The translations under genes and the position numbers were made by a program. A model generated the notes under the pieces. The model was given only the letters and a program-made list of their open reading frames with translations. It searched no databases and was not told the origin of the DNA. A stretch of DNA of 63,668 nucleotides, the filler included, from Octopus bimaculoides (Eukaryota), in assembly GCF_001194135.2 (NCBI RefSeq). It is 6 parts of 6 records of this genome, joined end to end, with 100 filler letters (N's around TTAATTAATTAA, not from the genome) between each part and the next. Parts side by side here need not be neighbours in the genome. Positions count along the whole stretch, not along the records: positions 26,611 to 32,693 come from NC_069003.1; 5 more parts are not named here. One strand, given 5' to 3'. This document shows positions 1 to 63,668 of this stretch, in pieces. The stretch's first letter is position 1. Each line of letters opens with the position of its first letter.

Positions 1-99
1 ATATATATATACATGATAGGTTTCGGCCAGTGTAGGCCCAGGCCATGTCTAACTTAATAGCACCACCTGGTGAAGTATTTTCATCATGTATGGGGCTCC

Positions 100-1190
100 A
101 TGGCCTACTCTAGCAAAGAGTTATTATTGTTGGAGACATATCTTGGTGTAGGAGGTTGTTCCGGGATTTTTTAGAGAAATTTGTCCAGAGAACTTTTGAA
201 TTTTATGGGATCTGTTTCCGTTTTGACGTATTTTAGTATAACATTAAAGAGAGCTGGGCTGGTTGAGGTAAAGCTGTTGTGTTGGGATGTTGTTATGTGT
301 CCTGAGTTTGATTTTTTCCTGTGGGCAGACAGCACGGGGGTCATGTCTTTGTGCAATATTGATGGAATATTTTCCACATCACACAAATGATGTAGCACTC
401 CTGGTGGTGTTGAAGAGAGTAAAGATTAAGGTTTTTTAGTCAACCCCAATAGTCAATGCCTGTCATGCCATCTATCTTTCTTGTTATTGACCTCTGGAGT
501 GCTTCTACTTTCATAATTAGTTGCTTCGTATGGAGGGACCACAGTGGGCAACAGTATTCAAGGTGGAGTCGGGCAAAAGTAGAGCAGAGAAGGATGATGG
601 TGTAGGCATCTCTAGACCAGAAAGTTCTCAGAATCCAGGAGCATATCTTGCAGGCCAAGTCAACCTTGCTGTTTACTTGGGAACTCCAGCTTAGATTGTT
701 ATCAACAATTACTCTAAGGTCTCTGCTATTGTTGGATGACACTAGGGAGTTGGTTGACGAAGGGGTATATGGTAGTTTCAAAGTATCCTCTTTTCCAAAG
801 TGGATTAAATTAAACTTATCTTCATTTAGAAGCATATTGTTGTTTTCTGCCCATTGGACAACCGCAAACAGACCCGACTGAAGGCATGTTTGGGCTCCCA
901 TACTGTTGATGGCCTTCTGGAGTTTGGAATCATCCAGAAAGATTTTCAGTGTAGAATGTTTGATGATGTCTACTATGTCATTGATGTAGATAATGAAGAG
1001 GAGTGGGCCCAACACAGTACTTTATGGGACACCACTACTGACTTTGGCTGAGCTTGATGGGATTCCCTCAAACACGTTGGGTTCTGTTCGTCAGGAGACA
1101 CTTTATCCTCTGCAGAATCTTTCCATGGACTCCAATGTTGGACAGGTTCTTTGACTGACCATACTGGAGCAATGCCTTAAAGGGCACTTT
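100..1190 (-). mobile_element. Degenerate CR1/L2-clade LINE, 3' part of ORF2 (reverse transcriptase)
   Basis: Minus-strand translation gives SGVP*STVLGPLLFIIYINDI, then FLDD (YADD position), then RLHLEYCCPLWS and FKSSLDKFL. These are typical CR1/L2 RT and C-terminal motifs, interrupted by stops and frameshifts. Confidence 0.88.
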
Positions 1191-1204
1191 AGACGAAAAA
1201 ATTG

Positions 1205-1525
1205 ACCCCATTATTCTTTGTAAGCCTAGTACTTACTCTATTGGTCTCTTTTACTGAACCACTAGGTTACAGGGACATAAACACACCAAAATCAGTTGTC
1301 AAGCAATGGTGGGGGACAAACTCAGGCATAAAGAAACACACAAACATAAATACACACACACACACACACACACATGTATATATACAATAGACTTCTTTCA
1401 GTTTCCAGCTACCAAATCTACTCGCAAGGCTATAGCAGAAGACACTTGCCCAAGGTGTCACGTAGTGGGACTGAACCTAGACCCATGTGGCAAGGAAGCA
1501 AACTTCTTACCACACAGACATGCCT
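1205..1525 (-). mobile_element. tRNA-derived SINE with CORE-like CCTTGGGCAAGT segment
   Basis: Reverse complement has a tRNA-like head (GGTAAGAAG...GGTTCAGTCCC), ACCTTGGGCAAGTGTCTT and an internal microsatellite. It is homologous to copies at 25657 and 60881. Confidence 0.85.
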
Positions 1526-1632
1526 ATCTTTTTCCCTTTTTCTTTCTTTCTCTCTCTCTCTCTCTCTCTCACTCTTTCTTTTCCTTTTCTCTGCCTCTCT
1601 TTCTTTCTTTTTTATCTATCTATCTCTCTCTC

Positions 1633-1667
<35 letters not shown>

Positions 1668-1685
1668 ATGTATATATATATATAT

Positions 1686-2105
1686 ATCATCATCATCGTC
1701 ATCGTTTAGCTTCCGTTTTCCATGCTGGCATGGGTTGGATGGTTTGACTGAGGTCTGGAGAGCCAGCTGCTGCACCAGGCTCCAATCTGATTTGGCAGAG
1801 TTTCTACAGCTGGATGCCCTTCCTAACGCCAACCACTCCGAGAGTGTAGTGGCTGCTTTTTACGTGCCACCGGCACGGGAGCCAGTCAGGGGGCACTGGC
1901 ATTGGTCACGTTTGGATGATGCATTTGGGGTACTGGCCACAGTTACGATTTTGGTTTTACTTGACTCAACAGGTCTTCTGAAGCATGCCTGACCCATCAA
2001 GGGTACTTTTAAGTGAGCCGGACATGCATCACTGACATCGGCCATGGCTTGCTTGGATCTCACTTCAGTTGTCAGGTCTTCTCAATCACAGCATATCTCC
2101 AAAGG
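1686..2105 (-). mobile_element. Dispersed retroposon with (GAT)n tail, probably RTE-mobilised
   Basis: Starts with (ATC)n and contains GGATGCCCTTCCTAACGCCAACCAC. Homologous copies lie at 53287-53575 (same orientation), 59225-59318 (partial) and 62215-62628 (opposite orientation). Confidence 0.75.
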
Positions 2106-2419
2106 TCTCCTGGTCAAATGACTAAAACAAATAAAAGAATGAAAAAAATAAAAGAATAGATTGCTGCTGCTGCTGCTATTGTTATGACTAAATGGACATT
2201 TATAAAACTTCACAATGGCCAAACATCAATATTTATTTCCTGTTGTTAATCACCTGCAGTATTTTGGATTCAAAAGTTGAGTCACATCATCACAACAGTC
2301 ATGTTGAATCTGTCTGTGTGCTATCTTCCATTTTGAATTCAATACAAAGAAAAGAAAAGAAAGCTCCAATCAAAGCTCAGCTCAGCACAGAAGCACACCA
2401 AGTCATCCAGCTCTCTTTT

Positions 2420-3065
2420 CTCTTCATTAGACATCTTGATTTTTTCTTTCTTTCTTTTGTTCTTTTTGTTCCTCTGTTTGTTTGTTTCTTTCTTTCTCTC
2501 TCTTACTTTTTCATTTTCTCTCTCTCTTTCTTCCTTTCTCTCTCTCTCACTCTTTCTTACTGTCCTTCCTTCCTTCTTTCTTTCTTTCTTTCTTCCTTCC
2601 TTCCTTTCTTTCTTTCTTTCTTCCTTCCTTCCTTCCTTCCTTTCTTCCTTTCTTTCTTCCTTCCTTCCTTCCTTCCTTCCTTCCTTTCTTTCTTTCTTTC
2701 TTTCTTTGTTTCTTTCTTTCTTTATTTCTCTCTCTCTCTCTCTCTCTCACACTTTCTAACTAACTTTTCTCTTCTTTTCTTTCTCTCTCTCACTCTCTCA
2801 CTCTTTCTTACTGTCCTTTCTTTTTTCTTCCTTTTTTTCTTTCTCCCTCAGTCTTTCTCTTTCTTTCTCTCTCTCTCTCTCACTTTCTTTCTATCTTTCT
2901 CTTTCTTTTTTGTTCCTTTCTTTCTTTCTTTCTTTCTTTTTGTTCCTCTGTTTGTTTGTTTGTTTGTTTCTCTTACTCTTTCTTTTTCTCTCTCTTTCTT
3001 CCTTTTTCTCTCACTCTTTCTTTCTCTCTCTCTCACACTTTCTAACTATCTCCTTTTTCTTCTTT

Positions 3066-3102
<37 letters not shown>

Positions 3103-3287
3103 NNNNNNNNNNNNNNNNNNNNNNNNNNNNNNNNNNNNNNNNNNNNNNNNNNNNNNNNNNNNNNNNNNNNNNNNNNNNNNNNNNNNNNNNNNNNNNNNNN
3201 NNNNNNNNNNNNNNNNNNTCTCTCTCTCTCTCTCACTTTCTTTCTATCTTTCTCTTTCTTTTTTGTTCCTTTCCTTCTTTCTTTTTT

Positions 3288-3318
<31 letters not shown>

Positions 3319-3330
3319 GTCTTCTTCCAA
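2420..3330. repeat. ~0.9 kb polypyrimidine (CT/CTT/CTTT/CCTT) tract
   Basis: Almost only C and T on the + strand, with an internal N gap. It generates the F/L/S-rich pseudo-ORFs. Confidence 0.95.
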
Positions 3331-3742
3331 CCTCCCATAAACAACCAAACCATTCTTTTAAAAGACTCCTCTCCATCACTGGTCACTATGATTGGTCACT
3401 TATTGGACCTGAGTGGTTTATCTTTTTGTTTTGATTGGTCAGTCATTTGTTCTATGTGTTGGGGGGGGGGCAGTGGAAGATGTTTCATTGGTTCTAAATA
3501 CCCCAACATCTGCATCAAAACCAAATTTTTATATCAAATTGTTTACATTTATTTAAAACAAACACACATATCACACACACACACACATACACATACACAA
3601 ACATAAACACAAACACACATGTGACATACTGCTGGCAGAGACAAGACAGTTTATTTGGAGGGCTTTCTATAGCAAACATCTATAAAATAATAAGTGCGGA
3701 CAGTTTTGAGAGAAAATAATTAATTAATTAAATAATTAATTA

Positions 3743-3811
<69 letters not shown>

Positions 3812-3907
3812 TGACAACTTCAACATCACAAACAACGACAGCAACAATTTGATATTGAGCAACAGAAATAAATAAGAAATTAATATATTTCTTTTAAAAC
3901 AACTATT

Positions 3908-3948
<41 letters not shown>

Positions 3949-4239
3949 TATTAGTAGTATTGAGAGAGAGAGAGAGAGCAACTCATGCCATCAAAGTGAC
4001 ACTAGGGTACAAATATTGTTATCATCATCATCATTTGCTACAACACAGAACCTGACCTTAAATATCTGTCTTATTACTGCTACCACTCAAATAAAAATTT
4101 CATCACTCAAGTTGAGAAGAAAACTATTTTTTAGAGAAAGCAGATAACAGCATTTACAGAAATTTGTAAGTATAAAAATAATGCTTTTTGATGTCTAAAT
4201 TATCTTATTCATTATTTTTTTGTTGTTTTTATTATCTAT

Positions 4240-4385
4240 GCAGCATTTAGTTATATATTTTAGTTATATTGCAGCATTTAGTTATATATTTTAGTTATAT
4301 TGCAGCATTTAGTTATATGTTTTAGTTATATTGCAGCATTTAGTTATATATTTTAGTTATATTGCAGCATTTAGTTATATGTTTT
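4240..4385. repeat. 31-bp minisatellite, ~4.7 copies
   Basis: Unit GCAGCATTTAGTTATATATTTTAGTTATATT starts at 4240, 4271, 4302, 4333 and 4364. Confidence 0.95.
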
Positions 4386-5126
4386 TATATGTGTGTTCAA
4401 ATCTCACTGAGGTTGATTTTTACCTTTCGTTCTCTAAGGGTTGATAAAATGAAGCACTAGTTTCTATGGGATGTCTTAGCAGTGTTATAAGCCCCCGAGA
4501 AAATCGATTCACTGAGCCCTAAAGTATTTATTTATTAACAAGCTGCGACATACATAGATCACAATTCAGCCCATAAATCTGCAAAGTCCCTGCACAAATC
4601 ACTTCACTGAGTTCTATAGAATTTATTTATTGATCAGCAAACTATGACATAAATAGATCAGAAGTGAGCCTCTACAGGGGCTGTAGAAAAAAAGGTGGCA
4701 TTTGGGAGGAAGGTAGTGAATTGGGGGAAGCAATCAATTTATTATAATATCATTAATTGTATACAAATTATATAATATTATATTAAATATCAAATGATTC
4801 ATAATATATATAAATTAGTAAAATATAAAATATTTATTTATACATAAAAATAGGGGTGGGGGCGCTGAGGGTATTATGTGGCCATGAAGTGGGTGGAGGC
4901 CCAAAAAGTTTGAGAACCTCTGCTCTAGAGGCAGAGATAATTTTTATAGACCAAGGAATTATATTGTGTGATATTTGATATACCAGTATTTGTTTTGTTT
5001 TCAAGTCTAATATTTATTCTATCAGTTTCTTTTGCTGAACTGCTTTGCATTATGGGGATGTAAACAAACCAACATTAGTAGTCAAGTAGTGTGTAGGAAG
5101 GGAGCAGTGACAAACACAGACACAAA

Positions 5127-5210
<84 letters not shown>

Positions 5211-5865
5211 TGATAGGTTTTCATACAGTTCCCGTCTACAAAATCCACTCACAAAGCTTTGGTTGGCCCAGGGCTCTTGTAGAAGCAGAACTGGTTTTAA
5301 GCCAATTAGAGAGATTTCTTCAAATTGGGCCCTCACACACATGCTTGAGTGGAGGACACTGATGAATTTTTAGTATATCATTGTGGCTAATGTTGAAGCC
5401 TCAAGCCCTCAACACTTTTTGGCTTGGACTAGCATGCTGCAAGAAACATAAAATAGCAATCTTCAACTTTTATAGACAATTCTTTAACTCTTTAGTGTTT
5501 AAACTGACCATATCTAGTCAAAATGTTCTACCTATTTTATGTTCATACTGGCCGGATCTGGCCTCTCACACCTATCTTGCAATGTCATTCTTAAAATAGA
5601 CAACCACTTCATCGATATCTCATAACTACAAGATAATGTGAGATTAATTCAAAACAGTGTGAATAAATAAACATTACATTTAACAGAGTAATCTGAATGC
5701 TAAAGGGTTAATTGTGCCCCACACTTCCAAGTACTGGCCCTGAGTAAAAGACATGTACCCAACGTGCAGCATATTTGGACTGAACCCAAAACCATGTGGT
5801 TGCAAAGCAAGTTTCTTAACAAATTGCCTGTACCAAGATCATTTTGGATTGCACCACTCTTAATG

Positions 5866-5909
<44 letters not shown>

Positions 5910-5931
5910 TATTTGGCAAATATAGCAGGGG

Positions 5932-6022
5932 ACTGTTGCTCTGAGTTTCGCGTTCCCGTTCATCGGACAGATTTCTAACAAAACTGTCTGATGAACGGGA
6001 ACGTGAAGCTCAGAGTGGCAGT
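5932..6022. ncRNA. 39-bp inverted repeat made of two divergently oriented hammerhead-like motifs
   Basis: Arms 5932-5970 and 5984-6022 match at 33/39 positions. The right arm reads CTGT-CTGATGA-ACG GGAA CGT-GAAG-CTCAGAG-TG-GCAG. The left arm on the minus strand reads CTGT-CCGATGA-ACG GGAA CGC-GAAA-CTCAGAG-CA-ACAG. Confidence 0.65.
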
Positions 6023-6104
6023 TTTTTGTTGTATTTCTGCTGCTTTTAAATAAAGCATATTACTCTACCTCTGGTATTTGAGTACTCTTTTTTCCACCTT
6101 GTTG

Positions 6105-6204
6105 NNNNNNNNNNNNNNNNNNNNNNNNNNNNNNNNNNNNNNNNNNNNTTAATTAATTAANNNNNNNNNNNNNNNNNNNNNNNNNNNNNNNNNNNNNNNN
6201 NNNN
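6105..6204. other. Scaffolding spacer (44 N + TTAATTAATTAA + 44 N)
   Basis: Exactly 100 nt, with a six-frame stop linker at 6149-6160. Confidence 0.97.
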
Positions 6205-6516
6205 TATACGTGTGTGTGTGTGTGTGTGTATGTGTGTAAGTATCTGTTACATTTTGATGCGTATGACCATGCGCATATTAACTACATATCACCGTTTAAT
6301 TCATTTATTCTCATATTCCTCAATTACTATATTCTTACATTCTATCAAGACAGTAACACTAATTTCATAAATCACTTTCTACAGCAAAAATCTTTACCTT
6401 CACTTTTTTTGCCATCACATACTTCAGTGCGTTCTATCTCACTCTCTTTCCATCTCTCTCTCTCTCCCTGTTTCTCACACTCTCTCTTTTACATGGTCTC
6501 TCTCTCTCTCTCTCTT

Positions 6517-6550
<34 letters not shown>

Positions 6551-6971
6551 ATTCTCTCTCTCTCTCGATCATGAAACACATTATACTTCTATGATTCGTT
6601 CTTGCTTTCAACTTTCTGTATTTTTCCTCTTCTCTAATCTCCATCTCTGCACTAATTGTCTAGTTTCTTAGCATATATGAAAAATAGATGCCAAGAGTCA
6701 ACCACGTTCAAGAATGAAATTTCTNNNNNNNNNNNNNNNNNNNNNNNNNNNNNNNNNNNNNNNNNNNNNNNNNNNNNNNNNNNNNNNNNNNNNNNNNNNN
6801 NNNNNNNNNNNNNNNNNNNNNNNNNNNNNNNNNNNNNNNNNNNNNNNNNNNNNNNNNNNNNNNNNNNNNNNNNNNNNNNNNNNNNNNNNNNNNNNNNNNN
6901 NNNNNNNNNNNNNNNNNNNNNNNNNNNNNNNNNNNNNNNNNNNNNNNNNNNNNNNNNNNNNNNNNNNNNNN

Positions 6972-7244
6972 NTAGGCTCCGGCAGGGGATGGTGGTGAAC
7001 CCTGCTGTACTCTTTCGCCACAACTTTCTCTCACTCTTACATTCTGTTTCTGTTTTGCCTGTAATTCAAAGGGCCAGCCTTGTCACACTGTGTCACGCTG
7101 AATATCCCCGAGAACTACATTAAGGGTACACGTGTCTGTGGAGTGCTCAGCCACTTACACGTTAATTTCACGAGCAGGCTGTTCCATTGATCGGATCGCC
7201 TGGAACCCTCGATGTCGCAAGGAACGGAGTGCCAACAACAACAA
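6972..7244 (+). mobile_element. SINE with (AAC)n tail, 5' end lost in gap
   Basis: Highly similar to the reverse complement of 17922-18272. A partial copy lies at 57598-57870. Confidence 0.85.
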
Positions 7245-7362
7245 TATATATATGTGTATATCTATCAATATACATATATATATATATATACATACATATA
7301 TATATATATATGTGTGTGTGTNNNNNNNNNNTATATATATATACATACATATATATATATAT

Positions 7363-7400
<38 letters not shown>

Positions 7401-7433
7401 ATTCATATATTTTTTGTATCTGGGGTGAGTCAT

Positions 7434-8095
7434 TATCTTTTACTGCCTCTATTACTAAATACAAACTCTCTTGTAAACGTTTGATAATGGTCGCAGTCAA
7501 CAACTATTACTCCTCCATAATCCCCACTATTCTAAATAGTGCGCTCATTTTTGCTAAGTACTATACTAAGATCAGTATGAAAGAAATGAATGTAATGCAC
7601 ACGGCCCATAAGTCCTTTATTGTATTTGATAACAAACTGCGGGCTACAAAGGACACCCCTGATTTCTTTGATATAGCTATGGGTTCCTCAGACTCAGCAG
7701 AGGTGACCAACCTTGTGGGAATATACCTATTAAACAACATCAACAAGGAATAACCTGAATTATTTTGAAGTGGAGTACTCTACAGAGATTATGCACTTTT
7801 TATAATTAGAAATACCACTAATTTACGCCTAGAACTACTTAAGAAACGCCTTTACAAATTTTTCAATAGATTTGGCCTCTCTATTACTGTAGAAAATGAA
7901 AATTACTCCATCAACTACCTAGACGTTAATTGTAATTTAACTATATTAAATCCATCTCTAACTTGAAAGATATAACTATCAAAGTAATCAACCGCAATCT
8001 ACAAAAAATGCATTAGTAAAACATTTTCTTCATGAGGACTTATTTAACAAGCATAAGTTAAGTATGGTAAAGCACTTAAACATGTTAGAGAGGTA
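7434..8095 (+). mobile_element. Penelope-like element reverse transcriptase relic
   Basis: Translation gives VAVNNYYSSI, FDIAMGSSDSAEVTNLVGIYLL, LYRDY, RFGLSITVE and INYLDV. These match PLE RT motifs (FDVxxFYPSI; MGSxDGAEVCELVG; YRDD; NFLDV), with in-frame stops. Confidence 0.85.
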
Positions 8096-9178
8096 GAATT
8101 AAATATACCCCATACACGAACGCAACGAATAGGAGCAATATCGACAGTTTTAATTGCAATAATATAGAACATAGAAATATACCTAAAGTAAGGAATAAAG
8201 CACAGAAATTTATAGCGCACGACACCAACAAGATGGGAACCAGCAACTCAAAGAAGAACTATAAAAATAATAGAAATACATCTAATAAAAAAGGAGGGGA
8301 ATTAGACGAGGTATGGATGATGCCAATAAACCCATTAATCACGAAGACGACAGTAATAACTCAAAGCATTATTTGCAGAAACCGAGTCCTAGCAGCACTA
8401 ATGGCGGTATTTATGCGTTATAATTGAAGGTAAATGCACTAGTAACTACCTACCCTAACGGTAGGCTCCCCTTAATCTTTCGTTACTTAGTATCGAACGG
8501 CTGTCCTATTTTATGTTGAGATGCTGGAAAATGACACAAGCGGCCTTACGCCACCTACGACATAGACTACTCCCCTACACCTTTTATTTACTATTTATTT
8601 ACTTCTTTATTTTACATCTACCCCCTAACGGCTTTAGATTGCCCTCGGCTTTAGATTTAGCCAACCAATTATAGAGATGTCTGGACTTTGGTCAATTTCA
8701 TTACGGTGGTTGGTCTTTAGAATAATTCAGTAGGAATACTATTATTACAACTTTAGGGTATCGTTTTTCGATAAATATTAATTAGCACAATTTACGAAAT
8801 CATAAGTACAATTCTTTCTCTAGACTCATTGGCGAACCTTGTTATACTTAAGTTCTAGTCTTATTCTATTATCATTTATACACCTTGTTACCCCTAAAGA
8901 AAGATTAACCCACCAGTTATTTTACTAGTTTATTTGCTAGTTTGTTCATTTGCTCATCGACTTCAAGCTTTACACTGCAAAATGATGCGATTCTAATTCA
9001 TTAAGCCTCCTTTCCTCATCTCGAGGCCCTCTTATGTCCTCTTCCCTCTTCTCTTCTTTTATTTTAAGTACTTGTATCCACTGAAGCAATTGCTAAAATA
9101 AAGGTTGTAACCTTTTAATTTCAATTTGCTTTTCCTTATCATTTTCATGCCATCATTTCTGACGGCACGGTTACACTA

Positions 9179-9219
<41 letters not shown>

Positions 9220-9839
9220 CTATAGATATAATACCGTAAATTATACTCCAGAATGCCAGTAAATATAAAAACTTTGACACAACGCAGTGCAACCACAAAA
9301 GTGTATCGATGCTTTCTTTCCAAGACAAAATATAAATTACATCGTGACAGATTTACTTACAAAATAGAACCAAGCAACAACAACAACAACAACAACAACC
9401 GCAGAAGCAACAACAACAGTATATTGACAATAAGAAGAGGAGGGCCATTGAGGTGGTGTTCATATTTTATTTGATCCTATCTAAAATTGGTAATTATCAG
9501 TTACTATAGAATTGTGCATTTTTCCTTCTCTTTAACATCAAAGACTTACCAAAAATCAATTCCACCCTTTCTTTCTTATCAGTACATTCACCGTTTCTTC
9601 CGAAATTCTTCGTCCATTGATCTCAGGTTCCTCGTCTTTGGAGATTTCTTCATGATAAAAATAAAAATAACAAAAAAAAGCGAAAAACAAAAATAAAAAT
9701 CATAGGGAAAAGAAAGGAAACGCAGAAGAAGTGACATTGATGAATGCTTCGATGAAAACCATAATCATAAGAATCTGTAGAGTCATCTTCTCTTATTGCA
9801 GCCCCCAATATATCACTGGTAGATTATCCCGGTCATCTT

Positions 9840-9844
9840 ATTTC

Positions 9845-9878
<34 letters not shown>

Positions 9879-10380
9879 TGTCGTCGTCGTCTTTGTCGTC
9901 GACTTCGTTGTCATCTCTGTTGTCTTCGTACCGCCGCAATCATCATCATCATCATCACTATCGTCAGTCACCATAATCATCATCGTCGTCGTCGTCGTCG
10001 TCGACTTCATTGAAATCTTCGTTGTCATCGTCTTCGTATAACGTCGTGGTACTCCCCCTCCTCCTCCTCCTCCTCCTCCTCCTCCTCATTATCATCATCA
10101 TCAATTTCCTCGTCCAGCTATCAACTTGCATTTCGCCCGGCGCCCTCACGTTTCTGCCAGCTTGCTGACTTTAGTACATGAACACTATTATCAGCATTTT
10201 GATTATTATCAACGTTATCAGCAGCATTATGATTACATAATGAAGAAGGAAGAGAAGGAGGAGGGAGGAGGAAGAAATGGAAGAAGAGAGAGGAGGAAGA
10301 ATTGGAGGAGGTAGAAGAGGAGACGATAAAGACTGAGGTTGAAAATGAGGAGCAAAATGCAAGAAATGAAGAAGCATAAA
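9840..10380. repeat. Mosaic of trinucleotide repeats (ATC, GTC, CCT, GAG/GAA) with a SINE 5' fragment
   Basis: Directly visible triplet runs. 10120-10170 is the reverse complement of a SINE head (CAAGCTGGCAGAAACGT...GCCGGGCGAAATGC). Confidence 0.85.
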
Positions 10381-10964
10381 AAAGGTAAGTGTAAGATTAA
10401 CGTGGTGGTATTTGAACTTTGCATGTGTCGGAACATAAATAAATACGGCATCACGATATTTGTTCGCCCTAACTATAATTTAGGTCTAGCTGTCATTAAT
10501 TAATTATTTCTAAATATATTTAAATGACTATAAAAGCCTGAAATATTAATCAAGTTATTTACATGAATTATATCCACTTCTGCTTTGGTCTGCTACTTTT
10601 TCCCCCACCCCCGGAGAATAGTTAAAGCTCAGCCTTCAAAAAATATATGAACGAACAATAGATTACTCTCGACGCTCTACTGGTTAAGATTAAATTGGAT
10701 AAAGACTTGTTAATTCCAAAGCAATGGGAGATGAAATATTAAATTGAAGACATAATGACAGTTGAAGTTTTATCTTGTATTAATTAGTTCGTTGTTTCGG
10801 ATTTAGGATCTTTTGAGCCACAAAACACGTGGAGAAATGGGAGAGAGAATAAAACTACCACCGTTTCACAGATAGGAAATAGTAGTGCCATGCGCAGACT
10901 GGTTACTATAATAAAGCCAATTCGCGCATGTGACTACCTTCTCCTATACGTCTGAGCAACGATA

Positions 10965-11545
10965 ATAGCATTTCTCCATGTCGGTTGATTTTGCTGACGA
11001 CGAGATGTTAGGCGGCTCGTCAGAAAACGATCTCCAACATGCACTGAGGAAATTCCCTGCCGAGTGCAGGGATGAGGATTAATATCGTGAAGACAGATAT
11101 TGGTCTTCTCTAGAAAATCTTCCCAATGCACTCTGCATGTTAGTGGATCATCACTAAGAAAAATGTCGGAGAAACATCTCAGGACCATATTCACGAGTGA
11201 TGGAAGACAAGAGAATAAATCAAATGCTAGAATTTTCAGGAGCTCGGACATTAGCGTGTCCGATCCATAGAAAAACGAATGGTTGGTAAAAGGCCAAACT
11301 TGCTATCTTCAGTTTCTTTTAAGTGCCTAATTTCACCTTGGACATCAATGTTAGGTAATAGCTTAAAGAGCTAGAGCGTTAATACAAGCAACCGAAATAG
11401 GGTTTCCCCGGATAGAATGTAGAGTAACGTTAATCTACAAGTTGCGTTCCACGGAGTTCAGGGAGTTTCTTCTGGTCGAGCTGTTGCTTCGTACTGAGAG
11501 GGCACAGCTCGAGCACTATGGACATGTGATTAGAATGCCCTAAGA
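10965..11545 (+). mobile_element. RTE-clade LINE reverse transcriptase fragment
   Basis: DFADDEMLGGSSENDLQHAL, then QCTLHVSGSSL, TIFTSDGRQE and LLLRTERAQLEHYGHVIRMP. These match the RTE FADD region and the C-terminal 'LRWFGHVxRM' motif. Frameshifted. Confidence 0.85.
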
Positions 11546-12486
11546 ATGATGCTTCAAGCCAAAGCAATTGGCAGGAGAGATAGTGGTAGACCAATAATGA
11601 GATGGTTGTATATAATCCATAGTCTCATTAGTCGCAACTGTTAACTCAGTCAAACGTTCTAATGATAGTTTCTTCTGATAGGAGCCTCTAAAGTTGCTAC
11701 CTGAAGACTCTTCTTCAGCAACCATCTCAGGAGTATGTACCGAGAAAATGGATGAATGGATTTTTCCATGTGTCTTGAGGAAGCGTTTCTTACCCCGAAA
11801 TATTAAGGTAAACTGCCATTATTGATCTGTCTTCACTTTTGTATTTTATTTCGCGTTATTTCGGACATTACAACATTTTATCTAATATACACTTAGCTTA
11901 TAATTTAACATAATTTTATACATTAAGGAGTTATTTCACGATTTCCTCTGATTTTGCTGGCAAGGAAACAAACAGTCATGTCTTATGATGAGGTGCAAAA
12001 CAACTTTTTATTTTATTCTATGAGGTGGCGTTTGTGTCTGGTAAACTATGGGAAAATTATAGGGTGTCTCTATGATTGGTCATAATTAAATACGCAAGTA
12101 ACCGATACTATGCCTAGCATAATTATGAGGAAATGTATGCTCCCTAATTATGAGACACCCTGAGTAGACACACACGCAAACACACACGCATCACACACAC
12201 ACAATCACACACACACATGCATATATATGTATATTAATATATATATGTATATATATATGTATGTATGTATGTATGTACGTATGTATACATACATGTGTAT
12301 GTACATATATGTTAATATATATATATATNNNNNNNNNNTTTCTATTGTTATTAAAGCAGCACAAACATCGCAATAAAACTGTGACTCAGAGTTCCCCGTT
12401 CCCGTTCGTCGGGCAATTGTGATAAAGACTTGAAAAGACAGAATATTACTCTACCTCGGTATTCCAGTACTATTATTTTGTATTTA

Positions 12487-12824
12487 CGTCGAGGAACTTG
12501 GCTGGGACAAAAATTGCTCATTCGTCTTATTCCTCAAACGTTGCTACTTTATATTACCAATGGTTCTGTACTTTAGGGAATGGAATACGTTCAATGGATT
12601 AACTCTCGAAACATGTGATTTCGAAATAATAGATCTTTCAATGTTGCTCGCTTCGAAACTGAAAGAGTTTTTCAATAATAGGATTAAATAACTCACGAGT
12701 AGATGGAAAGATGTCATAGATAATCATGGAAATTATATTCACATTTACATTTCATTAAAATGTAAGATTTGATCACGTGTCCCTTATTAAAAATCTGGAA
12801 ATTATCTTTCGGACTACCTGATAT
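12487..12824 (+). mobile_element. Mariner transposase 3' fragment with probable terminal inverted repeat
   Basis: EELGWDKIAHSSYSSNV (decayed ELGWEVLPHPPYSPDL) and KEFFNNRIK*LTSRWKDVIDNHGNYI, followed by ...TTTCGGACTACCTGATA-TA. Confidence 0.8.
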
Positions 12825-27920: not shown

Positions 27921-27984
27921 ACTTTTTCACTTTCCCGAGCGTGAAACAAATATTCCTTCTTGTTGTTCATAAACCTGTCTATAC

Positions 27985-28017
<33 letters not shown>

Positions 28018-28606
28018 TGTATGTATGTGTAGGAGAATCTTTTCCTGCCGTTTTAATTGCTAGGTCCTGAAAGGTATAAGGCAGATATGAGTTGCAACCA
28101 TTAGCAATTTCTATTGAATTGCTAGATTAAAATAAACATCATTTTAATACGGAGCAGAGAGGACGTAACTACTCTGGAACATAAGAAAAGAATCTGGGCT
28201 CTAGGATATTTTATGGAGCACGAAATGACGAAAAAGCAGAGCTGGACTCCGCTGCATTTGAATTTAGAATGTTAAGAGCTGCGAGAATATAGTTAGAAAA
28301 TAAATAACAACCTACACCACTAAACACAGTTACTACTTCATGTCCCAAAAACTATGAAGTGAAAAATTGTCAGGAGAAAAAAATATCATAACCAACAACA
28401 GCAATAACTGCAGCAGCAGCTGCAGAAATAGAAGCAATAAGGAATCCAACTGCATCATTGCACCATCATGGAATCTAATAATCGCGTGTGTAAGTGTATA
28501 TGCGTACGCGCTCAAACACATACATATATACTCTTACACGCACACATCCATACACACACATGCACAAACATATGCGAACTCGTACACTGTCATACATACA
28601 TATACA

Positions 28607-28643
<37 letters not shown>

Positions 28644-28645
28644 AT

Positions 28646-28681
<36 letters not shown>

Positions 28682-28729
28682 GCTTGTGTAAGTGTGTATG
28701 TAAACGTACATCTCTTTCTCTCTCTCTAC

Positions 28730-28787
<58 letters not shown>

Positions 28788-29001
28788 NNNNNNNNNNNNN
28801 NNNNNNNNNNNNNNNNNNNNNNNNNNNNNNNNNNNNNNNNNNNNNNNNNNNNNNNNNNNNNNNNNNNNNNNNNNATATATATATATATATATATACATAT
28901 GTATGTATGTGTGTATTTGTTGGTAAGTACGCATAGATAGATAGATATACAGAAAAACAAACAGACAGACAGACAGACAGGCAGACAGGCAGACAGATAG
29001 A

Positions 29002-29007
29002 TTTATT
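29002..29007 (-). terminator. Candidate polyadenylation signal of the TRIM gene
   Basis: TTTATT on + (AATAAA on -), about 290 nt downstream of the stop codon. Confidence 0.4.
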
Positions 29008-29297
29008 TACAATACATATACGTGAGTATATATTTGTAAGTGCCGCTGAATGTGTTTTTGTGTGTGGCGCGCGCATTCGAGCAACAAATCAACCGTACTT
29101 ATTGTGGATGTCTGAAAGATTAAGCCTTGTCTCATCGTGTTTTGTTGGTTTATATTGCATTCTGTCAATCTCACAATGCTTCTCACTGATCTCTATCTCC
29201 TTGCGTTTCCAGATTTGCGTTAGTCTTTGTATCACTGCGTCATGAAAGCCACCACATCATCCAATACACATTGGCCTATCATAGCATTCACTGACAG

Positions 29298-32270
29298 TTA
29301 CGTTTCTACCGTTTCTTTCTTACGTAACACTTTCACGATTCCGGAATCAGATTCAGATAAATACAGCGTCATTCCGTCTGGAGATATGTCGAGACCACGT
29401 GGTAGCGTGAGGCCGTCGCTGGCGTCGTACATAACCTTATCAAACAAACCGTTTCCGTTAAGTCTGTAGATCTTGTTGGCTTCGCTGTCAGCAAGATAGA
29501 TAAAACCGTTGTCATCCACGCAAACTCCGCTCGGCTTCATTAGGGAGTGCTCCACACTGCCTGTGTACAAGAACTTTACATCTCCTTCTATATTACAACA
29601 GATTAAAGCTGAGCGTTTACAGTCGGATATCAAAAAATTGCCATCTACAGCGACCTTTGCTAAATAACGAGGCTCGATCAGTCGCCCGTATTCTTCTCTC
29701 AGAGTTGAAAGAGTCTGAAGAATTTCTCCATTTAAGCTCAGCAAATCAACAGCGTTGTCTCTCGAGCAGATGAGCCGTTTCGAATCCATCTTGGCCACGC
29801 CGATGTATTGGTTTTCTACGACAACTTTGGTGGAGATAGCTAAGAAATTGCTACGTGTGTCTCTCATAAGGAAACATATGCATTTCGACCAAGGCAGTAC
29901 GCAGACGACCATGTGTTCGGATATTGCGCAAATTCCAGTTGGAGATCCTTCCACGGAACAACACGCCAGAAGGTGTCCTTCCTTATTGAATTCTTTAATG
30001 TTCTTGTGGTGAAAATCCGAGACCACAATTCGATCGTCGTTTAGAAATAAAACGTCAAAGAGTAAAATCGGTTTGTTGACCTCTGACACTTCATTGACCG
30101 ACCCCAGAAAAGCATATGCCAGAGGACTTGAACCGGAAGGAAAAAGTCGTGATCCCACATTTGTCTTGTCTTTATCTGCTCGCGCTGGCACGAGAGCGTT
30201 GGAGTTATCTTTGTCCGCTTCTGACAGGCTTTTACTGTCATTATCAGTGGCTAAGGTTTCAGTTGATGTAGCAGGTTCCAAGGGAGAAGCGTCCCCTATC
30301 TCACCAATCAAAAGCCCATTAGTCGGCATCGTGTCATCAGGAAAGTTCTGAACGAGATCTGCATTGGGGAACTGTTTCAGCCTTTCAAAAAAGGCTGAAA
30401 TTTCATTGTTGTACCTCAGGAATATTCTGGTTACAACGTTACTACTCAGCGGCTCAGTCATTTCTTTAAACTGAAGCGTTTTATTGATATCGTGGAAGAT
30501 AGTTATCATCTGGTCATCGTGGGCCTCATCCAGAGCAACATCCATACATAGAAACGATTGATTCAATATCTCAATTTGCATCTCTGTTTGTTGGATTTCG
30601 CTTCGTAATTTTTCCTCCTCAACTGAAACCATCTGACCGACTTCCAAATGAAGTTTCACCAAAGCCTCGGTTTGTAGTTTCATTACAATGTCGTTAATAG
30701 TCGAATCAACATCACGAATTAGAGAAGATTTCTTTGATTTAAGACTGTTCAATCGCTTCTGTAGTTCCTGAATCACCGATAATTTGTTGTCTTTTCTCGA
30801 TGCAATCGTCCTTAGAATCCCCTCTCCTTCTCGCCGTTTCTCGTTTGCAATATCAGACAGTAACATTGGTTGCTGTCCATCGCTTGCGTGCTTCTCTCTG
30901 TAATGCTGGGAACTGCACTGCAGACACAACGGGATCCGACAACTGCTGCAGTAAACCGAAAAATAATCTAAATGCTTCTCACAGATAGATGATATACCCA
31001 GAAGTTTTTGATGCTTGTTTTTCGAAATATCGAATATATTGTGTGATCTAAACGGATCAAAACCTTTATGAAGGTCTGTACACATGTGACAGTATCCTTG
31101 CCCACATTGTATGCACCAGGTTATTGCAATCTTTATATTATTCCGTTTGAAGCAAGACGTACATTTCTGCTCTTCACGGCTTCGTCGGTCGGCTTTGAGT
31201 AGATACTCCACAAAATCGTTTATTGGGAATTTATTCATAATTATTTCTTTGATGGCACTGTTCTGAATAATTGGTTCCGTCACTGGAATTTCTACATTCA
31301 GTTTAATTTCTATTTTGCATTTTGGACACCAAATCCTAGTTGCCACACACAAAAGATCGTTGTCCGTATAATCGGGTTTCACAGCAAACGCCATAAAGTT
31401 TTCTCTGTCATACATCGAGAGAGCTAAACTGTCGTGTACACTTCCGCTATCACCGACAAGGGACTCGGCTTTACTAGTTGACCTCAGTGATCTTTCTGAC
31501 TTCATTGATCGCTCAGACTTCACTGACCTTTCTGATCTAACAGATCTTACTGATTCACGACGACTCTCACTTCTTGCTCCAGTGGGGGTCTTGGGGGTCT
31601 CCACGTCATTGGCTATATTCTCTTTGCTGGCTCCTTCTTCGGGTTTCTCTTTGTTTACTCCTTCTTCGTCACTATCTTCGAATGGGTTATAATTCTTATT
31701 CGCAGATTGCCCATCGTCTTCATTATTAACCACTTTCTCTTTGTTTTCTTCCTCATTCTTATTGTTTTCATTATTTTCTTTCTCATCATCTTTCTTTTTC
31801 TCTGCTTTCTTAGCGAGATTCTTCGCTGCCCTTCGACTTGAAAATAAAAATGCGAACCGGCTGCGCACTGGAGGTTTCTCCGGGGCCTCTTCTTTCTCAG
31901 ACGGTTTATCTGCATGAGGTATATCCGCAGCCGGTTCATCAGTCTCTACCGCTTCGTCTTCGGTGGTATTGACTCTACTCGCCGATGACTTCCTTGATAT
32001 TATCGCTGTTGAACAGGTACTGTCAATACTGCTTCGCTTGCTCAACGTTGCCGTTGATGCGACGCTCACTTTTTCCAGATCCATTTCTCTCCGCGCCAAC
32101 AAGGCATCTTTCTGTCGGACGATAGACTCGATAGCCCGCACCAAAATCCGATGAGTCAAACATCGTTCACAAAACGTATGCAAACACGGGAATCGCCGTG
32201 GCGGCGTGGTGAATCTATTTTCGCATAGATTGCAAGTTAATATGTTTTTGTAGGACATTTTGATCCTCAT
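29298..32270 (-). CDS. TRIM-NHL-type E3 ubiquitin ligase (split RING, B-box1, B-box2, coiled coil, NHL-like beta-propeller), 990 aa, single coding exon
   Basis: Uninterrupted 2973-nt ORF. RING ligands are C13,C16,C29,H31,C34,C37 and C315,C318. B-box1 spans aa 370-410 (CTSC..CIQC..CHMC..H..H) and B-box2 aa 430-461 (CEKH..CSSC..CLQC..H..H). A heptad-rich region covers ~aa 470-600. NHL-like repeats run from ~aa 734 (IVVSD; PSGVCVDDNGFIYLADSEANKI; PRGLDISPDG). Confidence 0.95.
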   Translation of the reverse strand: MRIKMSYKNILTCNLCENRFTTPPRRFPCLHTFCERCLTHRILVRAIESIVRQKDALLARREMDLEKVSVASTATLSKRSSIDSTCSTAIISRKSSASRVNTTEDEAVETDEPAADIPHADKPSEKEEAPEKPPVRSRFAFLFSSRRAAKNLAKKAEKKKDDEKENNENNKNEEENKEKVVNNEDDGQSANKNYNPFEDSDEEGVNKEKPEEGASKENIANDVETPKTPTGARSESRRESVRSVRSERSVKSERSMKSERSLRSTSKAESLVGDSGSVHDSLALSMYDRENFMAFAVKPDYTDNDLLCVATRIWCPKCKIEIKLNVEIPVTEPIIQNSAIKEIIMNKFPINDFVEYLLKADRRSREEQKCTSCFKRNNIKIAITWCIQCGQGYCHMCTDLHKGFDPFRSHNIFDISKNKHQKLLGISSICEKHLDYFSVYCSSCRIPLCLQCSSQHYREKHASDGQQPMLLSDIANEKRREGEGILRTIASRKDNKLSVIQELQKRLNSLKSKKSSLIRDVDSTINDIVMKLQTEALVKLHLEVGQMVSVEEEKLRSEIQQTEMQIEILNQSFLCMDVALDEAHDDQMITIFHDINKTLQFKEMTEPLSSNVVTRIFLRYNNEISAFFERLKQFPNADLVQNFPDDTMPTNGLLIGEIGDASPLEPATSTETLATDNDSKSLSEADKDNSNALVPARADKDKTNVGSRLFPSGSSPLAYAFLGSVNEVSEVNKPILLFDVLFLNDDRIVVSDFHHKNIKEFNKEGHLLACCSVEGSPTGICAISEHMVVCVLPWSKCICFLMRDTRSNFLAISTKVVVENQYIGVAKMDSKRLICSRDNAVDLLSLNGEILQTLSTLREEYGRLIEPRYLAKVAVDGNFLISDCKRSALICCNIEGDVKFLYTGSVEHSLMKPSGVCVDDNGFIYLADSEANKIYRLNGNGLFDKVMYDASDGLTLPRGLDISPDGMTLYLSESDSGIVKVLRKKETVET

Positions 32271-32493
32271 AGAAGTTTCAGAGATGGAATATTTCGAATA
32301 AATGTGAAATTATACACTTACATCTAGGCACAGATAGAATTAAGCAGACATAGTTATTTGTATAGAGAATGATCTCACTGAAAATTGTATGAAGATTATG
32401 TAGCCTAATCTGCATCAAGCAAATGAGTCAGGACCAAATGAGTCAGTTGTCACCGATATAAAGTCTTCCAGGGACCCACATCACGAATGTGAC

Positions 32494-32510
32494 CTGGAAA
32501 AGAAATATTA
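32494..32510 (-). promoter_or_regulatory. Candidate splice acceptor opening the TRIM coding exon (5' UTR intron)
   Basis: Minus strand TAATATTTCTTTTCCAG|GTCAC. The exon would begin at 32493, 223 nt before the ATG. Confidence 0.55.
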
Positions 32511-32693
32511 GAATATAAGTAGATAAACAAATAGATATACATATTTAGTTATACATGAAATATATATATACATTGTGGCAAGTACAAAACCAGCCTTGTG
32601 CAGGTAATTAGATATATACAAACATATATACATACATACAAATATACATACATACGTACATACAAATATACATACATATATATATGTATATAT

Positions 32694-32793
32694 NNNNNNN
32701 NNNNNNNNNNNNNNNNNNNNNNNNNNNNNNNNNNNNNTTAATTAATTAANNNNNNNNNNNNNNNNNNNNNNNNNNNNNNNNNNNNNNNNNNNN
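32694..32793. other. Scaffolding spacer
   Basis: 44 N + TTAATTAATTAA (32738-32749) + 44 N. Confidence 0.97.
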
Positions 32794-33061
32794 ATATATG
32801 CCTACTATATATATATGTATGTATGTATGTGTGTATATATGTGTATGTATTTATATGTATATATATATATATGAATACATATGATATACATACACACACA
32901 TATGTACATACATATATATGTGTGTGTATGTGTGTATGCATGTGTGTGCATATATAAATTTGTGTACACATATATATATCTATAGGTATATTTGCATAAG
33001 TATACTCCAGTACACACACACACATACACACACATACACACACGTACATACATACATACAT

Positions 33062-33106
<45 letters not shown>

Positions 33107-33778
33107 CACGTATACATGTATACAACTATATACACACATCTATTAACACGTTTGTGTTCATGAAGATAAAATGATCTACAAATCTAAAGAGAAGTATCGA
33201 TGAGTTTAAATGCAGAGTAGTTTTTATTTTGTTAATTTATTTACTTAGTTCAAATTTGAAATTCATAAATTTTATTTTGGTTGCCGGAAAAAAAAAAAAA
33301 GACTCTATAAGAACAAACGATGAAGGCTAATAGTATTCATTACGCATGGGAATGATGGAAAAGAAAAAGATGGCGGAACGCAGAGTAAGAGTGAAAAGTC
33401 GGTAGAGTTTAACATAAAACCGTTATGCATATCGTGTGTGTAAGGTGCAAAGTAGCTGAGGGTTATAGTTTAATTTTTATATATATTATTTTTATATAGA
33501 GACCTGGTTAGTTCGGCATACAATGGGAGGTGAATTATTGGGTTAATTTGGTACAAAGTTTCGAAAAATGAACTCTGTTATTTATTCAAAACAAGAGGTT
33601 AAGAAATCGTTTAGGACACAGTTATAATAAAACTACTACTACTACTACTACTACTACTACCCATTGGCTGCACGCAATCTCCAGAGTTTTACTTTTTTTT
33701 TCTGAATTTTTCGAATTGTAAATGTAATTTATGGATACACTGTCTGTCTGTCTGTCTGTCTGTCTGACTGCCTATCTG

Positions 33779-33830
<52 letters not shown>

Positions 33831-34048
33831 ATTTCTTTATTGCCTACAAGGGGCTAAACATTGAGTGGACAAACAAGAACAAAGAGATTAAGTCGATTAC
33901 ATCGACCCCAGTGCGTAACTGGTACTTAATTTATCGACCCCAAAAGGATGAAAGGCAAAGTCGACCTCGGAGGAATTTGAACTCAGAACGTAACAGTAGA
34001 CGAAATACCGCTAAGCCTGGCGTGTTAACGTTTCTACCAACTCGCCAC

Positions 34049-34049
<1 letters not shown>
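33831..34049 (-). mobile_element. tRNA SINE (GGCGAGCTGG head, CCCCTTGT-type tail)
   Basis: Reverse-complement homologue of 36191-36422, flanked by (TATC)n on both sides. Confidence 0.88.
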
Positions 34050-34092
<43 letters not shown>

Positions 34093-34749
34093 AAATACAT
34101 AATCATTAATGGTATCTATATAGAGAATCGATATATAAACATGAAAATATATATATCTACAGTAATAGATCAAGTGATAACTCTAATACGTTATTTTATG
34201 CGTAAATCATGGTGAAACAAACTTGCTTGTATATATAAAATCGGTTAAAACAATAATTGAGAGCAGCATATTTACAAAGACAAAAAAAAGTATAAGCTTC
34301 ACTTATTGTTCAGACTTTGTGCTCAACAGCTGTTTCAGTGCCATAGAACATCATTATTTACATAATAACATTATTAGAATAATTAATTTAAAAGTGACGC
34401 ATATTCCATATCGTCAGGAGAAACGTTTTACCGATAGAAAGTTGAAATTATGCTGTTTCTCAGAGAAATATTATGAATAAATATAGTTTATTTCTTGGGA
34501 ATTAATATGCAGGTGGGTCTGCAATCAGTAATGAATTAGAGCTGCCACCAAAGAGGCTTAGCATCTGACTCAGTGAGTGTGCAACTATGCAGGTTGTAAA
34601 GATCGTAATAATACACGAATAGTTCTTCCAGATGACGTTGTCGGGCGACAGAGATAAACATAATATGAGACTGAAGCGGGGAAATAAAAGGGGTGATGAA
34701 GGTATAAGTTAAAGCATTATACAGAAAAAAAGTAATATTTTTTTATTTT

Positions 34750-35025
34750 TTTATTTGCTTCAGTCAGTAGATTGCGGCTATGCTGGGGCACTGCCATGAA
34801 GAATTTTAGTCGAACGAATCAACTCCTGTACTTAACTTTTTAAAAATCTGATGCTTATTCTATCGATTTGTTTTGCCGAGCTGCTACGTTATGGGGACGT
34901 AAGCATACCAACACCGGTTGTCAAGCGGAGGGCAGGGCAAAAGACAGACACGAAGACACCTTCATCACATAATATGTGATAGGCTCCTTTCAGTTTCTGT
35001 CTACCAAATCTAGTCACAAGGCTCC
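34750..35025 (-). mobile_element. 5'-truncated CORE-like SINE
   Basis: Matches the internal and 3' portions of the 60881 copy in reverse. Confidence 0.75.
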
Positions 35026-35570
35026 GTTGTTTCCTTTTTAAAACGGAAGGATGTGATTTGAGGGTGATTTAGCTGCTATTTCTACCAAGTCGAGTGACAG
35101 CGTAGGGATATCCCCATTGGCTTATTGTAGACTATAGTAGTTTGTATCATTACCAGACAGAAAGCAGGTAATGCGTGGTATGGTGACATATCCAACTCCA
35201 TTCAGTGGTAACCGTTTCAGTACAGTGTGAGAGACGAGTTTAAATAAGAAAGAAAGAGAGAGAGAGAGGGGAAGGGAGAGATAGGGAGAGAGAGGGAGGA
35301 AAGAATTGAGAGAGAAAAAGGGAGTGATCTTAACGCGAGTATATGTGGGTAATTATATATTTTTGGATTGGTTGGTTTCTGTGTTAATGATGGTAATTTG
35401 AGTCAGTGTGTATACAACACACGTATATATATGTATTTATGTATATACATATATATATGTGTGTGTGTGTATACATATGTATATATATATATATATGTAC
35501 ATATATATATGCGTATATATATATGTATGCATACATATATAAGTATATATACATGCATATACATATGTGC

Positions 35571-35627
<57 letters not shown>

Positions 35628-36190
35628 TGTGTGTGAATATATTAGAAAGTCCGGTAGTGAGAGAAATAAGAATGTAAATATATTACGTCTATGTTTTTGA
35701 TGAGCGGAAAGAAGGAGGAATCAACTGACAGACCGTTTCACTATTTGTGAACTGCTCTTCAGAGACAACATACTCGGTTACTTGATTTTCTTCCTTAGTC
35801 AGTTGCACTGTATATTGATTGGGGAAGAAAACCGGATAATCTTCTCTGAAGAGTGGTCAATAAATCGAGAAACAGTCCGTCGTAAGACTGCTCTTTTTTT
35901 TTTTGCACATCAAACGGATAGAGGAAATGTGTTACATTCTTGTCTATCACGGCCAGACTTTTTCATATCCAAATTTATCCAAGTCCTTTTGACTTACGCT
36001 GCGTTGTATATTATTCTTTGTACGTTTTGTCAAACACCGAGGAGGTGTTTTAATGAAATATATAATGTCTCAGCAAGCATTTATGCAATTCTGGTAGTTA
36101 ATTTACCGAAACGCATGCATTTTTAATTATGGATAAAAAATATTTTTGTATTTTATTGACGATATATAGACACATACATATATGCATGTA

Positions 36191-36422
36191 AGGCGGCGAG
36201 CTGGCGGAAACGTTAGCACGCCGGGCGAAATGCTTAGTGGTATTTCGTCTGCCGCTACGTTCTGAGTTCAAATTCCGCCGAGGTCAACTTTGCCTTTCAT
36301 CCTTTCGGGGTCGATTAAATGAGTACCAATTAGGCACTGGGGTCGATATAATCGACATAATCCGTTTGTCTGTCCTTGTTTGTCCCCTCTATGTTTAGCC
36401 CCTTGTGGGCAGTAAGGAAATA
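36191..36422 (+). mobile_element. Well-preserved tRNA SINE
   Basis: AAGGCGGCGAGCTGGCGGAAACGTTAGC (box A region), GAGTTCAAATTCC (box B), central CCTTTCATCCTTTCGGGGTCGAT block. CpGs are retained. Confidence 0.92.
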
Positions 36423-37019
36423 ACATACATGTAAGCATGTATTTCTTTCTATCATCCTCTCTCTCTCTTTCCCTACGAATAATATCGAGTTAAACTGTTG
36501 TTTGTATCTCAGGTCGATTCCACTCGGACGCACCTTCAGTCAAATGTGGTGTAGGCGTGACTATTCGGTCTTAAGCTAATCTGAGAGTGATAAATTAGCA
36601 GAAACGATGAACAGCAGATTAAATGTCCTAAAGTTTTGAAGCTTATCATGTTCGGTCGGAGTTCAAATCTTACTGAGGTCGATTTTACCTTTTCTCTTTT
36701 CAGGACCCGATAAAATCATTCAAATCAGCAATATACTACGATTCCATTCAATCCACCATTCCTCATCTCCAGTAGAAAAAAAAGAGAAGAAAAATAGGCA
36801 CGGTGCATCGTGAGAAAAAAGTTTAATTAAATAACTTTAGGAAAGTAATTTGAAAGCGTATCCATTCAAAAACTGAGAGTGAAGTATTTCTTTAGCGATA
36901 TCTATCTGTATTTAGAGAGCTGTAGTTAGATGGATTCGTAAAATCGATGTAACAATGGATAAAATGCCTTCCGGCAATCTGTTATATCCCTTCATGTTTC
37001 GGAAAACAACCCACAAACG

Positions 37020-37250
37020 ATCTTGCGTATCGCATTGTCTTCTGAGGATCTAGTTGGGGTGACTACTCGTGTTGGTCAGCCACACGCCTCATAGTCATGG
37101 TGGATGGGGAAGTATCTTGAGAAGTGGGGGACTGACCGGGACACTGTTTAGAGGGATGCCCAGGACGATTCGATCAAATACTGACAAATGATGGATGCAG
37201 CAACGCGCTACAACGGCGCATGTCCACATATTTTCACCTCACCTGACCTT
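37020..37250 (+). mobile_element. RTE LINE 3' terminus
   Basis: Decayed RIALSSEDLVGVTTRVGQPHAS...MDAATRYNGACP followed by CACCTCACCTGACCT, resembling RTE ORF ends with an (ACCTG)n tail. Confidence 0.6.
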
Positions 37251-38068
37251 CATGTTTTGATTTTAAATACTACCGAGGACGACTTTTACCTTTTTGTACT
37301 TCTCGTGGAGTAAAAACGAGTTTGATAAAATAAGATACCACCGAAATACTGGAGTCGATATAATTGGCTGTTCTTCAAATTTGAAGTCTTGAACCAATGT
37401 AAAATAAAATCGATATTTAGCAATATTTAACGATAAGCAAAGAGACTTTATTATAGTAGTTATTTATAGACGTCTCGATTGTCATTCTTGTGAGTATTCC
37501 AGCGTATCAAAGCTATGGATTACAGTTTAGTTATCTTAAAGTAGACAATTTCTCTTCTTGGACTCAATTTAAATATTACAGTCGATTAATCATAAATCCT
37601 AAGGCAGACATTATTTTACGAAGGGAGAAACCAATTATGTCTTGCGAATTAAACTCGCTTTTCGCTAATGTATTCAACGATTGAAATCCACTCAGAGATT
37701 CTTTATGCCAGACTGTGAATTTGTATCTATTGTCACCATGGAGACATCAGAAAGAACGAAAAGTAGTTAATGTAACAATGGTGTTCCACTTTATTTTTAT
37801 ATCTGTTTCAATTCGTTTTCCAACGGACATCTTACTCACAACCTGTTATTGTAATTAATTATTTAACTGCTGATTGCAGGAGTCATAGATGGATGAGTTA
37901 AGCGAGCTGCCGAGACGATCGAACTCATCGAGTACCGGAGTGTCGATCGATGTGACGTCAGTTCGTATCTCGTCACCGATGGTGAATTATATTACATTGA
38001 TAACGTAATTTTCGCAGCTTCGAATTACCTAGCAAAGACTAGGTCTATGTGTAGTAGATATAGCGCAC

Positions 38069-38109
<41 letters not shown>

Positions 38110-38412
38110 CTCTCTCTCTCTCTCTCTCTCTCTGTGTCTCTCTCTCTCTGTCTCTCTCTTTGCGTATATATATATATATATATATATATTATTTTGTTTA
38201 AAAGAGTTCCGACACTGTCTGTTTTTTATGTTTTATTTATATTCCTGCAGAACCAATGTGGGATATAGAATATGGAATATACAATATACAATATAATATA
38301 CAATATATAATATAAAATAAAATAAAAACGGATGGCACCAAGAAATAAAGTATTGAATGTAGATGAAATATTGAGTGTTCAATATAAAGGATCAAATATA
38401 TAAATATATAAA

Positions 38413-38452
38413 GGCGACTCGAGTTTCAGGGTTATTTCCCTTCGTCATGACC
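38413..38452 (-). ncRNA. Minimal type I hammerhead motif with 1-nt core insertion
   Basis: Minus strand GGT-C[A]TGACGA-AGGG AAATAA CCCT-GAAA-C TCGA GTC-GCC, with a palindromic helix III loop and GUC triplet. Confidence 0.65.
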
Positions 38453-39461
38453 GGTATGACAGACTTTATGTGTGTATGTATATATATATATATCAATGTC
38501 TTTTTTATGTCAAGTTATAATAAATACAGCCTAACATTAAACTGAAAATTTATTCAAAACTTTTTATCGAGTACATATTTATCATACTTTTTACAATAAG
38601 AATAGTAATTGTGACTTCGAAGTTTAGTTGACCGAAACTTCGAAAGTTACTGTCTCCCCTATTTTTGAAAAAGTGAAATGTCTTATACATATATATATAT
38701 AAGAGTTGCATTAAATACCCGATTGTGTTCAAATATTTTAGATATTTCTCGTATCTTCTTGCTGGTTCATTTTTGCAGCTTGTTTGAAGTAATAAAATTT
38801 CTTAATTCATAGTCGACGTTTCCAGACCTTCCTTCATAGTCTCACTTTCAAGAGTTAGAATGGATTTGTCGTCTGCGTGATTTCTTGTACACTGGTTGAG
38901 TTCATGTAGAATAAAAATCTTTCATTTATTTCATTTTTGAGCCCCCAAACTCATAAAGCCGGTTACTCGGTTTCCTTGACGTATAAGTGACCGAAGTCAC
39001 AATATTCTCCTTAAACGAGATTCCGTTCCATTCCGGGGTCCAACGCCAGCAATTTTCGAGGGGAAGGGGACAAGCTGGTTACATCGACACCAGTAATGGA
39101 ATGATACTTTATTTTATCGTGCCGAAGTGATGAAAGGCAATGTTGATCTCGGAGATGAGAACTCAGAACCGGAAGGAATGCCGCTAAGCATTCTGTCCGA
39201 CGTGCTAACGAATCTGCCAAGAAGAGTGAAACTTAGGTAACGGGACTTGTGCGGAAATCTTGCGAATTGTGTCTTGTAAATCAAAGAACCAGCCTTGTCA
39301 TATGGTGTGTCAGTCTTATTCAGACAAAGAATTACATCAGATGTACATGGTTCTGTGGAATATGCAGCTACTTGTGCAGGAAATTCACTCGATCGAAAAA
39401 CTGATTATCCTTGAAATCGACGGAGGATCCGCTTTCATTATCATTCTGCTTCGTGATGTGA

Positions 39462-39506
<45 letters not shown>

Positions 39507-39805
39507 TACATATAGATATACAGTAGACTGTGTCCTCACCACTTTCCCGCCACACGCTTTCTTCTCGTTCTGTTCTCGCATTGTTTAAAAAAAAAAAAAA
39601 ACTTTTGTAGGATTAAAAAACCCCAATAATATTTGATAAAGAATTGAAGATGAAATCTTGGCACGCGTTAGAAACCATGCACGACGAACCAAACCGATAT
39701 AAGGATTCAAAGCACTCTTTGATAAAATGTCTATTAAAAATAACTTGTAAAGGAAGAAAATATATTTTGTATGCCTCAGAAGGATATAATTCTAAGCCTT
39801 AATTT

Positions 39806-39905
39806 NNNNNNNNNNNNNNNNNNNNNNNNNNNNNNNNNNNNNNNNNNNNTTAATTAATTAANNNNNNNNNNNNNNNNNNNNNNNNNNNNNNNNNNNNNNN
39901 NNNNN
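39806..39905. other. Scaffolding spacer
   Basis: 44 N + TTAATTAATTAA (39850-39861) + 44 N. Confidence 0.97.
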
Positions 39906-39906
39906 A

Positions 39907-40165
39907 GTAACCACGGAATTCCTGGGCCACCATTCAGCAGCTGTTGACAGCAGAGGGAGCGCCTGACCAGTGCAACGCGTCCCTTCAACAGAAAGCGGAA
40001 AACTAAGCGCACCGGTTTTCTCAACCAGTGAACGTGGCAAGGGACGACGGTCAAGCAGAAATAGATGACGGATGCAATGTACGCACTCGACAGCTCCGCT
40101 CGACCTTTCAGGGACAGCTTCGTCTCGGCCCATTTCTGGGTGAGATTGGCTACCCTGCACGTCAC
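39907..40165 (-). mobile_element. Tx1/L1-clade LINE ORF2 fragment (region downstream of RT)
   Basis: KWAETKLSLKGRAELSSAYIASVIYF..RLVFRFLLKG..LNGGPGIPWL matches the L1/Tx1 'LSxxGRxxLxxxxxxS...FxWxG...GGLG' pattern. Confidence 0.78.
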
Positions 40166-41274
40166 CTCGTTCCATTTTTACTCAACCTGGAAGTCTGGAT
40201 CAAATAAAACCTCGAGCAATAATAATGATAATAATAATAATAATTTTGGAAAAGTGCCAGTAGTTTTTAAGGGGAAATCGATTATTTTCAGCACAATACT
40301 TAACTGGTACTTTATATCAAGTACTCCAGAAGGACGAAAGACAAAGTTGACCTCAGCTTAATTTGAACACGGGACGAAACCAACCAAAAGACGCTAAGCA
40401 TTTTGTCCTATGTACTTACAATTCTGTCAGCTTGTCAATTTAATCAATTGATTAATTCATTCATTGTACAATCAAGAAGTCTGAAATTTTGGGGAAGGGG
40501 ATGCTCGATTACATCCACCGCAATGTTTGACTGGTACTTATTTTATCGACGCGAAAGATAAAAGTTTGATTCTACCTCAGTGGATTTTAAATTCAGAACG
40601 TAAAGACAAATGAAATGCTGTTAAACATTTTGTCCTGCAAGATAACGATTCAGCCAGCTAGCTGCCTTATTTAATTAATGATTAGTACTAATAATTCATA
40701 TGCCTAGCTTAAAATATTATCTTTATTAGGATGAAGACAGTGACTTGTATATGTATGCTATGCATCATTGACGTCGTCAATGAGACATACTACGCATGTA
40801 CGCCTTAGGAGGTAGACAGGCTTTTTCAACTGGAAAAATCATTACGTAGTAAGCGTCTTGCATATAATCTATGAACATATTATTTCAAATATAATTAATG
40901 TTTCGTTGTAACTTGGAAGTATCATTAGTCCAGTAATAAACGCACACGCTCACAGGTTCCATTTCACTTCTTTGTTCTAATGTTAACATACAAAAATTTT
41001 ATTAAGCGACTGATTAAGTGCACAAGTGATTAGTTAGTTGACAAATACTAGAGTAGTAAAATTGAAGCAATGCGTGTGTTCATTATTAGCGTAGTGAACC
41101 GCCCAAAATACAAGTAATTTGTTTTAACTCACGAGTTTTCATCAATGATATTGTAGACCGAATTGAAAAACGAAATATAATTAAGGCGTGTTTTAATCCT
41201 TATTCTAATCTAATCAGATTACTTTATATTCAGTGTGAAAGTTTACCTTGGTGTCAGGGATAAAAACAACATAT

Positions 41275-41705
41275 ATGGCAGCGAGCTGGCAGATCCGTTC
41301 TCACGCCGGACGTAAGGATTAGCGACATTTTATCCGTATATACGTTCTTAGTTCAAATTCCGCGGGGGTCGACTTTCTCTTTCATTGCTTCTTCTTAATC
41401 CCTTTTGCCCCTTGTGGAGCTTAGGGCCTCAACAGTTATTTTCTACTTTTTGCGGTCATTGGCGTGTTTTCTTGGCTGCATCCCATGTCAGACCGTTAGT
41501 TCTGAGCTCGTCCAAAATGCTCAACTTCTATGTCTGCTTCGGGCGTCCTCGCTTCCTTTTCCCCTGCAGGTTCCAGTCAAGTGCTTGTCTTGTCATTTCA
41601 TCCTTTCGGAGTCGATGAAATACGTACCAGATGACTTCTAGAGTCAATGTAATCGACTTATTATTCCCCTCAAACTGCTGGCCTTGTGCCAAATTTTGAA
41701 GCCAA
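41275..41705 (+). mobile_element. tRNA SINE interrupted by an RTE 3' fragment
   Basis: SINE head at 41275-41385; SINE sequence resumes at 41596 (TTTCATCCTTTCGG). Confidence 0.82.
41386..41595 (-). mobile_element. 5'-truncated RTE LINE insertion with 6-bp target-site duplication
   Basis: Minus translation gives TRQALDWNLQGKRKRGRPKQT, with an (AAG)n tail. TTTCAT is duplicated at 41380-41385 and 41596-41601. Confidence 0.82.
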
Positions 41706-41914
41706 TTTAAGTAACATATATTGCAGCGGCAACTCATAAGCATTGTCGATACGTGAAATATTTCAGTATAAAGTTCACTGGCACAAAAAAAAAAAGAAAA
41801 TGAAACGGAGGGAAAAACAAAAGTTTTTAGATGTTAATATTCGTCAACAAAATGTTCGACTTTCTACTTACATGGACAATGACACGGATGTGTGTGATTG
41901 TGCATGTTTGCGTC

Positions 41915-41977
<63 letters not shown>

Positions 41978-42647
41978 TGAAGTTCGTTTCCAAGCAACGT
42001 CTATCCGAGTCTAATCCAACAATGAGTACCACATCTGGAAAATATCTCCCACCTTAGCTTTAAATTGAGCTGCAAATTGTAAATGGAATTTAGTAGACGG
42101 CGTCTGTGGAGGTTTTTGCGTTGTATGTTTGTGTGCGTATATATGTGTGAGTGTGTATCTGTGTCTCTGTGCATATAAGTGTATACACATGTGTGCGTGT
42201 GTGTGTGTTTTCTGAATTGTGATTCTGTGTATGGTTTTATTTTGTCTGTGCAAACACGTATATGTGGATGCGTATGATTGTTTGTCCGTGAGTTAGTGTA
42301 TATGTGTGTGGGATTGTTTGTTTATGTATATGAGTGTGTGAGTCTCTATGATTGTTTATCTCTGTATGCATGTGTGTGTAAACATTGTCTGAGAAAATCT
42401 ACGCTTTTGAATAAAAATACGATGCGTGGCATATGTTCTCCCGACGTCAGAAATTCATCGAATCAGAGATTGGCATATTGGAAACTTGTAACCAATGGCG
42501 CTATTGTTAACCAAATACGATTCATATTAAAGTAAAAATATATTCTGCAGGCGTTCAATTCCTCCGCTCTCTTTGGAGAATACATCCAAAGATATCAGAA
42601 ATTGAATGAAATTGATTCAGCTGTGTATAGTCTTTCAGTGGTGCCGA

Positions 42648-42680
<33 letters not shown>

Positions 42681-44890
42681 GATTTCTTCTTATGTGTTTA
42701 TCTGCCTGCCTGTATATCTGTCTAGTTATTGCGCCGCCTTGACTGAATGTTTGTCTATACATGTAAATATATATCTGTGCATGTTTGCATATATGTGTAA
42801 GAAGAACAAAAAATTGGATCTATGCTTAAATCTTCACTTAACCGCTACATACTTTCAAGAACAGTCTCACTCCACGTCCCTCTGGCTGAATATTTTCTGC
42901 TACAGTTTCGGTTTGACGAGTGTCTTTTAATTAAAATTAGGTGGACAAGTAATAAAGACAGCATCTCAAATCCATCTTAGTTACGGTTGGCCGCATGACG
43001 TTAGCATTATATTTCAACTACCGCCCGGTAGTTGCATCTAACATATTCACTGAATATATAAACCGAGGAAACAAACTGATGTCAAAATTAAGCAGTAGAA
43101 TGGAGAGGAGGTCTACTTCAAAACCTAGTAACAACAAACGTCAACGAATTTGTTTTCGTGGAAGACCAACTGTTCAGTGGTTGACCGTTTAATGACTGTT
43201 TGCGAGACAATTAACGCTGTGAGGATGTTTGTTTCTAATAACGTAGGATGCAACTATTATGACCAATACAAACTTTTTGGGAAGATTTACTATATTCATA
43301 TAATCAGCCATAAATAAAACGGATTAGAGTTACGTTTCAACTTTATGTCCTGTTTGGCTATTTCTGGAGTCCATGAATTTAAAAATATCGTCTGATTTCT
43401 ATATGTTCTTAATTGAAAAAAATAAACAAATTTTACATGTTTTATGGATTCTTTTCCCCATTCTCATTCACTAGCACAAATACACATAAGCACNNNNNNN
43501 NNNNNNNNNNNNNNNNNNNNNNNNNNNNNNNNNNNNNNNNNNNNNNNNNNNNNNNNNNNNNNNNNNNNNNNNNNNNNNNNNNNNNNNNNNNNNNNNNNNN
43601 NNNNNNNNNNNNNNNNNNNNNNNNNNNNNNNNNNNNNNNNNNNNNNNNNNNNNNNNNNNNNNNNNNNNNNNNNNNNNNNNNNNNNNNNNNNNNNNNNNNN
43701 NNNNNNNNNNNNNNNNNNNNNNNNNNNNNNNNNNNNNNNNNNNNNNNNNNNNNNNNNNNNNNNNNNNNNNNNNNNNNNNNNNNNNNNNNNNNNNNNNNNN
43801 NNNNNNNNNNNNNNNNNNNNNNNNNNNNNNNNNNNNNNNNNNNNNNNNNNNNNNNNNNNNNNNNNNNNNNNNNNNNNNNNNNNNNNNNNNNNNNNNNNNN
43901 NNNNNNNNNNNNNNNNNNNNNNNNNNNNNNNNNNNNNNNNNNNNNNNNNNNNNNNNNNNNNNNNNNNNNNNNNNNNNNNNNNNNNNNNNNNNNNNNNNNN
44001 NNNNNNNNNNNTATATATATATATATAGCAAGAACTGATGCAGTACAAATGTTTGAAACCCCCTCCATTTAATTGAACAACGCAATCATTACATCAATTT
44101 AAATGCAAGGCTCTCATCAGATGCACAAATGAATAGAATTTTAATCAGTCGAACATATTACTATAATTTTTTTTCAAATACTTTGACAGAGCAATAAGAT
44201 GGAAGAAATCTATGATGTCGTTACTGTTTACTACACTTACAAGAAAGGAATGAAGCTTACTGCTGTCCGACTCATTAAAATTCTATTTATTTGTGCAGCT
44301 GATGGTAGCCCTGCATTTAAATAGATGCCATGATTGCATTGTTCAATTAAATGGAGCCGCTTGAAACGGTCGTACTGCATCNNNNNNNNNNTGACTGTGA
44401 CTGCGAAGTGTCTCAGCCTTTATCGGACTGTGGTATATGAGTTTTTGGGGGATGGGGTGCCTCTTAGTTGAATGATAATTAGTTTGTAGTGTAGATTCTG
44501 ATCGTAAGATATTATGGAAGATTTCCATTCATTAAATTTTAGGTTGTGTTGTTGGTTAGATCTCAAACTACCAAGCCCTAGAGCTGACATACCTAAAGAG
44601 ACACACCTGGCCATTAACTTCTAAATGCATTACTGAATTATGATCAACAACAACACCAAATTTATTCAACGAAAATTTTTCTATATCTCTGCATCAGAAA
44701 CTACTCTATAACCTACTTATCATTAATCAGAGCCCCAACCCGCTTACCCCAGAAAATTTAAACCTAACAGCGTTTACATAAATGTAAGATGAACTCAAGG
44801 GGTACCAAACGAAGTAACTGGAAGCGTTCTCTCTGGGACAAGCCCGTTGTAGTTCAGGCTACTGCCGATAGAAGCCATTTGATGCGATCC

Positions 44891-44990
44891 NNNNNNNNNN
44901 NNNNNNNNNNNNNNNNNNNNNNNNNNNNNNNNNNTTAATTAATTAANNNNNNNNNNNNNNNNNNNNNNNNNNNNNNNNNNNNNNNNNNNN
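44891..44990. other. Scaffolding spacer
   Basis: 44 N + TTAATTAATTAA (44935-44946) + 44 N. Confidence 0.97.
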
Positions 44991-45150
44991 ACTCCTAAAA
45001 AGAGGAGAGAATGATCTGGGACTCCTAAAAAGTGGAGAGAATGATCTGGGACTCCTAAAAAGTGGAGAGAATGATCTGGGACTCTTACATTAAAGAAAGT
45101 TATGAGGAAACAAAGTCGGAAGAGAGGAGCGAATGATCTGGGACTCCTAA
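44991..45150. repeat. 30-bp tandem repeat upstream of SNX3
   Basis: ACTCCTAAAAAG(A/T)GGAGAGAATGATCTGGG at 44991, 45021 and 45051, plus a displaced partial copy at ~45131-45150. Confidence 0.93.
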
Positions 45151-45432
45151 AAAATAACTTTATTTTTCATCTTATCAACATAATCATAATCTACGCATAC
45201 GAAAGTGAATTTCTACAAAATTTATTTTAAAAAATTGTTATCATTCAGACTATCACGAAGAAAGAAATCATAAGACAGTTGGGGCTCTAATGTGTATATA
45301 TAGAGAGGTGGGAGCATGGCGTCATTGATTCGACCTGACACAAGACGTAGAAAGAAGTGATGAGTTACGGGCCTTGAGTTGTCAGAAAGTGATTACGTCA
45401 GAAGGCAAGCGGTCGGGGCAGAAAGAGTCAGG

Positions 45433-45585
45433 ATGAATACGGCAACTGCTCGCATTCAACCGAAAAAACAAACTTTAGAAGATGCCTATTCACCTCCGGC
45501 CAATTTCCTAGAAATAGACGTTTGCAATCCACAAACACATGGACTAGGCAAAAAGCGATACACCGATTACGAAGTCCGAATGAGG
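45433..45585 (+). CDS. SNX3: Sorting nexin 3/12 orthologue, coding exon 1 (51 aa)
   Basis: MNTATARIQPKKQTLEDAYSPPANFLEIDVCNPQTHGLGKKRYTDYEVRMR matches the SNX3/12 N-terminus (LxDAYxPPxNFLEIDVxNP). It ends at a phase-0 donor AGG|GTGAGT, just before the expected TNLP. Confidence 0.95.
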
Positions 45586-46066
45586 GTGAGTATTAATTTA
45601 ATTAACTCCGAAACGACACCACTTTGCGATTTTAATTACTCTTTGAATGATTAAGAATTACGGATGATATAAATAAACATAATGTTGAATAATGGCAATA
45701 ATGTTGTAATTGGCACAAACCATAGACAACAGAAACAAAATATTATACATTTAGTTTATCTACGTTTTGCTTCCCTGGATTCTTTCTGCGTTCAAATCCC
45801 GCCCCAAGTTTTTCACTTTTATTGTCATCCTTTCACAATCAACGTAAGCAGAGCCATACATATAAAAGAATCAGTTACATGGGGGGNNNNNNNNNNNNNN
45901 NNNNNNNNNNNNNNNNNAGTTTAACATATCTACGAATCGCTCTTGATTACTAAAGAATCAAAAAAAGAAGAAAAAGGGTGGATTTGAGCCTCAGTAAAAG
46001 AGTTGACAATCCTTGTTGAACCAGGAATCTTGTTTTAGCTTTACTCCGTTTTAGACCAACTATTAC

Positions 46067-46113
<47 letters not shown>

Positions 46114-46533
46114 GTATGTATATATAATGTGTGTTGTAGAGACATTAGAATTGTTTAGGAATCCATATTAGGGTGTGTGTGTTCTGGTTAAAAACCAGGA
46201 TTACATATTATTCTGCAATTGGATTTACCAGCATTTAAATAGTTGATGTTCTTGTTCTATAAAACCTGTTGTCTGTTGTAACAACTCTGCTAAAGGTTAC
46301 TATAAAAGAAAATAATAATAATAGTATTTATGTAAGTAATTAAATATATGTGTAGAGAGAGAGAGAATAATCATTCCGTTAATTACGGATTTAGTGAATA
46401 TATTTTAATTAAATATTTTTAATTTGTTGTCATTTTAAAAACAAGTCTCATTCATCTTTATCGACTTCGGATTGACTGACAATGGCTGCAGAGCTAACGG
46501 AACCGGGTTTAACCAGACATATATCATTATTCG

Positions 46534-46567
<34 letters not shown>

Positions 46568-47767
46568 NNNNNNNNNNTATATATATATATATATATATAT
46601 ATATGGGAGTGACGGATTTTTTTGTATTTCCCCCGTAACTGTAACGTTCTTTTATGCGTTTCAGCCCTAAAGCTGAAGCCTTGCTGGGGCACCACCAATG
46701 TTATTACTTTTTCAGTGACCATTCTTATCCGATTGGCCTTTTGGTGAAGATTTTCATCACAGTTCGTGGAAATATGCACGCGTAGATAGATAGAGGTGTG
46801 TGTAGCGATAAGTGTATGTAGTTATAGATATACAGCTATATTTAGCCTCTACTGAAGAACATAAATGACCATAGTCTGTAGAACTATGGCACCGTGGTTC
46901 GGCATTAACACTCAAATTACCCCCACCTGTATGTGTTACGCAAACGCACATATATGTATAAACACTCATACTTGTATCTTTGTTAGGGGGCGGTATCTGG
47001 TGTTTGTCGGGTCAACACAGTTTTCTTGATATGTACGACATGCGCGCAGTAAATTCGAGTTTTAATAACGTGGTCTACACAAAATATATTTTACATCTCA
47101 CACATTTATCGGCGAAAGTAGAGAATACGTAAACCCGGTGTCTAGGATTTTGGTTACGCCGAAAACGGGTGGCGTACATATTCTTTACTTCTGCCCCTTT
47201 TATTTATATTAGTTTCCATGTTGAAGTCCACAGCCTGTATTCTACATTAATAATAAGATCCTTACTGCGTGAAATAACAGTAGATACGTAAATTAAGAAA
47301 TCAGAGCTTTCAGGTGTTCATAGCTTTGTTTTTTCAACCCTCCCCCCTGTGAAGTGATTCTAAATGAGAATCGAAACCGTAATCAAAGGACTTCATTGTC
47401 AAATGTGTCCTTCCAATCTCGAGTCTGTGGGCGTATAATTTAGAAGATACTTGTTTGCTATCAGTTTGATGTCCTTTGTTGAGATTCTCTTGTCGGTTTG
47501 TATGACGCCTGTGTTTGTTATTTAACTCCATCAACCGTGATCGAGCAAATTTATGCTCAAACGACGCCTCATATGTGACCACTCCGTTTTTTGTGTTTTT
47601 TCTTCTATACCAGAGACTACATTACTTAATGTGTCCTATTATTTTTGAGACTGCTGTCTCTGGCAGGCCTAACGACTACCTTGAAGGTGTCTTGTTTTAT
47701 ATGGAATTATTCTGCAATTATTTGTATATACATTAGAATAACTGCGGAAATTAAAGCCTGAATTTAG

Positions 47768-47805
<38 letters not shown>

Positions 47806-48245
47806 CATATCCTAAATTGCTATCCACACCCTTCACAGACTAGGAAACTTAATCTCCACAAAGTTAGGAGGCGACATTCAGCTCTTAATATTTAGTTTAA
47901 ATATCTATGAATGAAATAAAGAGTATGAACTGCACACCATTATTTTAGGTAATATCTTTCTCTCGTCCCTCTTTGATTGCTTTTCCTATTTATTTTTCTG
48001 TGAAAATAATTCAGTCCTCCAGTTTCTTGAGAGAGAGGGAGGAAAAAATTATGACTTGTCAGTAGGAATCTGTGTTTTTCTTTTTTTTGCTTTGACCTAA
48101 TTTAAGAAACTGATCTGACATGGGAGGGTGTTCCATATATAACTGTGTGTATGTGTATACACACACACACACACATACACTTTAGTTCTTCGTTTTCGCC
48201 ATAGCGACTAAGGCCATGTTCGATCATCTATCTATCCATCCATCC

Positions 48246-48289
48246 ATAGTCTGATGAAGGCTAGCAGGCCGAAACTTCGAAGTCGCTGT
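48246..48289 (+). ncRNA. Minimal type I hammerhead ribozyme with intact core, in SNX3 intron 1 (sense)
   Basis: ATAGT-CTGATGA-A-GGCT AGCA GGCC-GAAA-C TTCGAA GTC-GCTGT. Helix I has 5 bp (2 G-U), stem II has 4 bp, the helix III loop is palindromic and the cleavage triplet is GUC (C48284). Confidence 0.8.
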
Positions 48290-49992
48290 CACTGCTATTC
48301 TTGTAAATGTATTGTGTGTGTGTGTGTGCGGTACGTACATGCTGGTAAATGCTTTTTGGAATCGATGGGGGTATCTGCTGGAGACAGACAAATAAGATAA
48401 ATGTGATCGTTGTTTGTACGAAAAGTTTATGATTGACCGCGTTATTTAAAGGAAGTGCTTGGTGCGAAGGGGTGGAGCAGTGTGGCAGTTGTACAATGTG
48501 GCCGCGGATCCACCCCCGAATGATCGGCGACAGATTTGAGGTATGCGTGGGGATTCATAATAAACGTGTGTACCTATGGAATATACTTATGTATTACACA
48601 TGCACGTATATGGTATTGTTGTGTACATGTTTATACACGCAAAATCCAGCGTGTGTTTGTGCATAGATTTAAGTGTGTGTATATACACACACACACACAC
48701 TGTGTTTATGAAGAGAAAGGACATTAATATTAAACAGTGTTCAATACGATTATATTTCGTGGTGATTGATTTAATTTAAATGTTCTTAATTACTTCAGAA
48801 TATTTCTTGACAACTAGAAATCAGCTTTTAGTGTATATATGTACGTGTGTGTGTGTGTATTTGTAATTGCGCGCGCGCATACAACCACAAAAACTCGGTG
48901 TTATGTGAAACTATTTAAAGAAGCACTTAAAAATTTACGCATGTGTGTGTGTGATGTGATTAGGGTGTATAATGGTGATTTCGAAAACTGATATATCTTT
49001 ATATGTTGTTGGCGTGGATGAACATCTTGTCTCAGTTACTATCTTAAACTTTGTGTTCCGGTTTACAACGTATAATTATCTCTCGATAAGCTTTGCCTGT
49101 TCTCATTAAACTTGATTGACGAAATATTTCGGTAGACGTTGGTAATATTCCTTTCATTTCGCATAACTTCTTGGAAAACTATATCTTCGTTTTCGTTTCT
49201 TGTGTTTTTTTTTTGTTTTTTGTTGTTTTTTTTCTCTGTTATAACTCCGCCCGAATTTTGGACGTGGGAGGGAGGCGTCAGTTTTCGTTTTCCTAATTCT
49301 GTCATCCCAGATGAACGAGACAAAAACGAAATAAAATTTCAAAATCTTTTAAAATACCGTCGGATCAGGTGGTTGCTGTTGGTTACATCCATATCTGACC
49401 TGATTAAGCAGATTTAAGATCAGCGACGTTTCAATCGTGTTTTTTTTGTTTTTTTTATTAAGATGGTTGGGTACTTTTTTTCTCTCTGGTTTCGTCAGNN
49501 NNNNNNNNNNNNNNNNNNNNNNNNNNNNNNNNNNNNNNNNNNNNNNNNNNNNNNNNNNNNNNNNNNNNNNNNNNNNNNNNNNNNNNNNNNNNNNNNNNNN
49601 NNNNNNNNNNNNNNNNNNNNNNNNNNNNNNNNNNNNNNNNNNNNNNNNNNNNNNNNNNNNNNNNNNNNNNNNNNNNNNNNNNNNNNNNNNNNNNNNNNNN
49701 NNNNNNNNNNNNNNNNNNNNNNNNNNNNNNNNNNNNNNNNNNNNNNNNNNNNNNNNNNNNNNNNNNNNNNNNNNNNNNNNNNNNNNNNNNNNNNNNNNNN
49801 NNNNNNNNNNNNNNNNNNNNNNNNNNNNNNNNNNNNNNNNNNNNNNNNNNNNNNNNNNNNNNNNNNNNNNNNNNNNNNNNNNNNNNNNNNNNNNNNNNNN
49901 NNNNNNNNNNNNNNNNNNNNNNNNNNNNNNNNNNNNNNNNNNNNNNNNNNNNNNNNNNNNNNNNNNNNNNNNNNNNNNNNNNNNNNNNNNNN

Positions 49993-50034
<42 letters not shown>

Positions 50035-51068
50035 TATGTGTGTATGTAACCTTGTCTTGACATCACATGATGGCTCTCAACAAGCATCACCATCGTACAA
50101 GTGATGTCATTTATTTCTGAGGAAATATTACTTTGCTTGGGAACAGGTGAGGGTTGGTGACAGGAAATCTGCCTCAACAAATTCTGTCTGACCTATGCAC
50201 ACATCGATGTTCAATTTGTGCTGGGTAATGATTTTCCTATACATAGTCGAGCACTTTTGGTTTTGTTGTTGTTTAACCTGACTACAGATTTGATACAGCT
50301 GACATGTGATAAAAGCATTTCACTTGTGATCATTCCGTGTGTGTGTGTGTGTGTGTGTATGTGTGTGTGTATATATATAGAGGGAGAGGGGGAGAGAGAG
50401 GGAGGGGAGAGAGACAGAGAGAGGTGGCAGTGTGGTTAAGCAGTCTGCATCCCAGCCACACCATTTTGGACTCTGTTCTATTGCATGGCCTCTTGGACAA
50501 ACCCCAGGCTGACAAAAGCTTTGCAAATGGATTTAATAAGGGAAACTAAAAAGAGCTCTTTGTGTACATATGTGTACGTGTGTCCCCACAAAATTTCAGG
50601 CCCTGCACCTATAGTAGAAAGGATTATTATTATTAATTGAGAGAGCAGTGCATGCCATCAAAGTAACACTGGGGTACAAATATACGAAGCCCAGTATACC
50701 CATCTGATAAGGGTACACCAGGTACATGCATCACAACGATATATGCACAACATGGTTATCTCATATCAAAATTAACAGCACATGACCTTGCCGGTGGGGC
50801 CCAGTTAGAATTTCCTTCAGGTTGAGTATTCAGAGATGCACATATTGTCAGCTGCCAAGGGTCATGCTCAACTGGTTAAGGTCAAACAACTGACAAGCAA
50901 ATCTGTGGTATTAAGCAGAATATTTGCTGTAGCCCACTTTTTATGCCAAGACAGAACACTTCCAATCAGTTAAGATCAGAAGCCATAAGATTCACTACCT
51001 GATACTGCATCAGGGCATTTATTATAATTATTATTATTATCATCATCATCATCATTATTATTGTTATT

Positions 51069-51282
51069 AGGGCAGTGAACTGGCAGAATCATTAGCACAC
51101 CTGGCAAAATGCTTAGTGGCATGTTGTCCGTCTTACATTTTGAGTTCAAATTCTGTCAGTCAGCTTTGCCATTCGTCCTTTCAGGGTCGATAAAATAAGT
51201 ACCAGTTGACCACTGGTGTTGAGGTAATCCACTTATCTTCACCTCCCCCTGAGCTTGCTGACCTTGTGCCAAAATTTGAAAC

Positions 51283-51315
<33 letters not shown>

Positions 51316-51523
51316 GGTTTCAAGCTGGCAGAATTAACCTGTCAGCAAAATGCTTAGAGGTATTTTGTCTGTCTTTACGTTCTGAGTTCAAATTCTGCTG
51401 AGATCGACTTTGCCTTTCATCCTATGACGGTCGATAAATTAAGTACCAGTTATGCATTGGGGTCGATGTAATTAACTATCCTCCTGCCCCCAATTTTCAG
51501 GCCTTGTGCCTATAGTAGAAAGG

Positions 51524-51561
<38 letters not shown>

Positions 51562-51790
51562 CGTTGTTGTTATTAAGTTGGCAAGCTGGCAGAATCATTA
51601 GCCGGGCAAAATGTTTAGCAGTATTTCATGTCTTTACATTCTGAGTTCAAATTCCGACGAGGTCAACTTCGCCTTTCATCCTTTCAGGGCCAATAAATTA
51701 AGTACCAGTTGCGTACTTGGGTCGATCTAATCGACTGCCCCCCTCCCCCAAAATTTCAGGCCTTGTGCCTCTAGTAGAAAAGATTATTAT
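51069..51790 (+). mobile_element. Head-to-tail trimer of tRNA SINEs separated by (ATT)n
   Basis: Units at ~51069-51283, 51314-51523 and 51574-51783, each followed by an (ATT)n run. Confidence 0.88.
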
Positions 51791-53286
51791 TATTATTATT
51801 ATTACTATTATTATTATTATTTGTGTCTGCTACTGACAGAAACTAGCAATAAGATTACGTAAGTCTTGAGTTTATGAAGATAATTAGTTTTTGAGATGGT
51901 TTGCTACATAATGTTGAAAATGTTAGCTTAGNNNNNNNNNNCCCCAGTCACTGATGATATATTTTATTAGGACAAAGGGCAGAAATGTTACGATTTATTG
52001 ATGTTTTGACTGTTTTTCATGTTCATCTTGACCTTTTGGCTGCATTTTCTCTTTAATTATGCTTTAAAACTTTTGTGTAAATTATTTAAAGCTTTGTTTT
52101 ACAATATCCACCATACACTTTCGTGGGGTGGGGATAAATGGGTTTTTTTTGTGTTTTTTATACTTTCAATATTTTGTGGAAGCTCAGGGTGGCACCCTAA
52201 CAAAACCGTTAGCATTGGAAGAAATGCCTTTCAGTATTTCTTCTGGTGTTTTACATTCTGAGATCACATCCTGCTGGGGTTGATGGCATCAACTATCCCC
52301 TCAAATTCACTGGTGCTGCCCTAAATTAGAAGCAGTATTTTGTTAAAGCATGGATAATGGATTGGCTAGGTTGTCACATGACCAATTGATGTATCAATAG
52401 TTTATGTCTTACAGTTGGCAGTGAAATGTGATTGTAGCTAATATTCAAAACTGAAAAATGTCCCAGTCGACAGCATTTTAACATGCACTTTTTCATGCTA
52501 GTCTGGGTCAGATGAGGTTCATTTGAGGTAGGTTTTCTATGGCCAGATGCCCTTCCTGTCACCAACTCTCAACTGTTTCCAAGCAATGGAATATTCCCCC
52601 CTTTGCCAGACATATTTTCCCACAGAAGCTTGAAACGAATGACACTGCTTTTTATGATGGTGATATTCTGTTTTAGTTACCACACAATGTCACTTCAAGA
52701 GGATGGACACAGGGACACACACACATCATCATCATCATCTGTTTGACAGGTGCTGACAAGCCAGAGGGCTGCACTGGGCTCCAGGCATGGTTTCTACAGC
52801 TGAATGCCCTTCCTAATACCAACCACTTTGCAGAGTGTACTGGACCTTTTTGCATGGCCCCAGCATAGCTGCTTTTTACAGACACACACACATATATATA
52901 CTCACACATGTTGGGCTTTTAGTTTCCCTCTTCAACTCTACTCATAAGGCTTTTGTCGGCCCAGGGTGCTATGTTGTGAGACTGAATCCAAAACCTTGTG
53001 CTTGGAAAGCAAACTTCCTATCCACATAGCCACGCCTGTGCCAAATGTGGTACCTTATTGTAGAAAGAACTTACCGCTTCTGACACATTGGTTTCCAAAA
53101 ACGATGTTTTGCAAGATGCAGCAGGCTGAGCCACGAAAATAATATAATTCTATTTAAAATATGGAATACAGTCTTGATAACTATTTACTTACTTGAAGAA
53201 ATATCTCATATTTTTGTAGTTTAAATTATTTATAAGCAAAATATTCAGCTTATATTTGTTGTTGTTTAATACATTCTTTGACTTCC

Positions 53287-53575
53287 ATCATCATCATCAT
53301 CGTTGTTTAACGTCCATTTTCCATGCTAGCATGGGTTGGACGGTTTGACAAAAGTCTGAAAAGCCAGGAGGCTGCACCAGGCTCCAATCTGGTCTGGCAA
53401 TGTTTCTACAGCTGGATGCCCTTCCTAACACCAACCACTCTGAGAGTGTAGTGGGTGCTTTTTACATGCCACCAGCACAGGAGCCAGTCAGGCAGCACTG
53501 GCATTGACCACGTTCGGATGGTGCTTTTTACATGGAGAGCCAGTCAGGGGGCACTGGCATCGGAGCCAGTCAAGG
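53287..53575 (-). mobile_element. (GAT)n-tailed retroposon, same family as 1686
   Basis: Near-colinear with 1686-1920. Confidence 0.8.
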
Positions 53576-53966
53576 GGCATTGACATTTGTTTCCTCTGAA
53601 GTGTGTTTCTAATCAAATTTATGAGCCATCGTTCTGTGTTGTGGGCCTACTTTAAGACAAGTGCTTTGTTGACTTGCAGTGCTGGGTTTAACTCTTCCTA
53701 TTGCTCTCAAGAGACTCAATGACTGAAACAAGTAAAATAGTATATGTATGTATATATATGTAAGTGTATGTGTGTGTGTCTTTGTCTCTGTGTTTCTCCC
53801 TCATCACTGCTTCACAACTGCTGTTCATTTATTTGCATCCCCATAACTTACTGGTTTGACAAGAAGAAACTGATAGAATAAGTACCAGGCTTATCAAAAT
53901 AAAAAAAAAGCACTAGGCAGTGTCTCATATTTTTTCTTGCCCACTCAGTTGTATCTATCAATCTAT

Positions 53967-54039
<73 letters not shown>

Positions 54040-54387
54040 NNNNNNNNNNNNNNNNNNNNNNNNNNNNNNNNNNNNNNNNNNNNNNNNNNNNNNNNNNNNN
54101 NNNNNNNNNNNNNNNNNNNNNNNNNNNNNNNNNNNNNNNNNNNNNNNNNNNNNNNNNNNNNNNNNNNNNNNNNNNNNNNNNNNNNNNNNNNNNNNNNNNN
54201 NNNNNNNNNNNNNNNNNNNNNNNNNNNNNNNNNNNNNNNNNNNNNNNNNNNNNNNNNNNNNNNNNNNNNNNNNNNNNNNNNNNNNNNNNNNNNNNNNNNN
54301 NNNNNNNNNNNNNNNNNNNNNNNNNNNNNNNNNNNNNNNNNNNNNNNNNNNNNNNNNNNNNNNNNNNNNNNNNNNNNNNNNNNNNNC

Positions 54388-55755
54388 CATGGGTAATTGA
54401 CACACATCAAGAAATATTCCACTTCTCATGAGGATTCTAAGACCCCCTAATGGGGGCCTTAACTCCCAAATTTTAGTCATTTTTTATGATCCAAAACTAG
54501 GTTAAAAGTACTGAATGGATCTTTATGAAATTTGGAAATTATATTCTATACATAAGGGCCATAACCCCCATGAAAATTCATATATTTTTGCTGTTGATGA
54601 AATTTTAACCATAGATATTAGACACAAATGAAGTAATATTTCTAAAATTTCATCTTCTTAGAAGTTAGAAAGACCCCTTCATGAGGACTTAACACCCACA
54701 ATTCAGTCATTTTATCTAAGCAAAGATGAATACAGCTGTACTCTTGGAAGCTATAGGGTCACCCAAGCATAAAAGATGAGCGTTATTTGTAATTCAATGG
54801 TGCAACAGTGTAAGAGTTTGCTTTGAGATATACTTACATTATGATTTCTGCTATGTGCTGCATAAATTGTCAAGTAAATGAGAGGCATCTTTGCTTCCAC
54901 TGATTCAGTTGCAAAGTGTTGAGTAAAGTTATTTGCTTGCAGACCTCCTTTCAGTCTTTTTATTATCACTGGGTCACACATAGTCCCCCGATGGTAAAAT
55001 TGATTTCAAGGCCTTCCCAGATGAGTGACTGGTTATTGAAAGACATTTATAGATGGTAAATTTATTCTGTCCAGTTACCTATCAGTATAGTGGTCAGTTG
55101 CAAACTCCAGAGGTGACACATTCATTTCCTCTTAGCCCTCACGTCACACAGTTGTTAATGTTTATTTCAGTTGGGTCATGCCCTTCCAATTGCTATAGAT
55201 CCGTAATGCATCTTATTTCTGTGCCTGTCACCTGTATGGTGAGGAATCCTACATTGGGGAGTAGTAATGACTATGGTAGGGTAGCTGACTGCTTGTGATC
55301 ATTCGTCTTTTGGTTTCCTGTAGCTTTGCTCTCTTTTACAAACCCAGTGAACATGCATATATTTCTTATTTCAAAGAAATTCGAACAATACATATAAGAC
55401 TCAAGTTAAAAAGATTCTCAACAGTTCAACTTCTCTGGTCGACATTAAGACACCCACCCCCCCCAATAGAGGCCTTAACTCCCACATTTTAGAGCTCCAT
55501 GACCTCCATTTTTCAGGAGCAAAATCCTTTTAACAGGTTCCATAAGACTGGAATTTTGGAATCTGCACATAAAGATCAGTAGTATGGGATACATGTGTCA
55601 TGATTAGAATTTTTTTAGGGTGTGTAAAGAGGGAAAGAACCCTCATCTGCAATTTTGATGAAATTCGAATCCAGTTCATTACAGAAAATATTACAAAAAA
55701 ATCTAATTCTTCATCTGCATGTAACATGGGCAACACTAGGTGTCTCTGCTGGTAT
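54388..55755 (+). mobile_element. Possible non-autonomous Helitron-like element(s)
   Basis: Recurrent CCTTAACTCCCA(C/A)ATTTTAG units and GAATGGATCTTTATGAAATTTGG / TTTTGATGAAATT motifs. A degenerate hairpin followed by CTGGT (CTAGT-like) lies at ~55725-55755. Confidence 0.4.
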
Positions 55756-58669
55756 ATAATAAATCTCTGAGCAAGTTATAAAAAGTAGCTGCACGTCCTC
55801 ATGAAGTATATTTGCCACCTAAATGTGGCTAACCCTTAAGGGTCAATGCTACTGTAGCTTGTAGCCCCAGGAGGACTTCTTCTCCAGCTGGCTATTGACA
55901 CACTATCTGTGCCCTATCAGTATTTGCAAAGGGAAGTCATCGTTCCCATCTCCAGCCTGACGTGATACAGATGGACCCGATACATATATATATATTCTTT
56001 TATTCTTTTGTTTAGAAACATTGCCATTTATATTGTTAGATGTCAAAGTCTTGTACATCTATCGGATGTTTATTGTTATTCTTATTTGTTCTTGAGTGAC
56101 AATAATGAGGTCATAGATGCGTGACAAATAATAGATTTCACACCTAATACTATATATATATATGACGAACGATATATATATATGTGTGTGTTTGTGTTTC
56201 TATAATATAAATTGGACATGGGCGATCGTTGTATTCTTTCTTGTCTTGATGTTGACAGCCAAATGGCTGGGTGGATTTACATGAAAAATGGCACACATGT
56301 GGAGACATGTGCATAGATTGGAATGTGGTTTGTACTTTTTTCCTAGCTCCCATAGTTACCAAGAAAATCGATTAAAACTTTTTCCAATGAAATTCACCTG
56401 ATTCTTCCGCCATTAAAACAACCAGTTGCTCACACAGCCGACATATACCATTTCGCTAGCAACAAGGGGAGTACAGGATGACAGTCAGCCAAAACTTTCG
56501 CTATGCTATCTCTCTTCTTTCACCTCTTTGTGGGGCTAATAATCTTCATCTTTAGTTACAGTTTCTCATTCAAACTACATAATAGGCAGAATTGTTGGAT
56601 TAAACAGTTGGGTGTTTTGAGGGAGATTTGGCTGCTATTTCTACCAGGTCTAGCTACCATGTAGAGTTCTGATTTAATTTTCATTCACATATTTGCATTT
56701 CAAAAAGTTAACATAATCTTTTCCATAAATCAACTATTGTAAAAATTTTCTACCATGACCTCACATTTTCTATGTATGTGTTTGTACCTTAAAAGATGTG
56801 AATAGACAGAGGTCCAATAGAATAGCGCTCAGGAACAGATTATGTACAAATTCTTTCTTCACTACTCCTGAAGCTATTTTCTGACAAGTGGTGGTGGTGG
56901 GGGCAGGAAATTTTCATACAGCTGGAGGCTCCAATCAAAACAGGGGACCCGAAATGGTAAGATTGAAAAACGCTGTTATAGATTATGCCTAACCAAAAAC
57001 GGTCACAGCCACATCATCCAAACAGACTGGGTGAAACCGGGCTTAGCTGCTAGTATATATATATGTGTGTGTATGTATATATTTACACCACCTGTCCTCA
57101 TCTGTTGTTTTTTTTCGTACATTCTTCCATATATANNNNNNNNNNNNNNNNNNNNNNNNNNNNNNNNNNNNNNNNNNNNNNNNNNNNNNNNNNNNNNNNN
57201 NNNNNNNNNNNNNNNNNNNNNNNNNNNNNNNNNNNNNNNNNNNNNNNNNNNNNNNNNNNNNNNNNNNNNNNNNNNNNNNNNNNNNNNNNNNNNNNNNNNN
57301 NNNNNNNNNNNNNNNNNNNNNNNNNNNNNNNNNNNNNNNNNNNNNNNNNNNNNNNNNNNNNNNNNNNNNNNNNNNNNNNNNNNNNNNNNNNNNNNNNNNN
57401 NNNNNNNNNNNNNNNNNNNNNNNNNNNNNNNNNNNNNNNNNNNNNNNNNNNNNNNNNNNNNNNNNNNNNNNNNNNNNNNNNNNNNNNNNNNNNNNNNNNN
57501 NNNNNNNNNNNNNNNNNNNNNNNNNNNNNNNNNNNNNNNNNNNNNNNNNNNNNNNNNNNNNNNNNNNNNNNNNNNNNNNNNNNNNNNNNNNNNNNNNNGC
57601 TCATGATTGCAAGGTCGTGAGTTTAATTCACAGCTGTGCATTGTGTCCATAAATGCAACATTTTCACATTGTTCCAGTCCACTCAGCTGGCAAAGGTGAG
57701 TTGTACCTGTAATTCAGAGTGTGGGGGGGGGGGCAGCCTTGTCACATTATGTCATGTTGAATCTCCCTAAGAACTACGCTAAAAGTATGCATGTCTGTGG
57801 AGTACTCGGCCATTTGCACATTAATTTCACGTGCAGGTAGTTCCATTGATCACATCAACTGGAACATTCTTTATCATCACCAACAGAGAACCAGACAGAT
57901 GCACACACACACACACACACACTCTTGTACAATGACTCACATATCTATTTTTAAGACATTCCACCAGATTTGAATGCAAAATATGCTAATTGCTGTTGTG
58001 TATGTCACAGGAGAACAATAGCAATGTCTTCATAACACACTCAGCTCAATGGTGCATTGATGAGGATGATGATGATGATATATTTTATCATCATTTTAAT
58101 GTCTGCTTTTCCATGCTTGCTTGGGTTGAACAAAATTTGTTGTGTATTTTCTTTGGCTGGATGCTCTTCCTGTTGTCTACCCTTACCTGTTTCCAAGCAA
58201 GGTAGTTTTTACCTTTTGGCCAGGAATGTTTTCCACATAAGATTGGAAACCGAGGACATAGCTTATATGACAGTGACCCTTGCTTGCGATTAACTTGCAG
58301 TACCAGTTACATTATGAAATAATAAGTCTGCGTTAGCCATAAGGGCTTGAAGAGATGCTGGAAAAAGCAAGGTGACTTTATAACAGGGAGATACGTCTTA
58401 GATAGACGTGGGGTGAGATAGAGAACATATACAAAGAAGAAGGGCGGGGTGAAAACCACACGGTATATAATTGGAGGAATTAGAGATTTTATAAAACACA
58501 ATTGAATATAAAACACGATTAAAAGGAAATATATATAAAATTTAAACAGCATCTTCTTCCACTAATTGGGATACATGTTTCCTTGACAACACTTGTGATA
58601 TTCTTTCAAGGTTGGAAATAATTCCAAAACCTTCCCTGAAGAGTTCTTGTGTTACATTGGACAAGGAAG

Positions 58670-58950
58670 GGGATCACAGTCTTCTAGATCATTGGAATAT
58701 AACGCGATCACATGACTGAACAGACTATCAGATGTTGTTACACATCGCTGATCATTTTAGCTTTCAAATGACACCACCTTGTTGGCTGGGTGAGCAGGTC
58801 AACATTCCCTCCGGGTTGAAAGGGGAATTGAAACAATATGAAATGAAGTATTTTGATCAAGAACCCAACAAGCCACCCAATGTGGGAACTGAACTTACAG
58901 TCTTGTGATCATGAGTGCAACACCCTAATCACTGGGCCATGCATCTTCAC
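58670..58950 (-). mobile_element. tRNA-derived SINE (further family)
   Basis: Minus strand head GCATGGCCCAGTGATTAGGGTG (box A) ... AAGTTCAGTTCCC (box B). Confidence 0.7.
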
Positions 58951-59080
58951 CATTGAAATATTTCATAAAGTCAGATTTGAACTATTATTCAGTTGTTTTT
59001 CTGCTCTTTAAAATGCAATTCCATTTCCTCCTCAATCTCTGTTTCATTTTTGGATATTTCTTGGATATATAATGTGTAAG

Positions 59081-59402
59081 TTCTGTTGTGTCTGCTGAGA
59101 GTCATTCTCTTTTGGTGCCTTATAATTTAACACACTCACTGGTAAAATTTCCACTTATTTCTTTTTCTTTTTTTTTTCTAACATTTTTATTGCGTCTTGC
59201 AACCTTTTCAATAGTTTAAAGTCCCTTTTCCATGCTTGCATGTGTTGGACGGTTTGACTGGGGTCTGGGAAGATAGGAGGCTGCACCAGGCCCCAATCTG
59301 ATCTGGCAGTGTTTCTACAAAGAAATAAATGGAAATTTTGCCTGTGAGTGTGTTGAATTATAAGGCACCAAAAGAGAATGACTCTCCCCAGACACAACAG
59401 AA
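59081..59402. repeat. 83-bp inverted repeat with 156-nt spacer
   Basis: 59081-59163 versus the reverse complement of 59320-59402: 77/83 identical. Confidence 0.93.
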
Positions 59403-60880
59403 TATGCTTCAACACACGAACTCACACAAAGAATCTTGCAAACCAAATCCGAAAACGAAATAATGTGTAAGTGTTTCATTAGAAATCTATCATTTTTGCA
59501 AATAGTTGTGAATTTCACTCAGTGCAGCTCAAGGGTGAGTTCCACCTCACATAACATTGGATCTTCATAAGACATAGATTTCTCCTCAACAAAAGAGTTT
59601 CTCTTTTCCAGGAGGGGTACTCAGCCATTTCGTATTTCATTTTACAGCTTTTTTGATTTTTTTTCTTTTTTTTCCATTGGGTCTTTAAACTTTTTTTCTA
59701 GTCTTATCCCCTTCAACTTGTTTTTGGTTCTCTTCCTCATAAGTAAATGGGCTGATGCTGCTGTAAGGGCTTTGGTTGCTGCAGTTGGCTCTCCTTGCCT
59801 TCACTGGTTATGGCTGGGAGAAGGGGCTTTGGAATTTCCTAGCTGATTCCTGTTAATGAAGATGCAGCAGTTTCGGAGAGCTGCGTCTGGTGTCTCTTTC
59901 ATATTTTGTTCCTGGTTTTGTTCTTTGGGACTTTTCATGCAGAAAACTCTTGGATCAATTTCGCTTCTGTATATGTAACAATTGGGCTGTATTTCTTAGA
60001 TGCCAAGTTTTTAGGTCTTCCTCATTCCACCCTCTGTTCATTCTGGTCTTGCAGAGTCATGACAACTTCTATGTCCATAGTGGTCCCAATTGACCACATA
60101 TCATCACTGACCACCTTCCGATATTGTCCCACGAAGGTGACACCTAACCAGAAACCAACACCATCACTGATGAATGTCCTTGACATTTTTACATTTTGAG
60201 TTCAAATCTCACCACGGTCAACTTTGCCTTTCATCCTTTCAAGGTCAATAAAGTACCAGTCATGTACTCGGGGAGGGTGGGGTTGAACATATCAAATTAC
60301 CCCCTTTCCCTTTACCTAAATCACAAACCATTATTCACTTTCACCAAAGTAGACTTTGCCTTTTGTCATTCCAGGGTCAATGAAATAAGTACCACTTAAA
60401 TACTGGTGTTGATGTAATCGACTCCCCCCCCCCCCCGAAATTGCTGACTTTGTACCTAAATCAGAAACCATTAATTAGTTATGAATAGACAAGTCATCAA
60501 TTACTACAGATATGAATGGAAGTGAGGTGTGTGTTTGTCAGGATTAAATATAAACACTGCTTCTGTAGGTTAACCATTCTGTGTTGTGTTGTGTGTGTGT
60601 TGTAGTTGGTTTAATTCTGTTGCCCTTCCCTACAAACCGTAGCTGCTATACAATTGCTCATAAAGTCTATATGTGTGTGGTTTTCTTTGAGCAATATTTT
60701 CACTTTTGTGACTAGAATCTTTCGCTAATTAAAACAGTTTCCACTTAAAAGCAGGTGTTAATCTTGCCATTAAAGTGGCTTTAGTAGTTTAGTGTGGGAG
60801 GTAGAGTAAAACACAGGACCTCAGGTAGGATTTAACTGAAATATTTCATTACTCATGCTTCTACATGTTTAAAAAATATC

Positions 60881-61285
60881 AGTGGCTGTGCGGTAAGTAG
60901 CTTGTTTACGAACCACATGGTTCCGGGTTCAGTCCCACTGCGTGGCACCTTGGGCAAGTGTCTTCTTCTATAGCCTCGGGCCAATCAAAGCTTTGTTAGT
61001 GGATTTGGTAGACGGAAACTGAAAGAAGCTCGTCGTATATATGCATATGTATGTATGTATGTGTGCGTGTATATGTTTGTGTGTCTGTGTTTGTACCCCC
61101 AACATCGCTTGACAACCGATGCTGGTGTGTTTACATCCCCGTGACTTAGCGGTTCGGCAAAGAGGACCGATAGAATAAGTACTAGGCTTACAAAGAATAA
61201 GTCCTGGGGTCGATTTGCTTGACTAAAAAGGTGATGCTCCAGCATGGCCACAGTCAAATGACTGAAACAAGTAATAGAGTAAAAG
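60881..61285 (+). mobile_element. Near full-length CORE-like tRNA SINE
   Basis: GTGGCTGTGCGGTAAG, GGGTTCAGTCCC, GGCACCTTGGGCAAGTG, internal microsatellite and 3' tail. Confidence 0.9.
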
Positions 61286-62214
61286 AGAGAGAGAGAGAGA
61301 TTTATGGGAATTGGGGTGGGAGATATTAAGCATTGGAGTGTCTCTGCTCTTCTAAAATTAGCCAAAAAAAAAAATTGTAGTGATTGTAAACTTTGTGAAA
61401 AAGAAACATGATGAGTGTTGTTATATTTGAACTCCTAATCATGATGTTTAGCCCCCAAGTCAGCACCAATCCTACATGTCTATGGCCAAAGACATTCTGT
61501 CTGTGACCCTCCTGCCTTTTTGTATACCAGAGACTTTATTGTCAGTGCAATTCATTTTCTTTTTAAATCATTTTGCTACCAACCTGCCCATGACCACCCC
61601 TGCTTTTATGATACAAACTTTCAGCTTTAAAGTGCTTAATAGTGACAGTTATTTTACAAAATTCTTTATCATTTTCAAATAACAAATCAACTGAAACAGA
61701 AACATTAGTAACATAAGGGTTAACACTGTAGGGTGGAATTTGAGGGAGATTTTGCTGTTATTTCTAGCAGGTTGTGTACACAAAAGGCTTCTTTACACAT
61801 AATGAGCAATTCAGTAACTGTGCCTGTTTTGGTGTGTGCACATTAGATGTGTGTGTGTAGTAGACATCATCCATTGCCTGGTCCTTGAGTAACACAGTCC
61901 ATTCCATTACAAGCATTGGAATCAGGTCTCCATTACAAGGAAACATTGTTCTCTTCCCTCCTGCCAGTCTCAGGGATCCTGAAAAAGGGCCCTAGATATT
62001 TCTGTTTCTCTTTCGACTGACCCAGTGGACATCCAGGAGTCATGACTCGGATGTGGCCCAACCCCCCTTTGAGTGTCAGGAGTTAAGGGCCGAAACACTT
62101 GCCTAAAGGGGGTTTCTCCTGAGGACCACCTGCTGTTACGCTCTCCTGTTATGCTCTTCTGTTTCTCTTTCGACTGACCCATTAAATATTAAAAAAATGA
62201 TTAGCATAATCAAA

Positions 62215-62628
62215 ATCAAATCAAATGGAAATTATAGTTGTTGCCAATACCAGTGCCACCTGACTGGCTCCCATGGGTCATTGCCAGTACTGCCTGATTG
62301 GTTCCCTGTGCTGGTGGCAGGTAAAAAGCACCATCCAAATGTGGTCAATGCCAGCCCCCACATCCTAACAGGCTCCTGTGCTGGTGGCATGCAAGAAGCA
62401 CCATCTGAACGTGGCCAATGCCAGTACCACCTGACTGACTCCCATGCTGGTGGCACATAAAAAGCACCCACTACACTCTGAGTGGTCAGCATTTGGAAGG
62501 GCATCCAGCTGCAGAAACCTTACCAGATCAGATTGGAACCTGGTGCAGCTTCCTGGCTCGCTAGTCCCCAGTCAAACTGTCCAGCCCATGACAGCATGGA
62601 AAGCGGACGTTAAACGATGATGATGATG
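62215..62628 (+). mobile_element. (GAT)n-tailed retroposon with internal CCAGTRCCACCTGACTGRCTCCC duplications
   Basis: Reverse orientation of the 1686 family; ends GCGGACGTTAAACGATGATGATG. Confidence 0.8.
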
Positions 62629-63298
62629 GTAATGAATTTAAGTGTTTGCTGCTCAGCCCCAGACTTAAGAACAAAAACCATGACCTGAGTTTTTACTTCT
62701 TTTGGAAAGAGAACACTTCCAGGGGTGTGTGTTTTTAGTGTGTTTCTTTTTTCCTACAGCAGTGATTTGAAAAATATTTGGCTGCTATTTTGAGCAAGTT
62801 GAGCAACCATATAGAGCAGGAGTGTAGGAACCTTGGACTTAAGGGTGAAATTTTACTCAAAGTCCTTTTCAAAACTACTGACCAAGTCCCTAAAAAGCCT
62901 TTTGAAAATGTTTAAAACTTCAGACCAAATAATTTAATTCTTCTGTTACTATATTCCTGTTGAAATACACTGCTTTTGTTTCAGTTAATTTATTGGTTTC
63001 AAATTTTGACACAAGGCCAGCAATTTTAGGGGAGGAGTAAATCGCTTACATAACCCCCAGTACACAGCTGGTATTTATTTTATCGACTCCAAAAGGATTA
63101 AAGGTAAAGTCAATGATTCTGCCAGCTTGCTACTTCTTTGTTTCAATTAATTTATTAAAATGATTTTTATCATTACCAAGCTGGTGTATTCGAATGTAAA
63201 TCAACTTCGATCATTTAAAAACACAAAGTCTGTATCATAAAACCCTGGTCAGTCTCTGGTGGGTTGGCATCAAAAGGGTTAATAATGTTTAACCATTA

Positions 63299-63668
63299 TC
63301 TATATATATATAAAAATGAGAATGTGTGTCTGTCTGTCTGTGTGTGTGTATCCCTAAAACTCGAGAACTACGCAACCAATTTCATTCAAATTTTACAGAT
63401 GCCTTACTTAGGGTTCCAGTTGTGTTTTAGTCAAAAAATTTTTTTAACTTCTTGCAGAGTTCGAGCCCACGGCAACATAATATCTCCTCCAGTATTTAAG
63501 TATTACGTGTCAAAAGTGAAACAAAAACACTCATGTCAAATACTTTCACTTTAAAAATGAAACTATTCCACTAACTGAAACAATCACATTTCGATACTGT
63601 AATGACAGATACTTTCAGAGAGAGAGATGTATATGTATATAGATGTATATGTACACGTATATGTATAG
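63299..63668 (+). mobile_element. 5' end of a non-autonomous Helitron-like element
   Basis: A|TCTATATATATATAAAA start, (GTCT)n microsatellite, then AACTACGCAACCAATTTCATTCAAATTT. This layout is typical of non-autonomous rolling-circle elements. Confidence 0.55.

What the first reader, a model, noticed from the sequence alone, without database searches (positions are those of the whole stretch)
31317..32234. RING finger split by 277 aa in a TRIM-NHL protein
Seen: C13-x2-C16-x12-C29-x-H31-x2-C34-x2-C37 is followed by 277 residues, mostly low-complexity and charge/Ser-rich, before C315-P-K-C318. That pair is followed by FPINDFVEYLL, the LPxNxxL-type motif that normally trails TRIM RINGs. Established: the C6-C7 spacer of C3HC4 RINGs is usually up to about 50 aa. 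Inference: the cross-brace RING folds around a very large disordered loop that acts as a regulatory or docking platform, or E3 activity is altered. The ORF is fully open, which suggests selection.
Basis: partly seen in the sequence, partly recalled or inferred. Interest (0 to 1): 0.8.

Follow-up and report, generated by a model that had tools for sequence, protein, structure and literature searches.

The report
Octopus TRIM-NHL RING with giant loop
An expressed, conserved octopus ubiquitin-ligase gene has a 277-residue floppy segment between the sixth and seventh zinc-binding residues of its RING finger, about twice the length of the largest such loop in any human TRIM (TRIM52), so it is an extreme case of a known oddity rather than a new kind of domain.

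Summary
ORF 29298-32270 (- strand, 990 aa) has C13, C16, C29, H31, C34 and C37, then 277 residues, then C315-P-K-C318 and FPINDFVEYLL.

- **The loop is exonic.** Spliced mRNA contigs from six RNA runs cover it colinearly.
- **It is conserved.** Five octopod sequences keep a 273-285 aa loop. A more distant relative of unknown origin has 144 aa.
- **It is under purifying selection.** dN/dS is 0.37 in the loop core and 0.03-0.09 in the folded domains. Several motif islands are conserved.
- **The distal pair belongs to the RING.** Across 33 molluscan TRIM-NHL relatives with C6-C7 spacers of 12-285 aa, all eight zinc ligands are invariant. With the loop removed in silico, Pfam zf-C3HC4 matches end to end.
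- **AlphaFold2 agrees as far as it goes.** Both RING halves score pLDDT of about 90 and the loop scores below 50. I could not read coordinates, so co-folding is inferred, not shown.

This is the "loop 2" expansion already described for human TRIM52 and TRIM41. TRIM52's loop is 139 aa, acts as a degron, and leaves the RING active. The octopod case is independent, about twice as long, and mixed-charge rather than acidic. Its function as a regulatory, docking or turnover module is inferred only.

Verdict: real feature, new variant of a known kind, moderate interest.

The parts
29298..32270 (-). Complete coding sequence on one exon: 990 aa from M1, or 986 aa from the conserved start M5 at nt 32258. 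Domain order is RING, B-box1, B-box2, helical/coiled-coil region, NHL propeller.
   Evidence: ORF list and translation; Pfam; PDB matches to TRIM2/TRIM3/TRIM71 NHL and TRIM2/3 RING; orthologues.
32493..32495 (-). 5' end of the coding exon. It follows a 5'UTR intron acceptor (ttcttttccag|gtcac; AG at 32495-32494, exon begins at 32493).
   Evidence: RNA contigs of X1-X6 follow the genome down to 32493/32495, then continue into unrelated upstream-exon sequence.
32160..32234 (-). RING N-terminal part: C13-x2-C16-x12-C29-x-H31-x2-C34-x2-C37 (zinc ligands 1-6).
   Evidence: Pfam RING models match aa 13-41 only. 55% identity and 1.1 A rmsd to the TRIM2 RING over 31 residues of the model. dN = 0 against the 86% orthologue.
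31329..32159 (-). RING 'loop 2': the 277 residues (aa 38-314) between zinc ligands 6 and 7.
   Evidence: pLDDT is below 50 over most of it. dN/dS is 0.365 in its core.
32043..32168 (-). Long predicted helix continuing the RING central helix (ORF aa 35-76). Residues 38-55 are identical in four octopods except for one residue (Q53).
   Evidence: AF2 helix 31-72 in M5 numbering, pLDDT 81-91; conservation island; dN/dS 0.08.
31830..31865 (-). Conserved hydrophobic-basic island RSRFAFLFSSRR (aa 136-147), followed by a Lys-rich stretch.
   Evidence: Nearly invariant in five octopod sequences, including Argonauta.
31733..31797 (-). In-frame tandem repeat of 15 nt x 4.3 copies, encoding the N/E/K-rich stretch of the loop.
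   Evidence: TRF.
31662..31688 (-). Conserved NPFEDSDEE motif (aa 195-203): NPF followed by acidic residues. Candidate EH-domain ligand.
   Evidence: N195, P196, F197, E198, S200, D201 and E203 are invariant across octopods although dS to Argonauta is saturated. The ligand assignment rests on general knowledge and was not tested.
31479..31558 (-). In-frame tandem repeat of 18 nt x 4.5 copies, encoding the hexapeptide repeats S-E-R-S-V/M-K (an RS-like, phosphorylatable block).
   Evidence: TRF; protein alignment.
31329..31436 (-). Strongly conserved lead-in to ligand 7 (aa 279-314, HDSLALSMYDRENFMAFAVKPDYTDNDLLCVATRIW). Its last residues form the first strand of a predicted hairpin.
   Evidence: Conservation island 280-307; dN/dS 0.054; AF2 strands 304-310 and 317-324 in M5 numbering.
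31314..31328 (-). RING C-terminal part: C315-P-K-C318 (zinc ligands 7 and 8) plus K319, at the position of the TRIM2 linchpin R64.
   Evidence: C and C invariant, P nearly invariant in 33 sequences. phmmer aligns cpkcK with TRIM2 cpvcR once the loop is excised. pLDDT 93 for this block. Linchpin role from PMC9732051.
31197..31229 (-). FPINDFVEYLL (aa 348-358). It is the family-wide F-P/S/T-x-N-x-F/L motif and corresponds to helix alpha3, which forms the RING dimerisation four-helix bundle in TRIM2.
   Evidence: The motif lies 21-26 aa after C7 in most relatives that carry it, and 33 aa after C7 here and in P0004. AF2 helix 348-362 in M5 numbering. TRIM2 F81/F82/L86/V89. The correspondence itself is inferred.
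31038..31163 (-). B-box 1 (aa 370-411).
   Evidence: Pfam ANCHR-like_BBOX and Trim66 B-box, both below cut-off. Cys/His pattern. Foldseek match to TRIM28 B-box1, TM 0.84 on the target.
30888..30983 (-). B-box 2 (aa 430-461).
   Evidence: Pfam zf-B_box, 17.5 bits, below the 24.1 cut-off; Cys/His pattern.
29301..30113 (-). NHL beta-propeller (about aa 720-990).
   Evidence: Pfam NHL 33.9 bits against a cut-off of 20. TRIM2 NHL E = 3e-11, plus TRIM3, TRIM71 and Thin.

Best explanation
This is a real, transcribed TRIM-NHL ubiquitin-ligase gene specific to octopods. Its coding sequence lies on one exon, and it is probably Octopus bimaculoides LOC106870183. Its C3HC4 RING carries an extreme expansion of 'loop 2', the segment between zinc ligands 6 and 7.

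**Proposed mechanism**
- C13/C16/C34/C37 form zinc site 1.
- C29/H31 form zinc site 2 together with the distal C315/C318. The cross-brace closes normally and the 277 residues are extruded as a mostly disordered, blocky mixed-charge tether.
- The tether is anchored by an extended central helix (aa 35-76) and by a conserved lead-in to ligand 7 (aa 279-314).
- Part of the loop's length comes from in-frame tandem duplication of 15-nt and 18-nt units.
- The loop evolves several times faster than the folded domains but remains under purifying selection. It carries conserved short motifs: RSRFxFLFSSRR, NPF followed by acidic residues, and SERSxK repeats.
- Its most likely role is regulatory: control of turnover, phospho-dependent docking of partners, or modulation of RING self-association and E2 access. 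This is by analogy with TRIM52, whose loop 2 is a degron recognised by other E3 ligases while its RING stays active.

**Shown:** sequence anatomy, exonic status, conservation, selection, homology of C315/C318 to ligands 7 and 8.
**Inferred:** co-folding of the two halves, retained E3 activity, loop function.

**Confidence by sub-claim:** about 0.95 that this is a real, expressed, conserved loop-2-expanded RING; about 0.75 that the two halves co-fold; about 0.4 that the loop has a regulatory, docking or turnover role. The overall figure of 0.6 blends these.
For: **Anatomy:**

**Transcription.** Contigs from six RNA runs cover 29100-32495 (X1, X2) or 31100-32495 (X3-X6) with no gaps or joints. 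They leave the genome exactly at a polypyrimidine-AG acceptor, so they are mature mRNA and not DNA.

**Conservation.**
- Octopus sinensis has a 285-aa spacer, an 86%-identical octopus 273, and Argonauta hians 275. All are colinear and open.
- P0004 has a 144-aa acidic spacer and the same C7-to-FPxN distance of 33.

**Selection.** Against the 86% orthologue, dN/dS is 0.365 in the loop core, 0.05-0.08 at the loop flanks, and 0.03-0.09 in the folded domains. dS to Argonauta is saturated, yet motif islands persist.

**Ligand homology.** C9, C12, C25, H27, C30, C33, C311 and C314 (M5 numbering) are the invariant columns in 33 sequences whose spacers range from 12 to 285. After loop excision, Pfam zf-C3HC4 matches 1-40 of 40 at 27.9 bits, and the TRIM2 RING aligns through CPxC plus the linchpin position.

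**Structure.** The AF2 run with 33 sequences gives pLDDT 79-95 for aa 1-40, 93 for the C7/C8 block, and below 50 for residues 79-296.

**Growth mechanism:** TRF repeats.

**Precedent.** TRIM52 loop 2 is 139 aa, and TRIM41 is similar (PMC3845644). TRIM52's loop is a degron and its RING is active with UBCH5B/C (PMC12022042).
Against: - No coordinates were available, so the distances between C29/H31 and C315/C318 were never measured. Foldseek aligned only the N-terminal 31 residues to solved RINGs.
- The first AF2 run, with 3 sequences, was uninformative (pLDDT 33.7).
- Only 8 conserved residues precede C1, whereas TRIM2 needs helix alpha1 there for its dimerisation bundle. TRIM71, which also has a RING insertion, was inactive in discharge assays. 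E3 activity may therefore be weak or conditional.
- The residue after C8 is K here but Q in P0004, and it varies across the family.
- Loop sequence is not conserved outside octopods, so any motif-based function is specific to that lineage.
- Contigs drop rare variants and raw-read depth was only about 1-5x, so a minor isoform spliced within the loop cannot be excluded.
Confidence: 0.6

Rival explanations
1. The RING is degenerate. The two halves no longer assemble into an active E3 module, and the protein works through its B-box, coiled-coil and NHL parts, like RING-less TRIM-NHL proteins such as Brat. The N-terminal half-RING and the CPKC knuckle are kept for some other reason, such as structural zinc binding or partner contact.
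For: - The TRIM71 RING, which carries an insertion, and the TRIM3 RING lack discharge activity in vitro (PMC9732051).
- Here the segment before C1 is only 8 conserved residues, so the canonical alpha1/alpha3 four-helix bundle is doubtful.
- The linchpin position is not conserved in P0004 or the wider family.
- No coordinate-level evidence of co-folding was obtained.
Against: - All eight ligands, the Pro of CPxC and the alpha3 motif are kept, with dN close to 0, although dS to Argonauta is saturated.
- AF2 is confident for both halves only when they are modelled together with a deep alignment.
- TRIM52, with a 139-aa loop, is catalytically active.
Confidence: 0.2
2. Most of the loop is an in-frame retained intron ('exitron'). 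It is removed in the functional isoform, which restores a near-canonical RING.
For: - Contigs do not report rare variants, and raw-read depth over the loop was only about 2x.
- Low-complexity, repeat-containing coding sequence is typical of exitrons.
Against: - Six RNA runs give colinear contigs with no joint, one of them at word depth 213.
- No joints appear in the raw reads.
- NCBI isoforms in O. sinensis differ only at the C-terminus.
- The frame and conserved motifs are kept over saturated dS, which would not be expected for sequence that is routinely removed.
Confidence: 0.04
3. The split is an artefact: a misassembly, a gene fusion, or a chance CxxC downstream of a truncated half-RING.
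For: The piece contains N gaps and microsatellites outside the gene.
Against: - The same architecture appears in independent assemblies of four species and in transcriptomes.
- C7/C8 align with the invariant ligands of 32 relatives.
- There are no N runs inside the CDS.
Confidence: 0.01

Closest known systems
Human TRIM52 and TRIM41 'expanded RING' (loop 2 expansion)
   Same: - The insertion sits at the same place, between zinc ligands 6 and 7.
- It is low-complexity and predicted disordered.
- TRIM52's loop is 139 aa against a family mode of 13 and a usual range of 4-48 (PMC3845644).
- The RING is still active, and the loop acts as a regulatory element (a degron bound by HUWE1, BIRC6 and UBR4/KCMF1) (PMC12022042).
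- P0004's 144-aa acidic loop resembles it closely in length and charge.
   Different: - The proteins belong to different TRIM classes: TRIM41 has a B30.2 domain and TRIM52 has neither coiled coil nor C-terminal domain, whereas this protein has NHL.
- They come from different phyla, so the origin is almost certainly independent.
- The octopod loop is about twice as long (273-285 aa).
- It is a blocky polyampholyte (55 D+E, 49 K+R, 36 S) rather than strongly acidic.
- It is under purifying rather than positive selection.
- No functional data exist for it.
TRIM71/LIN-41 RING with a Ser/Gly-rich insertion
   Same: It is a TRIM-NHL (class VII) protein with two B-boxes whose RING carries a large low-complexity insertion. 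This shows that NHL-class TRIMs tolerate such insertions (PMC9732051).
   Different: - The TRIM71 insertion is much shorter (RING construct 2-128 against 2-95 for TRIM2) and has a different composition.
- TRIM71 has a filamin domain; none was detected here.
- The TRIM71 RING was inactive in discharge assays; activity here is unknown.
- I did not verify the exact position of the TRIM71 insertion.
TRIM2/TRIM3 RING and NHL domains (closest solved structures)
   Same: - The motif PCLHTFCERCL is identical.
- The N-terminal part of the RING model is 55% identical, at 1.1 A rmsd.
- CPxC followed by a basic residue sits at the linchpin position.
- The NHL propeller matches with E = 3e-11.
   Different: - TRIM2/3 have a loop 2 of about 14 aa, one B-box, a filamin domain and a full alpha1 helix.
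- The octopod protein is not their orthologue. It belongs to a mollusc-expanded TRIM-NHL group that NCBI labels variously as TRIM2-, 45-, 56-, 71- or 33-like.
Molluscan TRIM-NHL paralogues (scallop, Dreissena, Potamilus, oyster, cuttlefish)
   Same: They share the domain order, the CPxC and the FPxNxF motif. Loop 2 varies in length across the family: mostly 12-21 aa, but 26, 31, 34-36 and 59 in some, and usually acidic when longer.
   Different: Their spacers stay within or just above the classical range, and Pfam sees the whole RING (P0015: positions 1-40 of 40). The octopod clade, together with P0004, is the extreme tail of this distribution.

Membership tests
C3HC4 RING finger (Pfam PF00097 zf-C3HC4) | Eight zinc ligands in the order C-C-C-H-C-C-C-C | tested here: met
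   C13, C16, C29, H31, C34, C37, C315, C318. All eight columns are invariant in a 33-sequence alignment.
C3HC4 RING finger (Pfam PF00097 zf-C3HC4) | Consensus spacing, with 4-48 residues between ligands 6 and 7 | tested here: not met
   The spacer is 277 residues. The consensus is quoted from PMC3845644. TRIM52 and TRIM41, which are accepted RINGs, also fail this criterion.
C3HC4 RING finger (Pfam PF00097 zf-C3HC4) | Profile match above the curated cut-off over the whole model | tested here: inconclusive
   The native protein scores 22.4 bits (cut-off 21) but matches only model positions 1-29 of 40. With the loop excised in silico it scores 27.9 bits over positions 1-40 of 40.
C3HC4 RING finger (Pfam PF00097 zf-C3HC4) | Cross-brace fold with two zinc sites: ligands 1, 2, 5, 6 and ligands 3, 4, 7, 8 | tested here: inconclusive
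   AF2 gives pLDDT 79-95 for the N-terminal part and 93 for the C7/C8 block. No coordinates could be inspected, and Foldseek aligned only 31 residues.
C3HC4 RING finger (Pfam PF00097 zf-C3HC4) | E2 binding and E3 ligase activity | not testable with these tools
   Only sequence hints are available: L15 after C13, P316 in CPxC, and K319 at the linchpin position.
TRIM / RBCC | RING followed by B-box(es) and a coiled coil, in that order | tested here: met
   - B-box profiles match aa 367-411 and 428-461, below the Pfam cut-offs.
- The TRIM28 RBCC aligns to aa 360-532 (M5 numbering) with E = 1e-3.
- Foldseek matches TRIM28 and PML B-box1.
- The coiled coil was inferred from the helical region and from relatives; it was not predicted separately.
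TRIM-NHL (class VII) | C-terminal NHL-repeat beta-propeller | tested here: met
   Pfam NHL scores 33.9 bits against a cut-off of 20. TRIM2, TRIM3, TRIM71 and Thin NHL structures match with E from 3e-11 to 1e-7.
TRIM-NHL (class VII) | Filamin/Ig domain before the NHL (present in TRIM2, 3 and 71, absent in TRIM32) | tested here: not met
   No filamin hit appears in Pfam at E <= 1. The region between the helical part and the NHL is a poorly conserved linker.
TRIM52/TRIM41-type expanded RING loop 2 | Large low-complexity, disordered expansion between ligands 6 and 7 | tested here: met
   277 aa, with pLDDT below 50 over most of it. TRIM52 has 139 aa.
TRIM52/TRIM41-type expanded RING loop 2 | Common descent with the TRIM41/52 expansion | not tested
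   No TRIM41/52 sequence was compared here. The different C-terminal domain and phylum make an independent origin the expectation. No known domain was found in the loop.
TRIM52/TRIM41-type expanded RING loop 2 | Strongly acidic composition that acts as a degron | tested here: not met
   The octopod loop has 55 D+E against 49 K+R. P0004 is acidic, with 42 against 12. Degron function cannot be tested here.

The most novel reading that the evidence does not exclude
The octopod loop is not just a tolerated spacer. It would be a lineage-specific signalling hub built into the catalytic domain. The conserved NPF-acidic motif would recruit EH-domain endocytic proteins, the SERSxK repeats would act as a phospho-switch, and the extended central helix together with the blocky charge pattern would replace the missing alpha1 helix in driving RING self-association or condensate formation. 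E3 activity of an RNA-binding TRIM-NHL protein would then be gated from inside its own RING. It would also be the longest loop 2 so far noted in a RING that is still functional.
Probability: 0.12. Interest if true: 0.6.

Novelty: new variant of a known kind. Interest (0 to 1): 0.4.

Why it matters
- **Plasticity of the RING fold.** If the two halves assemble, a RING cross-brace can close around a loop of nearly 300 residues. That is about twice the largest loop 2 among human TRIMs, and it arose independently of TRIM41/52.
- **A natural length series.** Within one protein family, loop 2 lengths of 12, 20, 34, 59, 144 and 285 aa are available. This series could be used to study how loop 2 length and charge affect E2 binding, dimerisation and turnover.
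- **Annotation.** Standard RING profiles and regular expressions see only half of this domain. The O. vulgaris gene model drops the N-terminal half entirely, and NCBI calls the gene 'uncharacterized'. Similar split RINGs are probably under-counted in invertebrate genomes.

Tried and rejected
- **Word-indexed protein searches (three).** I queried the full protein, a loop-deleted construct and P0004. They returned only the three close orthologues or the query itself. They therefore gave no named decapodiform or nautilus orthologue, and the organism behind P0004 (ENA ERZ21867824) stays unknown.
- **First AF2 run (3 sequences).** It gave pLDDT 33.7 and was discarded.
- **Foldseek on the better model.** It cannot bridge a 277-residue gap, so it reported only the N-terminal 31 residues against TRIM2 and other RINGs. 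This says nothing about co-folding either way.
- **Laying reads on the 3' flank (26611-29400).** An AATAAA lies near 29005.
- **Literature searches for 'split RING' and for mollusc TRIM-NHL insertions.** These found nothing relevant.
- **Alternative zinc ligands.** I considered whether H40, C86 or C308 could complete site 2 in place of C315/C318. C86 is not conserved: it is Ser in Argonauta. H40 and C308 have no counterpart in the canonical relatives. This alternative was rejected.
- **A known domain inside the loop.** None was found at E <= 1.


Full report
**1. What is in the sequence.**
The piece 26611-32693 holds one long ORF, 29298-32270 on the minus strand, of 990 aa. Its translation has C13, C16, C29, H31, C34 and C37. 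Then come 277 residues with no further CxxC, then C315-P-K-C318, and FPINDFVEYLL at 348-358. The finding's coordinates, 31317-32234, are exactly the codons from C318 to C13.

Pfam finds NHL repeats above cut-off, weak B-box matches at 367-411 and 428-461, and RING models that match only aa 13-41. That is positions 1-29 of the 40-position zf-C3HC4 model. Solved structures agree. The closest are the TRIM2, TRIM3 and TRIM71 NHL propellers. The TRIM2/TRIM3 RING aligns to residues 4-42 only.

The rest of the piece is microsatellites and N gaps.

**2. Is the frame real and expressed?**
By base composition, a 277-codon open frame has P of about 2e-8. None of 20,000 shuffles was open, and the other five frames have 4-31 stops.

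Contigs from six RNA runs cover the gene colinearly, with no gap, joint or mismatch in the loop. One run has word depth 213. The contigs leave the genome at 32493/32495, directly after ttcttttccag, and continue into a shared upstream-exon sequence. They therefore come from spliced mRNA. The whole CDS lies on one exon behind a 5'UTR intron.

Raw reads from two 2026 runs are sparse but show no joints. The NCBI isoforms in O. sinensis differ only at the NHL C-terminus. A rare isoform cannot be excluded.

**3. Conservation.**
Orthologues keep the split:

| Sequence | C6-C7 spacer (aa) |
|---|---|
| Window | 277 |
| O. sinensis | 285 |
| 86%-identical octopus | 273 |
| Argonauta hians | 275 |

The Argonauta protein is named after LOC106870183. 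I take that to be an O. bimaculoides gene ID, so the window is probably O. bimaculoides; this is inference.

Against the 86% orthologue, dN/dS varies by region:

| Region | dN/dS |
|---|---|
| Loop core | 0.365 |
| Post-C6 helix | 0.081 |
| Lead-in to C7 | 0.054 |
| RING N-terminal part | 0 |
| B-boxes, coiled coil, NHL | 0.07-0.09 |

dS to Argonauta is saturated, yet several islands persist:
- aa 38-55
- RSRFxFLFSSR
- NPFE(D/N)SD(E/D)E
- the SxRS/SERSxK block
- aa 280-307

Two in-frame tandem repeats, 15 nt x 4.3 and 18 nt x 4.5, show how part of the loop grew.

**4. Are C315/C318 the RING's ligands 7 and 8?**
An exhaustive profile search found one closer relative, P0004 (840 aa, from an ENA assembly of unknown organism, single exon). 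It has the same split, but its spacer is 144 aa, acidic and unalignable with the octopod loop. BLASTP aligns the two RING halves as separate segments, and the NHL domains are clearly the best-conserved part of the alignment.

The other hits are molluscan TRIM-NHL paralogues. In 33 aligned sequences the C6-C7 spacer is mostly 12-21 aa, with outliers of 26, 31, 34-36, 59, 144 and 273-285. The invariant columns are the initiator Met, one proline and exactly the eight zinc ligands, including C315/C318. The Pro of CPxC is nearly invariant.

The motif F-P/S/T-x-N-x-F/L follows C7 by 21-26 residues in most of the relatives that carry it, and by 33 in both the octopods and P0004.

With the loop excised in silico, zf-C3HC4 matches positions 1-40 of 40 at 27.9 bits. 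The TRIM2 RING then aligns through cpkcK/cpvcR, which places K319 at the position of the TRIM2 linchpin R64. The second refutation condition, that C315/C318 are not conserved, is not met.

In a cross-brace, ligands 7 and 8 pair with ligands 3 and 4 (C29/H31).

**5. Do the halves co-fold?**
AF2 on residues 1-466 with only three sequences was useless (pLDDT 33.7). With the 33-sequence alignment the result was:

| Region (M5 numbering) | pLDDT |
|---|---|
| aa 1-40 | 79-95 |
| Helix 31-72 | 81-91 |
| Most of residues 79-296 | below 50 |
| Block holding C311/C314 | 93 |

The C311/C314 block sits at the turn of a predicted hairpin. High confidence for a short knuckle suggests that it packs against the N-terminal part. 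I could not read coordinates, and Foldseek aligned only 31 N-terminal residues (1.1 A rmsd, 55% identity to the TRIM2 RING). Co-folding is therefore inferred, not shown.

**6. How it most likely works.**
- The RING closes normally and extrudes loop 2 as a disordered, blocky polyampholyte. Segments of net charge -7, +7, about -13 and +4 follow one another.
- The determinants that TRIM2 uses for E2~Ub activation are partly present: a hydrophobic residue after C1, CPxC, a basic residue at the linchpin position, and the alpha3 motif.
- Only 8 conserved residues precede C1. In TRIM2, helix alpha1 forms half of the dimerisation bundle there. RING self-association may therefore be non-canonical.
- By analogy with TRIM52, I expect the loop to control turnover or partner docking, or to tune RING self-association. 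TRIM52's loop 2 is a stand-alone degron bound by HUWE1, ubiquitinated by BIRC6 and extended by UBR4/KCMF1, and its RING remains active with UBCH5B/C (PMC12022042).
- NPF followed by acidic residues is the preferred ligand of EHD-type EH domains. This comes from my own knowledge and was not tested. The SERSxK repeats are obvious kinase targets. Both readings are hypotheses.

**7. Comparison with what is known.**
The segment between ligands 6 and 7 is the 'loop 2' of Malfavon-Borja et al. (PMC3845644). Human TRIMs have 4-48 residues there, with a mode of 13, except TRIM52 (139) and its parent TRIM41. The TRIM71 RING has a Ser/Gly-rich insertion and was inactive in discharge assays (PMC9732051).

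The octopod protein thus shows a known phenomenon, with these differences:
- It occurs in another TRIM class and another phylum.
- It is about twice as long.
- Its charge is mixed.
- It is under purifying selection.

It passes the tests for ligand order, profile match after excision, and RBCC and NHL membership. It fails the classical spacing rule, as TRIM52 also does, and it lacks a filamin domain.

**8. Verdict.**
The novelty is moderate: a new, extreme and independent variant of the expanded-loop-2 RING. The finding also has practical value for annotation, because the O. vulgaris model starts at M62 and loses the first half of the RING.

Noticed in passing
window 31037: T>C on the + strand, which is A>G in the mRNA, seen in 4 of 4 reads of RNA run X24. 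It changes codon 412 from ATT to GTT (I412V, just after B-box 1). It could be an A-to-I editing site or a SNP.
   Followed up: no
window 32087-32270 (aa 1-61): The Octopus vulgaris gene model CAI9739236.1 ('TRIM56-like', 934 aa) starts at the equivalent of M62, so it omits RING ligands 1-6. NCBI calls the O. sinensis and Argonauta genes 'uncharacterized'. The split RING is missed by annotation.
   Followed up: partly
window 32258-32270: The first ATG (MRIK-M) is in frame in Octopus species. In Argonauta hians the corresponding ATG is followed by a stop (ATGAGACTTAAATAA), so the conserved initiator is M5 at nt 32258.
   Followed up: yes
window 32493-32495: In run X6, two different upstream sequences are joined to the coding exon at 32493 and 32495. 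This suggests alternative first (5'UTR) exons.
   Followed up: no
window 29298-29600 (NHL C-terminus): O. sinensis isoform X2 (909 aa) replaces the last ~95 residues of the NHL propeller with a 6-residue tail. That would leave an incomplete propeller. It is a predicted isoform only.
   Followed up: no
window 29391: G>A on the + strand in RNA contigs of X1 and X2. It is the third position of codon L960 and is synonymous, so it is probably a polymorphism.
   Followed up: no
window 26611-29030: The flank downstream of the gene is almost entirely (TA)n, (CA)n, (GA)n and (CTGT)n microsatellites, with three runs of N (assembly gaps). An AATAAA lies near 29005, and the RNA contigs end between about 28880 and 29025.
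   Followed up: partly
L003 2001-4523 (P0004): This is the nearest relative outside octopods. It is a singleton from ENA assembly ERZ21867824, contig ctg118162l, organism not given. It also has a single-exon CDS, with a 144-aa acidic loop 2 and Q instead of K/R after C8.
   Followed up: partly
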